A DNA stretch of 64,000 bases. It comes from Nitrosopumilus sp. Its GTDB lineage: Archaea > Thermoproteota > Nitrososphaeria > Nitrososphaerales > Nitrosopumilaceae. Below the pieces are notes generated by a model. That model did no database searches and had not been told where the DNA came from. It saw only the letters and a program-made list of their open reading frames with translations. The stretch spans positions 800,001-864,000 of the forward strand of contig CBDBGZ010000009.1 in the NCBI GenBank assembly GCA_965205425.1. The letters run 5' to 3'. Positions 1 to 64,000 of the stretch are shown here, one piece after another. How positions within the stretch are numbered: position 1 is the stretch's first letter; every line of letters starts with the position of its first letter. Both the position numbers and the translations under genes were made by a program.

Positions 1-2551
1 ATGATGTAGAAGTAAGTTCAATAATATTTTCAATTTTTGAAGAAACTGTTCTATTTGGTTTAATTTTTGATAATAAAGACATCCATTGAGGTTTAAATTT
101 CTCCCAAGAGTTTAAACCTCTATAATCATATTGAATTAATCCTAATCTTTCTAAGGAAAGTCTAAGTCTATTTGCATTTTCAAATAATATTTTAGTTTTA
201 AATTCTTCTCTGGATCGATCAAATGATTCAAAATTAAATGAATACCATTCTTCTTCTATAGTTTCTATCACAATTTCCTGAAATCTATCAAAACCAATGG
301 GCTCTTTTTCTAACAGAATAATTTCATTCAATTTTTGACTCATCAATTGTTTTATTGCAGTATCTTCATGAGCAAAATCTAACCAACCTGCAAGTTCTGC
401 CGCATCTTGTCTGCTATCAGTAAAAGTCAAAAATTTTCTATTTTCAACATGATCATATATCATATTGAAAAGATTTACAGTTGCTTGTTTTTCTGCCATA
501 TTAAATTTAGTTACAGCCCAACCACTACCATAACTATAATGACAAAATGGACAATCTCTTGGTCTCCAACTTGATGTTACATCTGATTTTGGAGGATATG
601 TCTCAATTAGAATTAGATTTTCTGAATTACAAATATTTTCATGAATATTGTTTATACAAACTGATGATGATATAGGCGAAAAACTTCCACAATCAAGACA
701 TTTCTTATATTTTCTAATTTTATGATCAACTTCTTCATCTTCTTCTTCAACTTCATTATTTTTAATCATTGAATACCATAATTCATCACTATCATTTTCT
801 GACTCATCAAATGATATTCGTTTAATTGGGTTTGGTTCTTCTGGTTGTTGATTTTCTGCAAGTTCTAATATTTTATTTCTTTCAGGAACGTTTAATCCAT
901 CTTCTAAGTCAGATTTGCTAACTTTTGAAACATAAAATTCATGTGAGCAATTTCTACAAACTCCTAATTCTTCTACAATTTTTTTACATTCATCACATTT
1001 TTCTTTATTTACAAAAAAGATTTTACTGCATTTTGGATTAGTACACATGAAAATTGGGGGTAATACTCTAAAGAAATTATGTATGCTTACTCTGAGTAAA
1101 GGTTCATCCAAATTTTGTGATGGATTTTTTGCTATACTTCCAGCTTTGAGGTAACTCCAGATCAAATCATCCAAAACTAAAGCATTTTCTGAATTTTTTA
1201 CTTTTGAAGAAATTATTTGTTCATTTTTTAATAATTTTTGAATTTCTTCTACGGAACGTGGTTCATCTAATTTTTTGATTAAAAATTGGAATAATTCATT
1301 CTGTAAAAGAATTTTTCCCAGAAATTTTCTTTTATCTTCTACAATTCCTTGATTGGAGCCTATGATAGAATTTTGTAATTTTATAAAATTTTCATCAGAA
1401 AAATTTTTCTCTAATTTATCGTCTATATTTAGTGGTTCAAGTTTATCAATTTGTTTTGTTGCTGGTAGTTCCCAAGGTTTTCTTTCACCTTCAAAAACAT
1501 CATCATTGGAAAATGTTACTCCGAATAATTTTTTTGCAAATTTTGCAATTTCTTGCTTACGCTCAGTAGGGTTTTTTGATTTTGACATAGTTGCACTTGT
1601 TCCAATGCACAAAAATTCAAGATTGTTAGGAGTAACAAAATCTAATCTACGTTTTAATCTTCTAAGAAGTAATGATACGTCTACACCTCTTGCTCCTTCA
1701 TATGTATGCATTTCATCTAAAATCAAATACTTGACTTTGTTATTTTCAAATAATGGAATATCTGAAGGTCGTAAAAGAATCCTATCTAACATAACATAAC
1801 TTGTAATTAGAATATCTGGAGGATTATCTCTTAATTCTTCTCTTGTTAATAATTGAAAATCTAATTCTACCTCTTTTTCTTCATTACAACGAAGAATACA
1901 ATTTGGATTTGAAGGTGTTTTTTCTACTACAAGAGAATCTTTCTTACAGTTTGGACATTGAAATTCTACATCTAATTTTGGATCTAATTTATTCCCACGA
2001 TATGCAGTTTCAGGAGTTGCACCATTGTATATTCCAAAAGTAATTTTTTTTAATCCTTTACTGTCTCTAATTTTATTTAATTTAAAAAGATAATCTCGTA
2101 ATCTAGTTACTTGATCTCCAGCTAAAGCATTCATGGGATAAACTATAATTGCTTTAATTCCTTCTACATTTGCTTTTGAACAAGTATCTAAAACTGGAAT
2201 TAAAAATGACTCTGTTTTTCCTGAACCAGTACCTGATGAAACAATTGTATTTTTTTCATTAAGAATAATATTTTTAATTGCCAGTTCTTGATGCTTGAAG
2301 AAATTTTCTACTCCAACAGCAGTTAGAACATCTTTATCAATATCTGCATCAGCCATTAATTCATAATCTTTTTGACCATGAAGATAATTTTGAGTGATTG
2401 AGATAAATGGAGATTTCCAAAGTCTATTATTGTTCTTTAATTCATCTAGTTTTTTAGCTAATTCTTTATTTCCTAATGCAAAGTTTGCTTTGTAAAAATC
2501 AACATAATTCTGTTGAATTTCTTTAGTTGCAGATAATGGATTAGTAATCAT
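1..2551 (-). CDS. Large SF2 DEAD/DEAH-box helicase with Zn-finger insertions (YprA/DruE/DUF1998-like), 3' end outside window
   Basis: Not in the ORF track; translated by hand from ATG at 2551 (ATGA overlap with the upstream cas4 stop, GGAG RBS): MITNPLSATKEIQQNY...; motifs SGTGSGKTESF, YPMNALAGDQ, LDEMHTYEGARG, GTSAT, FTDSRQDAAE and several CxxC pairs; open to position 1. Confidence 0.88.
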   Translation of the reverse strand, partial: MITNPLSATKEIQQNYVDFYKANFALGNKELAKKLDELKNNNRLWKSPFISITQNYLHGQKDYELMADADIDKDVLTAVGVENFFKHQELAIKNIILNEKNTIVSSGTGSGKTESFLIPVLDTCSKANVEGIKAIIVYPMNALAGDQVTRLRDYLFKLNKIRDSKGLKKITFGIYNGATPETAYRGNKLDPKLDVEFQCPNCKKDSLVVEKTPSNPNCILRCNEEKEVELDFQLLTREELRDNPPDILITSYVMLDRILLRPSDIPLFENNKVKYLILDEMHTYEGARGVDVSLLLRRLKRRLDFVTPNNLEFLCIGTSATMSKSKNPTERKQEIAKFAKKLFGVTFSNDDVFEGERKPWELPATKQIDKLEPLNIDDKLEKNFSDENFIKLQNSIIGSNQGIVEDKRKFLGKILLQNELFQFLIKKLDEPRSVEEIQKLLKNEQIISSKVKNSENALVLDDLIWSYLKAGSIAKNPSQNLDEPLLRVSIHNFFRVLPPIFMCTNPKCSKIFFVNKEKCDECKKIVEELGVCRNCSHEFYVSKVSKSDLEDGLNVPERNKILELAENQQPEEPNPIKRISFDESENDSDELWYSMIKNNEVEEEDEEVDHKIRKYKKCLDCGSFSPISSSVCINNIHENICNSENLILIETYPPKSDVTSSWRPRDCPFCHYSYGSGWAVTKFNMAEKQATVNLFNMIYDHVENRKFLTFTDSRQDAAELAGWLDFAHEDTAIKQLMSQKLNEIILLEKEPIGFDRFQEIVIETIEEEWYSFNFESFDRSREEFKTKILFENANRLRLSLERLGLIQYDYRGLNSWEKFKPQWMSLLSKIKPNRTVSSKIENIIELTSTS

Positions 2552-3285
2552 ATGATTGTCTCCTTTTTTGAGGTATTTAATGAAGATCCCTGAATATTAT
2601 TTATGATATTATTACTTTCATCTGGATTACATTGATTTAGAAATTTACAAAAATAACATAATTTTGAAAATTCTTTTTTAGGTGGATTTTTCTCTAACAG
2701 GGATTTTTCTAGTTCAAGAATTCTATCTTTTAACCACCATGTCTTATCCTCATTTTTTATTTGAAATGCAATCATGTCATTAAGATCAGCGTAAACAAGA
2801 ATTAAACGACTAACAGGGATAATATTTGAAAATATTGTTCCATAACATTGAATTTGTAAAATATCTTCTTTTTTAGGAATAGTTCCTTCTTCTGCTTGTG
2901 AATAGACATCTTTTGTAGTTTTTAGATCAATGATTGTTCTAGTTTTCCAATCATACATGTCTAGTCTACCTGAAATTGTTCTTAATTTCCCATTACCAAG
3001 TGGAATTTGAAAATCCATATCCAATTCATTCCAGTTGTATGCTGAAGTCATTTGATGTAATAGATCACCTCTTACTGTAGGCCACAAATTATCAAGTGTT
3101 TTTCTTGATTTTCTCTTCATCTTAGTTTTTTCATAATATGATTTTCTAAGGCAGCGAATTATCTCAGTTACTCCATATGATAGAGTTTTGTCATTTCTGA
3201 AAATCCCTGACTTTTTTTCTAAAAATGATGTAATCCCATCAGGAATGTCAACCTGCATGAATTGTTTGTTTTTTTCTTTTTGCAT
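2548..3285 (-). CDS. cas4: Cas4-like PD-(D/E)XK nuclease, copy 1 (solo, no CRISPR array)
   Basis: N-terminal Cys (IRCLRKSYY), GDLLH, GRLD...IIDLKT, QIQCY, C-terminal CYFCKFLNQC Fe-S ligands. Confidence 0.82.
   Translation of the reverse strand: MQKEKNKQFMQVDIPDGITSFLEKKSGIFRNDKTLSYGVTEIIRCLRKSYYEKTKMKRKSRKTLDNLWPTVRGDLLHQMTSAYNWNELDMDFQIPLGNGKLRTISGRLDMYDWKTRTIIDLKTTKDVYSQAEEGTIPKKEDILQIQCYGTIFSNIIPVSRLILVYADLNDMIAFQIKNEDKTWWLKDRILELEKSLLEKNPPKKEFSKLCYFCKFLNQCNPDESNNIINNIQGSSLNTSKKETII
2911..2964. repeat. 54-bp inverted repeat, left copy (inside cas4 copy 1)
   Basis: Reverse complement matches 4803-4856 at 53/54 nt. Confidence 0.95.
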
Positions 3286-3321
3286 ACATTACATTACAGT
3301 ATCTTTCTTATCAAATAATTA

Positions 3322-3334
3322 TTGTATAATACAA
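3322..3334. promoter_or_regulatory. Palindromic operator candidate TTGTAT-A-ATACAA upstream of the cas4-1/helicase operon
   Basis: Perfect 6+1+6 palindrome, identical to 4263-4275. Confidence 0.65.
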
Positions 3335-3346
3335 AAAATATTTGTA

Positions 3347-4246
3347 TTAAATTATATCTCCGATAGCCTCAGGATTTGCCGCATGAAGGTGACCAAAATC
3401 TGTCAATTCTATAAAAGTACTTTTTCTATCGGTTTTACCTGATTTTGTTTTCTCAATTCCTTTTACTCTTACAATTAATCCAGCGTCTTCGAGTTTATTC
3501 AAATGAAAATTAAGTAATGTTGTTGTAATTGGTCTAAATTCAACTTTCTTTTTGAATTTTCCAGTTTTTTTATATTTACTAGTTTTAGAGTCTTTTTCCT
3601 TTTCTGCCTTTAATTTTTCAGTTGGCATTCCTTCTTTATCAAAACTTTTTAATAATTTTGTTCTACTAACAGGTGGATTTAATTCCCAAATTCTTGCTAA
3701 TATACGTGAAGTAGTACTTTCAGTAGAACCTGAAATTGTATTTCTACTCTTTACTCTAGGTGGAACAGGTAATTCTATTACTAGTTCTTTTCCTTTTGCT
3801 TCATGGTATTGTAACACATAGTACATTTTGGTTTGTGCAAGATAAGCAGAGCATGCAGCTCCTGCAACCATTGCCTTTGTGCCACCAGTTAAGTTAATCG
3901 CAAAATCCTTTCCTTGTAATTTTGCATTTTTCTTTTTCTCTTTGCTGATAATTCCCTGAATTTCACGGATTACATCATATGTATCATATTTTCCAACCTT
4001 AACTAATTCCACTTGAATTTCAAACTCTTTTACAATTTCTCTTCTTAATTTTTCAGCATTGTCTTTATATTGTTGAGTTTTTAGATGATCTTTTTCTTTT
4101 CCTTTGGCTTTTTCTAAAGCATCTTCAAATTCTGATTTTGTTTTTTCATTTTCAGTATGTAAAATGTATATCTTATCTGGTGGATTTTTTCGTAATCCTT
4201 CTTTAACAACAATTTGAGTATCTCCAACTGTGGCTATTTGTATCAT
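3347..4246 (-). CDS. CARF-domain + winged-HTH regulator (Csa3-like)
   Basis: N-terminal Rossmann-like IATVG, KIYILHT, CARF motif INLTGGTK; C-terminal wHTH (LLNFHLNKLEDAGLI...IELTDFG). Confidence 0.8.
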   Translation of the reverse strand: MIQIATVGDTQIVVKEGLRKNPPDKIYILHTENEKTKSEFEDALEKAKGKEKDHLKTQQYKDNAEKLRREIVKEFEIQVELVKVGKYDTYDVIREIQGIISKEKKKNAKLQGKDFAINLTGGTKAMVAGAACSAYLAQTKMYYVLQYHEAKGKELVIELPVPPRVKSRNTISGSTESTTSRILARIWELNPPVSRTKLLKSFDKEGMPTEKLKAEKEKDSKTSKYKKTGKFKKKVEFRPITTTLLNFHLNKLEDAGLIVRVKGIEKTKSGKTDRKSTFIELTDFGHLHAANPEAIGDII

Positions 4247-4262
4247 ATAGTAAAAATAATAT

Positions 4263-4275
4263 TTGTATAATACAA
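4263..4275. promoter_or_regulatory. Palindromic operator candidate TTGTATAATACAA in the divergent CARF / cas4-2 promoter region
   Basis: Exact copy of 3322-3334; an 11/13 variant TTGTATGAAACAA lies at 4308-4320. Confidence 0.65.
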
Positions 4276-4311
4276 TATAAAGTCTTCATCATTCAGGCAC
4301 TATTCTATTGT

Positions 4312-4455
4312 ATGAAACAAAAGATTTCAAAACTAATGGGTGACGACCATATCGTCAAGCAATTTGCTGAAAATACTAGACCTCTAAATCTAGTTCAAGC
4401 TTTTCTTTATGCTTGTTTTGGAGGATTCTCAGTTAGAGAAATTCTAGAGGTGTAG
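4312..4455 (+). CDS. Small hypothetical protein (47 aa)
   Basis: Hand-translated MKQKISKLMGDDHIVKQFAENTRPLNLVQAFLYACFGGFSVREILEV*; fills the gap before cas4-2 and contains its GAGGTG RBS. Confidence 0.5.
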   Translation: MKQKISKLMGDDHIVKQFAENTRPLNLVQAFLYACFGGFSVREILEV

Positions 4456-4460
4456 CGAAA

Positions 4461-5207
4461 TTGAGTACTATTACTAAAGAAAAAATACCTAGTCTTACTG
4501 AAGAAATTGATACTCCTGAAGGTATAGTCAACTTTTTACAAAAAAGAAATGGATTATACTCTAAGGATTATACTTCAAGATATTCTGTAACTGAACTAGT
4601 TGGTTGTCAAAGAAAGTCTTTGTACAAACAACAAGAAGTATCTCAAGAAGAATTACTTGCAGATACAACTCTTGAAAGTATGTGGGCAACTGTTCGTGGT
4701 GATTTCCTACACAACATGACATATGCATACAAATGACGTGAGATGGATATTGAGCATTACATACCATTAGACAATGGTAAAGTAGCAACACTTGCAGGAA
4801 GGCTAGACATGTATGATTGGAAAACTAAAACAATCATTGATCTAAAAACTACAAAATTTGTTAGATGGCAAATAAAGCAAGGATTTTTGCCAAAACCTGA
4901 ACACATTCTTCAATTACAATGCTATGATACAATGTTTTCAGAATATGTGCCAGTAGAGAATCTAAACATTGTATATGCTGACATGTCTGATATTGTAACC
5001 TACAAGGTAGAAAAAAGAGACTTGACTGATTGGATAAAGACTAGAATCCAAGAAATTGAAACTGCTAAAACAGATAGTGTAATTCCAAATGGTGAAGTAT
5101 CTGGTTTATGCAAGTTTTGTAGGTATCAAACTAGATGTTCAGAGGCAGGAAATGGATTAACTGACAAACCATTATCTACTCCAAAACCAAATGAGGAATC
5201 TTCATGA
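4461..5207 (+). pseudogene. cas4: Cas4-like nuclease copy 2, interrupted by one in-frame TGA (4734-4736)
   Basis: ORFs 4461-4736 and 4743-5207 are in the same frame; AYK*REMD aligns with AYNWNELD of copy 1; retains GCQRKS, GDFLH, GRLD..DLKT, QLQCY, CKFCRYQTRC. Confidence 0.85.
4803..4856. repeat. 54-bp inverted repeat, right copy (inside cas4 copy 2)
   Basis: CTAGACATGTATGATTGGAAAACTAAAACAATCATTGATCTAAAAACTACAAAA; one mismatch to the reverse complement of 2911-2964. Confidence 0.95.
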
Positions 5208-5302
5208 ATTGTGAATCACCATTTCATGATTGTTGGATTTTGTTATTTGGAGAGTGCAAAAAATGTTATTCAGATGTGTATCAATCTAAAATATTCAACT
5301 GA
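5204..5302 (+). CDS. Cys-rich micro-ORF (32 aa)
   Basis: ATGA overlap with the cas4-2 stop; MNCESPFHDCWILLFGECKKCYSDVYQSKIFN*. Confidence 0.4.
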   Translation: MNCESPFHDCWILLFGECKKCYSDVYQSKIFN

Positions 5303-5357
5303 GAAATATTGTTCAGGTAACAAAGATTACCAGAATTTATGCCTAGAATCAAGTTCT

Positions 5358-5720
5358 AACCATTAATTGTAGAATTAGAAATGATTTCAAACCTAACTAA
5401 ATCCAAAAAATCACTAAAAATCTAGGTTGATACCCAAGAGAAAAGTAGTTCCTACTATTGTAGAAAACTAACTAAGATAGTTCCTCAACTCATACCTAAT
5501 TTTATAACATAATTTTGGAGAAAATCTAGGTTGATACCCAATCAGATAGTTTCGAACCATTAATTGTAGGAAACAAAACATTTTCGTTCCAGGATAAATC
5601 CCACAAATCCAATAAAATCTAGGTGTATACTCCCTGTAAAGATAGAAAATGATTACGGCTGTAAATCTCCACGTCATTAAGAGAAACTTAACATCCCTAA
5701 CCTCTAGGTGCGTATGGGGA
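5358..5720. repeat. Interleaved direct-repeat tract, candidate iteron-type origin
   Basis: AAAATCTAGGTTGATACCCAA at 5417 and 5521; TCTAGGT core at 5421/5525/5618/5703; AACCATTAATTGTAG at 5358 and 5555; ATTGTAG also at 5457. Confidence 0.75.
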
Positions 5721-5783
5721 ATTGAAAGAATTTATCAAAACACCGTACCAAAACTAGTTGTCAAGGTTATCAAAGTGGTCTAA

Positions 5784-7148
5784 TTACCCAGATTTCATTA
5801 GACTACCTTGACTACTTCGACCACTTGTATCAATTCCATACTTTACTGCAAATGCAGTGATCAAATCTTTTGACAACACATAACTTGTAATTTTATGATA
5901 TTTGTTATTTTTTGAGACATAGTTGTGCTTCTTTTTTGCATGAAAGGTTTGCTCAAGAATACTTGCCAATTTATTCATAGTTATTTTTGTTCCAAATTCA
6001 TCAGGATAAAAAGTTCTTTGTGATTGATCTAATGTACCTGGCAGGTCAAGATTGTCATGAATGATAAGATTCCACAAATCAAGTGCTTTAATTTGATAAT
6101 TTTTATCAAGGTTTGATGAAATGATTTGAAAGAGTTTTGCAACTATGCTATTCTTTATTCCTTCTTGACGTTGTGATATATAGAATTGTGCAACCTGATT
6201 TGCTTTATCAAAGTATTTTGTATCAATAGTAGTAGAAATAAAATCATCCCACAACTCAGCATCTCTATTTTTTAATTTTGAATTAATGGGTGTAGGTATT
6301 TGCATTATGTTCTGTAATTTCCATACAAGTAGTTTGTTTCGTAACTGTTGAAGTGATTTCTTTTCTTCTGATGAAAGTTTCTTTATGTTTCCTTTAGGAA
6401 TACCTGACATCATATGAATGACGGCTAATCGTTCAACAAACCCTTTATCATTTGGAATTTTTTCTCCTGCAAACCATTTTTGACAAAATGTCTTGTAGAA
6501 AACTTGGTGTTTTCCTAGTGAATCTGTGCCTAAAATTCGTGCTTTTTTGGAACCTTTAGAATATGAACTCTTGTACATACGTAATTTTTCAGAGTTTGGA
6601 TGTAAACCTTGAGCCTCATCTTCAGCAATTGTTCCACATGCTTCTTCATCTTTTCCAAGAAAATTATACACATCAGCAGATGGAATGTCTTCACCTAGAT
6701 GACATCTATAACATAACCATGAAGCTAGATGAAGAATTGTGCTTTTACCAGATTCAGTATCACCTACACTAAATGGAAAGTGTAGTGTAGTAACCCATTC
6801 TTGACAATAACTTAACAAAATATCAATTTGAATTAGATGTCTTGTTAAATCATCAGTTACAACATATTTGTCAACCTGTGATTTTATTTCATCTAGTATC
6901 TTTTCTTTTGATATTGGTGTATTGATATAATCTAGTTCATCTTCAGTAAATGAATATGGAACATAACCACATTGGGATTCTTTGAGGGGTTTAACAAGAC
7001 CATCATATAGAATTGATTCCCTTACAACAAGTTTGTTTTCTGTTTTCTCATATGCAAGAAATTTTGGTTTCCCATTTACTAAAATTGATTCTACAAAGAA
7101 ATCACTTACATGACCTTTTGTCTTGGTTTGAGTAACTTGTTCAGACAT
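5784..7148 (-). CDS. P-loop NTPase, probable MGE replication helicase
   Basis: Walker A GDTESGKST, Walker B TIAEDEA, Arg-finger-like GFVERLAVI; downstream of an RHH gene string. Confidence 0.65.
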   Translation of the reverse strand: MSEQVTQTKTKGHVSDFFVESILVNGKPKFLAYEKTENKLVVRESILYDGLVKPLKESQCGYVPYSFTEDELDYINTPISKEKILDEIKSQVDKYVVTDDLTRHLIQIDILLSYCQEWVTTLHFPFSVGDTESGKSTILHLASWLCYRCHLGEDIPSADVYNFLGKDEEACGTIAEDEAQGLHPNSEKLRMYKSSYSKGSKKARILGTDSLGKHQVFYKTFCQKWFAGEKIPNDKGFVERLAVIHMMSGIPKGNIKKLSSEEKKSLQQLRNKLLVWKLQNIMQIPTPINSKLKNRDAELWDDFISTTIDTKYFDKANQVAQFYISQRQEGIKNSIVAKLFQIISSNLDKNYQIKALDLWNLIIHDNLDLPGTLDQSQRTFYPDEFGTKITMNKLASILEQTFHAKKKHNYVSKNNKYHKITSYVLSKDLITAFAVKYGIDTSGRSSQGSLMKSG

Positions 7149-7335
7149 TATTTTTCTCCTTTAATTTTGGACCTAGGAGAATCAATCGATTCTTTTCAAG
7201 AATGACTTTAAACTCTGGAGTTTTTCCAAACAATTCAATCCATTTTATATCAAAAGAAAGGAGAAGATGTTCATCCCACATTATCGGTGTAATAGTTGCA
7301 ATCTTAGTCATATCGCTTGTACCACCACATATCAC
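7141..7335 (-). CDS. Small hypothetical protein
   Basis: Overlaps neighbours in an operon-like chain. Confidence 0.5.
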   Translation of the reverse strand: MICGGTSDMTKIATITPIMWDEHLLLSFDIKWIELFGKTPEFKVILEKNRLILLGPKLKEKNNV

Positions 7336-7456
7336 ATGTGTTTATGTGATCCATCAATTCATTGAGTAATTCATCATAGGTATTTCCAAGAAATCCAAAC
7401 TTTCGTAGTCTTTCTTTTGTTGGTTTTCTGACTGCAATTGTAGATTTATCGCTCAT
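7304..7456 (-). CDS. RHH/antitoxin-like DNA-binding protein
   Basis: MSDKSTIAVRKPTKERLRKFG...TYDELLNELMD; start moved to ATG at 7456. Confidence 0.6.
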   Translation of the reverse strand: MSDKSTIAVRKPTKERLRKFGFLGNTYDELLNELMDHINTCDMWWYKRYD

Positions 7457-7652
7457 GTGGATCATCCTTCTTTTTGCTAGAATCAGTTGGGACTTTACCA
7501 TCTTGATTCTCTATCATTCTTTGAAGATACTTACTTCTAGGAATGTCCTTTCTGGCCTCATCGATTTGTCTAATCTGGTTTTTTGGAAGACAAATTGTTA
7601 TGCGTGACTGAGGCTGTTTTTTATGATTTTTCTCATTTTTCTTAATCATCAT
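7446..7652 (-). CDS. CopG/RHH-family regulator
   Basis: RITICLPKNQIRQIDEARKDIPRSKYLQRMIE ribbon-helix-helix pattern. Confidence 0.7.
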   Translation of the reverse strand: MMIKKNEKNHKKQPQSRITICLPKNQIRQIDEARKDIPRSKYLQRMIENQDGKVPTDSSKKKDDPHER

Positions 7653-7818
7653 ATACTAGTAAACCAAAAAATGAGTGGGTGTATCTGGAATTGAGTGAAA
7701 AAATTTTCTTCTTACTCAATCTGAAAGTCAAAAAATAGATTACATTATACCTGTTGTAGATTATTTTATTGACTACAAAGAAGCTAGTATTCCAGAATTA
7801 GAACAGAAACTTGGAATT

Positions 7819-8466
7819 TTGAGAAAAAGTTTGGAAAGAACAATCAAACAATTAATTAACTTAGAATTAATTAAAATAAAAGAAATACAAGATAGAGGTA
7901 GAAGAAATTATTCTTATAAATCAAAAAATAAACTAAAACAATACAGGAAATTTTTGAGTAAAGAATATGATAGAAAATTTACAGGTTTAGAAATATTTGA
8001 AGAGAAGCGATTTAAAAAGAAGATAGATCATATTTGGTCAAAAATTATTAAAAAAATACATCATAATTCTACAAAATATAATAGATTTAACAGAAATAAT
8101 CTGAGAAAAAAATTTAAAATCAAATCAGCTAAATTACAGAAAAAAATCACAAAAATTCAATGGCCTAACGAAATTTCCATTAGAGATATAAAATATCATC
8201 ATGCAAAAAAAATTCAAAGAGATTATGGTGAAGGACGTATTTGTAATGTTTGTTTGAATGAAGATAGAATTTTAGATTATTTTAAAACAAATTATATGGA
8301 TTCTCAATTATTTTGTTCAAAGGGACATATTCTAAAAATTCCTCAAACACCTGAAACATTTATGGATTCATTACAAGTGAGTGATTCAGAAAAACAAATT
8401 TGGAACAATATGCTAAAATCAAAAAAAATTAATAAATACAAAAAGAATCATTTTCGCTTTCGATAA
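7819..8466 (+). CDS. Basic wHTH protein with C-terminal Zn-binding motif; start uncertain
   Basis: Frame is open back to 7699 and gives ASIPELEQKLGILRKSLERTIKQL (HTH); CNVC...CSKGH. Confidence 0.55.
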   Translation: MRKSLERTIKQLINLELIKIKEIQDRGRRNYSYKSKNKLKQYRKFLSKEYDRKFTGLEIFEEKRFKKKIDHIWSKIIKKIHHNSTKYNRFNRNNLRKKFKIKSAKLQKKITKIQWPNEISIRDIKYHHAKKIQRDYGEGRICNVCLNEDRILDYFKTNYMDSQLFCSKGHILKIPQTPETFMDSLQVSDSEKQIWNNMLKSKKINKYKKNHFRFR

Positions 8467-8591
8467 ATTTTCACTAATTCTGCAATAACATCATCCATTG
8501 AGGTAAATTCACCTGATTTGGATTGAATTTGGCCCTGAATCTTCAGCATTTCCTTGTGATTCTCGTCTGAGATACGGAGGGTTTTGACCAT
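8448..8591 (-). CDS. VapB/RHH-like small DNA-binding protein
   Basis: MVKTLRISDENHKEMLKIQG...SMDDVIAELV; start moved to ATG at 8591. Confidence 0.7.
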   Translation of the reverse strand: MVKTLRISDENHKEMLKIQGQIQSKSGEFTSMDDVIAELVKIYRKRK

Positions 8592-8767
8592 AATGTGGAT
8601 TCGATATATGCTGTATATAGAAGATACTTGAACTCTTTGAATAAACCACTTGTGCCTGTTTTTGGCATTTTTAAGGAAAAAATCCATTGAAAATTGATCG
8701 GCTAGAATGAAAAAGTAAAAATTCTTAAACCTGACACCGTTTTTACAGTTACAGGCGATCATATAGT

Positions 8768-9193
8768 ATGCAAATATCAATAAATGAACAAAAAATCAAT
8801 CAATTGGAAAAATCCGTTTTAACTTTACTCTATTTTACAAAAGATCATAAAATTCAAAGATACAATAGATTACAATTAGCACTTTACCATATGAAAGATG
8901 ATTTCCTTCCTTCATTTCAATTCAAGTCTAGCAACAAATGGGGACCAGCAGATGAAGAAATTAGAAACCTTCTTAATTTGTTATGTGGCGAAATCGATTC
9001 TGAAATTAGGAGACAACATGGAATACCTTATCTGATATACAATCTTACATCAAATGGCATGTGTCGCGCAGAACAACTTGTATCTGAATTATCTGAAAAA
9101 CAATTATCAATTTTAAAAAATATTTCAAATTGTGTCAACACTCACTATGATGAAATTTCCTTAAGACCATTAATTTCATGCTTAAATAACTAG
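8768..9193 (+). CDS. YwgA/Panacea(SocA)-like wHTH protein, putative antitoxin
   Basis: RLQLALY...FQF....WGPAD..I...L..L...Y.LT..G pattern. Confidence 0.6.
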   Translation: MQISINEQKINQLEKSVLTLLYFTKDHKIQRYNRLQLALYHMKDDFLPSFQFKSSNKWGPADEEIRNLLNLLCGEIDSEIRRQHGIPYLIYNLTSNGMCRAEQLVSELSEKQLSILKNISNCVNTHYDEISLRPLISCLNN

Positions 9194-9202
9194 GACTACA
9201 CT

Positions 9203-10582
9203 ATGGTTGTTTCATATGGTAGTATTCTTATTGCAAGAATAAACCGAAATCCTCCATTTGTTAAAAAATTACTTTCCCGACTCTTCAAAACACCAGTTCA
9301 ATTCGTTGATAATCATGAATTTGTTTTTCATGTAAAATTTCCTGGAACTCATAACGAAGAGTTCCCACAACAATTAAAATCAAAATCCTCAAAACAATTT
9401 TTTGAAGTAAGACTCTGCTGGCATGGTTTTATCTTAATTAAATTTGAAAATAACACTGAATTAAATGACGATGAAAAACAATCACTTATTACCACAATTT
9501 ATGATTTTATAGAATTTCATATTCAAAGTGAAGAGGATTTATTTGAATATGATCTTACCATAACTCCAAAAGATGAAAGAAAAATATTTCCAACTAAAAC
9601 ATTTAAAGAAATAATTTTTGATAACACATCAGATTCGCAATTAATTCTTTCAAGTGTAAAAAACTTTGGAACAATTGTTAATCGATCATTACAAAAAAAC
9701 TTCAATGAACATAATGCCACTGTTTCTAATTCTATCAGAAAAAATTACGCACATACCATTCTATTGTCATTTATGATCTCACGAAGTCAATACTTGAGAC
9801 AATTTTACGCCTCAAAACGTTGTACTATAGTTCAAAATCCCCCTGTTTTTGATCAAATAACAAATGAATATGGCAATGTGATTACCGCCAACCGTGAAAT
9901 ATTTGATGTATTGGTAGATCCTAATCAAAAATTTGTGATTGAATCATCCCAAAAGGATCAGGTATCGGTAATTTCAATGGACATTGTTGGATTTAGTAAG
10001 AGTATTTCTCAAGATGGAGGTTCATCAATACAGGAACAAATTGATCAATTTAACCTGCTTTCTAAATGGATTTTTGATTGGCTAAGAGCAAAAAAAAGAT
10101 CGACCAGTCTACCAAAACCTGGAAATTCTGTATCGACCTCAAATTTCTGGATTAAATGTGTTGGTGATGGATATATTATCGCATTCAAGGATTTTGAGGA
10201 TGCGTTGAATTTGGCCAAATATCTCCAATCTAAAGAAAAACAAAAAGATCTTCCTCTTAGAGTTGGATTGGATCATGGAACGGTGCAATCTGTAAATGAT
10301 AGCGTGGGGAGGGAAGATTTGATTGGTTCAGCAATTACGTTGGCCGTTCGTATCATGTCTCAAGCTAATGAAGGAAACATATATTCTGCAAAATCATACG
10401 TACAAAAACTAAATGACGACAATGGTGCAAATTTTGTTAGTGGTGAAGATTTAGGAGTTCATCATGTTAAACATAAAATTCCATTAGAATTCTTTAATAT
10501 TTTTGATGATAACTGTGGAAATCCAATTCATCATAAATTTGATGATGAAGAACGAAAAAATTCCCCCTGCCCTAATTATTGA
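9203..10582 (+). CDS. Class III adenylate/guanylate cyclase-domain protein with unknown N-terminal domain
   Basis: SMDIVGFSK, KCVGDGYI, LRVGLDHG, DLIGSAITLAVRIMS. Confidence 0.82.
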   Translation: MVVSYGSILIARINRNPPFVKKLLSRLFKTPVQFVDNHEFVFHVKFPGTHNEEFPQQLKSKSSKQFFEVRLCWHGFILIKFENNTELNDDEKQSLITTIYDFIEFHIQSEEDLFEYDLTITPKDERKIFPTKTFKEIIFDNTSDSQLILSSVKNFGTIVNRSLQKNFNEHNATVSNSIRKNYAHTILLSFMISRSQYLRQFYASKRCTIVQNPPVFDQITNEYGNVITANREIFDVLVDPNQKFVIESSQKDQVSVISMDIVGFSKSISQDGGSSIQEQIDQFNLLSKWIFDWLRAKKRSTSLPKPGNSVSTSNFWIKCVGDGYIIAFKDFEDALNLAKYLQSKEKQKDLPLRVGLDHGTVQSVNDSVGREDLIGSAITLAVRIMSQANEGNIYSAKSYVQKLNDDNGANFVSGEDLGVHHVKHKIPLEFFNIFDDNCGNPIHHKFDDEERKNSPCPNY

Positions 10583-10680
10583 TTATTTTTTTGATGTTGC
10601 CTTTTTCACATCTAGATTGAATCCATAATGATGATTTTTTTAAAAATGTGTTTTATTAACACGATTTAGTAACTGTTATT

Positions 10681-10998
10681 GTGAGTGATGAACTAGATCC
10701 TAGAATTGCAGGTGTAATAGGAGGTATAATCTTAATTATAATTTCTTTCATAATTCAAGATGAACGTGCACAAGCAGAAGAATATGTAAATAAAATCAAA
10801 GAAATTCCCTATCAAATAGACGCATGTAATGGAAATGTAGAATGTGAAAAAAATCTTGAACGAGTTTTAAGAACATATCAATCTGGTTTGAATACTATAG
10901 AACTTGCAAATTCAATTAAAACATTATTTTTCTGGTTTGGATTATTAGTTCTGGTGTCTCGATATTCACTCTATGGAAAGGAAATAACTAGTAAATGA
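10681..10998 (+). CDS. Small two-TM membrane protein
   Basis: Hydrophobic segments at both ends, helical loop with two Cys. Confidence 0.6.
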   Translation: MSDELDPRIAGVIGGIILIIISFIIQDERAQAEEYVNKIKEIPYQIDACNGNVECEKNLERVLRTYQSGLNTIELANSIKTLFFWFGLLVLVSRYSLYGKEITSK

Positions 10999-11071
10999 GC
11001 CTAAATTCTGATTTCTATACAGTATTTTTCTAATAGAAACCACTTTATCTTAAAATGATTTTTTTAAAATT

Positions 11072-11872
11072 GTGGATTTCAAAAACAAAGTTGTTCTCAT
11101 AACAGGTGCATCATCAGGAATTGGTAAAGAATCTGCTATAGAATTTGCAAAAAAAGGTGCCGACATAGTTCTAGTTTCAAGAACAAAAGAAAAGCTTGAA
11201 CAAGTTGCAGATGAATTAAAAAAATTCAATGTTACTACTATTACTTGTCAATGTGATGTATCTAAAAAAGATCAAGTTAAAGAAATGTCAAAAATAGTTT
11301 TAGAGAAATTTAATTCAGTTGATATTTTAGTAAATAACGCAGGTTTTGCAATCTATGGATCTGTATCTGATTTGAGTATTGATGATATAGAATCACAAAT
11401 GGAAACAAATTATTTTGGAATGATTTACTGCATCAAAAATTTTCTTCCATCAATGTTGGATAAAAAATCAGGTCACATAGTTAATGTTGCATCAGTAGCT
11501 GCAAGTTTTGGTTTACCCGGAATTGCCTCATATTGTGCATCAAAATTTGCAATGTTGGGTTTTTCAGAAGGACTAAAACATGAATTAAAAAATACTGGAG
11601 TTGGAATTACAATAGTTAGCCCTATTATGGTTAGGACAAATTTCTTTGAACATCCATCATTTGAAAAAATACCAAAATTTTCTCCAACTTCACTTAGTTC
11701 TAAAACCGTTGCAAAAGCAATTCTAAAGGCTGCAAATTCCCCTAGATTAGAAATTATAGTTCCATCTATAGTTAGAGGTGCAGTTTGGTTCAAAAACACA
11801 TTTCCATATTTAATTAATCCAATTATGGGAAAAGCTTTCAAAAAACAATTAGATTCTATGAAAAAAGATTAA
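11072..11872 (+). CDS. Short-chain dehydrogenase/reductase
   Basis: TGASSGIG, NNAG, YCASK. Confidence 0.93.
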   Translation: MDFKNKVVLITGASSGIGKESAIEFAKKGADIVLVSRTKEKLEQVADELKKFNVTTITCQCDVSKKDQVKEMSKIVLEKFNSVDILVNNAGFAIYGSVSDLSIDDIESQMETNYFGMIYCIKNFLPSMLDKKSGHIVNVASVAASFGLPGIASYCASKFAMLGFSEGLKHELKNTGVGITIVSPIMVRTNFFEHPSFEKIPKFSPTSLSSKTVAKAILKAANSPRLEIIVPSIVRGAVWFKNTFPYLINPIMGKAFKKQLDSMKKD

Positions 11873-12276
11873 TCTTCTTCTGAAACATCATCTGTAGATT
11901 CACCATTAGAGCCTACATCTAACAATTCTAAAGATTTCAAATCAAATTGGTAAATTGCTTTCATATCAATTTCTTTTTCTTTTTCAAGAAATTCTGATAC
12001 TTTTTTACTTAATGGAGCTTTATGTTGATCAAATACAAATTCATAAACTTCACCTTTTAGTAAATCATCAATCTTTACTTTTTTTGGAACATCCATAGTT
12101 ACTATATGTCGTCCATCTTCTACTGCATCATACAATTGAACATCAATCTTGTTGTCCTCATAATAGAATTCTAAAATGTAACCTTGTTTTTTTTGTTCTT
12201 CAGGTTTCTTAAATTTAGCATTTTGAATTTCATCAGTAACCCATTCAGGAATTTCATCTTCTTTCTTTTTTACCAT
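11869..12276 (-). CDS. Hypothetical protein
   Basis: Acidic 135-aa ORF with host-like composition, tightly packed. Confidence 0.75.
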   Translation of the reverse strand: MVKKKEDEIPEWVTDEIQNAKFKKPEEQKKQGYILEFYYEDNKIDVQLYDAVEDGRHIVTMDVPKKVKIDDLLKGEVYEFVFDQHKAPLSKKVSEFLEKEKEIDMKAIYQFDLKSLELLDVGSNGESTDDVSEED

Positions 12277-12283
12277 GGTAAAT

Positions 12284-12604
12284 CTACTCTACGGTTTCTG
12301 CTTTTTCTTTTTTACTTTTTGACCACCATTCAAGATAGTCATCGTGTTTGTCATCACGTGTTCTTTCTTTCTGATTTAACTTGAATCTAATATCTGAAAC
12401 TTCTTCTCTTGTTGCATACAAACCACACCGTTTACAAATGAAATGTCTTCTATTCTTCTCATCCATTTTCATTGGAATGTCAATTTCATCAAATAATTTG
12501 AATAAAGCGTCTCTACTTCTGTCTTCTTCTTCCGGAAAATCTTCTATGTATTTTGCTTCTATCTTCTTTTTTGCTCGTGATGTACATTCAGGACAGTTAG
12601 GCAC
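12284..12604 (-). CDS. Zn-ribbon hypothetical protein
   Basis: CPEC and CKRC pairs. Confidence 0.75.
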   Translation of the reverse strand: MPNCPECTSRAKKKIEAKYIEDFPEEEDRSRDALFKLFDEIDIPMKMDEKNRRHFICKRCGLYATREEVSDIRFKLNQKERTRDDKHDDYLEWWSKSKKEKAETVE

Positions 12605-12746
12605 TGATGATTTGGCTTAATTTTTTCCATAAAAGCGTTCCCACAATCTGAACTGATCGATATTGCCCGACACGCGGATTTTTTCATCATCCCTTTCGGT
12701 CCGTTCGCCCATCGAAATCCCGCGTGCCAGACGAACAAAATCATCA
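12605..12746 (-). ncRNA. Candidate structured RNA / 5' leader with K-turn
   Basis: GC-rich stem 12665-12681 with 12715-12732; G-U pairs form on the minus strand; CGGA-CC-GAAA-GG-GAU-GAUG kink-turn; outer TGATGATTT/AAATCATCA inverted repeat. Confidence 0.6.
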
Positions 12747-12756
12747 AAATAATGTA

Positions 12757-13992
12757 TTATCTCTTTTCTTCTATGGTTTGAGCAGCAATTTTTGCTGAAT
12801 TTTCTGCTCCATTAGGAACAAAGTTCTTTGAAAATTCTTTCAAACTATCCTGAAATTCTTCATAATTTTCCTTAATTTTGGATATGCCTTGAGTCACTTG
12901 GTTAGTTTTAATCGCTAATACGCCTAGATTTTTCTCCTCTGCCCATCTGATATTGTTAGTATGTTCATCATAAATTGGAATTCCAATTATTGGTTTTGAT
13001 TTCCCACCCATTATTTCACCCATAACTGTATGAGATCCATTTACAACTGCATATTTGCATAAATTCAAAATTGTGTCTTTTTCTTGTTCAGAGAGAAAAC
13101 CAATATCAATTTGAATCCAATCAATTTTTCTTTCTAAAGCTTCTGTTATTGAATATTTTTTTCCATCTTTTCCAATTACTGAATCTATGTCAGGATTATT
13201 TCTTGCATGAGAAATAATTCTTTTTTCATCATTCATTTCATTTTGATGAAATACTTCTTCATATCTTTGACCAGTACCATCATTAGTTGATTTATTTCCA
13301 GTTCGCATCCAATACCCAAATTCATTATCTTTAACTAATTTTTCAAGATCTGATTCTTTTTCTTTTTTAATTTCTTTACTATTTGTAAAATGACCAACAT
13401 AAGTAATTTTTTCTTGTACTTCTTTAATAAAATTCAAATTATATTCACACATTGTATATGGTGGAGGTGAATCTGCAACAAGAATTTTTGATGCCTTGGC
13501 AATTTGTTTAGCAACAAAGATTAATGATGGATATAGATAAGATCTTGAATTATATAATTTAGGTCTAAATTGATTTGTTACAAACAAACTAGGAATATTT
13601 CGATTCTTTGCTAGAATGTTTGAACCCATATCCCCATCATTTATTACCAAATCAAATTTTTCTTTGTTGTAGAGCTTTCTCTCTTCTCTTAAATAATTTG
13701 CAATCTGTCTTACTAATGGTGGATTTTTTGATACTGGAAGTAACAAATTCATCAAAGACATCGAAACACTAGGACCAAATTTCCCATCAATAGGAGTAGG
13801 CATTAGGATTTCATGAATTTTTTCTTTTTGATCAGGAAATTTTTTTAATAATTTTTCATAAACATGATCTTTACTTGAAAAATGAACTTCAAATTCCTCT
13901 TTGATATGGTCTTCTAAAATCTCGTTTAACCTCATCATTCGTGAGTAATGTCCACTTCCCCATGGGTAGATGAATTCTCCTATTTTGAGCAC
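12757..13992 (-). CDS. GT-B glycosyltransferase (GT28/UGT-like)
   Basis: WGSGHYSR, DLVIND, GSHTVMGE, PIIGIPIYDEH. Confidence 0.8.
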   Translation of the reverse strand: MLKIGEFIYPWGSGHYSRMMRLNEILEDHIKEEFEVHFSSKDHVYEKLLKKFPDQKEKIHEILMPTPIDGKFGPSVSMSLMNLLLPVSKNPPLVRQIANYLREERKLYNKEKFDLVINDGDMGSNILAKNRNIPSLFVTNQFRPKLYNSRSYLYPSLIFVAKQIAKASKILVADSPPPYTMCEYNLNFIKEVQEKITYVGHFTNSKEIKKEKESDLEKLVKDNEFGYWMRTGNKSTNDGTGQRYEEVFHQNEMNDEKRIISHARNNPDIDSVIGKDGKKYSITEALERKIDWIQIDIGFLSEQEKDTILNLCKYAVVNGSHTVMGEIMGGKSKPIIGIPIYDEHTNNIRWAEEKNLGVLAIKTNQVTQGISKIKENYEEFQDSLKEFSKNFVPNGAENSAKIAAQTIEEKR

Positions 13993-14022
13993 AATATGAA
14001 ATCTAATATGCCGTTTAAATTC

Positions 14023-15135
14023 TCAATGATTTTCTAAGGAATCTAAAATATCGTGCACGTTATTAGGACCAATCCTAACTATGATCTTTTTCTTTGTCTT
14101 GAGAGCAAATTCTACTTCTTTTTTTACAAATGGAGGTATTTCATTTGATGTGGTGATAACCATTTTTTTCAATTTTTTCATATTTCTTTCCAATCCGATC
14201 TCTTTAGCTTCATCAAACAAATTGGAATCCACACCAGTTAATGGAAGAATTGGTATTTTCTTTTTCTCAAATACTTGTTTTACAGAATTATCGATGAATT
14301 CAGAAGAAAAAACAAGTGGAGATAATGCTAATGATACACGTTTTGTAGGATATTGTAATAATATCTCCAAAATAGAATTTACATAAATTAAGTAATTTTT
14401 AATTCCATTAGGATTAATTTTCAGCTGTAAAAATTCAATTTCAATTTTATCTTGTACCAATCTTGGAATTATTTGATTAATTATTTTTGCAAGATTCATC
14501 AATTCTGATTTTTGTCTATAACATACAATTATTTTTATCTCGTTTCCTTGCTTAATAGTTTCAAAACAAGATACAGCTGAAATTTCGTCATACACTGCAC
14601 AAATAGTTTTTTCATTTTGTGTTTGGTATGGTATTCCACCTTTACCTTCATCAGAAAAAATACAGATGTATGCATTGTTTTTTGTAAGATATGTATATAG
14701 TAACTTGTCAAAATTTTCATCTGTACCAGGATGTGCACCTAAATTTGATTTCTTATCTATAATATTTGATGTTGCAGCAATTTCTACATCTTTAGTTACA
14801 AATCCTTTTGAAATACCGTCTACTTTAACAAGGAATTTTTCTCCCTTTAAGAGTAAATTACCACTAATGGATGTTATTTCAGAAATAATATTTTGAAAAT
14901 CATTTTTAATTTGTCTAGCAATAGCAATTTTTTTAATTCCAAAAAGTAAATTAATTGCTGATGAGGCAAAAACAGGATCATTTGCGTGTACTAAAATTAT
15001 ATCTCCATCACGTTTGACAGATTTAAATTCTTGATTTTTTATCTTGAGAATTTTTTTGATATTTATTATTAATTGTGGAATTTTATTTTTTGAAAATATA
15101 GTTGGAAAAACTATAACATATGATATTTCATCCAT
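14023..15135 (-). CDS. ThiI-like THUMP protein with degenerate PP-loop
   Basis: THUMP-like N-half, G.GGIP motif; no SGGxDS. Confidence 0.65.
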   Translation of the reverse strand: MDEISYVIVFPTIFSKNKIPQLIINIKKILKIKNQEFKSVKRDGDIILVHANDPVFASSAINLLFGIKKIAIARQIKNDFQNIISEITSISGNLLLKGEKFLVKVDGISKGFVTKDVEIAATSNIIDKKSNLGAHPGTDENFDKLLYTYLTKNNAYICIFSDEGKGGIPYQTQNEKTICAVYDEISAVSCFETIKQGNEIKIIVCYRQKSELMNLAKIINQIIPRLVQDKIEIEFLQLKINPNGIKNYLIYVNSILEILLQYPTKRVSLALSPLVFSSEFIDNSVKQVFEKKKIPILPLTGVDSNLFDEAKEIGLERNMKKLKKMVITTSNEIPPFVKKEVEFALKTKKKIIVRIGPNNVHDILDSLENH

Positions 15136-15219
15136 ATTTTCTATTTTGAATTATACTTGTTTATAATTTAGGATAAAATTTCGGGTAATCAATATAAAAC
15201 AAATAATCTAACTGTAATT

Positions 15220-15945
15220 GTGACAAAATTCACTCAAGAACAAGTAGATGAACTAAACTCAAAAATAAAAACTACTGAAGAAGCATTACAATGGGTTTCA
15301 GACAATCTTCATCCCAAAGTTGCAAAAGCATCAAGCTTTGGCGCTGAAGATGCTATAGTTATGGATATTATGTTAAAAATTAATCCTGCATTTCGATTTT
15401 TTACTCTTGATACTGGTAGATTACCACAAGAAACCTATGATATCATAGATATTGTTTCTAAAAAATATGATATTGTTGTAGAAGTTCTATTTCCAGATAC
15501 ACGAGAAGTTGAAGATATGGTAAACGAAAAGGGAATGAATCTTTTCTATGAAAGTGTAGAGAATAGAAAATTGTGTTGTGAAATTCGTAAAGTTCATCCA
15601 ATGAACAAAATGTTGAGTACCTTAGATGGTTGGATTACTGGATTAAGACGTGATCAGACTAAAAATCGAGAAAATGTTACAATTTTTCAACTAGATCATG
15701 GGCATGGAGGAATTCTAAAAATTAATCCAATAATAGATTGGACTTGGGATCAAATTCAAGAATATATTAAAAAAAATAACTTACCCTATAACAGTCTCCT
15801 TGACAAAAATTATCCAAGTATTGGATGTGAACCATGTACAAGACCTATCAAACCTGGGGAAGATTTGAGATCAGGAAGATGGTGGTGGGAACAAGGAGGA
15901 AATAAAGAGTGTGGCCTTCATATAGAGCGTAAAAGAGAAGACTAG
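15220..15945 (+). CDS. cysH: Adenylyl-sulfate (APS) reductase, CysH family
   Basis: [31 protein letters not shown]. Confidence 0.93.
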
Positions 15946-15946
15946 C

Positions 15947-17089
15947 ATGTCAGATAACAATTCAATCAACCCACACGGTGGAGTACTAGTTAACAGAATT
16001 ATCAAAACTGATCCTACTGGATTATTCTCAATTACAATTAGTGAAGATGTTGCAAATGATGTTGAAAATATAGCAGATGGGATTTTTAGCCCTCTGGAAG
16101 GATTTCTATGTAAAGAAGACTTTGAAAGTGTTGTTTCTCGTGGAAGACTATCAAATGATTTAGCTTGGACTATTCCAATTGTACTTGATGTTGATGAAGA
16201 TACTGCTACTAAAATGAAAGAAGCTAAAGACGTTTTATTAAAAAATCCAGATGGCATTGGTGTTGCAGTGTTACATGTTGATGAAACTTATTCTTTTGAT
16301 AAAGAAAAAACAGCTCAAGGAGTCTATGGAACTAATGATTCAGCACATCCAGGTGTTGCATATACAATGTCAATGAAAGATTTCTTGGTTGGCGGAAAAA
16401 TTGATTATATCCAAAGACCAAATGATACTGAAATTAGAAAAAATAGATTAACTCCAACTCAAACACGAGAAGCTTTTGCAAAATCTGGATGGAAAACCAT
16501 CTGTGCATTTCAAACTAGAAATCCACCTCATGTAGCACATGAAATGTTACAAAAAACATCAATCACTACTCGTGATGGCGTGTTTGTAAATCCAGTTATT
16601 GGAAAGAAAAAATCTGGTGATTTTGTAGATGAAGTTATTGTAAAATGCTATGAAACCATGATAAAATCATACTATCCTGAAAATCGATGTCAACTAGGAA
16701 CATTACATACACAAATGAAGTATGCTGGACCAAAAGAAGCAATTCATCATGCAATTATGAGACAAAATTATGGTTGTACACACATCATCATAGGACGTGA
16801 TCATGCAGGTGTTGGAAAATTCTATGATCCAATGGCAGCACAAAAAATCTTTGATGATTATCCAGAGTTAGATATTTCTCCGGTATTCTTCCCACCATTC
16901 TTCTATTGTAGAAAATGCCTTACATACACTACTCCTAAAGCATGTCCGCATGATAACGATGTTAAAGAGCAAATTAGTGGAACTGCATTAAGAGAAATGA
17001 TTCAAAATGGTCAGGCACCATCAGAATTCATTCTAAGACCAGAAGTAGCACAAGTAATTTTGGATCATCCAAAACCATTTGTTGATTAG
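15947..17089 (+). CDS. sat: Sulfate adenylyltransferase
   Basis: [25 protein letters not shown]. Confidence 0.95.
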
Positions 17090-17119
17090 ATTTTTATTCA
17101 ATCAAATTTACTCTAGCTT

Positions 17120-17788
17120 GTGAAGTATCTTTTTGCAATAATTTTATTTTTAGGAATTTCTGTATCTCCAGCCTTTGCTCAAGAAGAAAAGAATCCATCA
17201 TTAATTATTGATACATTAGAAATTCCTTCAAATGAATTCAATACAATATTACGTGAATCACCAATTAGAATTTTAGATGATGTTCATGCAGTTAGCTGGC
17301 AAGTAACCATTGATAACAATCTACTGTATGCAAATCCAAATGGAAATGCTGTTTTGAGATTATACGATCAAGCAACACATGATGAATTCATAGAAGTTGG
17401 GATGGGATCAAAACCTGACAACAAATTTTGGGTAGCAGTTCAAACTCCAAAAGAAGGTTACATTGTTGTCCACAGCGATTTAGATAGAGGTTGGTATCCT
17501 GAAGCAAAATCTATCATATCCTTTACTGATAGAGCAGGACTAACTGTGAATAACGGAGCTAGAATTGTAGTTACAAATTTGGATATAGGCGAATTTGCAG
17601 TTCATTCGTATTCAGTTCATGGAATGGAAGGCTCTACTGATCCTCCTGCAGTAAGTTCTGGAAGCATGATTATAGAATTTCTTTCAGGAGATCCTGCAAA
17701 AAACATCTTTGCACTATATCCATTTTACATGGCCGCAGCCGTGGGAGTTTTAGTTGGAGTTTTGTTTCTAACTAAAAAGCGATCATAG
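17120..17788 (+). CDS. Exported protein with C-terminal membrane anchor
   Basis: Signal peptide ending SPAFA; C-terminal TM plus KKRS. Confidence 0.8.
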   Translation: MKYLFAIILFLGISVSPAFAQEEKNPSLIIDTLEIPSNEFNTILRESPIRILDDVHAVSWQVTIDNNLLYANPNGNAVLRLYDQATHDEFIEVGMGSKPDNKFWVAVQTPKEGYIVVHSDLDRGWYPEAKSIISFTDRAGLTVNNGARIVVTNLDIGEFAVHSYSVHGMEGSTDPPAVSSGSMIIEFLSGDPAKNIFALYPFYMAAAVGVLVGVLFLTKKRS

Positions 17789-17929
17789 ACATTGTATAGC
17801 GAGAAGCATAAGTTCGTGAGTTATTTTTTAGGTGTTTCAATTTGTTTATTCGTATTTACCTATAGGCAAGATCAACTGATTCCTAGTTTTTTGAAATTAT
17901 TTAGTTCACGAACTTTATCTTTTCGCTAT

Positions 17930-18326
17930 ATATGCAACATCTGGATGTGCTGAATCATTAGAAATTCAGCGTCAAATATTGGAGGGTCCTGATGAGGGTT
18001 TACAGCACGTAGAACTTGATGCACATTGCTCAGTGAGTATATCACAAATCATTGATACTGTTGCTGGAAAAAAATATGAATTAAGTTATGCATCAAAAGA
18101 AAGACCTAATACTTCTACTCAAACAAATGGATTATTAGTTAACTTGAATGGTGATGAGATTTCTGAAATTTCAAACATGTCCTCTGATTGGAAAACTAAA
18201 AAACATAAATTTACTGCAACTGGTCCTACTACAATTGAATTTATTGATATTGGAACATCAGATAGCTATAGTACATTCTTAGATGATGTCAAAGTTACAC
18301 TATATTCTGATAAACACAACGACTAA
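17930..18326 (+). pseudogene. 5'-truncated DUF642-like carbohydrate-binding domain fragment
   Basis: VELDA..SISQ.IDTVAGKKYELSY...DSYSTFLDDV jelly-roll pattern; frame continues upstream of the TTG (ESLEIQR) with no signal peptide. Confidence 0.5.
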
Positions 18327-18369
18327 GAAAATTTCTAAATAAAATCCTATAATTAAAAACTAAATTATT

Positions 18370-18756
18370 CTAAAGAATTGTAATTTGTGTAGTAGCTTCA
18401 GTATCAATCAAAACTTTCATTTCTGTTTCTAATGCATCAAATTCTTTTTCTGAAATTATTATAAGTGGTATATTTGCTAAAGCACATCCGGTTGTAACTA
18501 TTAGATCAGCTTTTTTACAGATCATTGCAAGTGGAGCTGAATTATTTGATTTTATTGAATAGATTGTGTATGCACCAACACTACTTCCTATACCACTAGG
18601 AAAAACTAGAATGGAATCTTTAATTGATTTATTAAATAAATCATGATTTTTATCACTAATTATCCCCGATTTTTTTTCTACTGTACCCAAAAAATTAATT
18701 GCATTTTCAGATTTTAAAATTTTACCTTGAATTTTTCCTTTAACAAGAACTTTCAT
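18370..18756 (-). CDS. Aconitase X small subunit (DUF126; phosphomevalonate dehydratase)
   Basis: GIGSSVG swiveling-domain motif; coupled to large subunit. Confidence 0.88.
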   Translation of the reverse strand: MKVLVKGKIQGKILKSENAINFLGTVEKKSGIISDKNHDLFNKSIKDSILVFPSGIGSSVGAYTIYSIKSNNSAPLAMICKKADLIVTTGCALANIPLIIISEKEFDALETEMKVLIDTEATTQITIL

Positions 18757-19907
18757 TGTGTTTCATCTTCAACTATTTGTGATAATGATTTTAAATTAAC
18801 ATCAACACCATTAGAATTTTTTAAATAAAATGCACCTTTGATACTATTCGTAGTAACTGCATCAACACTTTCTTTGTTAATTAATGGTGTCAAACAAGTA
18901 CAACAATCCGAAAGAATTTCACATCCAGCTCGTTCAAGCTCATTTGTATATCCAATCTTTCTAGCTTGTTCCTTAATTGTTCTTGGAGTAAACACCATAC
19001 ACCTTTTTTTAAATGATCTACCTTTGAGTCTGTTAGCTAAATCAAAAATTTCCTCTAATCCTAATTGAGGACTACCAAGTGTAATGATGTCACCTTTTTC
19101 TGTTGTATTTAGTTCATCATGAATATTTTGTACTTCTTTTTCATCAAATTCTATTTTTTCACAGTCTGATTCTCCTTTACCAAACAAAAATTTTGCACAT
19201 GTTCCTGAAGTGCCCATACCTCCACACATGGCTTTACACTGACGTGTATCCATTTCTTTCAACCCTGAAATGTTAATTGAAGTATCGCCAACTTTTCCTG
19301 CAAAAAATCCAAGCATACCATATGTTAGTTCATTTGGATTGTTGACTTTCATTCTAATTGTTATATTTGGAGAGTCTTCTTTCCTTAAAGAAGAATATGG
19401 ACTTGTACCAGTAATCGCACTAGCTAAAGCACTAAATGCACTTTCTTTGTTTGTTTTAAGATTATCATATGAATTTGCATAAATTGCAGCATTACTTTCT
19501 GCAAATGCTACTTGTGTACCATTTTCAGGAATGTCAAAAATTTCATATGGTATACAAGAAAATGATGGAGTTACACCCATTGTTTCATATGATTTTTTAA
19601 TTGACAATTGTTTTAAAATAAAATTATCATCTAAATTATAATTTGATACGTTATCAATATCAAATCCCATGGGATTCAAAGTTGTTTTTACTTTAACTCT
19701 TGCATTTTTACTAATACTTGATAAAAATTCTTCACCAGCATCTCCAATTGTATTATAATTTACTCCAGAAAGATGAACCCATTTTATAGGAACTAATTTT
19801 TCAGCATTAGTTGCTTCACCTGTAGCAGACAAAATTCTGTATGCCATTTCCATGATTTCACCTTGTTCACCTTTTAGAGCAGATTCTTCTTCTTTAGTTA
19901 ACTCCAA
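18753..19907 (-). CDS. Aconitase X large subunit (DUF521; phosphomevalonate dehydratase)
   Basis: MELTKEEE..L.GE.G, TTLNP, SCIPY, AESNA, DCC, TNS.K. Confidence 0.9.
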   Translation of the reverse strand: MELTKEEESALKGEQGEIMEMAYRILSATGEATNAEKLVPIKWVHLSGVNYNTIGDAGEEFLSSISKNARVKVKTTLNPMGFDIDNVSNYNLDDNFILKQLSIKKSYETMGVTPSFSCIPYEIFDIPENGTQVAFAESNAAIYANSYDNLKTNKESAFSALASAITGTSPYSSLRKEDSPNITIRMKVNNPNELTYGMLGFFAGKVGDTSINISGLKEMDTRQCKAMCGGMGTSGTCAKFLFGKGESDCEKIEFDEKEVQNIHDELNTTEKGDIITLGSPQLGLEEIFDLANRLKGRSFKKRCMVFTPRTIKEQARKIGYTNELERAGCEILSDCCTCLTPLINKESVDAVTTNSIKGAFYLKNSNGVDVNLKSLSQIVEDETQ

Positions 19908-19961
19908 TACTATTAGTTGAAAATTACAGATATAATACTTGTACGTAGAATCTCATGTAAT

Positions 19962-20609
19962 ATGAAAAAAATTCTTGTTGGTATGACAAACACAATGAAT
20001 TCTGTAAAACCACCAAGAATGACTGCTCTAAGAGAACTTCATGAAGTGGAAACTGGTGGCCCATTTAGTATACTGATTGGGACTATTTTATCTGCTAGAA
20101 CCAAGGATGAAAGTACAACAAAAGTTTGTAAAGTTTTATTTGCAAAATACAAAAATGCAAAATCACTAGCAAATGCGAAAGTAAAAGATATTGAAAAAAT
20201 CATAAAATCTATTGGATTCTATCATGTAAAATCTAAAAGAATAATTGAAGTAGCCAAAATTATAGATTCAAAATATCATGGAATTGTGCCTGATGACTTA
20301 GAAACTTTGGTTAAACTTCCTGGAGTAGGTAGAAAAACTGCTAATTGTGTTTTAGTATATGCATTTGAAAAACCTGCAATTCCAGTCGATATTCATGTTC
20401 ATCGAATATCAAATAGATTAGGTATAGTTGAAACAAAAAATCCTGAGGAAACAGAACAAGAACTGATGAAAAAAATACCTAAAAAATTCTGGATTGATAT
20501 TAATGATACATTTGTGATGTATGGACAAAATATTTGCAAGCCAATTTCTCCAATGTGTAATGTTTGTAAAATAAAAAAAGATTGCAAGTTTTACAAATCT
20601 AAAAACTAA
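19962..20609 (+). CDS. nth: Endonuclease III
   Basis: HhH LPGVGRKTAN, VDIHV.RI, C-X6-C-X2-C-X5-C; start placed at ATG 19962. Confidence 0.93.
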   Translation: MKKILVGMTNTMNSVKPPRMTALRELHEVETGGPFSILIGTILSARTKDESTTKVCKVLFAKYKNAKSLANAKVKDIEKIIKSIGFYHVKSKRIIEVAKIIDSKYHGIVPDDLETLVKLPGVGRKTANCVLVYAFEKPAIPVDIHVHRISNRLGIVETKNPEETEQELMKKIPKKFWIDINDTFVMYGQNICKPISPMCNVCKIKKDCKFYKSKN

Positions 20610-20970
20610 ATTGCTATTTAGTTTATGTAAAAATAAATGAAAACAAGCTAATTCATAAAAAAATTAAATTAACTTATTGGATTGTAATGGTCCATTTGAC
20701 AGCTAAACTGTCACCGTCAGTTACGGCTACACCACGATCTTATCTCACCAGACAAGTCATTACCTGAATTACATTATCCAATCATGATTTTTGTTTTAAT
20801 GATTTTATCATTAATCATATTTCAATCAAAAATCAATATAACCAAATTTTAAAAATCTAAAATATTCTGATATTATCATTTTTCAACAAACTTAGGTTAA
20901 CATTTTTTATTTGAGCACAAATTTTATTATAAATTAATATTCATTTGATTCTGGTAAGACTAACGTAGGC

Positions 20971-22125
20971 ATGGTGCATAAAAATCCCCAGATCTCAATT
21001 ATTTTACCTACCTATAATGAGTCTCAAAATATTGTAAACATACTAAAATCAATTCATGCAAATATTCCAAAAGGAATCCTTACTGAGACAATTGTTGTTG
21101 ATGATAATTCTCCTGATGGAACTGGAAAAATTGTTGAAGAATATATATCAAATTTCAAAAAAATTGCCGAAAATACAATTAATGTAATTCACCGAAAAGC
21201 AAAGAATGGTCTTTCTTCTGCAATATTAAACGGAATTCAAAGTGCAAAGGGTGAAACGATCTTTGTAATGGATTCTGATTTTTCACATCCACCACAAATT
21301 ATTCCTAAAATGATAGAAGCATTCAAGCAATATCAATGTGATCTTGTTGTTGCATCAAGATACATCACTGGTGGAAGTATACAAGGTTGGACTACTAAAA
21401 GAAAACTAATGAGTAAAGTTGCAACAATGATTGCAAAGAAAGGACTTGATGTCAAAACAAAAGATCCAATGTCTGGCTTTTTTGCTTTTAAAAAAAATAT
21501 TATAAAAGAATTAAATTTTGATGCAATAGGTTACAAAATCCTTTTAGAAATCATTGTTAAAACAAAAGGAGTTAACATAAAAGAAGTTCCTTATACTTTT
21601 GAAAACAGAAAATTAGGTTCAAGTAAATTAGATAATTCAGTAATAATAGACTATTTCAAATCTGTATGGAAATTATACAAAAATGGAAAAATAGAAACAC
21701 CTAATGAGAAACGTAACTCAATTCATTTTATCTCAAAGGCTGCAAGATTTTTCACTGTAGGCGCATCAGGATTTCTTGTAAATTATATTGTTTCAATGAT
21801 TTTTACATCTGGCTTAACTGAAATGTGGTATCTTCATGCCAATATTTTTGGAATAATAGCATCTATCTCAACTAATTTCATCTTAAATAAAATTTGGACA
21901 TTTGAAGATCGAGACTTTTCAAGAAAGAAAACATTAACTCAGTATGGAAAGTTTAGTATATTCAGTTCTTTAGGAGCATTAGTGCAACTTGGATTAGTAT
22001 TCTTGTTAGTTGATTCCTATAATGTTACATATCCACTTGCATTAATTTCAGCTATTGGTGTTGCAGCATTCAGCAATTTTATTTTGAATAAAAAATTAAC
22101 TTTTAAGGAAAAACTTTGGAATTAA
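20971..22125 (+). CDS. Dolichol-phosphate mannosyltransferase-like GT2 fused to GtrA domain
   Basis: PTYNE, VDDNSPDGT, MDSDFSHPP, DPMSGF; C-terminal 4-TM GtrA. Confidence 0.9.
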   Translation: MVHKNPQISIILPTYNESQNIVNILKSIHANIPKGILTETIVVDDNSPDGTGKIVEEYISNFKKIAENTINVIHRKAKNGLSSAILNGIQSAKGETIFVMDSDFSHPPQIIPKMIEAFKQYQCDLVVASRYITGGSIQGWTTKRKLMSKVATMIAKKGLDVKTKDPMSGFFAFKKNIIKELNFDAIGYKILLEIIVKTKGVNIKEVPYTFENRKLGSSKLDNSVIIDYFKSVWKLYKNGKIETPNEKRNSIHFISKAARFFTVGASGFLVNYIVSMIFTSGLTEMWYLHANIFGIIASISTNFILNKIWTFEDRDFSRKKTLTQYGKFSIFSSLGALVQLGLVFLLVDSYNVTYPLALISAIGVAAFSNFILNKKLTFKEKLWN

Positions 22126-22160
22126 ATAAAATAAAAAGAACTGACTAACGTCTTTCCTAA

Positions 22161-22811
22161 CTATTCAAAGGTAGAAGTAGAGGATTGTGACGAAAGTCCA
22201 GTTGAAGATGGTACAGATGGGAATTTATCTCCTATCTGTTGCTCAGCTACTGCAGATGCTTCTTGAAGAATCTTTTCGGTTTCTTCACTTGAAACATCAG
22301 ACTCCATACTAAATGAGTCTCCTGCAAGTGAATCCATCATCAGTCCATTAAGTGTCTGAGTCATAGTATTCAATTCTGAATCAGCTTCTGGCATGAATCT
22401 TCCAAGCGATGACTTCAATCCCTTCATTGTAGACATTGCTGGTCCAATTGCTACCATAGCATCACCAAGATCATGAATAGTTGTCAGTCTTAGTTGGACT
22501 TGTTCTAATGACATTCTTGCGTTGCCGAGCATCTTTGTAACTTTACGAATTTCAGCTAATTCGTTGGACAAAACTCTACTTGTGCTAGTATCATGTTGCT
22601 GCATTGCAGTCACGACTCTCTGAAAGAGTTGCGCATCTCTTTCGTGCAGTTTACCTAACATAGAGTCCATTTTTGAGATTTGGACTTGTAGTTTGTTTAC
22701 TGCAGTTTGAATTCGTGGTTTTAATGCACCTTGAGGCTTTACTGCTTCACGGAGTTTGCCAGTTACGCTTTGGGTCTCTTGTCGAGCCCAAGATTTATCG
22801 AAGTTTGGCAT
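22161..22811 (-). CDS. cdvB: ESCRT-III/Snf7-family CdvB paralogue
   Basis: Coiled coil with LEQVQLRLTT and EKILQEAS.VAE motifs. Confidence 0.85.
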   Translation of the reverse strand: MPNFDKSWARQETQSVTGKLREAVKPQGALKPRIQTAVNKLQVQISKMDSMLGKLHERDAQLFQRVVTAMQQHDTSTSRVLSNELAEIRKVTKMLGNARMSLEQVQLRLTTIHDLGDAMVAIGPAMSTMKGLKSSLGRFMPEADSELNTMTQTLNGLMMDSLAGDSFSMESDVSSEETEKILQEASAVAEQQIGDKFPSVPSSTGLSSQSSTSTFE

Positions 22812-22902
22812 GACATGGAATTTAGAAATTTAGTCTTAATCGGCGGTGTGCATTTAGATCAACTTTAGAGTAAATTTAGCTAACAAACATTACCTTTGAT
22901 TT

Positions 22903-23679
22903 TTGATATTATTTGTGGCTAAAATTGCGGTCTTTGATTCAGGATTAGGCTCATTATCAATAATTAAAGCAATTCAAAAAACTACCAAGTCAGAAATTAT
23001 CTATTTTGCAGATCAGCAGAACTATCCTTATGGAACAAAATCCCAGACTCAATTATCTAAAATCATTCAAAATTCCATCCAATTATTAGAAGAAAATTTC
23101 TCTCCTAACATTATAGTTGTAGCATCAAATACGCCTAGCCTTATGCTAAATGTAGCAACAAAGAAGATTATTGATGTTAAACCACCACTAAAAGAAGCTA
23201 AAAAGAAATCTAAAACAAAACAAATTGGAATACTCGCAACAAATAGTGCAATTAACAGCAAAGGATTAACTCAATATATAAAAGAAAATAATTTTTCAAA
23301 AAATTTTAAAATTTTTAAAATAAATGGATCGGATCTTGTTGAACTAGTAGAATCTGGAAAATTTATTTTAAATAAAAAATATTCTCAAAAAATAATTAAA
23401 AAAACTCTAGATAAATTATTATCTCAAAATAATATTGATACCATAACACTTTCTAGTACACATTTACCATTTTTGAAAATATTATTAAAAAAACAATATC
23501 CAAAAATCAATTTTATTGATCCTGCAAACATAGTTGCAGAAAAGATTATACTAAAAATTAGTAATAATCAAAATAAAAAAAACTCATTAAAAATTTTCAC
23601 AACAGGTAATACAAAAATATTTCAAAATAAATTAAATAAAATAGGAATTAAAAATAAAGTTAAATCTTTTCCTTCTTAG
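22903..23679 (+). CDS. Asp/Glu racemase-family (MurI-like) protein, catalytic Cys replaced by Ser
   Basis: FDSGLGSLS, D..NYPYG.K; ASNT and LSSTH instead of ACNT and LGCTH. Confidence 0.85.
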   Translation: MILFVAKIAVFDSGLGSLSIIKAIQKTTKSEIIYFADQQNYPYGTKSQTQLSKIIQNSIQLLEENFSPNIIVVASNTPSLMLNVATKKIIDVKPPLKEAKKKSKTKQIGILATNSAINSKGLTQYIKENNFSKNFKIFKINGSDLVELVESGKFILNKKYSQKIIKKTLDKLLSQNNIDTITLSSTHLPFLKILLKKQYPKINFIDPANIVAEKIILKISNNQNKKNSLKIFTTGNTKIFQNKLNKIGIKNKVKSFPS

Positions 23680-24430
23680 CTTTTCTATATCCATGACTGA
23701 ATTTTTTATCATATAGTTTAGAATATTCATATGTTTCAGGATTTATTACATCACTAATAATTACAATTGCAGTTCTTGTAATTTTTTCTTCTTTTACTTT
23801 TTTTGCAATATCTCCCAATGTCCCTTTAATTATTTTTTGATCTTTCCAACTTGCTCTATAAACAACTGCAACTGGCGTAGATTTTTTATATCCACCTGCA
23901 ATTGCTTCTGTTACTAAGTTAGAAATTAACTGAATACTAAGATAAAAAATCAATGTTGCTTTATGTTTTGCAAGCTCAGAAATTTTTTCACGTTTTGGAA
24001 CTTTAGTTCTAGATTCAGCCCTTGTAACAATAATTGTTTGAGTAACACCAGGAAGAGTTAATTGCATTCCAAGTGCAGCTGCTGAGGCTAAAAATGCTGT
24101 AACTCCTGGAACTACAATTGATTTTATTCTTTTTTTCTCAAGATTATCAATCTGTTCTTTGATAGCTCCATAAATCGAAGGATCACCATCATGCAATCTG
24201 ACAACAAGCTTGTCTTTTTTTGCATTCTTGTATAACAAATCAAAAATTTCCTCTCGAACTAATTTAGCTGCATCATGAAGCTTTCCTTTTTTACATAATT
24301 TTAAAATTGGTTCAGGAATCAAAGATCCTGAATATACCACAACATCTGCTTTTTGAATTAATTTTTTAGCTTTTACAGTAATTAGATCAGGATCACCTGG
24401 ACCACATCCAACAAAAAATACATCAGACAC
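23660..24430 (-). CDS. cobM: Precorrin-4 C11-methyltransferase
   Basis: GCGPGDPDLIT, YSGSL, RLHDGDPSIYGA, SKLYD..FSHGYR. Confidence 0.93.
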   Translation of the reverse strand: MSDVFFVGCGPGDPDLITVKAKKLIQKADVVVYSGSLIPEPILKLCKKGKLHDAAKLVREEIFDLLYKNAKKDKLVVRLHDGDPSIYGAIKEQIDNLEKKRIKSIVVPGVTAFLASAAALGMQLTLPGVTQTIIVTRAESRTKVPKREKISELAKHKATLIFYLSIQLISNLVTEAIAGGYKKSTPVAVVYRASWKDQKIIKGTLGDIAKKVKEEKITRTAIVIISDVINPETYEYSKLYDKKFSHGYRKAKKEKI

Positions 24431-25145
24431 GTTTTACCACCAGTATTGAAAAATATTTTGTAGTTAACGATGAATCATTTACTTCACCTAAAGTCATTTT
24501 ACGAATAATTTCATTTTCTGTACCCAAATCTTGCCCAATTGCAAAAATAGAATCATCTGGAAATCCAGATTCTTTTAACACTTCAATAACTTTATCAAAG
24601 TATCTTCCATCTTTTAGGAATATCATTGATTCAGAATGCTTTGCAATTTCTTTTACACTTGACAAATCATAACAAGATGGAATGATTGCAACTTTTTCTG
24701 CACCTTCAGCAACACTTACCCCAACTTTAGCTGCAAATGTAAACATAGATACAATTCCAGGTATTATACTAATGTTCATATCGGGATAATTTTCTTTTAG
24801 ATCCTTGTGCATATAGATCCAAGTACTATACAAAAAAGGATCACCTACGGTAAGATAAACAACATTTTTTCCAGTCAAAACAGTTTCAGCCATTATTTTT
24901 GCATTTTTTTTCCACGAGGCTTCAAGAATGTCTTTGTCTTTAGTCATTGGAAAGATTAGTTTTATAATTTCTTGATTTTTTGATTTATCAATTATTGGGG
25001 AAACTACTGCAAGGGCAATACTGGGTCTATCTTCTTTAGAAGCAGGACACATTATGATATCTGCATTCTGAATTGCGTTTACTGCCTTGACAGTTAATAG
25101 TTCAACGTCTCCTGAACCTACTCCTATTCCAATTAATCCAGGCAT
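24423..25145 (-). CDS. cobI: Precorrin-2 C20-methyltransferase
   Basis: GIGVGSGD.ELLTVKA, FPMT, GDPFLYST, YFS. Confidence 0.9.
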   Translation of the reverse strand: MPGLIGIGVGSGDVELLTVKAVNAIQNADIIMCPASKEDRPSIALAVVSPIIDKSKNQEIIKLIFPMTKDKDILEASWKKNAKIMAETVLTGKNVVYLTVGDPFLYSTWIYMHKDLKENYPDMNISIIPGIVSMFTFAAKVGVSVAEGAEKVAIIPSCYDLSSVKEIAKHSESMIFLKDGRYFDKVIEVLKESGFPDDSIFAIGQDLGTENEIIRKMTLGEVNDSSLTTKYFSILVVKRV

Positions 25146-25181
25146 GAAAAGTATAATTTTCTCCCTAATTAAAAATCTAGA

Positions 25182-25772
25182 TTAGATTTTAGTAGCAGAA
25201 ATGATAGTAACAGGATTTCTTGCAAGCATCATTGTTCCTGTACTGGTTTTTCTACTTTTAGATATGGTCACTTGAGTAATATCAACAGATTCAAACTGTA
25301 ACTTATCTAATACTTGCAATACTGAATAAAGTGTTTCAATTAATATTATTCCAATTACAATTCTACCTCTAGATTTTAGTTTATTTTCAGAAAGTTCAAC
25401 AATTTCTTTAGTATCCCCACCAGTTCCTCCGATAAAAATAGTGTCTGCTTCTTCTAATTCGAGAATTTTTTCTTTGGCATTACCATGAATTACAGAAATA
25501 TTTGATACATCGAATTTCTTCATATTTTTTTTTGTTAATTCTATAGCATTTTCATCATAATCAACTGCCAATACTTTTCCAGATGATTCTATTTGTAGTG
25601 CAGCCTCAATTGAAATAGAACCACTACCACATCCAATGTCATAAACAATTTGACCTGGTTTCAATCTGGCTTTACTAATTTGAACAACTCTTACTTCTTC
25701 TTTAGTAATAGGAACTTTTTCAGCTCTTTCAAATTCTTCATCAGGAATGCCAGGTGTTTTAAATTTCCACAT
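25182..25772 (-). CDS. cbiT: Precorrin-6B C15-methyltransferase (decarboxylating)
   Basis: PGIPDEEF, PITKEEVR, DIGCGSGS, ARNPV. Confidence 0.92.
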   Translation of the reverse strand: MWKFKTPGIPDEEFERAEKVPITKEEVRVVQISKARLKPGQIVYDIGCGSGSISIEAALQIESSGKVLAVDYDENAIELTKKNMKKFDVSNISVIHGNAKEKILELEEADTIFIGGTGGDTKEIVELSENKLKSRGRIVIGIILIETLYSVLQVLDKLQFESVDITQVTISKSRKTSTGTMMLARNPVTIISATKI

Positions 25773-25799
25773 AAACGATTACCACTTTTAATTTCTAAA

Positions 25800-26279
25800 T
25801 TAGATGTTAATTCCGTTAGAAGTGCTTCCTAAATGAGTTAGTGTATAACTTACAATCCATGAAAATAAGTATAGAGAGACATAGCTACCAATTGCTTGTG
25901 TAACAACTTTTTTTCTGTCCGATGATGGTAATTGCATTTTCATTCCTTTTGCAACTATCACTGTTGCAAAAAAGATTCCAATCATAAATCCAATTGAAGC
26001 CCATCTTCTATCTTCACCTTCTATATCCTCAAAGATGAAAGTAGCTGCAGTTCCTGCAATTATAGCTAAAGTAACACGCATCCAAAATAATTTATTTAAT
26101 TTTTTATCTTTCTCACTTTTCTCAGCAGCACTAACTGATGGTTCTCCTGAAGGAGTTTCTGGTACTGATTCAGTTTTTTCTGTTTCTGGAACTTCAGCTG
26201 GAATATCTTTTACAGATTCTTTTTTGGAATCTTTAGGATCAACTGTGGGTTCAGATTTTTTCTTTTTGAATTTTGCCAA
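25800..26279 (-). CDS. Small membrane protein (3 TM, EMC6-like)
   Basis: Charged N-tail then three hydrophobic helices. Confidence 0.7.
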   Translation of the reverse strand: MAKFKKKKSEPTVDPKDSKKESVKDIPAEVPETEKTESVPETPSGEPSVSAAEKSEKDKKLNKLFWMRVTLAIIAGTAATFIFEDIEGEDRRWASIGFMIGIFFATVIVAKGMKMQLPSSDRKKVVTQAIGSYVSLYLFSWIVSYTLTHLGSTSNGINI

Positions 26280-26373
26280 GTAAATTTCTAGTGTGATTCG
26301 AACAAACCATGTTTAATATCTTTGGTCAAATATGGTGCATATTAAAGCAAGAGTATAATTTTAGAGAAATATC

Positions 26374-28311
26374 ATGATGGTTATGACACTGGCAGGGATT
26401 GAATTAAGATATTTGGTTGACACGATTTCCGAGCAAGTTCAAGGATACTATGTCAGCAACATTTATGGAATTACAAAAGACAGTATTCTATTCAAACTTC
26501 ATCATACAGAAAAAAGTGATCTTTTTATGATGATTTCAACATCTGGTGTTTGGTTAACTGCAGTAAAAATAGATCAATTGGAACCAAACAGATTACTCAA
26601 AAGATTACGAAGTGATCTTTTACGATTAAAATTAAAAAAAATTGAACAAATCGGCGCAGAAAGAATTGCATATTTTACTTTTGAAGGATTTGGAAAAGAA
26701 TTTGTTTTAGTCGGGGAATTCTTTGGAGATGGAAATATTTTACTTTGTAATAATGAAAAAAAAATTCTTGCATTACAACATTCAATAGATGTTAGACATA
26801 GAAAATTAAGTGTAGGATTAGAATATGTTCAGCCACCAAATAGTGGTCTAGATATTTTTAACATTAAAGAATCTGATTTTGATGCCCTAAAAACAACTGA
26901 TTTAGTTGCAGCAAAATGGTTTGGAAGAACATTAGGTTTACCAAAAAAATATGTTGAAGCAGTTTTTGGAATTGCAGGAATAGATGGTAAAAAGATTGGA
27001 AATTTGTTAACTGGAGAAGAAATTAACTTAATTTTTGAAACAGCAAAAAAAATAATTTCAGATGTAGTATCAGGAAATCATGATGCTGTGATAGTCAGAA
27101 ATGAAAAAATTGAAGTTTTACCAATTAGATTAGCAAAATTAGAAGGAGAGGTTACACCATCTAATAGTTTCATTGAAGGACTAGATACTGTATTTACTGA
27201 AAATATTATTGAAACAGGAAAATCAATACAATCAAGTGGTTCAGACAAAAAAATAAAAGAACTACAAACTCAAATTTCTGAACAAGAAAAAGCTATTGAA
27301 ACTGTTAAGGAGAGATCAAAAAATATCACAGCAGTAGCAAATTCACTTTTTGAAATGGTATCAAAAGGAATTTTTTCTATTGAAGATACTTCTGCTCAAG
27401 AAATATTGGCTACTAACAATGCAAAATTAGTTAGTGAAAAAGGAATTTCGTTAATTGTTGTTCAAGATGAAAAAATAAAGATTAACACACAATCTCCGCT
27501 TCAATCAATTGCATCAGTGTTGTTCAATGAGGCAAAAAAACAATCTGGTGCAATCTCTTCAATCCAATCAATCAAAGAGAAAACAGAGAAAAAATTAGAA
27601 AAATTTCAAAATAAAACAGAATCTGAAAAAGATCTTTTTGTAGTAACAGAAATTAGAAAAAAGAATTGGTACGAAAGATACAGATGGTTCTTTACAACTG
27701 ATGGCTATCTTACTGTAGGTGGAAGAGATGCTGCATCAAATTCAGCTGTAGTAAGAAAACATTTAGTAAAAAATGACAAAATATTTCATGGTGATATTTT
27801 TGGTTCACCATTTTTTATCTTAAAAGATGCTGAACATGCACCTGATACAAGTATGAATGAAATTGCACATGCAACTGTTTGTTTTAGTAGAGCTTGGAGA
27901 GAAGGAATGTATGGTGTAAGTGCATATTGGATTCACCCTGATCAAGTAAAAAAATCTGCACCAAGTGGGGAATTTTTACCTAAAGGATCTTTTACTATTG
28001 AAGGACAAAGAAATTTTATCAAATCTGAAACTCTTAGACTAGCTGTAGGTATCATTAAACAAGATGATGATTATGTTTTAACATGTGGTCCTCCTGAACC
28101 AATTAAAAAATATTCTACATTATATGCAATTATTGAACCACATGGTTCAGAAATGGCTGAAACAGCTAAAAAGATTAGAATTGAATTTTCTAAGTTGGAA
28201 GAACAAATTGCAAAAAATATACCTATAGATGATTTTGTACGTGCATTACCAGCTGGAAAAAGTCAAATCATCAAAGTTGAATATGGAGATGCTTCTTTAC
28301 TTCCTTTATAG
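26374..28311 (+). CDS. rqcH: NFACT/NEMF (Rqc2) ribosome quality-control factor
   Basis: GEFFGDGNILL, WYERYRWF, GGRDA.SN, FSRAW, APSGEFLPKGSF. Confidence 0.9.
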   Translation: MMVMTLAGIELRYLVDTISEQVQGYYVSNIYGITKDSILFKLHHTEKSDLFMMISTSGVWLTAVKIDQLEPNRLLKRLRSDLLRLKLKKIEQIGAERIAYFTFEGFGKEFVLVGEFFGDGNILLCNNEKKILALQHSIDVRHRKLSVGLEYVQPPNSGLDIFNIKESDFDALKTTDLVAAKWFGRTLGLPKKYVEAVFGIAGIDGKKIGNLLTGEEINLIFETAKKIISDVVSGNHDAVIVRNEKIEVLPIRLAKLEGEVTPSNSFIEGLDTVFTENIIETGKSIQSSGSDKKIKELQTQISEQEKAIETVKERSKNITAVANSLFEMVSKGIFSIEDTSAQEILATNNAKLVSEKGISLIVVQDEKIKINTQSPLQSIASVLFNEAKKQSGAISSIQSIKEKTEKKLEKFQNKTESEKDLFVVTEIRKKNWYERYRWFFTTDGYLTVGGRDAASNSAVVRKHLVKNDKIFHGDIFGSPFFILKDAEHAPDTSMNEIAHATVCFSRAWREGMYGVSAYWIHPDQVKKSAPSGEFLPKGSFTIEGQRNFIKSETLRLAVGIIKQDDDYVLTCGPPEPIKKYSTLYAIIEPHGSEMAETAKKIRIEFSKLEEQIAKNIPIDDFVRALPAGKSQIIKVEYGDASLLPL

Positions 28312-28314
28312 TTA

Positions 28315-28982
28315 TTTGAAGGGTGGGCAGAAGCTCAGCCAAAGAAGAGGAGAAGATGAAAGTGGGTTCGATATGAAAGGACATATTCAAACTCCATGTG
28401 GCATACTGACTGGAAGAAGCTAGACGATGGCAGGTGGTTTCTGTGTTACCAGGATGACACATCAAGGTTTATCGTCTCTCATGGAGTGTTTGCAGAAGCT
28501 ACTACAGATAACGCACTTGTGGTATTACATGAGGCAATTGCAAAGCACGGTAGGCCTGCATCAATTCTAACTGATCATGGCTCCCAGTTTTATGCAAACC
28601 AATCAGAATACAAGAGAAAAGGAGCATCCCAGTTTGAGCAGGAACTGGTAAAATTAGAGATAAAGCATATCATGGCAAGAGTGAACCATCCTCAAACCAA
28701 TGGAAAGTTAGAAAGATTTCACGGCGAGATTCAGAGAAAGCAGAAATGGTTTGGTACCATTGATGAGCTGGTCCACTGGTACAATCACATAAAGCCACAC
28801 ATGTCACTTGACTGGGATAATCTTGAGACCCCTGTAAAGGCATATGCAAGAAAGATGCCAGAGAAAGGAACAAGAGTTATTGATGAGCAGACAGGAGAAG
28901 AATACGATGTCAAATAAGGGACGAACTGATTTTGGGATACAACAATAATTTCCGGAAAAGATACTGATTTTGGGATACAACA
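28315..28982 (+). mobile_element. IS481-family transposase remnant (5'-truncated, in-frame TGA at 28357) with duplicated right end
   Basis: rve core WHTD, DD.SR, TDHGSQF, HPQTNGKLERF, YN..KPH.SL; ACTGATTTTGGGATACAACA at 28925 and 28963. Confidence 0.85.
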
Positions 28983-29034
28983 ACATTTCAAAGAAAGAAC
29001 AATCATAAAATAATGGATATTTTTAAAAAAATCA

Positions 29035-29556
29035 TTGAGCATGCGAAAAAGAATAGATCAACTGCATTCATATGTTTATGACCTTGAAAAGATTCAAGAC
29101 GAACAAAAGAATCACTCAAAACATGTATCAAAGATTAAAGAAGATCATATAAAAAATCCAACGAATGCAACATCTGCTACATATGCCATATTAGATACAA
29201 TTGAACAAAGTAAAATGTTTTTTAAAGAGCAGATTGACATAATCAAAAAAATATCTCCACTAATGTCTGAATATTTGGATTATCTTATGGAGGAATTTGA
29301 AGCGTTTCAGTTTGATATAAATTATGAACTCCAAGACAGTACCACTACACTTCAACAAAATCATCCAGATGCAATAAAAAAAATGCAAACAGTTGATGTA
29401 TTAATTGAGGAAATTGCAGATTGTTACAATCAACTACATCATACACTAATTATATCATATGATTCCTTTGGTGGAATGCTGAATTTTATAGAAAATATTA
29501 CACCAAAAAAGACAAAACAAAAACCAACTAAACAAAGGAAGAAAAATGTCAAATGA
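29035..29556 (+). CDS. Helical hypothetical protein
   Basis: 173-aa ORF, no recognised motif. Confidence 0.55.
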   Translation: MSMRKRIDQLHSYVYDLEKIQDEQKNHSKHVSKIKEDHIKNPTNATSATYAILDTIEQSKMFFKEQIDIIKKISPLMSEYLDYLMEEFEAFQFDINYELQDSTTTLQQNHPDAIKKMQTVDVLIEEIADCYNQLHHTLIISYDSFGGMLNFIENITPKKTKQKPTKQRKKNVK

Positions 29557-29617
29557 GGCACCAGTCATAGTCCAAAAATTATGGAATTTCTGTAATGTAC
29601 TTGAGACTTGGGCATAA
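29546..29617 (+). pseudogene. hsdM: N-terminal stump of a type I R-M methyltransferase
   Basis: Hand-translated MSNEAPVIVQKLWNFCNVLETWA*, matching the IVQKLW..CNVL(RD) start of HsdM proteins. Confidence 0.65.
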
Positions 29618-30043
29618 TGATTTACAAAAATAAAATCTAATTTCATTCTAAATTCTCTAACAACAAAGCATTCTTTTCACAATTCTTGGATTCTCTACTC
29701 CAATAATACAGTTGTAGTAAACTGCCAACTGATACACCAACACACAAATCAGTATAAATGATTTGACATTGTGCAATCCTTTTATAGTTTAGGCAAATAA
29801 TTTTTGAACGAATTATTAACTATTTTAATCCAAAAGATCTAGATCACAGAATTCGTTTTAAAAAACCATGTCAAAGAGTACAAGACAATCCAAGGTTTCC
29901 TCTGGAAATCAATTCATGAAAGGTACAAGCATTAATTTTTTGAGAAAAGCATGTAAAAATGAACGTATACCTCGGAGCATAATTCTTTGCAATTTTTCAA
30001 AACAAATAGCAATACTTTTTGATCAGTAGTTAGAAATAATTTC

Positions 30044-31028
30044 ATGGACATCACAAATGACGAGTTACTCCAGGTCTACAAAAAAGAAAAAAATATTCAC
30101 AAAAAAACAAGATTACATGCAATGTGCATTATTAAAATCAACGAATCCACAATTGCTGAAACTGTAAGCCAAATGTTTTGTACATGCAATTCTGTAATGA
30201 ACTGGCTTGATTCATTTGAAAAATATGGATTGGAGGACCCCCCCTCGTTCTGGCCGTCCGCCATTAATCTCACATAAAACATTACAAAAAATAGAGCGTA
30301 CATTTAAGAGAATTTCAGACGGCATGACTCCAAAGAAACTGATACAATTCATATTTTACAGAACACGCATTACATAGCAAATCACTCATGTGCGTCGTTT
30401 GATGCACAAATGGAATCTAAAACCAAAGGTTCGACAAAAGGTACATGTGCGAGCAGCATCCAAGTATACATGCCGCAAGTGGAATAGTCGCATCATTTCA
30501 CGCGTAGAAAAGGCAAAAAAGAATGGTTTTACAGTATTCATCCAAGACGAATCAGTATTTGTAGACGATGTGCGTCTTGGCAAAAAATACTGGACAGATG
30601 CACACCAAAGAATGATTGTACGTTGGAGAGGATCGCACCAAAGATTTTTGGTTTATGGAAATGATGATAATCAAAGTTTTTTTAGATCGTATGAAAAATT
30701 TAATTCAATTGCATTTATGGATTATTTGGAGGCAGCTCGTAAAAAATTTGGAAAAATATTTGTTATTGTTGATAGGGCACCGCAACACAAAGCTAATGAT
30801 GTGAAAAAATATTTGCACAAAAACAAAGATGTCAAACTGGCATATCTTCTGAGAGGCTCCCCGCATTTGAGTATGATTGAAGAGGTTTGGAGACAGTGCA
30901 AACATGTTAATGTTGAATCAGAATTTTATGAATCTATTCATGAGATGAGACATACAGTTATGGAATATTTTAGAACGCACAAATTTAATTTGAATATGTA
31001 TCAGTATTTTGCAAGAACAGTAAATTGA
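30044..31028 (+). mobile_element. IS630-family transposase, frameshifted/degraded
   Basis: HTH fragment 30044-30277; DDE part FIQDES, IVDRAPQH, SPHLSMIEEVW. Confidence 0.85.
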
Positions 31029-31029
31029 A

Positions 31030-31763
31030 AAGACTTATGATCTGGGGTATAAGATGCAAAGATTGCAAGACAGATTATAGACCGTTTGCTGGAACATGGT
31101 TTGATATCATCAACATTAATTTTACAAAATGGTTGGCCCTAGTCAAACTATTTGATATTGGGATTAGTGCAAGACGTGCAGCTATAGAAGCAGATGTCAG
31201 TTATCCAACTTGCACTAAATGCTTTTGATTGCATCAGATATTCAATACTGTATCACTTGGCAGAATCAGACAAGAAATTAAAAGGTAAAATTGAGGCTGA
31301 CGAGGCGACTATTTTGGAGGAAAAAGAAAGGGAAATCGTGGCAGAGGTGCCAAGAACAAGACCATCGTATTTGGCATACTGGAAAGAAAGGGAAAAGTTC
31401 ACATTGAGATTGTAAACAATGTCAAAGCTAAAACTCTTCTTGCAAGCACCATCAAAAAAATAAAGAAAGGAAGCATTGTGTATACGGACAAGTGGAGAGG
31501 ATATGATTCTCTAATTTTCAACGGTTACAAACATCTCTCAGTTGATCACAGCAAGATGTTTGGTAAAGGCGATGTTTACATAAATGGAATCGAAGGGTTT
31601 TGGAGTTTTGCAAAAGAGAACATGGCAAAGCATCACGGAGTAAGTCCAGGTAAATTCTTGTTGTACATCAAAGAGATGGAGTGGAGATACAACAACAGAG
31701 ATGGAAGATACTTTCTCATTATTGCTTGATTATATGTTGGGGGTAAATAATTGATAATCACCT
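31030..31763 (+). mobile_element. IS1595-family (ISXO2-like) transposase pseudogene
   Basis: Fragments RCKDC, IEADE, frameshifted KGNRGRGAKNKTIVFGILER, YTDKWRGY, INGIEGFWS, E.EWRYN; possible terminal repeat TAATTGATAATCACCT 31748-31763. Confidence 0.85.
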
Positions 31764-31778
31764 AATTTTAATTATAAA

Positions 31779-32094
31779 GGTAGTAGATCTGCTGGCTCCA
31801 GTCTAGACGAATAGCCCCATTTCAAGGCGTACAAGATCCGCCACGTTGACGAGGAAGCGTGGATGCCCCACCTTAGGATTGCTCCCTCCCGGACCTCATC
31901 CCTTTCGATGGTTCGGTCTTAGAAGTTATCCCTTCGGATATTTCTAGTCCTGCAACCACCCGCCTCGGCGTGATTTCATTTCCGCACACCAAGCGGGAAT
32001 TACCCTTCTAGAGATTTACCCAACAGTTGCTGATCTCTGCATATAGCCGGTTTCAGAATAGGGCACGGCTGGCACCCTGATCCTACCTACTACC
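31779..32094 (-). ncRNA. ffs: Archaeal SRP (7S) RNA
   Basis: ~316-nt GC-rich tract; terminal helix GGTAGTAG/CTACTACC; helix-8-like AGGTCCGGGAGGGAGCA; GNRA hairpins. Confidence 0.9.
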
Positions 32095-32125
32095 ATTTTT
32101 CCTAAGAAAGTATGTTATATTTGCA

Positions 32126-33040
32126 TTAGGTTTGATTTTCTTTTAGTTTTAAAACTACACTACACACTGAGCATACTTTTCCTGTACAATCATTTCCACA
32201 TTTTTCACATTTTGTTTTTTCTTTAGTGTTTGAATTCTTTACAACTTGAGACACTTTGAGAATTGATTGATACAAGTTATTTTTTATTCCACTATGTTGA
32301 TTTTCTATTGAATTCAAAAATTCTCTAATCTCTGTTCTAATTCCTTCATTCATGTGAGGACATGGTTCTGATTGAAATGGGATGTCATTTGTAAATGCAT
32401 AAAAAACTATTTCAGATTCATAGATCTCACAAAACGGTTTTATTTTTCTTAAATCATTCATAGAAGTATCAGGATCCATCCATCCAATCTTAGTTGTATC
32501 TCCTGAAAGCATGTTAATGACAAATGTTTGTAATGTATCATCTAGATTGTGACCAGTTGCAATTACATTAGCACCTATATCTTTGGCTGCATAATCTATT
32601 GCCCTTCTTCTTAATGTTCCACAAATTGAACATGATGAAGTTTTTTCATTTTCTCTCAAATCTAATGCTTCATCAAGGGTTAATTCAAAAAGATCCTTGT
32701 AAGAATAAACTTTATGTTCTACGTTAAGCTCTTTACAAAACTTTTCAACAATTTCTAATGCCTCATTTCTATACCCTGGGATGCCTTCATCGATAGTAAT
32801 TGCTTTAATTCTAAAACTGTGAGTTAATGCCATTTCATTAATAATTTTTAATAATGCCAGAGAATCTTTTCCTCCAGAAACTGCAACAGCTACTAACTCA
32901 TCATGTTTAATCATGTTATATTTTGAAATAGTCTTTGCAGTTTTTCTTACAATGGATCTTGAGAAACATTGTGAACAAAGCTTTTCACCTGAATATTTTC
33001 TAGTATATGCTGCAGGATTTTCACATCTGTCACAATTCAT
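32126..33040 (-). CDS. tRNA 2-thiolation protein (TtuA/Ctu1, TIGR00269-like)
   Basis: Zn fingers at both ends, SGGKDS, CSICG..RR, TGHNLDD, PCPH. Confidence 0.9.
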   Translation of the reverse strand: MNCDRCENPAAYTRKYSGEKLCSQCFSRSIVRKTAKTISKYNMIKHDELVAVAVSGGKDSLALLKIINEMALTHSFRIKAITIDEGIPGYRNEALEIVEKFCKELNVEHKVYSYKDLFELTLDEALDLRENEKTSSCSICGTLRRRAIDYAAKDIGANVIATGHNLDDTLQTFVINMLSGDTTKIGWMDPDTSMNDLRKIKPFCEIYESEIVFYAFTNDIPFQSEPCPHMNEGIRTEIREFLNSIENQHSGIKNNLYQSILKVSQVVKNSNTKEKTKCEKCGNDCTGKVCSVCSVVLKLKENQT

Positions 33041-33084
33041 GAAATTATCTTGTTTTTTTCATTAATGATTCTTTAGGTATTTTT

Positions 33085-34305
33085 TTAGATTGTGAACCAT
33101 CCTGATTTCCAGTATGATAAGGCAATATTGAGACCAAACAACGCAAAGGTGAATGCGTATATTCCCCACATTACTGTATTGACAGATTTATCTGAAATCC
33201 TTTTGTCAATAATTGTATGAATGAATTTCCCACCATCTAAGATTGGTAAAGGAAGCATATTGATTATACCAATGAAAAATGAAATCATCCAAAGCCACAA
33301 CAAAAACATTGAGATGTTAAAATCTATGTTTGTCCAATCAATAAAATTCATTACAGGTTTGTATGGAATTGAATTATCTCTCATAATTCCTATTAATCCT
33401 CTGTTAGGATCATTTGGATCAGCCATTACTTCTAATCCAAATTCTAATGCTTGACCATCTCTAATCACAGAAACACTAGCTGTTTCTCCAGGATTTAAGA
33501 TGGGGAAATCCGCCGGACCACGAATCGGTACATCATTAATCGTAGTAATAATGTCATTCGCAAGCAATCCTGCTTGTTCAGCTCCTGAATTTTCTATAAT
33601 TGAAAGTATCAAAACACCTTTTGATAATTCATAAAATGTGTTCAATATGGGTTCACCAAATAGTGGAATACTTTCTAAAACCATTCCAAAAATTGGATTT
33701 GTTAGCATAATGGCACCTAACACAATTGCAAATAATACATTCGATGTAGCGCCTGCCCCGATCACTCTTAATTTTGAAATCTTTTTAGCTTTATCAAATT
33801 CCTCTTCATCTGGTTCTACAAATCCTGCAAATAATGCAATGAATACTGCAAATCCACCAGTTTTAATTTTTATTTTTTCTAATGCAGCAACTATACCATG
33901 TGCTCCTTCATGCATAACTAGTACGATTGGAATTGAAAGTAGAAAATATGCAATAGCTGGTGCTGAAGTTAATGTAACTCCTGGAATTAAGACTGTTAAT
34001 TGTGAAAATGCCTCTTCTTCTACAAAAAAGTTTGAAACATTATTTATTAAAAAGTAAAATGCAAATCCCATCATAATAAAACCTGCAATTACACTTACAT
34101 CTGCAAAAACTCTGATGCCTCTTTTTGTTCGTCCAAGTAATTTGATTAATACATCATTAACACCTTTATTCTTGTATACGAGGCTATACGCCTTTAATTC
34201 AAAACCATATTTTTCTAATTTGAGAGCTTTTGCAATTACTATAATGACTACCCAAGCCATTAAGACATAGATTATTGCATTCTGAGTAATAAAATCAAGT
34301 TCCAA
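33085..34305 (-). CDS. Site-2 protease (M50) with PDZ domain
   Basis: HEGAH, NMLPLPILDGG, PDZ; start probably TTG near 34305. Confidence 0.9.
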   Translation of the reverse strand: MELDFITQNAIIYVLMAWVVIIVIAKALKLEKYGFELKAYSLVYKNKGVNDVLIKLLGRTKRGIRVFADVSVIAGFIMMGFAFYFLINNVSNFFVEEEAFSQLTVLIPGVTLTSAPAIAYFLLSIPIVLVMHEGAHGIVAALEKIKIKTGGFAVFIALFAGFVEPDEEEFDKAKKISKLRVIGAGATSNVLFAIVLGAIMLTNPIFGMVLESIPLFGEPILNTFYELSKGVLILSIIENSGAEQAGLLANDIITTINDVPIRGPADFPILNPGETASVSVIRDGQALEFGLEVMADPNDPNRGLIGIMRDNSIPYKPVMNFIDWTNIDFNISMFLLWLWMISFFIGIINMLPLPILDGGKFIHTIIDKRISDKSVNTVMWGIYAFTFALFGLNIALSYWKSGWFTI

Positions 34306-34348
34306 ACTAGTTGTTAATTTTTTAAAGTACGGACATTTATCGTTTACT

Positions 34349-34660
34349 ATGAAACCAGTAATAATTATCTCCACATACCCTAACAAAAAATCAATTTCTA
34401 AAATTGCAAGCGAGCTTGTAAAAAATAAGACAATTGCATGTGTAAATATTTCTAAAATTTCTTCAATTTACTCTTGGAAAGGAAAAATTGAAAATTCTTC
34501 AGAATACATTGCTATTTTCAAAACTATTACTAAAAATAAGACAACACTGAAAAAGAAAATCAAAGAAACTCATCCATATGATGTTCCTGAAATAGCTGAA
34601 ATTGATGTCAAATCAATTAACAAATCTTATCTAAAATGGTTAGTTGATTCAACCAACTAA
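34349..34660 (+). CDS. cutA: Divalent cation tolerance protein CutA
   Basis: IACVN, SIYSWKG, HPYDVPEI. Confidence 0.93.
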   Translation: MKPVIIISTYPNKKSISKIASELVKNKTIACVNISKISSIYSWKGKIENSSEYIAIFKTITKNKTTLKKKIKETHPYDVPEIAEIDVKSINKSYLKWLVDSTN

Positions 34661-35709
34661 GATTCTACTGCATATCGTAACAAAGAAACAATTCCACCTA
34701 AACCTGATACTCTGAGACCAATATCTGTTGATGAATCAACACTGTAAATTTTCACTCCCTTGTTTTCTGCATCATTTAGAAAGTCCATCATTTCTTGTTC
34801 ATTATTATTTTGAATCACTTTATCTGAAAATACTAGTGATTCAACTGCTCCCATTTGATTTGCGTTAAATGTTTCATCATATCCCATAGTGAATTTTCTA
34901 CTTGTTTTGTTTGCTAGAATCATCACTTCATCAATTATTGATGAGGCTTTAGCTAGTTTACTATCTGACATTATTTCTTGCATGGATTGAGATTTTGTGA
35001 ACGTGTATATTCCATCTTCACCCCCAGAATCTATCCCTTCTACAACTTGAATCTTGTATTTTTGAAGTTTCTGTGATTTTTCAATAAAATTTGCAAATCT
35101 TTTTTTTGTTTCACCAGGACCAAAAATTACTATAGTATCTCCTTCTTTGAAAATTGTTGATATTGCTTGTTGAACTTGTTCAAAGAATTTTTCAATATTA
35201 AAATTAGTCTTGTATCTCTTTCCTCCAGAACCTGAATACATATTTGGCATAAATTCTAAATGGGTACCTCTTAATCTTGCAATCCCACTGTCACTTGTGT
35301 CAATTGCAACTAGAACAAAGCTTACTTGATTATTACTTGATCTTAAAAGTTTTTTTTCAATTGGTAGCCATTTTTTCTTTGAAATTGTAATTCCATCATT
35401 TAGTTTTAGAATAAAAGAATGATGTGATCCATGTGGTACTGATTCATTACTTGATTCAGATATTGTACCTCCAACTCTTAATCTGTCTAAAACATCATCA
35501 AGTGAAATTTTTTCTACTGTTAAAGCAATTCTAACTTTAATTCTTTCTCCTTTATCTGGTCTTGAATAATCTTTATCTTGTTTTAGAACTCTTGTTGTAT
35601 CTCCAATCACTTTATCATTTTCTTTAATTATTCGACGTAAATTCAAAAGATCTTCTGAATCTTCAGGAATCACCGAAATTGAATTTTCATCTATTTCTTT
35701 TGTGATCAT
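34657..35709 (-). CDS. pelA: Pelota mRNA surveillance factor
   Basis: PEDSEDL..L, HGSHHS, GPG, LGGIVSLLRY. Confidence 0.92.
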   Translation of the reverse strand: MITKEIDENSISVIPEDSEDLLNLRRIIKENDKVIGDTTRVLKQDKDYSRPDKGERIKVRIALTVEKISLDDVLDRLRVGGTISESSNESVPHGSHHSFILKLNDGITISKKKWLPIEKKLLRSSNNQVSFVLVAIDTSDSGIARLRGTHLEFMPNMYSGSGGKRYKTNFNIEKFFEQVQQAISTIFKEGDTIVIFGPGETKKRFANFIEKSQKLQKYKIQVVEGIDSGGEDGIYTFTKSQSMQEIMSDSKLAKASSIIDEVMILANKTSRKFTMGYDETFNANQMGAVESLVFSDKVIQNNNEQEMMDFLNDAENKGVKIYSVDSSTDIGLRVSGLGGIVSLLRYAVES

Positions 35710-35741
35710 GATATTGTACTATTTTAGAAAAAGAAAATAGT

Positions 35742-36242
35742 TTAACTTGTTGGTTCTTCTGTTTTTGTTTCTTCAGATTTCTTTTTTAGATAATTTTCAA
35801 CCCATTCTATAGTAAGAACACCTGATTCAGATAGATTTGTAAGAGAATTAGCTGATGCATCTCCAGACACTTTACCATTGTTTCTTTTTATCTGTCTCCA
35901 CTTCAAAGATGTATTTCCACTTTTTGAATTATAGATTATACCTAAAACATCTTTTCCATTAACAAATGTGATATCTCTAATTTTTTTTAGTGTAACTTTA
36001 TCAGCTGCTTCTACATAGATTGCCCCTAGACTATCTTCCCTTTCTGCAAAAACCTCTGAATCTTCCAAATATGCTCTTGGTGCATAAGACATGCATGTGC
36101 TAGTAATTACAAATCTTCTGAAACTTTCCAATGAGGCAGGAGTGTCTATTGAAACCATTTGGAATGATTGAACAATTGGCCATTTATCAAGCTTCTTGAA
36201 AGACTCAATAGGAAACTGATTGAAATATGGCTTGCAGGCCAT
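35742..36242 (-). CDS. Hypothetical protein (start uncertain)
   Basis: Host-like ORF; likely start at MVSIDTP. Confidence 0.65.
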   Translation of the reverse strand: MACKPYFNQFPIESFKKLDKWPIVQSFQMVSIDTPASLESFRRFVITSTCMSYAPRAYLEDSEVFAEREDSLGAIYVEAADKVTLKKIRDITFVNGKDVLGIIYNSKSGNTSLKWRQIKRNNGKVSGDASANSLTNLSESGVLTIEWVENYLKKKSEETKTEEPTS

Positions 36243-36329
36243 GATGTACCTATCCCTTTGATTGATGATGAGGATCTTGAGTTCTGAGCCTGCATTAGGA
36301 TTTTAATTAATGATAATAATTATCAAAAT

Positions 36330-36749
36330 ATGAAATCCCTGACTGAATACTTGACTTTTAAAGTTAAAACCAGAAGAGCCTTTGTTAACATTACATCTGA
36401 TGTAAGAAACCTAGTAACAAAAAGCAAAATCCAAGAAGGTCTTTGTCTTGTCAATGCAATGCATATCACTGCAAGTATTTTCATTAATGATAATGAAGAT
36501 GGATTACTTGACGATTATGAAAAATGGTTAGAAGGATTAGCTCCACATGCACCAACATCACAATATGATCATAACGAAACTGGTGAGGATAATGCAGATG
36601 CACATCTAAAACGACAAGTAATGGGAAGAGAAGTTGTTGTTGCTATTACTAAAGGTGAATTAGATTTTGGACCCTGGGAAGAAATTTTCTATGGAGAATT
36701 TGACGGAAAAAGATCAAAAAGAGTTTTAGTTAAAATTATTGGCGAATAA
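36330..36749 (+). CDS. yjbQ: YjbQ/UPF0047 family protein
   Basis: [31 protein letters not shown]. Confidence 0.92.
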
Positions 36750-36914
36750 TTATCCAAAGTCTGCATCACGTTTTTGACTTTGTGATTCATTCTTTCTTGC
36801 TGCATCTCTGAATTCATCATTGTGATTTTGAGGACCATGTCCACATTTTACACATGCAATTTTGAATCCATCTTCATTTTTTTCATAAGTTTCACAGCCA
36901 CAGAAACATGCCAT
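36750..36914 (-). CDS. Small Cys/His-rich protein (54 aa)
   Basis: Hand-translated MACFCGCETYEKNEDGFKIACVKCGHGPQNH...; exactly fills the gap. Confidence 0.7.
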   Translation of the reverse strand: MACFCGCETYEKNEDGFKIACVKCGHGPQNHNDEFRDAARKNESQSQKRDADFG

Positions 36915-36962
36915 GATTGAATATAATTTCTAAGATGATATATCTTTTGGGTTATAATTCTA

Positions 36963-37418
36963 CTAAACAGATCTACAACATTCGCCCATTGGAATTTCGT
37001 GATCATGTGGACATTTTCTTGGGTGTTTTAGCATTACACATAGAGCATCTGTAAATTGTTTATTCATATGATGTTCAATACCACAAACCATTTCTTCATC
37101 AATTGCTACTTTGAGTGCACTATCCATAAGAACTTCTAACAATCTGCTGTTTCTCATCATACTTGCGCCTATTCTTTCACCATCTTCAGTTAGTCTTACT
37201 CCTGCTTTATTGTAATTTACAAGATTTTTCAAATTTAGTTTTTTGAGCATTTGCACAACACTTGGTTGTCTCACGTTGAGCATTTTTGCAATGGTGCTAA
37301 TTTTAACATCTTCTCCTCTTTCTTTTATGTGCCAAATTGCTTTGAGATACATCTCTACATGTTCTGCTTCTGCGGTACCTACAAAGAGAGTCTCTTCATC
37401 ATCATTTAATGGGTCCAT
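36963..37418 (-). CDS. DtxR/MntR-family metal-dependent regulator
   Basis: EMYLKAI, PSV..MLKKL, RLLE, C.IEH, CPH...IP. Confidence 0.9.
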   Translation of the reverse strand: MDPLNDDEETLFVGTAEAEHVEMYLKAIWHIKERGEDVKISTIAKMLNVRQPSVVQMLKKLNLKNLVNYNKAGVRLTEDGERIGASMMRNSRLLEVLMDSALKVAIDEEMVCGIEHHMNKQFTDALCVMLKHPRKCPHDHEIPMGECCRSV

Positions 37419-37419
37419 A

Positions 37420-38187
37420 CTATACCTTCTTGGAATCTTTTAATAAATATTCAAAGTATTGACGTGCAAATCCTGCTAATCCTGCATGATCTGCCCATAT
37501 TGCTACTACTTCTGAAGAATTCACACCTCCAATTTCTGGTCCTAATAGAATCACCACATATCTTTTATCAGAAATTATACCTCCCCCAAACAATCCTTTC
37601 TTGATAGTTACTTTGGCAACTCTTTTGATTGCCTTGATTGATTCTTTATCCATTTTATCTGATGTAAGAATTGTAATATCTACTCCTTTATCATGAAGAG
37701 ATCTTAATTTTGGTAATGCTTGTTTTACAAGTTCGACTCCTGCTTCAGGTAATGCAATCATTACTTCATTTCTACAAGTCTCTACCATCTCTAAAATTTT
37801 AGCTGCAATATTTACTGCTCCAGATAATACCCAAATGTCTGGTCTTTCACTAGTACCACTTTTTTCATATAGTGGAACTAATTCATTTAGAATTACATTT
37901 TGATTTAAAGAAAAATCAGTTTCCATTTTTTGTTTTGTAGTTTCTAAACCTGTAGATGGAGACTTTGCAAAATATTTTGTTGGTCTTGAATCATCTGAAC
38001 CAATCCATCCTTTTTCTTCTAGAGTTCCTAGAACTTCATAAATTTTTGAGTATGGTACTCCTGATTTTTGGCTAAGATCTGATGCTGTTAATTCTCCTGA
38101 TTTGAGCAAAGCTGAAAATGTTCTAATTTCATAACTTGTTAGACCAATTTTCTCTAATGCCTTTCTTGTTTTATCTGATATACTCAT
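37420..38187 (-). CDS. TrmB-family transcriptional regulator
   Basis: GLTSYE, SGVPYSKIYEVL..L..KGW, RPTKY. Confidence 0.92.
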   Translation of the reverse strand: MSISDKTRKALEKIGLTSYEIRTFSALLKSGELTASDLSQKSGVPYSKIYEVLGTLEEKGWIGSDDSRPTKYFAKSPSTGLETTKQKMETDFSLNQNVILNELVPLYEKSGTSERPDIWVLSGAVNIAAKILEMVETCRNEVMIALPEAGVELVKQALPKLRSLHDKGVDITILTSDKMDKESIKAIKRVAKVTIKKGLFGGGIISDKRYVVILLGPEIGGVNSSEVVAIWADHAGLAGFARQYFEYLLKDSKKV

Positions 38188-38305
38188 CTGCGATCTTATC
38201 GATCAGTTTTGCTATTTAAATCAGATATGCCTACCTCCTAAATTCCACCCTAGGGCAAGTATGAAATGGATTATATACTATCTTGGAAAAATTCCCATTG
38301 TAGGC

Positions 38306-39970
38306 ATGGCACTAATTCAAATATCCAATCAATCAACCAAAAATTTAGGTAAAAAATCTACAATTAGATTCACTCAAAGTATTTGTCCAGATTGTAACAT
38401 GATTTTAGATGCTGAAGTCTTTGAGAGAGATAACCAAGTCTTCATGTCAAAAGTTTGTCCAACTCACGGTGAATGTGAGGAATTATACTTTGGTTCTTAT
38501 GAAATGTACAAGAAATTTAGTACATATTGGATGGATGGCAAAGGTGCTCATTCTCCAAATGTGATGATTGACAAATGTTCATGTCCAAATAATTGTGGAT
38601 TATGTTCAAACCACTTATCACATAGTGGGCTAGCAAACATGATTGTAACTAATAGATGTGATTTAACATGCTGGTACTGTTTCTTCTATGTTAAGAAAGG
38701 CCTTGAAGGTGCTTACATGTATGAGCCAGACCATACTCAAGTCAGAGGTATGATGAAAACTCTCCGAGCCGAGAGACCAATTCCAGGAAACTCTATGCAA
38801 ATTACTGGTGGTGAACCAATGCTTAGAGAAGATATTGCAGATGTAATCAAAATAATGAAAGAAGAAGGCGTTGATCACATTCAAATGAATACTAACGGTA
38901 TTAGACACGCAATGGATCCTGAAGCTGCAAGAGAAGTAAGACTTGCAGGATGTAACAACTTGTATCTTTCTTTTGATGGTGTAACTGCAAGAACAAACCC
39001 AAAGAATCACTGGGAAATCCCATATGCACTTGATAGTTGTAGAAAAACAGGTACTACAGTAGTATTTGTCCCAACAGTAATCAAATCAATTAACGACCAC
39101 GAACTAGGTGGAATTATCAGATATGCACAAAAGAATATGGATGTAGTTCATGCTGTAAACTTCCAACCAGTATCATTAACTGGAAGAATGGGTAAATCTG
39201 AACGTGAAAAATATAGAATTACAGTTCCAGATTGTGTTCAAAGAATTGAAGAACAAACAAACGGTGAAGTAACTGTTGATGATTGGTTCCCAGTTCCAAG
39301 TTGTATGCCACTAACAAATGTAATTGAAGCATTCTCAAGTAAACCAAAGTATGAATTATCAATTCACTTTGCTTGTGGTGCAGGAACATACATCTTTGAA
39401 GATGCAGATACAAAGAAATTTGTTCCATTAACAAAATTCTGTGACATTCAAGGAATGTTAGAACTCTTTGAAGATAAAGCAGAAGAAATTCGTTCTGGTA
39501 AAAACAAATACTTTACAATGCTTGAAGTTGTTAGAAAACTCAAAGGCTTTGTTGATACAAAGAAACAACCAGCAGGGTTAGATTTAGCAAAGATGTTTGG
39601 TAACATCTTGATGAAGAGATCATTTGATTCAGTTGGTTCATGGCACGTCAAGGGATTATTCCTTGGTATGATGCACTTCCAAGACAAATACAATGAAGAC
39701 CTTGAAAGATTACAAAGATGTGATATTCACTATGTAACTCCAGACCTTAGAATAGTTCCATTCTGTGCATTCAATGTAATTCCAGAATGGTATAGAGATA
39801 GAATCCAAAAGAAATATTCTATCACCGTAGAGGAATGGGAAGAACGAGAAGGCGTCAAACTAGAAGATGGCCTTTACAGAGGTCTTATGAGACGTGGTGC
39901 AGGTGATGAACTTGCTGCTGGCTGTGCAAAGAGTCAGATGTTCCATGACGCTTCTCAAGCAACTATGTAA
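38306..39970 (+). CDS. tes: Radical SAM tetraether lipid synthase (Tes/GDGT-MAS-like)
   Basis: SICPDC..CPTHG rubredoxin-like, CPNNCGLC..H, CDLTCWYC, FQPVS..GR, RCDIHY...PFC. Confidence 0.85.
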   Translation: MALIQISNQSTKNLGKKSTIRFTQSICPDCNMILDAEVFERDNQVFMSKVCPTHGECEELYFGSYEMYKKFSTYWMDGKGAHSPNVMIDKCSCPNNCGLCSNHLSHSGLANMIVTNRCDLTCWYCFFYVKKGLEGAYMYEPDHTQVRGMMKTLRAERPIPGNSMQITGGEPMLREDIADVIKIMKEEGVDHIQMNTNGIRHAMDPEAAREVRLAGCNNLYLSFDGVTARTNPKNHWEIPYALDSCRKTGTTVVFVPTVIKSINDHELGGIIRYAQKNMDVVHAVNFQPVSLTGRMGKSEREKYRITVPDCVQRIEEQTNGEVTVDDWFPVPSCMPLTNVIEAFSSKPKYELSIHFACGAGTYIFEDADTKKFVPLTKFCDIQGMLELFEDKAEEIRSGKNKYFTMLEVVRKLKGFVDTKKQPAGLDLAKMFGNILMKRSFDSVGSWHVKGLFLGMMHFQDKYNEDLERLQRCDIHYVTPDLRIVPFCAFNVIPEWYRDRIQKKYSITVEEWEEREGVKLEDGLYRGLMRRGAGDELAAGCAKSQMFHDASQATM

Positions 39971-39994
39971 AAGAATTAATTTTCTTCTTTAATT

Positions 39995-40375
39995 TTATTC
40001 ATTTTCAATTGATTTTAAAAATTTTCTAAGATCTTCAACTTCTTTTTTAGATGCTTTTCCTTCTAAAAGATCTAAAAGTATTCTAAAGTTTTTTGCCATT
40101 AATGGACTCTGTTTCATTGATTGTTCATGCTCAATTTTCATCTGAGTTTTTCTGTGCCAATTACCAATCAATATGGCAGCTGGAATGTATGCTACTAAAA
40201 ATATGATCACAAATATCCAAAGATTCGAAAAAACCTCGCCTAAGACATTAATTTCCTCAATTAACAATCTATAAAAAATTAAAACGAAATTCACAAATGA
40301 CATTGCAAAAACAAGATACATTCCATGACCTTGACGAAAATCATACCAACGCCTTCTAAACCATGTGTTATTCAC
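39995..40375 (-). CDS. Two-TM hypothetical protein
   Basis: Two hydrophobic helices. Confidence 0.7.
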   Translation of the reverse strand: MNNTWFRRRWYDFRQGHGMYLVFAMSFVNFVLIFYRLLIEEINVLGEVFSNLWIFVIIFLVAYIPAAILIGNWHRKTQMKIEHEQSMKQSPLMAKNFRILLDLLEGKASKKEVEDLRKFLKSIENE

Positions 40376-40447
40376 AATTGTTAGTAAGTTAAAACAGAAT
40401 TAAGAACTAACTAGTTTAATTTTTTTAATTTCTAGATGATGTTGAAT

Positions 40448-41488
40448 CTATTTTCCCCCATTAACACTAAAACCACTCTCAATTTCATTAAAATGAACAA
40501 TTTTTAATTTTACATCTTTGAACCATTTTCTTACTTCTTTTTCTGAATGCCTGTATGCAAATTTTGGAAAATACCAATCATAATTTGTTGCTACACTTTG
40601 ATCAAATGGTACATCTGGAGACCACCAACACTTTAGAAAATTCCAATACAAAAATCTCTGAACATCATATGTTCCTGCTTTAATTTTGAGAATAGGGATA
40701 TCTTCAGCAATAGTAATTTTCTTTTTTAATTGAGAAACACTTTTTCCTAATAATGCCATACTTTTAGAAAATTCCATACATTGTTTTTCAGTCATTTTAA
40801 TTGTAGATTCTCTAATGTGGTCATCTGCAAATTCACGTAAAGGTCCTTTTTTTCTATAAACATAAATTGAAATCATACCTTTTTTTACCAATAATTTTGA
40901 GAGCATTTTGAATGAAGATTCTGTATCTTTGGTATGATGTAACACTTGATCAGAACAAACAAAGTCAAAGAAATTTTTCTTAAATGGCAGTTTTCTGATA
41001 TCAGCTTGTAAAAAATGAATGTTTTTTATTTTACCGTATTTTTTATAAGCAAATTCTATGCTTTCACTGGCATCTATTCCAAATACTTGAGCATTTGGAT
41101 TTGATGAAAATAATTTTGCACTGTTTCCAACTCCTGTTCCAGCATCAAGGATTTTCGAACGTGTTTTCAAAAAACTATTTAATTTTGAGACGGATTTCCA
41201 CCCGAATCTTTCCAAAAACCATTTTTTTTGGTTTTCTACCCATTTTTTATCATGATATGTTTTATTGAAGTTTCTCCATTTTGATGAAAATGCATCTCTC
41301 GTTTTTACAAAATCTTTCTGTTTATCTGAAACAAGACGAGGTATTCCTCTAATAATTGAAAAACTATGTTTTTTAGAACATGTTAAAACCCCTTCAATAA
41401 TTTCTGCATTTTGTTTTTTCTTTATTTTTAGTGAAAAATTAGTATGACATTCAGGACAAATAATCTGCTCTACTAGTTCTAATTTCAA
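40448..41488 (-). CDS. Class I SAM methyltransferase with N-terminal Trm112-like domain
   Basis: CPEC...C..H.F.I..GIPRL; LDAGTGVG; VLHHT. Confidence 0.87.
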   Translation of the reverse strand: MKLELVEQIICPECHTNFSLKIKKKQNAEIIEGVLTCSKKHSFSIIRGIPRLVSDKQKDFVKTRDAFSSKWRNFNKTYHDKKWVENQKKWFLERFGWKSVSKLNSFLKTRSKILDAGTGVGNSAKLFSSNPNAQVFGIDASESIEFAYKKYGKIKNIHFLQADIRKLPFKKNFFDFVCSDQVLHHTKDTESSFKMLSKLLVKKGMISIYVYRKKGPLREFADDHIRESTIKMTEKQCMEFSKSMALLGKSVSQLKKKITIAEDIPILKIKAGTYDVQRFLYWNFLKCWWSPDVPFDQSVATNYDWYFPKFAYRHSEKEVRKWFKDVKLKIVHFNEIESGFSVNGGK

Positions 41489-41543
41489 TAATTAGTGTGA
41501 TTTTTTGGGCAAATAAAAATTAGTTGTATTTGTTATGATATTT

Positions 41544-42755
41544 TTAAACAGATAATTTTGTTTCAGGATTCATTTCTTTTGTAACAAAAATTCTATACCA
41601 AATCTCAAATGCTAGTATTCCTAAGAATTTATTGACATATCTAACATCTTCTTTTTCATCAAGTTTTTTAAGAGATTTTTCAATCCAATCCCCACCAATC
41701 CATTTATCTTTAACAATTCTTGCATTGTCTAAATAATGTCTACATAACTTTTTCCCATGAGAGTTCCACAAATTAATTGTATTTACTGAGAAACCTTGTT
41801 TGTTAGGGGTGATAAGATCTGGAGAAATATGTTTAGCTAAAATTTCTCGTAATGGAATTTTTCCAACACTGTTTTTAGTATTGTATTTAATAGAATTCTT
41901 TAGATGTGGAGCATATTCCATTAGTTCTTTTGATAAAATAGGTGTGATTGGTTTAAGATTAAAAAATTTATGAAAACTACTGTTCAGTGGAATCCAGTTA
42001 TACAACAATTTTCCATTAATATCTGCTAGAAATACTTGATCTAATGGAGATAATGAATTATCGAAATATGGAATAATTTTTGAATAAATATCGCCCCAGA
42101 CAAAATTTGCTTTTGATCCAAATAATTCTGATTGATCAGGAACCCAGTCACGTTCATGACATTCTAAATATAATTTTGTTTTATCTAATGGAGTCATATC
42201 TGAATTAAAATTAGTTAAAAATTTCTTGTATCTGAAGGTGTATCCTCCAAATAATTCATCACCTCCATCACCTGAAACAAGAGATGTTGAAAATTTTGAA
42301 GCAGTTTTTACAATATGAAACCAATGAGTGTCCCAAAAAGGCATTTTGATAATACTAATAGCTTTTGGAAGATCTTCTAGAAAATTTTCTATTGAAATAA
42401 TGTGATGTTCTGCATTGAATTTATTTGCAATATTGGTAGCGATTCCTGTTTCATCAACACTATCTGCAAATTTTAAAGATATAGCATCAATTTTGATATC
42501 AGGCATTGAATTACGAAGTAATGCCGTTACAAGTGTTGAATCAACTCCTCCACTTAGAGCAATTGAAACATGTTGTTCATTCACTTCGTTTTTAATAACT
42601 GAGGAAATTGAATTTTCAATATGTTGTAAATAATTTGGTTTTTCTTCAGGTAGAAAATCATTTGAAACAAATTTCTTTTTATCAATTTGTAATGATGGAC
42701 AATATCTTAAACTCAAAACTTCTTTAATTAATGAAGAATTTTTATCCATATCCAA
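41544..42755 (-). CDS. Asparagine synthase C-terminal (synthetase) domain protein
   Basis: LSGGVDS, SGDGGDELFGGY, GK..LR, KQGF; no Ntn glutaminase domain. Confidence 0.85.
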   Translation of the reverse strand: MDMDKNSSLIKEVLSLRYCPSLQIDKKKFVSNDFLPEEKPNYLQHIENSISSVIKNEVNEQHVSIALSGGVDSTLVTALLRNSMPDIKIDAISLKFADSVDETGIATNIANKFNAEHHIISIENFLEDLPKAISIIKMPFWDTHWFHIVKTASKFSTSLVSGDGGDELFGGYTFRYKKFLTNFNSDMTPLDKTKLYLECHERDWVPDQSELFGSKANFVWGDIYSKIIPYFDNSLSPLDQVFLADINGKLLYNWIPLNSSFHKFFNLKPITPILSKELMEYAPHLKNSIKYNTKNSVGKIPLREILAKHISPDLITPNKQGFSVNTINLWNSHGKKLCRHYLDNARIVKDKWIGGDWIEKSLKKLDEKEDVRYVNKFLGILAFEIWYRIFVTKEMNPETKLSV

Positions 42756-42851
42756 TATTCATTACCTGTTATAATTCATATTTTTCTGTGTTTATAAGAT
42801 TCTATTTTTTAATTTGTTAAGACTTAAAGATGTGCTAGATTCAACAAACAC

Positions 42852-43751
42852 GTGAAATTTGTTATTACTGGTGGTGCAGGATTTATTGGAAGCCATATTG
42901 CAAAACATCTCCTATCCAAAAATCATGAAGTTACTGTTGTTGATAATTTCTCACGAGGAAGATTAGAAAATCTATCTGGGGTTGAAGAAAAAATTGAATT
43001 TAAAAAAATTGATATATTAGATTTTGACTCGTTAAAAACTATAATTTCTGACTCAGATGGAATTTTTCATCAAGCTGCTTTAACCTCCGTGCCTGAATCA
43101 TTCATTCAAAAAGAAAAATATCAGAATGTGAATGTAGATGGGACTGAAAACATTTTCAAATTGGCTAAGGAATTGGAAAAAAAAGTTGTGTATGCAAGTA
43201 GCTCAAGTGTATATGGAAATACTAGTGTAACTCCTATCACTGAAGATTTTGATAAAAATCCCATTAATCCATATGGAATAACAAAATTAGATGATGAAAA
43301 ACTTGCAAAAAAATATCATGATTTAGGAGTCTCAATAATTGGTTTGAGATATTTTAATGTCTATGGGATTGGACAAACTAATGATTATGCAGGAGTAATA
43401 ACAAAATTCTTTGATCAGATCAAACTAAATCGATCTCCAATAGTTTTTGGTGATGGTTCTCATACACGAGATTTTGTTTCAGTAAAAGATATTGCAAAAG
43501 CTAATTTACTTTCAATGGAAAGTAATACTGATTTCTCATTTCTAAACATTGGAACTGGAATTCCAACATCTGTTAAAGAATTAGCTCAATTAATGATTAA
43601 ACTTTCTGAAAAATCACTAGAAATCAAATATGATGAATTGCCCCAAGGTGATGTTAAAGAAAGCCTTGCTGATGTATCTCTTGCAAAAAAACTAATTGGT
43701 TGGAATTATGAAACATCTTTAAAAGACGGTTTAAAAAAATTCTTTTTTTAA
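42852..43751 (+). CDS. NAD-dependent nucleotide-sugar epimerase
   Basis: TGGAGFIG, ASSSSVYG, YGITK, LRYFNVYG. Confidence 0.92.
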   Translation: MKFVITGGAGFIGSHIAKHLLSKNHEVTVVDNFSRGRLENLSGVEEKIEFKKIDILDFDSLKTIISDSDGIFHQAALTSVPESFIQKEKYQNVNVDGTENIFKLAKELEKKVVYASSSSVYGNTSVTPITEDFDKNPINPYGITKLDDEKLAKKYHDLGVSIIGLRYFNVYGIGQTNDYAGVITKFFDQIKLNRSPIVFGDGSHTRDFVSVKDIAKANLLSMESNTDFSFLNIGTGIPTSVKELAQLMIKLSEKSLEIKYDELPQGDVKESLADVSLAKKLIGWNYETSLKDGLKKFFF

Positions 43752-44698
43752 GAATTTACTAAATTTTCATAAAATTTAACATATTCAGGAAGCAAAACTT
43801 CCCATGTTAAATTATTTATTACAAATTCGTAACCCGCATCTGAAAGCCTTGCCGCTGTTTTATTATCTACAAGTAATTCATTGATATTTTTTAGTAATAT
43901 TTCTGAATTGTTTGGAGGAATTAGAATACCTGATACATTATCTGTGATTAATTCAGGAATTCCACCTACATTAGTTGCAATAATTGGTATTTTGAGATAA
44001 AATGCTTCTTTAATGACCTGAGGAATACTCTCCATTCTTGAAGGGATTACTAAAATGCTTGATGCCTTAAGATTCTCCATTGCATCTTCCCATTTCATTT
44101 CCGTACAATAGATAACTTTTCCATTGATTTTTGGTTCAATCTCTTTTAGAATGTCTATACCTTTTTCATAACTATCTCTTCCAATGAAAATTATTTGGCT
44201 TTCATTTTTTTCTACATTTTTTAATTTTTCAAACTTTTTAATATCTAATGGGGCATAGAAAAACTCAAAGTCTAGATTTAATTTTTCTTTGTACATTTTT
44301 TTAACAACTTTAGAATCAGTTGTAAGTTTGTCCGCCCATTTCAAAACTTTTGTTTCAGTTACTTTTGCAACGGCAGATGTAGTTTTGGAATGTAATGCAT
44401 CTACTTGTTCAGAATATATTCCATGAATAGATAAGACCTTTTTCTTTGCTTTTGTATACTTCATTGCAAAAGCTGATGGAACATTAAATGCATGGATAAC
44501 ATCATATTTTTCCCTTCCCATCATTGCTTTCAAAGAACTTAATAGTGCAAAGCTTGGATTCTTTAATTTTTTAATTGGAATATGAGATATATGCATTAGT
44601 TTTATTTCAAATCCATGTTCTTGTAATTTTTCAGCTACTCTAGCGGCGTGCCCCCCAATTCCCCCAGAATATTTTGGAGCAATAAATAAAATTTTCAT
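43748..44698 (-). CDS. Glycosyltransferase family 4
   Basis: KG.D.L, PSRMESIPQVIKEA, TNVGGIPE. Confidence 0.9.
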   Translation of the reverse strand: MKILFIAPKYSGGIGGHAARVAEKLQEHGFEIKLMHISHIPIKKLKNPSFALLSSLKAMMGREKYDVIHAFNVPSAFAMKYTKAKKKVLSIHGIYSEQVDALHSKTTSAVAKVTETKVLKWADKLTTDSKVVKKMYKEKLNLDFEFFYAPLDIKKFEKLKNVEKNESQIIFIGRDSYEKGIDILKEIEPKINGKVIYCTEMKWEDAMENLKASSILVIPSRMESIPQVIKEAFYLKIPIIATNVGGIPELITDNVSGILIPPNNSEILLKNINELLVDNKTAARLSDAGYEFVINNLTWEVLLPEYVKFYENLVNS

Positions 44699-44835
44699 TT
44701 CTCTACAAAAATTATTAAAATTCTTTCCTTAATGAATATGCCCAGAATAAATTGTAGACGAATTAACAAAAAATCTATACAATCAAACTTTCTATACCAA
44801 TAATAGTATCTATAGATAATGGAAGTTGGAATTAG

Positions 44836-45906
44836 ATGAAAGTAGCTATAGTTTTAGGAACAAGACCTGAAATCATCAAACTTGCACCAATAATTAGAAA
44901 GATTGGCTCTAAAAATTGTTCTGTAATCTTTTCTGGTCAGCATTATGATAATCAAATGGGATTGGGATTTATGCGTGAATTAGGTTTACCAAAACCCAAC
45001 TATTCATTAAATATAACAAAATCAAATTCGCAATTGCAAATAAGTGAAATAATTGCAAAATTGTCAAAAATTCTACTAAAAGAAGAACCTGATACAGTAA
45101 TGATTCAAGGTGATACAAACACTGTTTTGGCAGCAGGAATTTGTTCTTTAAAATCTGATATTCCAATCAGTCATGTTGAATCTGGATTGAGAAGTAATGA
45201 TTGGAGAATGCCAGAAGAGCATAATAGAATTACCGTAGATCATATATCTGAATTATTATTTTCTCCAACTCAAAACACAAAATCTAATTTAATATCTGAA
45301 AAAGTACATGGCCAAATATTTGTAACTGGAAACACAGTAATTGATGCAATAAACATTTATTCTAAAATTTCAAAAAATAAATCTCAGTTAACTATTCCAT
45401 CATCAGATTTTATTTTATTAACTTTACATAGAGCAGAAAATGTAGATAACAAAAAAATATTATCTTCTATAATAAAAGGAATAGTTAATTCCAATGAGAA
45501 TATTATTTTCCCAATACACCCTAGAACAAAAAAACGTCTTCATGAATTTAATTTACATAAAAAATTATCTCAAAATAAAAATATTCAAATAATTAATTCT
45601 GTAGGATATTTTGAAATACTTGAGCTAATGAAAAATTGTAGTTTTATTGTAACTGATTCAGGAGGAATTCAAGAGGAAGCTACTTCACCAATAATTAGAA
45701 AAAAAGTTTTGGTGGTAAGAAAAACAACTGATCGACCTGAAGCTGTTGAAAATAAAATGGCTCAAGTTATTGGATTTGATGAAAAAACTATCTCAAATAC
45801 AATTAAAAAAACTATGAAAAATCCTAAACTATTTTCACGTAAAACACCTTATGGAAAAGGTGACGCTAGTGAAAAAATTCTTAAAATCTTAAAAAAGAAC
45901 TTTTAG
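44836..45906 (+). CDS. wecB: UDP-GlcNAc 2-epimerase (non-hydrolysing)
   Basis: GTRPEIIK, GQHYD, QGDTNT, HVESGLRS, PEEHNR, TDSGGIQEEA. Confidence 0.94.
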   Translation: MKVAIVLGTRPEIIKLAPIIRKIGSKNCSVIFSGQHYDNQMGLGFMRELGLPKPNYSLNITKSNSQLQISEIIAKLSKILLKEEPDTVMIQGDTNTVLAAGICSLKSDIPISHVESGLRSNDWRMPEEHNRITVDHISELLFSPTQNTKSNLISEKVHGQIFVTGNTVIDAINIYSKISKNKSQLTIPSSDFILLTLHRAENVDNKKILSSIIKGIVNSNENIIFPIHPRTKKRLHEFNLHKKLSQNKNIQIINSVGYFEILELMKNCSFIVTDSGGIQEEATSPIIRKKVLVVRKTTDRPEAVENKMAQVIGFDEKTISNTIKKTMKNPKLFSRKTPYGKGDASEKILKILKKNF

Positions 45907-47045
45907 ATTTTTTTAGATTCTTCTATGATATTTTTTACAACTATATCCCATGAAAATTTTTGAACCATTTTTGATGATTCAATTCCCATTTCCTTAATTT
46001 TTTTTGGTTGGTTTAATAATAAAATAATTTTTTCAGCCAAATCATTTGCATTTTCAATAAAATATCCATTTTTTTCATTTTCTAAAACATCTTCAGGTAA
46101 TGTTCCTTTTTGGGCTAAAATGGGTAATGAAACTGTCATGTACTCTAAAACTTTGATTGGAAGAGCTCTTGATGTTACATCTGTTAATCTAAGTGGTCCT
46201 ATACCAATTGAAGCATCTGAAATATTCTCAGGAATCTGCTCTCTTTTAATCCATCCTTTAAATTCGACTGAATTTCCTAATTTATTTTTTAAAACAATTT
46301 CTTTTAATTTATCCATCTCAGCACCACTACCTAACAAAACAAATCTTGCATCAGGAATTTTTTTAATTACAGATGGAATTGCTTCAAGTAAAATATCTAA
46401 ACCTCTATGATAATACATTGCACCTGCAAAAACAATTTTCTTTGGATTCTTTTCATTAGTAATATCAAATAAAGATAAATCTACACCGTTTGGAATTATT
46501 GATATTTTTTCTTGTTTTACACCATATTTATCAATGATAATTTTTTTTGTCTCATTATTTGAAACAAGAATTTTAGTTCCAGATCTAAGAGTTCTTCCGT
46601 TAATTATTTTTTCAATTTTTCGTTGTAATGATTTTATCCCAGATGCTTTTTCATAAATAGCATCATCTATTTTAACAATAGATGAAATACCTAATTCTTT
46701 TGCAGCTTCTACTGCAGCTTTTGGAACCAGATGAAATGGATGAAATATTGTAAAAACAAAATCAAATTCATTTGATTTCCCTATTTCTATGGCAGTTTTT
46801 TTAATGTTAGATTGACATCGTCGTGCAGCTACTTTGATTTTAGTACGTGAAGGAGTTTCTGTTCGTATGACTTTAATTTTTGAGTTTATTTTAGGATTAA
46901 ATTGTTCTCCATTCCAATCAAGATCAGGTGTGATCACTGTAACATCGTTTCCCAATTCAACAAATTTGTTAATAATATCTGTAATTACTACAACACCTCC
47001 TCCACTAATTGGTGGAAAATGAAATACTAAGACTAAAATTTTCAC
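45903..47045 (-). CDS. Glycosyltransferase family 4
   Basis: FPP..GG, IPNGVD, PIKVLEYM, FSWD. Confidence 0.9.
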   Translation of the reverse strand: MKILVLVFHFPPISGGGVVVITDIINKFVELGNDVTVITPDLDWNGEQFNPKINSKIKVIRTETPSRTKIKVAARRCQSNIKKTAIEIGKSNEFDFVFTIFHPFHLVPKAAVEAAKELGISSIVKIDDAIYEKASGIKSLQRKIEKIINGRTLRSGTKILVSNNETKKIIIDKYGVKQEKISIIPNGVDLSLFDITNEKNPKKIVFAGAMYYHRGLDILLEAIPSVIKKIPDARFVLLGSGAEMDKLKEIVLKNKLGNSVEFKGWIKREQIPENISDASIGIGPLRLTDVTSRALPIKVLEYMTVSLPILAQKGTLPEDVLENEKNGYFIENANDLAEKIILLLNQPKKIKEMGIESSKMVQKFSWDIVVKNIIEESKKI

Positions 47046-47088
47046 TGTCTTTAGGCTTTTTAAGGAACAAAAAAAGTGTTACCTCGTA

Positions 47089-48225
47089 TTGAATTCTTCA
47101 TTTGAAAAGACAAAAAATTGGTTGCTAAATTCAGGAATTTTTGTATCAGAATCCTCAGATCCAAATTTTGGTGGAGTTCGTTCTTTTTATGATGAAAAAA
47201 ACAAAGAATTTGCGTTTTTGTACCCTGAAATTACTGGATATTATGCAAGTACAATGAGATTTTTGTATGAGCATGAAAAAAATGAAAAATATCTTCATTT
47301 TGCAAAGGCATCATGTAATTGGTTAATTGATTTGTATGAAAAATTTGGTGGAATAATTCAAGGAATTTCACCTCAAGGAGTTACTAAAAAATATGTTTAT
47401 TCTTTTGATACTGGAATTTGTTCAAAAGGATTATTGGATTGTTACATGATTTCAAAAGATAACAAATTTCTTGAATATGCACAAAAATTAAACAACTGGA
47501 TTTTATCTGACACAATTGAAAATGATGGTATAGTAAAACCAGTAAAAAATCTAGAAACTGATAAATTTGAAATTGATGATAAAGTATGGTATAAAAAATC
47601 TGGATGCTTGCACATTAAATTAACAATTCCATTATTGCAACTTTATACAATTACAAATGATGAAACTTCATTAAATGCTGCAAAGAAAATTGCAAATTCA
47701 ATAATTCATTTTCAACAATCTGATGGAAGTATTTTACTTCATAAAAATAGTAAAGTGATCAATCTTCATACTTTGTTATATGCATTGGAGGGATTAATTC
47801 ACACCTATAATGTTACAAAAGATAAAAATTATCTAAACAGTTGTAAAAAAGCAGTTAATTGGTGTGAAAATCAAATTCAATCTGATGGAAGTATAGATTT
47901 ATGGTTTAATTCTAGACATCATTCAAAGTCAAGTTATCCTATTGCACAATTAATTAGATTAAAAATATTATTAGCAAAACTAGAACAGAAAAATCTTGAT
48001 CAAACTATTGAAAAATTACAATCCTTTTTGCTCTCTTTACAGGCACAAAATACAGATAAATTTGTTAATGGTGGATTTTATGAAGAATTTGGAAAATCTA
48101 TTTTTGGATGGAAGAAAACTCTAAAAGTTAATTCATGGGGTACAATGTTTTCTATGCAAGCATTATTTTGGTTAGATAATTTTTCAGAAATAAATTTTGA
48201 AAAAGAAACAGAATTACTATATTGA
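47089..48225 (+). CDS. Alpha/alpha-toroid protein associated with glycan biosynthesis
   Basis: YPEITGY, FDTG, repeated Q.DGS, H...YALEG; function unassigned. Confidence 0.6.
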   Translation: MNSSFEKTKNWLLNSGIFVSESSDPNFGGVRSFYDEKNKEFAFLYPEITGYYASTMRFLYEHEKNEKYLHFAKASCNWLIDLYEKFGGIIQGISPQGVTKKYVYSFDTGICSKGLLDCYMISKDNKFLEYAQKLNNWILSDTIENDGIVKPVKNLETDKFEIDDKVWYKKSGCLHIKLTIPLLQLYTITNDETSLNAAKKIANSIIHFQQSDGSILLHKNSKVINLHTLLYALEGLIHTYNVTKDKNYLNSCKKAVNWCENQIQSDGSIDLWFNSRHHSKSSYPIAQLIRLKILLAKLEQKNLDQTIEKLQSFLLSLQAQNTDKFVNGGFYEEFGKSIFGWKKTLKVNSWGTMFSMQALFWLDNFSEINFEKETELLY

Positions 48226-48227
48226 TA

Positions 48228-49577
48228 TTAATTTCCTAGATATTCTAAATGGGAATTTGATTGTGAATTCTTCAATAGTTTACTTTGACAATCATATATG
48301 AGCGGAATTAATGATTTATCATAAATTTCTTTAATTCTTGATTTATTTTCATCATGATGTTGAACTATACACATGCAACTAATTTCTTTTATTGTTTCAT
48401 CATTCAAATTATCTAATTTTGTAAAGTTAAATTCTGAAATATGATTTTCAATTAAATACTTTCCAGCTAAATCTGAATTAAAAAATGGATCATATCCAAA
48501 AATTTCAAAACCTTTCTCTTTTAATTCTTGAATGATTTTAAAACTTGGAGAATCTCTCATGTCTTCTACATTTGCTTTATATGATAAACCACATATCAAA
48601 ACTTTTCTTCCCAATTCTTGACTTTGAAGTTTTTCTTTAATGGAGTTTGCGATGTATTTTGGCATTTGTTCATTAATTTTCAATGCATGTTCAATTGTAT
48701 CAAATTTTATTCCTAATTTTTTTGCAGATTCTAACAAAAATCGTGGATCTTTAGGTATGCAATGTCCACCAGCTCCTGCGCCTGGATAGTGAGGCAAAAA
48801 GCCAAATGGTTTAGTTGATGCTGCATCAATAATTTCTTTAACATTGACATCTAATTTATCGCATAATATAGCAAGTTCATTTACTAATGTGATATTTACC
48901 AATCTAAAGGCATTTTCAAAGGATTTTACAATTTCTGCAATTTTAGGAGAATCAACTTTTAATAAATTTCCACCATTGACATGAAGATAAATTCCCTTAG
49001 CAATGTCAAAACTTGAGTTATCAGAGCAGTAAATCACTCTGGGAATATTTTCTATTCCCCATTCCTTATTGGATGGATCAATTCTTTCTGGACAAAAGCA
49101 TAAACCAAAATCTTTCCCGACTTTGAATCCTTTACTTTTGACAATATCACTAATTTCCTCGGTTGTACCTACTTCTATACTACTTTCTAATATTATCACA
49201 TTACCTGGTTTTGAACAATCAAGGAATGATTCTACAGCTGATTTTACAAATACATCCGAACTAATATCTTTAGTTGGAATTGGAGTTGGTACGCATATTA
49301 TTCCTACTTTAGAAATTGAAGAGTTAGATGGACTTGATTCTAATTTGATATTATTTTTTTGTCTACATTTGATGTATTCTTTTTCCAAATGTATTTCTGA
49401 ATCCATCAGTTTGTTGTTTTCTAATCTTTGGATTCTCTCTTGATTTACATCAATTCCAGTAACTTGAAAACCTGCAGAAGCTAAACGAACTGTTAATGGA
49501 AATCCTACATATCCTAACCCATAAATTTCTATATTTACTGATTTTTCCTTTATTGCATTTACAGTATTTTCTAACAT
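48228..49577 (-). CDS. UDP-N-acetylhexosamine 6-dehydrogenase (WecC/WbpA family)
   Basis: GLGYVG, CVPTP, PERIDP, EN.FR.VNI, GGHCIPKDP, YK.NV.D.RDSP. Confidence 0.92.
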   Translation of the reverse strand: MLENTVNAIKEKSVNIEIYGLGYVGFPLTVRLASAGFQVTGIDVNQERIQRLENNKLMDSEIHLEKEYIKCRQKNNIKLESSPSNSSISKVGIICVPTPIPTKDISSDVFVKSAVESFLDCSKPGNVIILESSIEVGTTEEISDIVKSKGFKVGKDFGLCFCPERIDPSNKEWGIENIPRVIYCSDNSSFDIAKGIYLHVNGGNLLKVDSPKIAEIVKSFENAFRLVNITLVNELAILCDKLDVNVKEIIDAASTKPFGFLPHYPGAGAGGHCIPKDPRFLLESAKKLGIKFDTIEHALKINEQMPKYIANSIKEKLQSQELGRKVLICGLSYKANVEDMRDSPSFKIIQELKEKGFEIFGYDPFFNSDLAGKYLIENHISEFNFTKLDNLNDETIKEISCMCIVQHHDENKSRIKEIYDKSLIPLIYDCQSKLLKNSQSNSHLEYLGN

Positions 49578-49638
49578 TTTAATTTCAACTACTCGAATTC
49601 AATATCCAACTATTTGTATTTTAGGAAACATATTCCCA

Positions 49639-50763
49639 TTAATTCCCTTTTGATAATTCTAAATAGATTTGTGCTTCTCTACTTTCAATAATTTTTGAAT
49701 CAAATTCCTTTGCCTTATTTTGGGATTTAATTGAAAGATTATTTCTTAAATCATGATTATCTAATAATTTTTTAATATTTTCTTCAAAAGAATCTGAATT
49801 TAAATTAGAAAATATTGCAATTTCTTCCAAACCTTCTGAAAATCCTTCCTTAGGAAATGGGATAACTACAGGTAGTCCTGAAGCCATTGCTTCGATAACT
49901 GGCATCGGTAAACTCTCAACTTCAGGATTGTATGCAAGAGCAAAAATTTCAGCTGATTTGTAATAATTTTGAATTTCATTATGATTCACCGATTTCAATA
50001 TAGTAATTTTATTATTCAGATTTTGTTTTTTAATAGATTCTTGTAAATCTTCGTATAGATCTCCATTTCCAATAATTAGTAAATGTGCATCAATATTCTT
50101 CATAGCATCGATAAGGCATTGATGATTTTTTACACTAATTAGACTGCCCACAGAAATTATTAATGAGTTGGGAAACGATTCTTTTTTTATTCCATTTGAA
50201 AATCGTTCTAAATCAATTTTATTATGTAACACTTCAACATTTTTTGAAGAATATTTTTGAACATATGGTTCAATTATCTTATAAACAACTGTAATTTTAT
50301 CAGCATTTTCTAATACAAATGGCTCGATAAATTTTTCAGTATATTTTAATGCAAAATATTTTTTTAAATTATTTTTTCTAGCAATTTTTCTATTAAAATC
50401 ATATTGAGTATGTAAAGAAAGATAAAATGGAATTTGTAATTTTTTTGCACATGTTGCAGCTAGCCATCCTTCAATGTATGGATTATATGCTCGAATTATA
50501 TCTGGTTTAATTTCATTTACAAGTTGTAATATTTTATCTACATTGTTTTTTCTAGTTTTTATTCCAATTTTTCCAATACTATGAATCTTGATTTTTGCAT
50601 TTCCAAATAAAATCTGACTTTCTGATTCTTCAATATCACTCTCAACAAGTGATATCACATGAATTTCATCAAAAATATTTTCTGGGTTATAATACCTCTC
50701 TTTTATTTCGCCCTTTTCAAAATATGATTTTAATGGATCGTTAGGAAAAACACATAATTTCAT
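49639..50763 (-). CDS. Glycosyltransferase family 4
   Basis: VG.L..VKN, ESLPMPVIEAMASGLPV. Confidence 0.9.
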   Translation of the reverse strand: MKLCVFPNDPLKSYFEKGEIKERYYNPENIFDEIHVISLVESDIEESESQILFGNAKIKIHSIGKIGIKTRKNNVDKILQLVNEIKPDIIRAYNPYIEGWLAATCAKKLQIPFYLSLHTQYDFNRKIARKNNLKKYFALKYTEKFIEPFVLENADKITVVYKIIEPYVQKYSSKNVEVLHNKIDLERFSNGIKKESFPNSLIISVGSLISVKNHQCLIDAMKNIDAHLLIIGNGDLYEDLQESIKKQNLNNKITILKSVNHNEIQNYYKSAEIFALAYNPEVESLPMPVIEAMASGLPVVIPFPKEGFSEGLEEIAIFSNLNSDSFEENIKKLLDNHDLRNNLSIKSQNKAKEFDSKIIESREAQIYLELSKGN

Positions 50764-50928
50764 TCTTATTCATATTGAAATTATCTAAAATTTATAGAAT
50801 TTTGTCTACATAATTCAATTGTAAAATAATTAAAAAATAGATCTTTAAATCATAAGAAAAATCAGTCGAAACACTAAGAAACTGTAGACAAAAACCCCCA
50901 TATAATTTCCATAAAAAATTAGTATGTA

Positions 50929-52437
50929 ATGTCTGGAATACGAGTAACTTATTCAGGAATGATATCTTTTATTGTTGGAATAGTTAGTGTATTCACTGGT
51001 CTTGTTTTCACTCTAATAATTACAAGAGAACTAAGCCCTGAAGAATTTGGTACGTGGAGTTTGGTTGGAGGATTAACTGGTTATGTTTTGATTCTAGAAC
51101 CCATTGTATCGTATTGGGCAACAAGAGAAATAGCTAGAGGAAAAGAATCTGGAAAAACTGCATTTCTTTCAAGTAATTTGTTTTCAGGAATTTCATTATT
51201 AGCCTATATTGTTATCATTATTGGTTTTGTTAATCATGTAGATGTTGATCAAAACATCTTACTTTTTGCTGCAATTCTTATTCCTGTATTATTTGCAAGA
51301 CATACACTAACTGCAATTAATCTAGGTCATAACCCACAAACAGGAGAATTTGGGTTTCTTGCTTTTGAACTTACAAAAATACCTGTTGCATTATTATTGA
51401 TTTATTTTTTGCAATTAGGTGTATATGGTGCTATCCTTACTGCATTTGTTGCATCTTTAGTAAGCATTATCATTCAATTATCTAGATCATCTCATAAATT
51501 AAAAGGAAAATTCCAAAAAGAAACTTTGAAAAATTGGTTAAAAATATTTTGGTTACCCACTTATCCTAGGGTTTCTGAATTATTTTTATTATCTGATATT
51601 GTAATATTTACAATAATTATTGGAACGGTTGAAGATATTGCGTTTTGGGTAGCTGCTTTAGGAGTTGCAAGTATTGTGTTACACGCTGGAAACATCTCAA
51701 AAGCTCTTTATCCAAAATTATTAGAAGGAGGAAAAATAAAATTATTCCAAGAAAATTTTACACAAGTCTTGTATTTTGCATTTCCATTAGTTTCTATGTC
51801 AATAATTTTCTCTAGACCTGCGTTATTTGCATTAAATCCACTTTATGAAATTGCAGTGCCTGTAGTGATTTTATTATCTTTAGTGATGTTCTTAAGAACC
51901 ATTAGTAACATGTTTACACGATCTCTTACAGGAATTGAAAAGGTCGATCTTAATGATAATGCCACATTCAAAGATTATATTAAAAGTAAATTATTCTACT
52001 TACCAACATTAACATTAATTCAACGTGGTTCATATTTGGCATCATTAGCTATTGTTCTGTTATTATTTGGTAATTCTGAAGAAAAAATAAATCTAATAAT
52101 ATATTGGGCCATTGTTGCTCTTGTAACTCAAATTCCATATACAATCTATCTCTTTTCATTAATTAGAAAAGAGTTTCTTCCAAAAATCGATTTAAAAACT
52201 ATTTCTAAATATGTTGCATCAAGTATTGTTGTTTTTGGATTTGTCTACCTGTTCATGGATAATCTTTTAGAATATGAGTTAAGCATTTTTGAATTTCTTC
52301 CAAAGTTTTTGGTATTTGTGCTAACTGGAGGCTTAGCATATGTTGGAATCACATATGTAATTGATAAAAGAACCAAAAAACTGGTACATTCGATAATAAA
52401 AGAATTACAAAACCGAAAAATCAAAAATGATGATTAA
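50929..52437 (+). CDS. Wzx-like oligosaccharide flippase
   Basis: Many TM segments; TRELSPEEFG.W. Confidence 0.82.
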   Translation: MSGIRVTYSGMISFIVGIVSVFTGLVFTLIITRELSPEEFGTWSLVGGLTGYVLILEPIVSYWATREIARGKESGKTAFLSSNLFSGISLLAYIVIIIGFVNHVDVDQNILLFAAILIPVLFARHTLTAINLGHNPQTGEFGFLAFELTKIPVALLLIYFLQLGVYGAILTAFVASLVSIIIQLSRSSHKLKGKFQKETLKNWLKIFWLPTYPRVSELFLLSDIVIFTIIIGTVEDIAFWVAALGVASIVLHAGNISKALYPKLLEGGKIKLFQENFTQVLYFAFPLVSMSIIFSRPALFALNPLYEIAVPVVILLSLVMFLRTISNMFTRSLTGIEKVDLNDNATFKDYIKSKLFYLPTLTLIQRGSYLASLAIVLLLFGNSEEKINLIIYWAIVALVTQIPYTIYLFSLIRKEFLPKIDLKTISKYVASSIVVFGFVYLFMDNLLEYELSIFEFLPKFLVFVLTGGLAYVGITYVIDKRTKKLVHSIIKELQNRKIKNDD

Positions 52438-52502
52438 TTCATCTTACCTGATTAAAATATGTAGACAAGAATCAATTAATTTTTATTTTTTTGATATAAA
52501 TT

Positions 52503-53480
52503 ATGTCAAATCAAAATAGCATCAGTAAAAATTTTAGAAAATTTGTTAGAGTAAAAACTTCTTCTAATCTCTATGTTCAAAAATTAGTTAATTCATTTTA
52601 TTACATTTATTGTGATTTGACATCTTTTTTACATGTAAATCCAGATTTTCTAATAATTGAGGCTGAAAAATCTGGAACCACCTCATTATATGAATATCTT
52701 GCTCAACATCCATCTGTTTATCCATCTCGTGGAAAAGAAATTTATTATTTTGATAAAAAATTTGATAAAAAATTTGATAAAAAATTTGATAAAAAATTTG
52801 ATAAAAAATTTGATAAAAAATTTGATAAAAAATTTGATAAAAAATTTAGTTGGTACAAACTTTTTTTTCCATTTAAGTGGAAAAAATTTTTCATTAAAAC
52901 TTTAAAGAAAAATAAATTCATTAGAGGTGAAGCTACTCCTAGATATCTAAATCATCCACTAGCTCCAAAACGTGTGGCAAAATTAATTCCAAATGTAAAA
53001 ATCATTATAATGCTACGTAATCCTGTGGATAGGGCATATTCACATTATCAAATGGAATTTGATTACCGTCGGGATAAACTTTCTTTTGAAGATGCTATTG
53101 AAAAAGAAAATGAAAGAATTGGGGGTGAATTTGAAAAAATGGAAAAAATTCCTACTTATTATAGTACAAAATACTATTGGTTCTCTCATTTGAAAGCTGG
53201 AATTTATCATGAACAAATAAAGAGATGGAAAAATTTTTTTCCAAAAGAACAATTCTTGATTGTTAAAAGTGAAGATCTTTATGAATATCCTACACAAACT
53301 TACAATCATGTTTTAAAATTTTTAAATTTACCTGAATTTACATTGAAGAATTATAAAAAATTCAGAAATCGTGATTATGTAAAAATGAATGAAAAAACTA
53401 GGTCTAAATTAATTGATTTTTACAAATTACATAATGAAAAATTGTATAATTATTTAGGGAAGAATTTTGATTGGAAGTAA
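52503..53480 (+). CDS. Sulfotransferase with (FDKK)8 insertion
   Basis: PDFLII..EKSGTTSL, KEIYYF, GEATP.Y, LRNPVDRAYSHY. Confidence 0.88.
   Translation: MSNQNSISKNFRKFVRVKTSSNLYVQKLVNSFYYIYCDLTSFLHVNPDFLIIEAEKSGTTSLYEYLAQHPSVYPSRGKEIYYFDKKFDKKFDKKFDKKFDKKFDKKFDKKFDKKFSWYKLFFPFKWKKFFIKTLKKNKFIRGEATPRYLNHPLAPKRVAKLIPNVKIIIMLRNPVDRAYSHYQMEFDYRRDKLSFEDAIEKENERIGGEFEKMEKIPTYYSTKYYWFSHLKAGIYHEQIKRWKNFFPKEQFLIVKSEDLYEYPTQTYNHVLKFLNLPEFTLKNYKKFRNRDYVKMNEKTRSKLIDFYKLHNEKLYNYLGKNFDWK
52749..52844 (+). repeat. Tandem repeat (TTTGATAAAAAA)x8, in frame
   Basis: Eight perfect 12-bp units counted directly. Confidence 0.97.
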
Positions 53481-53518
53481 TGTATTTTTATTTATTAAAA
53501 ATGGATGTGGAATCATAA

Positions 53519-54940
53519 ATGTCTAAACATTGGTTTACTGTTTATCTAACTGAACATTATTCTAAAAATAAAAAATTAGGATTAGATATAGGATGTAAAA
53601 CTAAACCATATGAAAATAATTACAAATGTGCTTGTATTGGTTTAGATTTACCTTCTGATATTTTTCAAAATAATAGTTCAAAACCTGATATTTATGGAAC
53701 TGGAGACACTCTCCCATTCCCAGATAATTCGTTTGATTTTATTACGTGTTATTCAGTAGTGCCCTATGTAAAAAATATTGATAGATTTTTTAGTGAAATG
53801 AATCGAGTAGTCAAACCATCTGGGACTTCTGTTATAATTATAATGAATTTACGTGGTTTAAATTTACAACCTCAGACAAAGTTTGAAAATCGTTTTAATT
53901 CTACTCAATTACATAAAAAATTAAAGCAAAATGGGTTTGAATCAATCAAATTCAAAAATCCTAAAGCATTTTTGTTATCTACATATTATGATTTTACAAG
54001 TGTATATGCATATGCTATAGTTAAATCCAAAAAATCAATGATCAAATCAAAATCAAATTTCGGTTCTAGAATGTATTTCCATTCAATATTAAATAATCAT
54101 CCTAAATTATATCAAATTAGTAGAAATTTATTCAGACAATATTGTAAAGTAACTCATAATTTTCACACTACACCTACTTATCTAATCATAGGGGCTGCTA
54201 AATGTGGTACAAGTTCTTTACATGAATATTTAATGCAGCATCCATGTGTAGGAAAAGTATTAACTAAACAATTGCATTTCTTTGATCGATATTTTGAACG
54301 TGGTACAGATTGGTATAAAGTATGTTTACCTTTTGTTTGGAATAAATTTTATGTTGAACATTATTTGAAAAAGAATTTTGCTACTGGAGAAGCCACTGCC
54401 CATTACATTAATCACCCCTCAGCTCCAAAACGTGTTGCAGAAATTCTTCCAAATGTCAAAATCATAGTAATGCTACGTAATCCCGTAGATAGGGCTTATT
54501 CACATTATCAAATGGAATTTAATAATAAAAATGAAGATTTATCATTTGAAGATGCAATTTCAGAAGAACCAAATAGAATCAAGGGTGAAATTGAAAAATT
54601 AGAAAAAGATTCTTCATATTATAGTAAGAATTTTCCTCATAGAGCATATATTGATAGTAGTAAATATGTAAATCAATTAGAAAAATGGTCTGAATATTTT
54701 CCTATTGAACAATTCCACTTTGTTAAAACTGAAGACTTTAAAATAAATCCTTCAAAAATTTATAATGAAACATTAGAATTTTTAGATCTTCCTAAACATG
54801 AACTAGGTGAATATAAAAAAATTCGTGAACGAAAATATGAAAAAATGAGTGATACTACAAAAAAAGATCTACTAGAGTTTTTCAAACCTTATAATGATAG
54901 ACTTTATAAAATGACTGGAAAAAATTTCCAATGGGAATAA
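53519..54940 (+). CDS. SAM methyltransferase-sulfotransferase fusion
   Basis: N-half LDIGC..KPY, LPFPDNSFD; C-half IGAAKCGTSSL, LRNPVDRAYSHY. Confidence 0.87.
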   Translation: MSKHWFTVYLTEHYSKNKKLGLDIGCKTKPYENNYKCACIGLDLPSDIFQNNSSKPDIYGTGDTLPFPDNSFDFITCYSVVPYVKNIDRFFSEMNRVVKPSGTSVIIIMNLRGLNLQPQTKFENRFNSTQLHKKLKQNGFESIKFKNPKAFLLSTYYDFTSVYAYAIVKSKKSMIKSKSNFGSRMYFHSILNNHPKLYQISRNLFRQYCKVTHNFHTTPTYLIIGAAKCGTSSLHEYLMQHPCVGKVLTKQLHFFDRYFERGTDWYKVCLPFVWNKFYVEHYLKKNFATGEATAHYINHPSAPKRVAEILPNVKIIVMLRNPVDRAYSHYQMEFNNKNEDLSFEDAISEEPNRIKGEIEKLEKDSSYYSKNFPHRAYIDSSKYVNQLEKWSEYFPIEQFHFVKTEDFKINPSKIYNETLEFLDLPKHELGEYKKIRERKYEKMSDTTKKDLLEFFKPYNDRLYKMTGKNFQWE

Positions 54941-55109
54941 TTATCAAATGAAATTATGTTGGAATGGGTTAAAACAATCTTCAAATTTTCATGAAAAAAT
55001 CAAAATGAATTGATTGTTATTCTAGGAAATAGTCAAGTTCATATATTTCAAATTTTGATTTTTTGTCCACAAAATAATAGTTATAATTTTCTAAAAAGTA
55101 TAGTGTATT

Positions 55110-56078
55110 ATGATAAAAGTTGTAGAAAATTTTGAGCCTGATATTCATTGGAATGAAAGACTTCTCAAGGCTAAAATTGGTACAATGGTTCAAACTAAAG
55201 AAAGAGCAATAAATTTCACTAGGCGAAATGAAATTCCTGTATTTTTACATTTTATTGATGATTCAGGTAAAATTGTAGGACAAAATTTACTTGGCATTTT
55301 ACCTCGATTTACAGCAAGAAAAAGTAAAGCAATACTGAGAAAACTTCCTGGAATAAAAAATTCAACATATTCTTGGACATACGGTCCAATAATTTTTGAA
55401 AATAAAAAATCAAATGAAATTTTATCCGCATTTAAAAATTATCTTCTATCAAAAAAATCTAGAGTGCATGGTGTCACAAACCCATTATTATCTTTTGAAA
55501 ATTCAATATTTCAAAAAGATTTCAATATTCAGGAATGGTCTACTAGTATTATAGATCTTAAGATACCTTTGGATGAACTTTATAAAAAAATTTCAAAAAG
55601 TAATGGCCGTAAGAATATTCAAAGATCTATTAATCGTGGAGTTGAAATTGAATTAATTGATAAAAATAATCTCTATGATTACCATCTAATAAATAATGAA
55701 TTAAGAACAAAAATTGGAACTGCTACTGCAGATTATGAAAAATATGTTGAATGGTGGGATTTGATGCAACCCATAGGATATGCTGGATTTTTAGCTAAAA
55801 AGAATGGAAATCCAATTGGAGGAATATTGTTTTCATATTTTAATAAAATTATTGTAGAAGCTGGAGTTGCTCGTTCAGAATCTGATTTTAGAGAAAAATT
55901 ATATTCTCAAGATCTAATTAAATGGAAAATTATTGAATGGGGACACAATAATGGAATGAATTTTTATGATTTGGCCGGTTACAATCCATTTCCAACAAAT
56001 TCTAAGGAAGAAGGAATAAAGTCTTTTAAAGAAAAATGGGGTGGAAAAAAATATTCTTATTGGATTGTAAAAAAATGA
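55110..56078 (+). CDS. FemAB/FemX-like GNAT-fold transferase
   Basis: YGPI, IDL....EL, RKNI.R....GV, W.II.W, YDLAG, FKEKWGG. Confidence 0.8.
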   Translation: MIKVVENFEPDIHWNERLLKAKIGTMVQTKERAINFTRRNEIPVFLHFIDDSGKIVGQNLLGILPRFTARKSKAILRKLPGIKNSTYSWTYGPIIFENKKSNEILSAFKNYLLSKKSRVHGVTNPLLSFENSIFQKDFNIQEWSTSIIDLKIPLDELYKKISKSNGRKNIQRSINRGVEIELIDKNNLYDYHLINNELRTKIGTATADYEKYVEWWDLMQPIGYAGFLAKKNGNPIGGILFSYFNKIIVEAGVARSESDFREKLYSQDLIKWKIIEWGHNNGMNFYDLAGYNPFPTNSKEEGIKSFKEKWGGKKYSYWIVKK

Positions 56079-56115
56079 TTTTTAGTTTTATATTTAAAGA
56101 GATGATGAAAAACTA

Positions 56116-57954
56116 ATGAAAGTTGTTTTTGGAACAAAATCAAATCGACTTGAAGATACGATTTTTGTAAGTGAAGAAGATTTTCAAATGTCATTTGGAT
56201 TTGATTCTTTTAAAATTCCTATTGATGCTCTGAATGAAATAGAAAAATCTTCTATTATGGGGAAAAATATTCCTAATTTACTTGAATTTGATGATTTTTC
56301 AATGTGGTGGTTCGTACACCCTACGGTATATCCAAAGTTTAAACAGGCTATTAGTTTTATTATAAAATTTAATGAATTTATAAAAAATGAAAATCCATCT
56401 CATATTAAGATAGAAAACAATTTTACATTTTTTGATTTAATTAAACAAATTTCTAATAAATCTAATATTGATTTCTCATATTCTACATTTGGATATTTAA
56501 AGTTCAAATTATTCTATATTTTTACAAATATTTTTCAAAAGTATAGGTATAGAAAAATCACAATTAATAAAATAAATAAACGAATGTCAAAGATTAAAAA
56601 AAATCATGATTTATCTTCTTTTTTAAGAAAAAAAATCATTTTTGTTATTCCTTCTACATATCGAAGACATGTTACCAATCTAAAAACTGGAAAATCTGAT
56701 AAGGGTGAATATATTCAACAAGGAATAATTGATTTAATTTCAAAAAAAGATCTTTTGTTAGGGATTGATGTTGATTATACTTTTCAAGGTGACAGTAATA
56801 CTTTAAATGAAAGATTAAATTCTGAAATGAATTGGATTCCATTAGAATACTTAATTCAGAAAAATTTTAAATTAACTATAGAACAAAAAAATTTCTTAGA
56901 TAATTACAAAAAAATAATTAAGAATAATGATTTTCAAAAATCTTTTGTATTTGATGATATTCATTTATGGAATCACGTTAAACCTGCATTTGAAAAAATG
57001 ACATTCTCTCCTTATTTGCCATTTTATCTTATTTTGTATTCCTCTTTAGTAGAAATTTTTAAAAATACTTCTCCCACCGCGGTATTTTTACCTTATGAAA
57101 CTGGCCCATTTGCTTTATGTTTTATTTTAGCTGCCAAAAAATTTAATGTAAAAACAATTGGATTGGCCCATGCAATTATATCTCCCAAAAATCCAATGTA
57201 TTCTTACAATAGACTAAGATCTGATGCAGATTTTCTTGGTTTTCCAATTCCTGATTTTACTCTTGTCTTTGGAAACCATTCAAAAAAAGTTCTTACAGAT
57301 TCAGGTTATCCAGATAATAAAATCATTCCATTTGGAAATGCAGCATTTTTCAATCTTGACAAATATGTAGATATATTAAAAAACAAATCACTATATGAAA
57401 AATATAAAATTCCAGAGAATAAAAAAATATTACTTTTTCCTACAGAATATTTGCAAGAAGAATATTTTAAAAAATATGGAAAATTTAATTATGATACTCA
57501 AATTTGGAAATATTTATTAGAAAATTTTCAAAATAACGATGATTGGATAGTCATATTAAAACCACATCCTACTGAAAAAATTAATGTTTATGAAAAAATT
57601 TTAGAAAATTATAATGCACCTAACTTTAAAATCATTCAAGATGATCTTTTTGAATTAATCTATATTTCAACTGTTGTGGTATCTATTTTTTCTCATGCTA
57701 TGATGGATGCAATTTGTTTAAAAAAGCCTGTAATCCGTGTGACATTTGATAATTTTAAACATGTAATCCCATATGATGAAAATGATGTAGTAATTTCAAC
57801 TGAATTAAACGATCTTCAATATTGGATTGATGAGATTTCAAGTAACCAAAAAATTATTAAAAAACTTCAAAAAAATCAACCTGATTTTATTAAACTACAA
57901 TATAATATACCTGAAGAAAATCCAGATAAAATAATTAATGATCTACTGGACTAA
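56116..57954 (+). CDS. GT-B protein, CDP-glycerol glycerophosphotransferase / nonulosonate transferase-like
   Basis: AHA, VFG, FGN..F, LKPHP.E, S....DA..L.KPV. Confidence 0.6.
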   Translation: MKVVFGTKSNRLEDTIFVSEEDFQMSFGFDSFKIPIDALNEIEKSSIMGKNIPNLLEFDDFSMWWFVHPTVYPKFKQAISFIIKFNEFIKNENPSHIKIENNFTFFDLIKQISNKSNIDFSYSTFGYLKFKLFYIFTNIFQKYRYRKITINKINKRMSKIKKNHDLSSFLRKKIIFVIPSTYRRHVTNLKTGKSDKGEYIQQGIIDLISKKDLLLGIDVDYTFQGDSNTLNERLNSEMNWIPLEYLIQKNFKLTIEQKNFLDNYKKIIKNNDFQKSFVFDDIHLWNHVKPAFEKMTFSPYLPFYLILYSSLVEIFKNTSPTAVFLPYETGPFALCFILAAKKFNVKTIGLAHAIISPKNPMYSYNRLRSDADFLGFPIPDFTLVFGNHSKKVLTDSGYPDNKIIPFGNAAFFNLDKYVDILKNKSLYEKYKIPENKKILLFPTEYLQEEYFKKYGKFNYDTQIWKYLLENFQNNDDWIVILKPHPTEKINVYEKILENYNAPNFKIIQDDLFELIYISTVVVSIFSHAMMDAICLKKPVIRVTFDNFKHVIPYDENDVVISTELNDLQYWIDEISSNQKIIKKLQKNQPDFIKLQYNIPEENPDKIINDLLD

Positions 57955-58935
57955 TTTTTCCTCTAATAAGAGATTCTTGATTTCTTCCTTACTTAACAAT
58001 GGTACTTTATCTGAAGAATACCTCTCAATTAATTTTGCTTTTTTCAATCCATGTATCTCTGTCACATCATAATTTTGTGTCTGAGGCTCAAAAATAATAT
58101 AATCATCTTCTGATTCGTAAACATTTCTTAACTCATCTTCACTAATTAGTGATTCGTGAAATTTTTCACCTGGTCTTACTGAAATATTTTCTATTTGACA
58201 ATTAGAATTTTTTAATTCTACTATTGCATCTCGCAAAATTCCGGTTTTATATGCTTTTAATTTAGGAACAAAAACTTCTCCACCAATTCCTTTTTCATAG
58301 GCTCTTAAAATTAGGTTTAAAGCACTTTTCATGGTAATATTGAATCTTGTCATTTCAGGATCTGTAATTGTAATTTTATTCAATTTCTTAATTTGTTCTA
58401 AAAATAGAGGTACAACTGAACCTCTACTTCCTAAAACATTTCCATATCTTGCACAAACAAATTTAGTTTTATGATTACCTTTGTAATAATTTGCTGAAAT
58501 GAATAATCTTTCCATTAACATTTTGGTTGCACCATATGTGTTTAGAGGTGCTACAGCTTTATCTGTTCCAATTGCTATTGCAGCTTCCACATTTTGATCC
58601 AAACATGCTTCTATCAAATTTTGTGCTCCATACACGTTGGTTTTTACAGCTTCAAATGGATTATACTCTGCTACTGGAACATGTTTTAGTGCAGCTGCAT
58701 GAAAAACAATGTCTATATTTTCTAGTGCCCTTTCTAATCTGTCCTTATCTCTGATATCTCCAATTAAAAATCGTATTCTAGAATCTGTAAATTCTCTATG
58801 CATTCCAGTTTGTTTCCATTCATCTCTACTAAAAATTCTAATAGTTTCAACATCACTTTGTAATAATTTGTTTGTGAGTGCTTTTCCTAATGAACCAGTT
58901 CCACCTGTAATTAGAATTTTTTTCCCTTCATACAT
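57943..58935 (-). CDS. pseB: UDP-GlcNAc 4,6-dehydratase (PseB/FlaA1 family)
   Basis: TGGTGSLG, FSRDEWKQ, HAAALKHVP..EYNP, TDKA, YGATK, RYGNV.GSRGSV, RPGEK.HE. Confidence 0.85.
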   Translation of the reverse strand: MYEGKKILITGGTGSLGKALTNKLLQSDVETIRIFSRDEWKQTGMHREFTDSRIRFLIGDIRDKDRLERALENIDIVFHAAALKHVPVAEYNPFEAVKTNVYGAQNLIEACLDQNVEAAIAIGTDKAVAPLNTYGATKMLMERLFISANYYKGNHKTKFVCARYGNVLGSRGSVVPLFLEQIKKLNKITITDPEMTRFNITMKSALNLILRAYEKGIGGEVFVPKLKAYKTGILRDAIVELKNSNCQIENISVRPGEKFHESLISEDELRNVYESEDDYIIFEPQTQNYDVTEIHGLKKAKLIERYSSDKVPLLSKEEIKNLLLEEKLVQ

Positions 58936-59001
58936 TCTAATTTTTTATATAAAACATGTTTAATTAACTTATTTCATGTTGGTTAATTTTGTTTTAAAAA
59001 A

Positions 59002-59913
59002 TCATGTTGTATTTTTTGACTTAATCACTATGGATACATTACGACCAATGCCACATTTAGCCCATGACTTACATAAATTATAATAATTTTCCATTCCAGT
59101 TTGACTCATCAATAAATCTAATTTTACTCTGGCTTGATTTGCATCCTTACCATTTTCTTCATTAATTATATAATTTGAACCTGGATGAAATAGATAGAAA
59201 TCTATTGGAAATGATGAAAATAAATCAATTATTTTAAAATCCATCGAATTAATAAATTTGATAATATTTTTTGAATTAAAATAATTAAGATGTTCAGGTG
59301 GGGAAACCCAAAAATCATCTTTAATAAAATTAAATTCCTTGGCTTTTAATTGAATATCACTAAAATCATTTGGAACTCTTATCACAATTATTCCTTCTTT
59401 GGTTAATATTTTTTTTAAGTCTCGAAGTAATTGTCTAGGATCAATTACATGTTCTAGAACATTTTGTATTACACATACATCAAATTTCTCTGATTCATTA
59501 TAATTTTTAAGAAAATCAAAAATATTTTCTATTTTGATTTTTTTTAATAATTCTGGATTGAATTTTTTTATTCCTTCATCATTAAAATCAATTCCATTAA
59601 CTTTCCATCCTTTTTCTTTAGCTCTTGATAATAGAAAACCTTCTCCTACCCCAACTTCAAATAATGTTCCTTTATTTTTTTGCCACTTGGAATTTGATTT
59701 TAATATTGAATGCAAGCATAAATCATTCATTAAGTTGATATGACTAATTTCCTCATTGGTATAGGATTTCTGGTAATTTTTTCTAATTTTTTGTGATTTG
59801 TCATCATGAAATAATCCTGCATAATGTTTTTTGAGTTCTTCATTACTAGGTTTAGATTTAATAGTTCTAAATCCTGTTTTATCAGTGATGATCTCTTTTT
59901 TCAATATATACAC
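59002..59913 (-). CDS. Class I SAM methyltransferase
   Basis: EVGVGEG, NVLEHVIDP, VPN, PPEHLNYF. Confidence 0.88.
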   Translation of the reverse strand: MYILKKEIITDKTGFRTIKSKPSNEELKKHYAGLFHDDKSQKIRKNYQKSYTNEEISHINLMNDLCLHSILKSNSKWQKNKGTLFEVGVGEGFLLSRAKEKGWKVNGIDFNDEGIKKFNPELLKKIKIENIFDFLKNYNESEKFDVCVIQNVLEHVIDPRQLLRDLKKILTKEGIIVIRVPNDFSDIQLKAKEFNFIKDDFWVSPPEHLNYFNSKNIIKFINSMDFKIIDLFSSFPIDFYLFHPGSNYIINEENGKDANQARVKLDLLMSQTGMENYYNLCKSWAKCGIGRNVSIVIKSKNTT

Positions 59914-59914
59914 C

Positions 59915-60634
59915 TTAATTGATTCTAGTTAAAAGTTCTATCTGTTTTTTTAATTGTAAATGAGAATTTATTTTTTTTATTTGTTTGTCAATCTTACTTT
60001 TTTCTAAATATGTATTTTGATATAAAATAAAAGGTAAATTTATTTTATTTGCTGCTATGTAATCTTCTAATGAATTTCCAATAAATATAATTTTATTTTT
60101 AGCTATTGATTCTGATTCAATTATTTTGTTTAATAATTTCTTTTTAATTATTATCCTATTTTCCGATTTTCTATTATCTAAATTTATTTTATAATCTTCA
60201 CTAAAATAACTATCATCAAAATAATGATTGATTCCTCTCTCTTTTAGAAAAGATAAAATATTTTTTTTATTTTTTCTAGTAGTACATAATACTATTTTGA
60301 TTTTTTTTCTTTTTAAATAATATAGAATATATTTTGTGTAACTCTGTAATTCTAAATATTTCATTGATTTTTTTGAATTAAGAAATTTATTTCTCTCGTC
60401 TAAAAATTTCTTTATATCATTTGATTTGAAATCTTTTAAAAATTCCTTAATTATTTCTTCAGCAAGATAATTTTCTTTCCTTTTTTTCTTTATATATTTG
60501 GCATCTGGAATTTTTAATCCAAGCTTTTTGCATGGGATGATAAATGCATGATGATCTAATTTCTGATTATCTGTAATTGTATCATCAAAATCAAATATTA
60601 CTATATTATTCATGCTCAATTCTATTAATTTCAT
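59915..60634 (-). CDS. HAD-family hydrolase
   Basis: FDFDDTI, IGNS..D..AA; likely start at MNNIVIF. Confidence 0.82.
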   Translation of the reverse strand: MKLIELSMNNIVIFDFDDTITDNQKLDHHAFIIPCKKLGLKIPDAKYIKKKRKENYLAEEIIKEFLKDFKSNDIKKFLDERNKFLNSKKSMKYLELQSYTKYILYYLKRKKIKIVLCTTRKNKKNILSFLKERGINHYFDDSYFSEDYKINLDNRKSENRIIIKKKLLNKIIESESIAKNKIIFIGNSLEDYIAANKINLPFILYQNTYLEKSKIDKQIKKINSHLQLKKQIELLTRIN

Positions 60635-61673
60635 CCAATGAAATGTATCTTTCTTGTAAATCCTTCATAACGTATCCTTCTTTGTATTCACTTTTTTCAG
60701 GAATCTCTCCAAATAACGCATATCTTGTAAACATATGTGGTTCATTATATCCAACCAAACATCTTGAACCTGTAGTTCCAGAGAATCTTGGATTAATTTC
60801 AAATGGTATTATTCCTGACTCTGTGTTTCTACACTGAATATTAATTGGTCCATTTGCTTTAATTGCAGCAGCAATTTTTTCTCCTTCTTTTCGAATTTTC
60901 TCAAATTTTGAAAATAGCCCTTGAGAAATACCTGATGACACAATGTATGTTTTGTTAGTTATTGGATTTGTAGATATTTGTCTTGTAGATAAACCTCCTT
61001 TCAACATTCTTTTCATAGCAATAGATGTACATACAGCACCTTCATCCAAATAAAGAATCCCTATGGTGTATTCTTCTTCAAAAATTCCTACATGTTCTTG
61101 AATAACTGGATCTAGACCATATTTTTTTAAATTTTCACAATAAAAATATAGTTCATTTTTATCATTTGCAAGATATACATTCCTAGAACCAGATCCTGTT
61201 CTTGCTTTTACAATAACTGGATAATCTTTAATGAACTCAATATCTTTTTTTTCAATATATAAAATTGTAAATGGAGTTTTAATTCCCTTTGAATTCAAAT
61301 ATTCAATTACATTAATTTTGTCTGAACATTTTTCGATTATATCTATTGGATTAGACAATACCTTGATATTATTTTCTTCAAAAATCTCTTTATTTTTTGC
61401 AATTTTTAAAATTTCAGGCTCTGAACCCCCAATAATTACACTTGCATTTTCTTTTTTTGCAATTTTCAATAAATCATCAGTATAATCAGATGATGTAGCT
61501 GGTGGAGTTAGATATTTTTTTGATGCTTCATACAGTCCTACACTAAGTGATGACATGTCTGTTGCAATAATTCTATATGGAGATGGAGCACTTTGAAATG
61601 CTTTCATTATTTCTCTACCCAAACTTGCACTTCCTACTCCTGTTACAAGAACGGATGTTTCATTTTTTTCCAA
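60606..61673 (-). CDS. ATP-grasp protein
   Basis: VLVTGVG, DK, VK.R.GSGS, IQE, EYT, FEINPRFSG. Confidence 0.87.
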   Translation of the reverse strand: MEKNETSVLVTGVGSASLGREIMKAFQSAPSPYRIIATDMSSLSVGLYEASKKYLTPPATSSDYTDDLLKIAKKENASVIIGGSEPEILKIAKNKEIFEENNIKVLSNPIDIIEKCSDKINVIEYLNSKGIKTPFTILYIEKKDIEFIKDYPVIVKARTGSGSRNVYLANDKNELYFYCENLKKYGLDPVIQEHVGIFEEEYTIGILYLDEGAVCTSIAMKRMLKGGLSTRQISTNPITNKTYIVSSGISQGLFSKFEKIRKEGEKIAAAIKANGPINIQCRNTESGIIPFEINPRFSGTTGSRCLVGYNEPHMFTRYALFGEIPEKSEYKEGYVMKDLQERYISLDEINRIEHE

Positions 61674-61739
61674 AATATGATTCTAAATTATTACAAAAAT
61701 TATAGTATAAATGAATTTCCAGATACAATAATTTGAAAT

Positions 61740-62297
61740 TTAGTTAATACATCCATGAATTAAAGAGTCTACAAATTTCTCATTAACTAGAACATGTTTT
61801 TTTAAACGTCCTTCAAATTCAAACCCATTATTTTCTAATAATGATATGACAAATGGTCTAATATCAAAAGTTTCAGTATGTAATTTATTTAGTTTTAATT
61901 GTTCAAACGCTATTTGTTTAATTAATTTTAAAAATTCTTCAAAATCTTTTTGAAATATTTTACGATTTTTACTTCTTATTGTATTATTCAGAAATGATAA
62001 CTCAGCTCGTTTATTATCCCAATCAATATGCACTAAACCTCCATATCCAATACATTCATTATTATTCATCAGTGAACATAAAATCAAGTTTGGTTTAGGA
62101 TCTCTGAAACTTTTTTTAACAGTTTTTTTATAATATTCAACTTGTTCCTTTTTTTCTAGCACTTTTTTTTGCCTTAAAACCTTAATTTGCTCATTTCTCC
62201 ATTTTCTAATTTTTTGAATATCTTTTTCTCTTAAGGGTACCAAATAATATTCATTTGAAATTAGATTTTTGAAATTAATTTTTGAATATTCTTTCAT
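61740..62297 (-). CDS. GNAT acetyltransferase (RimL/PseH-like)
   Basis: IRKWRN, IGYGGL..IDW...AE, GF..EG.L. Confidence 0.85.
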   Translation of the reverse strand: MKEYSKINFKNLISNEYYLVPLREKDIQKIRKWRNEQIKVLRQKKVLEKKEQVEYYKKTVKKSFRDPKPNLILCSLMNNNECIGYGGLVHIDWDNKRAELSFLNNTIRSKNRKIFQKDFEEFLKLIKQIAFEQLKLNKLHTETFDIRPFVISLLENNGFEFEGRLKKHVLVNEKFVDSLIHGCIN

Positions 62298-62386
62298 TTA
62301 TTTCACAATTTTTTAATCAATAAATGATTTAATTTTATCTATTTTGTAAAGATAACTATTTTACACTCAAAAAATTATCTGTTAAT

Positions 62387-62911
62387 ATGACACGAGTATT
62401 TCTTAGACCTCTTGAAAAAAACGATATTGATGATAATTATCTTTCTTGGTTTAGAGATGAAGAAGTCACAAAATTTTTGGAAGTAGATGGAAATGCGTTA
62501 ACAAAAGAAATAGTTGAAGAATACATCAATTTTGGTCTTAATTCTCAAACATATTATTTATTTGCTATTTGTTTATTTGATTCAAAAAAACATATTGGAA
62601 ATTTAAAAATTGGTCCTATCAATCACTTTCATGGATTTTCTGATTTAGTAACTGTCATAGGAGATAGAAGTCAATGGAAAAAAGGATTGGCGACTGAAGC
62701 TATTGATCTTGGAATCAAACTAGCATTTGAAAAGTATAATATTCGTAAATTATCTAGTGGAATTTATTCAGAAAATATTTCTAGTATCAAAGCATATGCA
62801 AACGCTGGTTTTTTTGTAGAAAGTACATTAAAAGATCATTTTTTGGTAGATGGAAAATATCAAGATAAAATAATTGTATCATGTTTCAATCCTAATTTTC
62901 TTAAAAAATAG
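62387..62911 (+). CDS. GNAT acetyltransferase (RimJ/L-like)
   Basis: LRPL, HIGN.K, W.KGLATEA, N..S.KA...AGF. Confidence 0.87.
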   Translation: MTRVFLRPLEKNDIDDNYLSWFRDEEVTKFLEVDGNALTKEIVEEYINFGLNSQTYYLFAICLFDSKKHIGNLKIGPINHFHGFSDLVTVIGDRSQWKKGLATEAIDLGIKLAFEKYNIRKLSSGIYSENISSIKAYANAGFFVESTLKDHFLVDGKYQDKIIVSCFNPNFLKK

Positions 62912-62965
62912 TTTCAATTTAAATAAAAAAATTCTTTATATGGTGATTTTTCTTTCATTCCATTA

Positions 62966-64000
62966 ATGCAATCATTGAAAAACTCAAAGAAATTACTCAA
63001 AAAAGCAAATCCCTTAATTCCAGCTTTATCACAAACATTTAGCAAGGCTCCCTATAGTTATGTTGAAGGTGTGTATCCTACATATCTTACAAAAGGAAAA
63101 GGTAGTCATGTATTTGATGTTGATGGAAACTGTTACATAGATTATGTATTGGCATTAGGTCCGGTATTGTTAGGATATAGTTATCCAGCTGTTGATAATG
63201 CAATAAAAAATCAATTAAAAAAAGGAATTTCTTTTTCATTACCACATGAGTTAGAGGTTACTGTTTCTGAAAAAATTAAATCAATAATACCTGGAACAGA
63301 AATGGTAAGATTCTCAAAAACTGGCTCTGATGCTGGAACAGCTGCAATTAGAGCTGCTAGGGCTTACACTAAACGAGATAATATTGCCTATTGTGGATCT
63401 GGTGGAGTTTGGCATGATTGGTTTACCGTGATGACTTCAAGAAATGCTGGTATTCCTAAATCCTTGGGAAAAATGATTAAAAAATTTGAATATAATAATA
63501 TTGAATCTTTAAAAATATTATTTGAAAATTGGAAAGACAAAGTTGCTGCTGTTTATCTTGAACCTACTGTTTTAGAAAAACCACAAAAAAATTTTTTAGC
63601 CAATGTTAAAAATTTGGCTAAAAAAAATGGCTCAGTATTAATTTTTGATGAAGTTGTTACAGGATTTAGATTGGCAAATGGTGGTGCTCAAGAATATTTT
63701 AAAATTAAATCTGATCTAGTTGTTTTAGGAAAAGGTATTGCAAATGGAATGCCTTTAGGTGCAATTACCGGAAAAACTGAATTTATGGAACCATTTAAAG
63801 ATATTTTTTATTCAACTTCATATGGTGGAGAAACTCTTTCTTTAGCTGCTGCATCAGCAGTAATTGATGAATTAAAAAATAAACAAGTTGTAAAACATTG
63901 TTGGAAAATTGGAAAGTATTTTTCTGATGAATTTAATAAACTAGCTAAAGAAATTGGAATAAGTGTTCAAATTTATGGATATCCTGTTCGTTCTATAATT
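62966..64000 (+). CDS. Class III aminotransferase (GSA-aminomutase-like, glycan-cluster type), runs off window
   Basis: Hand-translated from ATG 62966: SQTFSK, DVDGN.YID, RFSKTGSDA, WHDW, IFDEVVTGFR, GKGIANGMP. Confidence 0.88.
   Translation, partial: MQSLKNSKKLLKKANPLIPALSQTFSKAPYSYVEGVYPTYLTKGKGSHVFDVDGNCYIDYVLALGPVLLGYSYPAVDNAIKNQLKKGISFSLPHELEVTVSEKIKSIIPGTEMVRFSKTGSDAGTAAIRAARAYTKRDNIAYCGSGGVWHDWFTVMTSRNAGIPKSLGKMIKKFEYNNIESLKILFENWKDKVAAVYLEPTVLEKPQKNFLANVKNLAKKNGSVLIFDEVVTGFRLANGGAQEYFKIKSDLVVLGKGIANGMPLGAITGKTEFMEPFKDIFYSTSYGGETLSLAAASAVIDELKNKQVVKHCWKIGKYFSDEFNKLAKEIGISVQIYGYPVRSII

Follow-up and report, generated by a model that had tools for sequence, protein, structure and literature searches.

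Do a helicase gene, two Cas4-like genes and a CARF-wHTH gene that lie together in an archaeal genome form an undescribed defence or acquisition system? This question was raised by a first-pass annotation of 64,000 nucleotides of Nitrosopumilus sp. DNA (the window), the first 5.3 kb of which are one end of a cassette of about nine genes on an integrase island. Our best reading is that this genome carries a damaged copy of an archaeal virus-defence gene set, rare and unnamed, in which a giant Druantia/ARMADA-type helicase is joined by two Cas4 nucleases, a DNA methylase, a partner that binds DNA and a sensor-regulator resembling Csa3. We consider it probable that this set, which is borne on an integrase island and decayed in this genome, belongs to the DISARM/Dpd/ARMADA/Druantia supergroup and acts as a regulated restriction system that depends on DNA modification.

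Gene content of the cassette

All four annotated genes, including the two Cas4-like paralogues that flank the CARF-wHTH gene, were found in their places, and the following features were assigned within the window.

1..2551 (ORF 2-2551), minus strand: DruE/YprA-type helicase gene, N-terminal 850 codons (Pfam DEAD E 2.7e-24, Helicase_C, ResIII)
2548..3285, minus strand: Cas4-like nuclease 1, 245 aa (PADLOC Cas4 E 2.9e-12; Pfam Cas_Cas4 22.3 bits against a cut-off of 22.7)
3322..3334, no strand: palindrome TTGTATAATACAA, candidate operator, 37 nt upstream of the cas4-1 start
3347..4246, minus strand: CARF-wHTH regulator, predicted Csa3-like, 299 aa (Pfam HFX_2341_N E 1.9e-10, Cas_APE2256 E 1.1e-5, CARF_Card1)
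4263..4275, no strand: palindrome TTGTATAATACAA again, within the region of the divergent promoters; distance to the start of CARF 17 nt, to that of small47 37 nt
4312..4455, plus strand: conserved 47-aa ORF (small47) directly 5' of cas4-2 (translation and homologues)
4461..5207, plus strand: Cas4-like nuclease 2, reading frame broken by a TGA (PADLOC Cas4 E 2.4e-13)
4734..4736, plus strand: TGA nonsense codon in cas4-2, in place of a Trp with 98% conservation among 121 family members

The two Cas4-like copies are 45% identical. The PADLOC match upholds the assignment of the second copy as Cas4-like, but the in-frame TGA means that it is not an open gene; its orthologue in the related locus L016 is an open 248-aa frame that is 96-97% identical. 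The space before this copy had been described as intergenic and in fact holds small47, homologues of which precede Cas4-2 in L016 (E 4e-26), L091 (E 7e-24) and L018 (E 8.5e-15). In Cas4-1, conservation over 121 sequences reaches at least 95% at the motifs C45, D109, D120-x-K122, Q144..Y148 and C210/C213/C219. Direct reading of the sequence confirmed that the cas4-1 stop overlaps the start of the Zn-finger helicase gene as ATGA.

The annotation of the helicase as a DEAD protein of more than 850 aa held for the family and was revised for the gene, given that the ORF continues past the window to G000:C9:798802, measures 1249 aa and ends inside an IS66-family element. A second helicase fragment of 727 aa lies at C9:794998-797181, and the full protein of 2044 aa (relatives measure 2038-2077 aa) comprises helicase, DUF1998/MZB and PLD-like domains. 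The N part matched PADLOC DruE1 at E 1.6e-110 and the C part at E 5.8e-32 (profile positions 1338-1738 of 1776), and the intact L018 homologue is collinear with DruE1 over residues 8-1711 (E 2.2e-139). Both MZB/DUF1998 and a PLD-like MIT_C domain were detected, the H and R of an H-x-R-x4-D variant of the HKD motif are invariant in 34 of 34 sequences, and an alignment of 32 relatives contains the many invariant Cys clusters of a Zn-finger SF2 helicase. The proposed YprA/DUF1998-type core is therefore DruE/ARMADA-like, which makes the cassette a variant inside a known supergroup and not fully new.

The sequence left of the window, to which the annotation had pointed for a possible explanation, revealed the DUF1998-PLD half of the helicase, an OB-fold partner, a methyltransferase and the IS insertion, and this changed the reading of the locus. 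From right to left, the genes are small47 with Cas4-2; CARF-wHTH; Cas4-1, the DruE-like helicase and DruX, each of which overlaps the next by 4 bp; a convergent amino-DNA-methyltransferase; and p148 with p54. The p148 gene shares the first 15 codons and the promoter of small47. DruX is a rare 475-aa protein encoded after the helicase, and its predicted model (pLDDT 90.7) suggests a central OB fold like those of MCM-N, Stn1-Ten1, Teb1 and RPA (VIA Z 9.7-8.7, rmsd 2.5-3.1, 86-111 residues aligned). This resemblance is at the domain level only, with a query-normalised TM of 0.16-0.22 and a Z of 9.7 that is modestly above the 7-8 that the tool calls common. Foldseek also pointed to Teb1 AB (E 1.1e-4) and to HIN-200 tandem OB domains.

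Conservation and genomic setting

A neighbourhood check of other archaeal contigs bore out the proposal that these genes are a conserved unit. The CARF-wHTH, Cas4-1, helicase, DruX and methylase genes, the 47-aa ORF with Cas4-2, and p148 with p54 are intact in L016, L017, L018, L019 and L091. Among clade loci with a visible position, CARF and Cas4-1 were each present in 5 of 5 (own, L016, L018, L019, L091), DruX and the methyltransferase each in 5 of 5 (own, L017, L018, L019 in part, L091) and Cas4-2 in 4 of 4 (own, L016, L018, L091); these loci, five of which were examined beside the window, are kin. Among the matches listed, 16 of 31 close helicase relatives were paired with a Cas4-like match and 8 of 31 with a CARF match, as judged by an equal "longest contig" length. 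The arrangement is far beyond what chance would give, and this combination of genes is found again in related contigs. Integrases adjoin the cassette in our locus, L018 (beside tRNA-Thr), L091 and L104, in agreement with the mobile-element setting first suggested. The DruX profile had a match in 1 of 401 genomes of the phylum, and a helicase orthologue was present in 0 of 60 relatives.

The CARF-wHTH regulator and its candidate operator

The annotation had likened the regulator to Csa3-type proteins, and the predicted model (pLDDT 85.9) supports a Csa3-like fold, given that Foldseek matched it to Can2, Csm6 and Csa3, with about 300 columns aligned to 2wte (E 4e-6) and to cA4-bound 6wxq (E 6.5e-6). 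As in Csa3, the CARF-wHTH transcription factor of Sulfolobales, a CARF domain is followed by a winged helix, and the CARF ligand-loop motif [DN]-x-[ST]-x3-[RK], reportedly defined by Makarova and colleagues in 2014, is retained; N118-x-T120-G-G-T123 is invariant in 45 sequences. Unlike Csa3, the protein has a CARF domain that Pfam assigns to HFX_2341_N and an extra Lys-rich insert, and a search of the host genome found neither a type III CRISPR system nor any other known source of cyclic oligoadenylate. The search turned up no producer of a nucleotide signal, and Cas10, Cas1 and SMODS were not found in the genome, so the nucleotide-signal regulation that had been proposed is still an inference.

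Three transcription units have the sequence TTGTAT(A/T)ATACAA 37 nt ahead of their start codons. Five exact copies of the palindrome occur in 2.2 Mb against about 0.7 expected, three of them within the island. Of nine start-proximal sites, eight lie 37 nt from the ATG and one lies 38 nt from it, and the position is kept in L016, L019 and L091. This positioning suggests that the regulator may bind the palindrome.

Decay in this genome

The druE gene is cut at residue 1243 by a 1411-bp IS66-family element with 24-bp inverted ends and an 8-bp duplication, CATTAAAT, and four further full copies of the element (99-100% identity) each have their own 8-bp duplication. In-silico removal of the element and one target-site copy restored a single 2044-aa frame. 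In druX, an A7 run carries a frameshift, and cas4-2 contains the TGA, while the methyltransferase, regulator and cas4-1 genes are still open. The attack half of the cassette is thus dead or dying in this genome. Broken attack genes beside an intact methylase are the pattern expected of a restriction-modification-like pair. A one-off assembly error does not account for the lesions: contigs from runs X1 and X3, which may be the genome's own assembly data, are identical over the frameshift and the TGA (record 8: 0 differences) and extend 24-29 nt into the IS ends, and X4, from a separate study, is concordant at the frameshift and the right IS end.

Relationship to known systems

The cassette fits no named system, as the annotation had held, but a link between Cas4 and YprA in Marine Group I thaumarchaeotes was already in print in 2017 (PMC5704561). 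In the portions available, Hudaiberdiev et al. 2017 (PMC5704561) report the Cas4-COG1205 (YprA) link, predict "so far uncharacterized defense pathways" and show a supplementary tree with two leaves labelled "Cas4-COG1205 Marine Group I thauma..." What these portions describe is the pair alone, and the text passages searched contain no regulator ("CARF" has 0 occurrences), second Cas4, OB-fold partner, methyltransferase or operator of this system.

DISARM class 1 likewise unites helicase, DUF1998, PLD nuclease and DNA methyltransferase in a modification-dependent restriction system. Here, however, these helicase, DUF1998 and PLD-like domains are fused in one 2044-aa protein, DrmD and DrmE are absent, the PADLOC DrmA match is weak (E 1e-23 to 1e-26 versus 1e-110 for DruE), and DISARM is missing Cas4, DruX and CARF. 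ARMADA type I (Bell et al. 2025, PMC12458937) shares a PglX-like methyltransferase (PADLOC PglXI E 1.6e-46 for the L018 orthologue) but differs in that our locus has no BrxHII-like second helicase among its neighbours and a C-terminal nuclease that is PLD-like, not Vsr. The label "deep branching" is absent from the main text of that paper, which describes PLD nucleases as "occasionally substituted with PD-(D/E)xK" nucleases (Bell et al., PMC12458937). BRIGADE has two YprA helicases and is reported only from haloarchaea. The likeness to Dpd/BRIGADE lies in sister loci of the helicase-DruX pair; the clade of the window lacks deazaguanine genes and uses the methyltransferase. In these sister clades, helicase and DruX are kept and 7-deazaguanine (Dpd-like) genes replace methylase and Cas4 (TGT/DpdA-like with DUF6884/DUF5591 in L020, L024 and L026; TGT in L028; FolE and QueC in L025; DUF6884 in L022); L104 carries a radical SAM gene. 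The modification module is therefore exchangeable.

Druantia type III (DruH-DruE) resembles the cassette in its giant YprA/MrfA-like SF2 helicase, which has MZB/DUF1998 and PLD-like domain(s) at the C terminus, and in a co-encoded partner of the single-strand-DNA-binding type; PADLOC DruE models match at E 1e-94 to 1e-139. We considered that the cassette could be a Druantia-III-like, modification-independent defence in which the helicase senses the ssDNA that invaders expose as they replicate, DruX takes the place of DruH, the Cas4 proteins are added effectors and the methyltransferase is separate, either an orphan or a neighbouring system. The DruE-family matches fit this explanation, as does the C part of the helicase, which aligns with positions 1324-1940 of the 2055 in the DruE3 profile and carries a PLD-like end. 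In its available part, 10.64898/2026.05.12.722862 describes DruH as an ssDNA binder of 1119 aa with Ig-like subdomains, which the DruX OB fold would parallel, and E. coli Druantia III as functioning without added methylation and with dispensable PLD-like domains, so the PLD-like domain here might be inert and the methyltransferase no more than a neighbour. Between our locus and L018, the methyltransferase is also much better conserved than the helicase (79% versus 47% identity), which hints at a partly separate history. Against this, the methyltransferase is adjacent to druX and convergent with it, with a 4-bp overlap, in 5 of 5 visible loci, a different DNA-modification module occupies the same cassette in sister clades, and no PADLOC DruH match was found among the scanned neighbours. 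We regard this explanation as rather unlikely. Compared with Druantia III, the cassette also has the two Cas4-like nucleases, the methyltransferase and the CARF regulator as additions.

A DNA repair, recombination or replication module that serves the mobile element itself, with an AddAB/MrfAB-like helicase-nuclease, an SSB-like partner and a non-immune role, has quite a low probability. Repair functions are known for YprA/MrfA relatives, and viruses and mobile elements can carry Cas4-like nucleases (PMC5704561, in the portions available), DruX resembles RPA- and SSB-type OB folds, and the cassette is carried on integrase islands. The helicase scores as DruE and not as a repair YprA, however, the L091 protein was placed in the defence branch as ARMADA-like by Bell et al. 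(PMC12458937), restriction systems typically show such linkage to DNA-modification genes, the cassette is sporadic, and the host tolerates its multi-hit decay. The acquisition role that had been offered as an alternative is hardly credible even as a CRISPR adaptation remnant of Csa3-controlled cas4 genes after loss of cas1, cas2 and the array: a Csa3-like regulator does adjoin the cas4 genes, and Csa3 regulates adaptation genes in Sulfolobales, but neither Cas1 nor Cas10 was found anywhere in this 99.55%-complete genome, a crude script scan gave five short periodic repeats with none within 150 kb of the locus, no cas1 adjoins the cassette in the related loci examined, and cas4-1 is coupled to the helicase, so the cassette is not a CRISPR adaptation module.

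For the preferred reading, a modification-dependent restriction system, we infer the following mechanism. Host DNA would be marked by the methyltransferase, and the YprA-type helicase would load on invading DNA that lacks the mark, at exposed single strands or at ends, and unwind it 3'-5'; single-strand or end loading and 3'-5' unwinding have been shown for E. coli DruE. DruX would hold the single strand, as DruH does, and the Fe-S Cas4-like nucleases, perhaps together with the PLD-like domain, would degrade the unwound strand, an AddAB-like helicase-nuclease logic divided among several proteins. The regulator would set expression by binding TTGTAT(A/T)ATACAA, which overlaps promoters of three or four units, possibly in answer to a nucleotide ligand. 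Given that the IS splits the helicase near the natural DrmA/DrmB-type boundary of DISARM, the two half-proteins in this genome may retain residual activity.

Gene content of the cassette

The cassette that enters the left end of the window is a real, conserved and unnamed variant within the YprA-helicase defence supergroup. An integrase island carries it here, in a copy that is decaying. The first-pass annotation had placed four genes at positions 1-5302, and all four were confirmed by ORF listing and by Pfam and PADLOC scans:

window 2-2551, minus strand: DEAD/DEAH helicase, extending past the left edge (Pfam and PADLOC scans)
window 2548-3285, minus strand: cas4-1, Cas4-like (Pfam and PADLOC)
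window 3347-4246, minus strand: CARF gene with a winged-helix tail (CARF-wHTH)
window 4461-5207, plus strand: cas4-2, Cas4-like (Pfam and PADLOC)

The proposed coupling of the first cas4 copy to the helicase could be read directly in the sequence, where an ATGA overlap joins the cas4-1 stop to the helicase start. The two Cas4-like proteins share 45% identity and scored 22.3 (copy 1) and 25.9 (copy 2) against the Pfam Cas_Cas4 model, whose cut-off is 22.7. Cas4 nucleases are recognized by a D...(D/E)xK active site, a QxxxY motif, one N-terminal and three C-terminal cysteines, and an Fe-S cluster. Across 121 Cas4-like sequences, C45, D109, D120-L-K122, Q144..Y148, C210, C213 and C219 are conserved at 95% or more and, judged from this alignment, both paralogue families retain the Cas4 hallmarks. 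Both copies also matched the PADLOC DruK profile, a PD-(D/E)xK family, weakly (E 2e-5 and 6e-4). Elsewhere on the contig, a third Cas4-like ORF is found at G000:C9:645211-645396 (218-aa frame, 23.1 bits against Pfam Cas_Cas4).

A single helicase gene interrupted by an IS66-family element

In L004, the DNA left of and into the window (C9:785001-805000, with the window itself at G000:C9:800001-864000), the helicase ORF reaches its full length of 1249 aa. Next comes a transposase gene of the IS66 family (Pfam DDE_Tnp_IS66, E 5.7e-32), beyond which a 727-aa ORF on the helicase strand carries MZB/DUF1998 and a PLD-like MIT_C domain (Pfam; MZB E 3.4e-9). The PADLOC DruE1 profile matched the N-terminal part at E 1.6e-110 and the 727-aa C-terminal part at E 5.8e-32, the latter over profile positions 1338-1738 of 1776. 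The sole matches of the PADLOC BrxHI and BrxHII models were to this DruE-like protein, in its RecA2 region. The inserted element was delimited as follows:

L004 12411-13821 (G000:C9:797411-798821), 1411 bp: IS66-family element with a single 446-aa transposase and 24-bp inverted ends

It is flanked in druE by the 8-bp target duplication CATTAAAT. Four further full copies, at 99-100% identity and each with its own 8-bp duplication, occur in the genome together with fragments, and the element is young. Removal of the element and one duplication by script yielded a single frame of 2044 aa, a length matched by the helicase relatives (2038-2077 aa). Given the split profile match, the structure of the element and the restored frame, the helicase is a single gene of DruE/YprA type, recently interrupted at residue 1243. 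Some residual helicase function is possible, given that the insertion lies near the point at which DISARM naturally splits the helicase from DUF1998. The C-terminus gave PLD-like matches, to MIT_C and, in relatives, to PLDc_2.

Viral contigs scanned with the helicase alignment returned just two distant relatives at 23-26% identity, which leaves a viral home unsupported. A predicted complex of DruE residues 1-750 with Cas4-1, built from alignments, scored 0.00 ("no answer") and is evidence neither way.

An OB-fold partner and exchangeable modification modules

The helicase end is overlapped by ATGA with a gene that we call druX, which encodes 474-477 aa in related loci; here a frameshift at an A7 run divides it into ORFs of 137 and 286 aa. 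Neither Pfam nor PADLOC places DruX in a family, and one sister-clade copy matched PADLOC DrmC weakly (E 1.9e-4). An AlphaFold model from 41 sequences (pLDDT 90.7, pTM 0.91) contains a central domain, at about residues 183-297, that aligned in a VIA search, covering mainly residues 177-308, with the OB folds of MCM, Stn1-Ten1, Teb1 and RPA (Z 9.7-8.7, rmsd 2.5-3.1 Å, 86-111 residues aligned). The tool warns that Z values of 7-8 are common, and we therefore treat the OB assignment as moderate and domain-level. The top Foldseek matches were Teb1 AB (E 1.1e-4) and the tandem-OB HIN-200 DNA sensors, with low TM scores. DruX is rare, with 44 cluster representatives among 1.84 billion, and its profile matched 1 of 401 sampled genomes of the phylum, which is the present genome.

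Convergent with druX, and overlapping it by 4 bp, is a gene for a 473-aa amino-DNA-methyltransferase. The protein matches Pfam N6_N4_Mtase (E 1.3e-19) and carries FSGSG and DPPH motifs; the orthologue on the related contig L018, 79% identical to it, matched PADLOC MTase_II (E 1.2e-49) and PglXI (E 1.6e-46) over a partial profile. The helicase also adjoins DruX in nine more distant, sister-clade loci (L020, L022, L023, L024 (partial), L025, L026, L028, L038 and L104), among which the Cas4 profile had no match. Genes of 7-deazaguanine type or related genes were present in the cassette at seven of the nine, a count that includes in its denominator L038, whose contig is too short to reveal modification genes:

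L020, L024, L026: TGT/DpdA-like plus DUF6884/DUF5591 fusion directly upstream
L028: TGT gene 3' of DruX
L025: GTP cyclohydrolase I and QueC
L022: DUF6884
L104: radical SAM gene
L023: TPR and WD40 genes upstream

The strongest argument for counting the methylase as part of the system, and for DNA modification as the means by which self is told from non-self, comes from this constant pairing of helicase and DruX with exchangeable DNA-marking modules. Within one small clade, the arrangement would link Druantia, ARMADA, DISARM and Dpd, and it makes the self/non-self question for YprA helicases directly testable.

Conservation and spread

The proposal that these genes form a conserved neighbourhood held in five related archaeal contigs, and their linkage was confirmed directly in the fetched DNA:

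Cassette genes on related contigs
L016: helicase identity 78%; Cas4-2, CARF, Cas4-1 and helicase, ordered as in the window; contig stops inside the helicase
L018: helicase identity 47.5%; every cassette gene plus tRNA-Thr and integrase
L091 (single-cell genome, Marine Group I thaumarchaeote): helicase 46% to P0123; cassette between chromosomal genes, in the order integrase, p54, p148, CARF, Cas4-1, helicase, DruX, methylase, Mrr_N gene, small47, Cas4-2
L019: helicase identity 43%; CARF (opposite strand), Cas4-1, helicase, DruX, methylase start
L017: contig begins inside the helicase; helicase end, DruX, methylase

At the positions that are visible, CARF, Cas4-1, DruX and methylase were each present in five of five cases and Cas4-2 in four of four; the loci are kin, and these counts thus measure conservation rather than independent events. 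The Mrr_N gene, found in L091 only (19081-19431, between the methylase and small47-Cas4-2), encodes 116 aa that matched Pfam at E 8.9e-20 and the N-terminus of a PADLOC type IV restriction enzyme at E 2.4e-10.

A search of 5.8 billion proteins returned 224 Cas4-like relatives (best 120 listed), 1384 helicase relatives (best 120 listed) and 53 CARF-wHTH relatives. With the length of the longest contig as a proxy for location on one contig, at least 16 of 31 helicase relatives (42% identity or more) share that length with a Cas4-like match among the best 120 of 224, and 8 of the 31 share it with a CARF match. The cassette is sporadic: the helicase orthologue was found in none of 60 other related genomes, where short matches fell at generic SF2 helicase motifs only (best E 5e-18, in ORFs of about 330-1030 aa).

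Comparison with named systems

The left flank (C9:785001-805000), where the first-pass annotation had foreseen that a known locus might explain the genes, shows no standard Druantia, DISARM or CRISPR locus, and standard membership in Druantia, DISARM or ARMADA was ruled out feature by feature. As described in the available portion of PMC12458937, ARMADA comprises YprA, a BrxHII-like helicase, a PglX-like methylase and a Vsr-type C-terminus, and BRIGADE and TALON are also defined there; we compared the cassette with ARMADA by its partners. The cassette shares the PglX-like methyltransferase with ARMADA, but the cassettes of this locus, L018 and L091 have no second helicase gene of BrxHII/RapA-like type, and the helicase C-terminus is PLD-like instead of a Vsr-type nuclease. 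The DISARM proteins DrmA, DrmB (DUF1998) and DrmC (PLD) are separate, whereas here their counterparts are fused in one 2044-aa frame after removal of the insertion; the helicase-DUF1998-PLD fusion occurs in 31 of 31 close helicase relatives, and DrmA matches were weak.

Druantia consists of DruE with type-specific partners in types I, II, III-A and III-B, according to the part of 10.64898/2026.05.13.724758 available, to which the accessible text of PMC8565338 adds type IV (DruE, DruF and DruL). Our helicase has the large YprA-like architecture with DUF1998/MZB that characterizes DruE. In Druantia III, DruH adjoins DruE, but no scanned neighbour, including DruX from five loci, matched DruH (E<=0.01-0.1), and DruH is listed at 1119 aa in the available text of 10.64898/2026.05.12.722862 versus 475 aa for DruX here. 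Among the cassette proteins, PADLOC found no match to the partners of Druantia I (DruA-D), II (DruM, DruF and DruG) or IV (DruF and DruL). The DpdA/TGT and 7-deazaguanine synthesis genes of Dpd and BRIGADE are absent from the cassettes of this locus, L018 and L091 and occur in the sister clades only. The annotation's alternative of an acquisition system, and with it any reading as a CRISPR adaptation module, fell with the absence from the genome of Cas1 (PF01867, with control genomes positive) and Cas10 in profile searches, which found no SMODS cyclase either.

Judged by the partners that define each named system, the cassette belongs to none of them. We think it probable that it works most like modification-dependent restriction of the DISARM/ARMADA type, in which the helicase acts as in Druantia III and Cas4 nucleases have been added.

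Parts of this picture are already in print. The Cas4-COG1205 link is treated as an uncharacterized defence pathway in the portion of PMC5704561 available, whose tree has two leaves labelled "Cas4-COG1205 Marine Group I thauma...", and the helicase lineage has been tabulated, with eight further "deep branching" helicases (from Methanocella, Methanococcus, Thermococcus, Tissierella and others) in Table S1 of PMC12458937. The available text of PMC6563490, on thaumarchaeal integrated elements, has Cas4 in a casposon only and DUF1998 nowhere; the main text of PMC12458937 does not contain the "deep branching" label, "Cas4" or "DruH"; and a full-text literature search for Druantia together with Cas4 returned nothing relevant. 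Those portions of the literature describe neither the complete set of genes nor the OB-fold partner, nor do they describe the CARF regulon with its operator or the methylase/deazaguanine swap.

A putative CARF regulon

The CARF-wHTH model (pLDDT 85.9) matches the folds of Can2, Csm6 and Cam1, and Foldseek aligned it with Csa3 over about 300 columns (2wte, E 4e-6; cA4-bound 6wxq, E 6.5e-6). Its loop, N-x-T-G-G-T, is invariant in 45 sequences, and the CARF alignment matched only ring nucleases among PDB sequences, weakly (E 0.025). By modelled fold and loop motif, the protein has the CARF and C-terminal winged-helix architecture of Csa3-type regulators, with cA4 binding putative here.

The palindrome TTGTAT(A/T)ATACAA has five copies in the 2.2-Mb genome versus about 0.7 expected from base composition, and three of the five lie in the island:

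window 3322: 37 nt upstream of cas4-1
window 4263: 37 nt upstream of small47 and, on the opposite strand, 17 nt upstream of the CARF gene
L004 4207: 37 nt upstream of p148

Palindromes are placed likewise in L016 (two sites), L019 (one) and L091 (three, two with one mismatch), and eight of the nine start-proximal palindromes stand at exactly 37 nt, the ninth at 38 nt. The apparent intergenic space before cas4-2 contains a conserved 47-aa ORF, small47, which closely resembles p148 in its promoter and its first 15 codons. A promoter-plus-leader module of about 130 nt is found twice per locus, before small47-Cas4-2 and before p148-p54, in this locus (window 4240-4400; L004 4082-4242), L016, L018 and L091. 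Its 11-nt core, AATGGGTGACG, is identical in all eight copies and is followed by a short GACG...CGTC inverted repeat. The copies within one locus are nearly identical, with lower likeness between loci, a pattern that suggests gene conversion or a cis-element. In L091, the small47 and p148 units have exchanged places relative to this locus and L018. The palindrome-bearing units point to one regulon of a sequence-specific DNA binder, most simply the encoded CARF-wHTH protein, which would bind there.

A class III adenylate/guanylate-cyclase-domain protein of 459 aa is encoded in the same island at window 9203-10582 (plus strand), about 5 kb from the CARF gene (Pfam E 7.3e-8). It has no PADLOC match and no homologue in L016, L018 or L019, and it could be unrelated cargo or a signal source.

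We consider it unlikely, on present evidence, that the cassette represents a class of YprA-helicase immunity that has no name yet and whose restriction is CARF-inducible in organisms without a CRISPR type III or CBASS signal source. In such a system, the Csa3-like protein would sense a nucleotide made by the invader or released when the system's Cas4 and helicase degrade foreign DNA, and would switch on the two Cas4s, the helicase, the OB-fold partner and p148/p54 by way of a single 13-bp operator that keeps a constant distance of 37 nt to three start codons. The duplicated promoter-leader module would allow units to exchange places between loci, and the methylase or 7-deazaguanine module could be exchanged around the fixed helicase-DruX core. 

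If the cassette is the restriction system that we think probable, Cas4-family nucleases outside CRISPR would act as effectors of helicase-based restriction, and marine ammonia-oxidising-type archaea, which to our knowledge are mostly without CRISPR, would have an inducible defence that is well defined. In a genome without a known cyclic-oligonucleotide synthase, the CARF regulator and its clear candidate operator also provide a clean entry to new CARF ligands.

State of this copy and its island

Three attack genes are damaged in this copy, namely, druE by the insertion, druX by the frameshift and cas4-2 by a nonsense codon; methylase, CARF and cas4-1 keep open reading frames. The locus is a record of decay in which restriction genes were struck and the methylase was spared. 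The in-frame TGA of cas4-2 (4734-4736) falls on a Trp position with 98% conservation across the 121 family members, and the frame is open in the 96-97% identical L016 orthologue. Recoding of TGA as Trp is unlikely, given this open orthologue and the ordinary stops, including TGA, on which cas4-1 and druE end. Logan contigs from sequencing runs X1 and X3, which belong to one study and may be the assembly's own data, showed no differences from the assembly over the frameshift and the TGA (records 1 and 8). They enter the IS ends by 29 and 24 nt, where a bridging call needs 31. Contigs from run X4, of another study, match the assembly both at the frameshift and at the right end of the IS. No run contig joins across an empty site at the IS, and such contigs are blind to rare variants.

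To the left of the methylase lie a transposase stretch, the 148-aa p148, the 54-aa Cys-rich p54 and a tyrosine integrase:

L004 4171-7105, 2.9 kb separating p148 from the methylase start: one gene of IS4 type (DDE_Tnp_1) and an IS630-type transposase in two ORFs (HTH_33, DDE_3)

L018 has just 164 bp in place of this stretch. To the left of the integrase, and again from about window 11 kb onward, the genes are housekeeping ones. The 12-bp direct repeat ATAGAAACCACT occurs at two plausible island ends, G000:C9:786596 and window 11033, directly 3' of a lipid-synthase gene and directly before a short-chain dehydrogenase gene, respectively, and is too short to convince as a boundary. Within the island, window 5784-7148 (minus strand) encodes a 454-aa P-loop protein (GDTESGKST) that matches no family in Pfam or PADLOC and probably serves to maintain the mobile element; a homologue, 62% identical, adjoins Cas4-2 in L016. 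The genome is rich in insertion sequences, and further transposase genes (rve integrase core and DDE_3) lie amid housekeeping genes at window 28396-31028.

Follow-up and report, generated by a model that had tools for sequence, protein, structure and literature searches.

A marine ammonia-oxidising thaumarchaeon (Nitrosopumilus sp.) harbours an integrated mobile element with two Cas4-like genes that lie in opposite orientation, 1.7–1.9 kb apart, and each gene carries within its coding sequence one copy of an almost perfect 54-nt inverted repeat. This raises the question of how two diverged genes came to be so alike over such a short stretch, and whether recombination between the copies inverts the DNA that they enclose. 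The locus was studied in a window of 64 kb (the whole stretch of DNA that was analysed, with its first nucleotide as position 1) and in related elements. The block probably records recurrent gene conversion, non-reciprocal and over short tracts, between two Cas4-like paralogues of ancient origin; overall, the locus probably represents ordinary concerted evolution, possibly accompanied by an inversion polymorphism.

The block and the two Cas4-like genes

One copy of the block is located on the reverse strand within cas4-1 (2911..2964), where it encodes LDMYDWKTRTIIDLKTTK, from the catalytic Asp through the Asp-x-Lys motif, and the other is located on the forward strand within cas4-2 (4803..4856). 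The original prediction of an inverted match in the same reading frame is confirmed: a scripted reverse-complement comparison yields identity at 53 of 54 nt, and both copies are in frame and encode LDMYDWKT[R/K]TIIDLKTTK. Their sole mismatch (AGA for Arg versus AAA for Lys) is central and limits the longest exact run common to both copies to 28 nt. A general repeat finder applied to positions 1–12000 and 2400–5400 missed the pair, which was verified by the script; in the whole 2.2-Mb genome, the block occurs in just these two copies, even when up to 8 substitutions are allowed.

The near-identity ends abruptly at the borders of the block. In a codon alignment, cas4-1 and cas4-2 share 109 of 240 residues (45%) and 426 of 720 nucleotides (59%), and among the identical residues (Met and Trp excluded), the codons differ at 0 of 15 positions in the block versus 43 of 89 outside (binomial probability 5e-5; Fisher's exact p 3e-4). 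The same alignment bears out the codon differences that had been pointed out directly beside the block, namely GGT AGA versus GGA AGG and ACA GTA AGA versus ACT GTT CGT.

Cas4-1 (2548..3285, reverse strand) encodes an intact Cas4-like PD-(D/E)XK nuclease of 245 aa and lies directly upstream of a gene for a giant DruE-like helicase; its orthologues (75–87% identity) adjoin the helicase in all six other elements. Orthologues of cas4-2 (4461..5207, forward strand; 80–88% identity) are single-copy genes in other genomes of the family. Cas4-1 is the nuclease of the defence cassette itself, whereas cas4-2 is part of the element backbone. In the present genome, cas4-2 is a pseudogene split into ORFs of 91 and 154 aa by an in-frame TGA (4734..4736, forward strand) at a site occupied by Trp in cas4-1 and in 8/8 orthologues compared. 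Recoding of this TGA as Trp was rejected, because the eight orthologues carry TGG (YAYKWREMD) and the terminal TGA of the gene is a normal stop; judged by these comparisons, the codon reads as a nonsense mutation. The cas4-2 of a second genome (G195) carries an independent frameshift a few codons past the same site.

The Cas4-like genes matched Cas4 models in PADLOC (E 2.9e-12, for cas4-1, and 2.3e-13), and their matches to DruK were weak (5.9e-4, 2.3e-5). In Pfam, cas4-1 and the C-terminal part of cas4-2 scored 22.3 bits with PF01930, under the gathering cut-off of 22.7; with PF12705, cas4-1 remained below the cut-off (21.5 versus 22), and only the C-terminal part of cas4-2 passed (30.5). A single-sequence search of solved structures with the Cas4-like protein gave nothing useful, whereas a profile search retrieved the Cas4 chain 4ic1_A (E 2.4e-4) with the nuclease motifs aligned: GRLD lies opposite GRAD, and IIDLKTTK opposite VIEIKTSR. 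The block encodes the catalytic core (Asp...Asp-x-Lys; GRLD...DLK). The genes combine the RecB-like nuclease motifs of Cas4 with its four-cysteine cluster (C45, C210, C213, and C219), which is invariant in an alignment of Cas4-like proteins (alignment A1). The genes annotated in G000:C9:784-812 kb include neither cas1 nor cas2, and no CRISPR array was seen there.

Co-resident copies in seven related elements

If the block has been exchanged between the paralogues, copies residing on the same element should resemble each other more closely than copies from different elements. The comparison comprised seven elements (this genome, one single-cell genome, and five metagenome contigs), all of which carry both cas4 paralogues. 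Co-resident blocks differ at 1, 1, 1, 1, 2, 3, and 5 nt; their sum of 14 compares with a mean of 30.1 for permuted pairings and was reached or undercut in 2 of 5040 permutations, in a set of elements that are not phylogenetically independent. The 90-nt flanks are free of this co-residence effect (3760/5040 and 2882/5040 permutations). The same pattern is present at the codon level: at identical residues of the block, codons differ in 13 of 111 comparisons within elements versus 191 of 666 between elements (Fisher p 1e-4), and the fraction of differing codons in the gene outside the block is approximately 0.48–0.49.

The most direct traces of exchange are private synonymous variants that occur in both co-resident copies but are absent from the other 12 sequences. 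Five such variants were found in four of the seven elements (ATT in L030, GAT in L032, ACT in L033, and ACC twice in L034), and each of these lineages has its own, which marks independent events. Together with a patch far more alike than its flanks, synonymous sites included (53/54 nt against 59% overall), and a similarity of co-resident copies that is confined to this patch, they carry the signature of gene conversion. The suggestion of recent gene conversion or recurrent recombination made from the sequence of this locus is thus strongly supported, and the co-residence effect and the shared private variants extend it to recurrence across independent lineages. In one element (D11, L028), the two copies are in direct orientation, approximately 10.4 kb apart, and least homogenised (5 differences), although any effect of orientation on homogenisation has this single element as its basis. 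In family-wide genome searches (301 + 401 genomes), both paralogues were found only in the present genome and in that of D11 (G395).

Purifying selection on the catalytic core would keep the DNA of the block most similar between the paralogues, and because it is the stretch most alike in DNA, it would be the only place where strand exchange, presumably mediated by RadA-type recombination proteins of the host, can start. The heterology of the diverged flanks would end the tract after about 54–60 nt, judging from the tract limits that we infer. Conversion probably proceeds in both directions, and several lineages of the element have undergone it independently. Were a crossover to fall within the block, the spacer would be inverted and the cas4 genes would trade 5' halves; such crossovers probably arise now and then as a by-product rather than from a programmed switch that has a recombinase of its own.

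Possible inversion of the spacer and competing readings

The spacer between the blocks (2965..4802; 1838 bp) contains the 5' halves of cas4-1 and cas4-2, a gene for a CARF-wHTH regulator, a small ORF (orf47), and both intergenic control regions; its length in the six elements with inverted blocks is 1704–1875 bp. The regulator (3347..4246, reverse strand; 299 aa) matches the Pfam families HFX_2341_N (1.9e-10) and Cas_APE2256 (1.1e-5) and CARF3 of PADLOC (3.8e-25). Orf47 (4312..4455, forward strand) lies directly upstream of cas4-2; it has no Pfam family, is 56–91% identical among the related elements that carry it, and resembles the start of gene X in its first 15 codons. A near-palindrome, TTGTATAATACAA, occurs upstream of cas4-1 (3322..3334) and again between the CARF gene and orf47 (4263..4275). 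These two sites in the 64-kb window compare with 0.49 expected by chance, a count reached in 0 of 100 shuffles; the motif is a candidate operator of the CARF-wHTH protein. A scan for sigma-70 promoters was disregarded because the host is an archaeon.

Downstream of cas4-1, the giant helicase gene (DruE-like, of the YprA family) has its 5' part in the window (1..2551, reverse strand), extends beyond the window, and is split by an IS66-family element (IS66 transposase, 39-bp terminal repeats) at G000:C9:797396-798834. Its intact orthologue in L028 (2072 aa) matches DruE1 in PADLOC (3e-147) and the Pfam families DEAD, Helicase_C, and MZB, and it has the giant size and the DUF1998/MrfA zinc-binding module that characterise DruE of Druantia systems. 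None of the Druantia partners (DruA-D, DruM/F/G, DruH) was recognised for the cassette genes among the PADLOC matches listed; a neighbouring protein of 476 aa matched no PADLOC family, and the best 25 of 68 matches of the cassette methyltransferase are MTase_II and PglX models and do not include DruM.

The entire defence cassette is flanked by a second, longer inverted repeat of approximately 110 bp, whose right copy (4245..4358) lies in the spacer and whose left partner (G000:C9:789124-789237; 82% identical) lies outside the window. The cassette (11–15 kb) is inverted between these repeats in one of the seven elements (D11). A 15-kb inversion unique to the present genome was rejected, since its orientation is that of six of the seven elements and D11 is the exception. 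No tRNA was found at the integrase end of the element in G000:C9:784001-800000.

The geometry of the inversion that the original prediction had proposed is right (a segment of 1838 bp with both 5' halves, the CARF gene, and the control regions, whose reversal would alter gene products and expression); the shufflon or phase-variation-like switch that it envisaged goes beyond what these data demonstrate. The prediction had noted that no invertase is visible in the window, and indeed, no recombinase family is represented among the genes between or beside the repeats, nor in another 54 ORFs from the window; no dedicated site-specific recombinase adjoins the repeats, and the nearest in the element is its tyrosine integrase (G000:C9:786672-787814), some 16 kb away. 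All seven loci with DNA context keep the parental arrangement. Contigs of two public metagenome runs agree with the window without a single difference over 4563–5159 and 2733–2984, and the matching pieces break at 2955/2984; no strand-changing joint occurs in the contigs of public runs that hold this DNA, although rare orientations are beyond the reach of contigs.

Both reciprocal chimeric Cas4 proteins expected from a crossover are encoded by intact ORFs of public metagenome assemblies. They form the clusters P0034 (10 members) and P0036 (6 members), and alignment A1 places their breakpoints within the block; all nine full-length members tested are chimeric. Their halves match the lineage of element L034: P0126 agrees with L034 at 105/105 residues in the N-terminal half of cas4-1 and 121/121 in the C-terminal half of cas4-2, and P0131, half by half, at 109/109 and 117/119 residues. 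The parental form of the lineage is also present (L034 itself and clusters P0023 and P0074, with 27 and 184 members), and the chimeras retain the catalytic and Cys residues. One commonly used metagenome assembler employs a largest k-mer of 55. Since the blocks of the L034 lineage form an exact repeat of 56 nt, which is at least as long as this k-mer, mis-joins are a possible source of the chimeras, and a mis-join would yield the same sequence as a genuine inversion. Chimeras account for 2 of 159 cluster representatives, in one lineage only. No chimeric gene was found in the family-wide searches of 301 + 401 genomes, protein searches seeded with each chimera returned no further chimeric clusters, and P0034 had no match among viral contigs. 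The intact reciprocal products raise the possibility that crossovers in the block exceed the level of rare accidents.

A stronger reading of the chimeras is that the block acts as a working, recombinase-independent inverton: crossover would reversibly flip the spacer of 1.7–1.9 kb in nature, exchange the N-terminal halves and the promoters, and place the Druantia-like helicase operon behind the promoter of orf47 and cas4-2, with the identity of the block kept because flipping is useful. The intact ORFs broken inside the block, the match of their halves to L034 of up to 100% in a lineage where the parental form coexists, the common palindrome in both control regions of the spacer, and the inversion of a larger cassette at other repeats in the same element family all agree with it, and switching is known from hsdS systems in inverted arrangement whose repeats are similarly short, as far as described in the parts consulted of PMC7394358, PMC7672463, and PMC6620402. 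Against it stand the parental arrangement at 7/7 loci with DNA context, the restriction of the chimeras to 2/159 representatives of a single lineage, and the fact that they are known from ORFs whose exact 56-nt repeat permits a mis-join. In the present genome, moreover, flipping would bring a nonsense codon ahead of an already broken helicase: here, both the stop-bearing cas4-2 and the IS66-split helicase look inactivated, whereas the chimeras of the L034 lineage are intact. Because the locus is decaying in this genome (nonsense codon, IS insertions), any switch here would be a relic. We consider such an inverton unlikely. At least as doubtful is a joint reading in which the block of 54–60 nt is a recombinase-independent inverton of an archaeal mobile element that flips 1.7–1.9 kb in nature, yielding two intact chimeric nucleases and moving the Druantia-like operon from a CARF-controlled to a backbone promoter, with the identity kept by and for flipping and the nested repeats of approximately 110 bp toggling the blocks between inverted (flip-competent) and direct (deletion-prone) orientation.

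Recombination would not be needed at all if the nucleotides of the block were themselves under selection, for instance because particular codons are favoured at the catalytic centre or because the DNA specifies an RNA element or a site for protein binding. Uncommon codons of the block (GAC, ATC, and CTA) are kept in orthologues of several genera, and single-copy cas4-2 genes also conserve the block; within families, the synonymous difference is 0.26–0.29 in the block versus 0.35–0.40 in the rest of the gene. Between the two families, blocks from different elements differ by 0.287, i.e., no more than orthologues do (0.26–0.29), so that part of the likeness could reflect constraint at the codon level rather than exchange. 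A fixed optimum, however, fails to account for private synonymous variants that are common to co-resident copies and differ between elements, and it leaves the co-residence effect unexplained; as the sole cause, nucleotide-level selection is very unlikely. Although assemblers can collapse short repeats, an artefact of assembly or consensus is more improbable still, given the central mismatch retained in this genome (no exact run exceeds 28 nt), the recurrence of the pattern in seven assemblies of different sources, and the perfect agreement with contigs of two further public runs.

Significance and closest known systems

Recurrent gene conversion thus remains the preferred explanation of the block; the type of process is well known, and a working flip-switch is possible. 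To our knowledge, there are hardly any measurements of recombination in thaumarchaea. The locus would provide a clean natural case of thaumarchaeal homologous recombination acting on a patch of approximately 54 nt in a gene pair with an identity of otherwise 59%, with repeated independent events across seven elements. Annotators may take a catalytic motif at which two paralogues agree over a short stretch in every synonymous site as a cue to gene conversion. Provided that the chimeras are real, the element could shuffle nuclease halves and switch the promoter of a Druantia-like operon without a dedicated invertase, and the inverton idea would reach archaeal defence islands.

The literature searched contains no prior account of gene conversion in Cas4 or of Druantia in Nitrosopumilus. 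PMC3396285 was rejected as a precedent for Cas4 gene conversion, because the phrase appears only in its reference list. Two Cas4 homologues occur in a thaumarchaeal casposon, according to the part of PMC6563490 consulted. The nearest known proteins are Cas4 nucleases (4ic1_A) and the stand-alone Cas4-like proteins encoded on mobile elements of archaea. The present proteins share the PD-(D/E)XK core and the four conserved Cys with them but differ in that the cassette to which cas4-1 belongs is Druantia-like, whereas cas4-2 is part of the element backbone, and in a PF01930 score just under the cut-off.

Intragenic invertons resemble the cas4 pair in having inverted repeats within coding sequence whose inversion would recode proteins; as described in the accessible part of the report (bioRxiv 10.1101/2023.03.11.532203), they are enzyme-mediated and were detected from reads, whereas the two copies of the cas4 repeat sit in separate genes and are known here from assemblies. 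Closer in architecture are the hsdS-type systems, in which inverted repeats within paralogous genes of a defence locus recombine and swap halves, giving rise to chimeric proteins (PMC7394358, PMC7672463, and PMC6620402, each in the part consulted); one of the three titles refers to recombination independent of known site-specific recombinases. In the same sources, hsdS shows both orientations within clonal populations and halves of different specificity. The cas4 pair, by contrast, has no adjacent invertase, the swapped halves of its nuclease fold have no known role in specificity, and the chimeras are known here from assemblies.

The closest parallel in process is offered by the tuf genes of enterobacteria. 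Older work on these genes reportedly described conversion between tufA and tufB. In both cases, a replicon carries two oppositely oriented paralogues that undergo non-reciprocal exchange, the likeness of co-resident copies exceeds expectation, and crossovers, where they occur, invert the intervening DNA without a dedicated recombinase. In Salmonella and E. coli, these inverted genes evolve in concert by gene conversion with occasional inversion (PMC5485169, in the part consulted). The cas4 genes differ from them in being 59% identical in DNA, with a converted tract of about 54–60 nt that is restricted to the catalytic motif, and in lying 1.8 kb apart on an archaeal mobile element, where an inversion would create chimeric genes instead of swapping near-identical ones.

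The repeat block and its surroundings

The two cas4 genes sit within an integrated element (the window is G000:C9:800001-864000, G000 being the source genome), which also includes a tyrosine integrase (G000:C9:786672-787814; PF00589) and gene X (G000:C9:788724-789170); the island contains three IS elements. Both encode Cas4-like proteins, cas4-1 (2548-3285, minus strand) one of 245 aa and cas4-2 (4461-5207, plus strand) ORFs of 91 and 154 aa, separated by an in-frame TGA at 4734-4736. Over their whole length, 109/240 residues and 426/720 nt are identical in the codon alignment. The 54-bp inverted repeat originally noted within both genes was confirmed by a scripted comparison, in which positions 4803-4856 share 53/54 nt with the reverse complement of 2911-2964, both copies being in frame. 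When only identical residues are considered and Met and Trp are left out, 0/15 codons differ in the block as against 43/89 outside (binomial P 5e-5; Fisher's p 3e-4), and a search of the G000 genome (2.2 Mb, 9 contigs) that allowed up to 8 substitutions gave these two copies only. On these grounds, the observation stands; an automated repeat search did not report the pair, yet gave many weaker ones.

In a profile alignment of the family with the solved Cas4 chain 4ic1_A (E 2.4e-4), GRLD lies opposite GRAD and IIDLKTTK opposite VIEIKTSR. Judged by this alignment, the block includes two features of the PD-(D/E)XK fold, its catalytic Asp and its (D/E)xK motif, whose residues we assume to have their usual catalytic roles. 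Four cysteines (C45, C210, C213, and C219) are invariant in the family protein alignment (A1).

On the minus strand, the CARF-wHTH gene (3347-4246) opens a cassette and is followed by cas4-1, a giant helicase, a gene without known family, and an N6/N4-type DNA methyltransferase. The intact helicase orthologue of the Marine Group I thaumarchaeote SCGC AAA799-D11 (single-cell genome; L018/L028) is one ORF of 2072 aa with DEAD, Helicase_C, and MrfA zinc-binding domains (Pfam) and matches DruE1 (PADLOC, 3e-147), which identifies the protein, at the sequence level, as a DruE-like member of the YprA family. In G000, this gene is interrupted by an IS66-family element that lies to the left of the window (G000:C9:797396-798834), ends in inverted repeats of 39 bp (G000:C9:797396-797434 and 798798-798834), and leaves helicase parts of 1249 and 727 aa, and the TGA of cas4-2 replaces a Trp present in cas4-1 and in 8/8 orthologues compared. 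Because of these two lesions, the locus is considered to be decaying in G000. The gene after the helicase, a single 476-aa ORF in D11 (L028 11975-13405), may also be broken in G000 (G000:C9:793524-795001), where ORFs of 286 and 137 aa lie ~200 bp apart. In another genome of the family, the single cas4-2 orthologue (G195:C1:882745-883441; L014/L024) is frameshifted a few codons past the position of the TGA in G000, which is an independent inactivation. Transposase gene fragments (rve and DDE_3 domains) in the window's chromosomal portion (28396-28914 and 30390-31025), together with the three IS elements of the island, suggest an IS-rich genome. As originally noted, no invertase is visible in the window: a search of its other ORFs gave IS fragments but no recombinase family.

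The near-palindrome TTGTATAATACAA occurs at just two sites in the 64 kb (chance expectation, 0.49 matches), one upstream of cas4-1 (3322-3334) and the other in the gap that separates the CARF gene from orf47 (4263-4275), and could serve the CARF-wHTH protein as its operator. Three direct repeats that share the core AAAATCTAGGTTGATACCCAA (5354-5640; spacing 104 and 93 nt) occupy the non-coding stretch between cas4-2 and the gene of a 454-aa P-loop protein, for which neither Pfam nor PADLOC gives a family; these repeats may represent iterons or an origin of the element. Also within the element, a few kb from the CARF-domain regulator, a gene at 9203-10582 encodes a 459-aa protein that carries the catalytic domain of adenylate/guanylate cyclases (PF00211, 7.3e-8).

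Probable exchange between co-resident paralogues

Single-copy orthologues of cas4-2 (80-88% identity) are present in other genomes of the family, which identifies it as a backbone gene of the element. Orthologues of cas4-1 (75-87% identity) were found in the D11 genome and on five metagenome contigs (L030-L034). Both paralogues are present in 7/7 elements compared, and the helicase-adjacent gene is always of the cas4-1 type over its full length; in searches of 301 and 401 genomes sampled from the family, the two occur together in G000 and D11 only.

Co-resident blocks differ at a single position in G000, L030, L033, and L034, at two in L032, three in L031, and five in D11. The sum of 14 compares with a mean of 30.1 for all pairings and was reached or undercut in only 2/5040 permutations; the 90-nt flanks on either side of the block show no co-residence effect (3760/5040 and 2882/5040). 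Co-resident paralogues are thus as close as orthologue pairs, whose blocks differ at 2-8 nt, or closer. Codons at identical residues of the block differ in 13/111 cases within elements vs 191/666 between elements (p 1e-4), and codon differences in the rest of the gene are saturated (~0.48-0.49).

In four elements, both co-resident copies have private synonymous variants that are absent from the other 12 sequences (ATT in L030, GAT in L032, ACT in L033, and ACC at two codons in L034), which indicates at least four independent exchange events. Variants of the cas4-2 family (CTA, AAA) in the block of G000 cas4-1 and cas4-1-typical variants (TTA, AAG) in that of L030 cas4-2 suggest that sequence was transferred in both directions.

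Cassette inversion and putative chimeric proteins

Inverted repeats of ~110 bp bound the Druantia-like cassette (CARF gene to methyltransferase; 11-15 kb) in 6/6 elements showing both ends. One repeat comes from gene X and the other from orf47, a small ORF directly upstream of cas4-2; each takes in the 5' end of its gene and the DNA upstream of it. Their identity is 82% in G000 (window 4245-4358 and G000:C9:789124-789237), 74% in D11 (L028 3954-4060 and 15214-15320), and 77, 80, 89, and 97% in L031, L032, L033, and L034, respectively. In 6/7 elements, the CARF gene adjoins orf47 and cas4-2; in D11, it adjoins gene X instead, the cassette has the opposite orientation relative to the backbone, and the cas4 pair forms direct repeats ~10.4 kb apart. 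From this gene order, we infer at least one past inversion between short repeats in the element family. D11, a single case, also has the least homogenized blocks.

When 159 homologue cluster representatives were split at the block and each half classified, 30 were of the cas4-1 type and 112 of the cas4-2 type in both halves, 12 were ambiguous, 3 unclassifiable, and 2 clear chimeras. P0034 combines a cas4-1 N-half with a cas4-2 C-half, P0036 the reverse, and both breakpoints fall inside the block (alignment A1). The clusters comprise 10 and 6 sequences, respectively, and 9/9 full-length members tested are chimeric; protein searches seeded with either chimera gave no further chimeric clusters. 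The parental form of the chimera lineage also exists, in L034; half by half, the chimeric P0126 (105/105 and 121/121 residues) and P0131 (109/109 and 117/119) are identical or nearly identical to this element. However, the exact repeat of L034 measures 56 nt, which is as long as, or longer than, the largest k-mer of a widely used metagenome assembler, and sequence alone would not tell a false join across an inverted repeat from a real inversion. We give the chimeras an even chance of being real.

Two public metagenome runs contain contigs identical to the window up to 2984, 20 nt past the block (X5: 2955/2984). Beyond this position, the contig of run X6 is unlike the window, a possible sign of another variant in which the 5' half of cas4 changes near the block.

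Mechanism and known systems

The block is probably best explained by recurrent short-tract gene conversion; the "gene conversion or recurrent recombination" originally proposed gains support from the co-residence effect (2/5040) and the private variants of four elements. Conversion would be seeded on the single stretch that protein-level selection keeps alike, the diverged flanks would restrict the length of its tract, and crossovers would now and then arise as a by-product. The proposed inversion at the block may occur: P0034 and P0036 are, if real, exactly its reciprocal products. All DNA loci compared (7/7) have the parental arrangement. No strand-changing joint is listed in the public-run contigs, a source blind to a minority orientation. 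A selected switch that operates without a recombinase is not our preferred reading and seems rather unlikely. Nucleotide-level selection alone is highly improbable, as it is contradicted by the private synonymous variants common to co-resident copies; synonymous differences within each family are nevertheless lower in the block (0.26-0.29) than in the rest of the gene (0.35-0.40), so codon constraint may contribute to the likeness, which counts against pure conversion. An assembly artefact is hardly credible, because public-run contigs reproduce the window with 0 differences (pieces 4563-5159 and 2733-2984).

Literature searches returned no description of this cas4 pair or of Druantia in Nitrosopumilus. 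One report describes a thaumarchaeal casposon with two Cas4 homologues most similar to clostridial ones (PMC6563490). Of the systems considered, the closest known case to conversion of the cas4 block is the concerted evolution of tufA and tufB, and the closest known switch to the proposed cas4 inversion is the inverted hsdS type.
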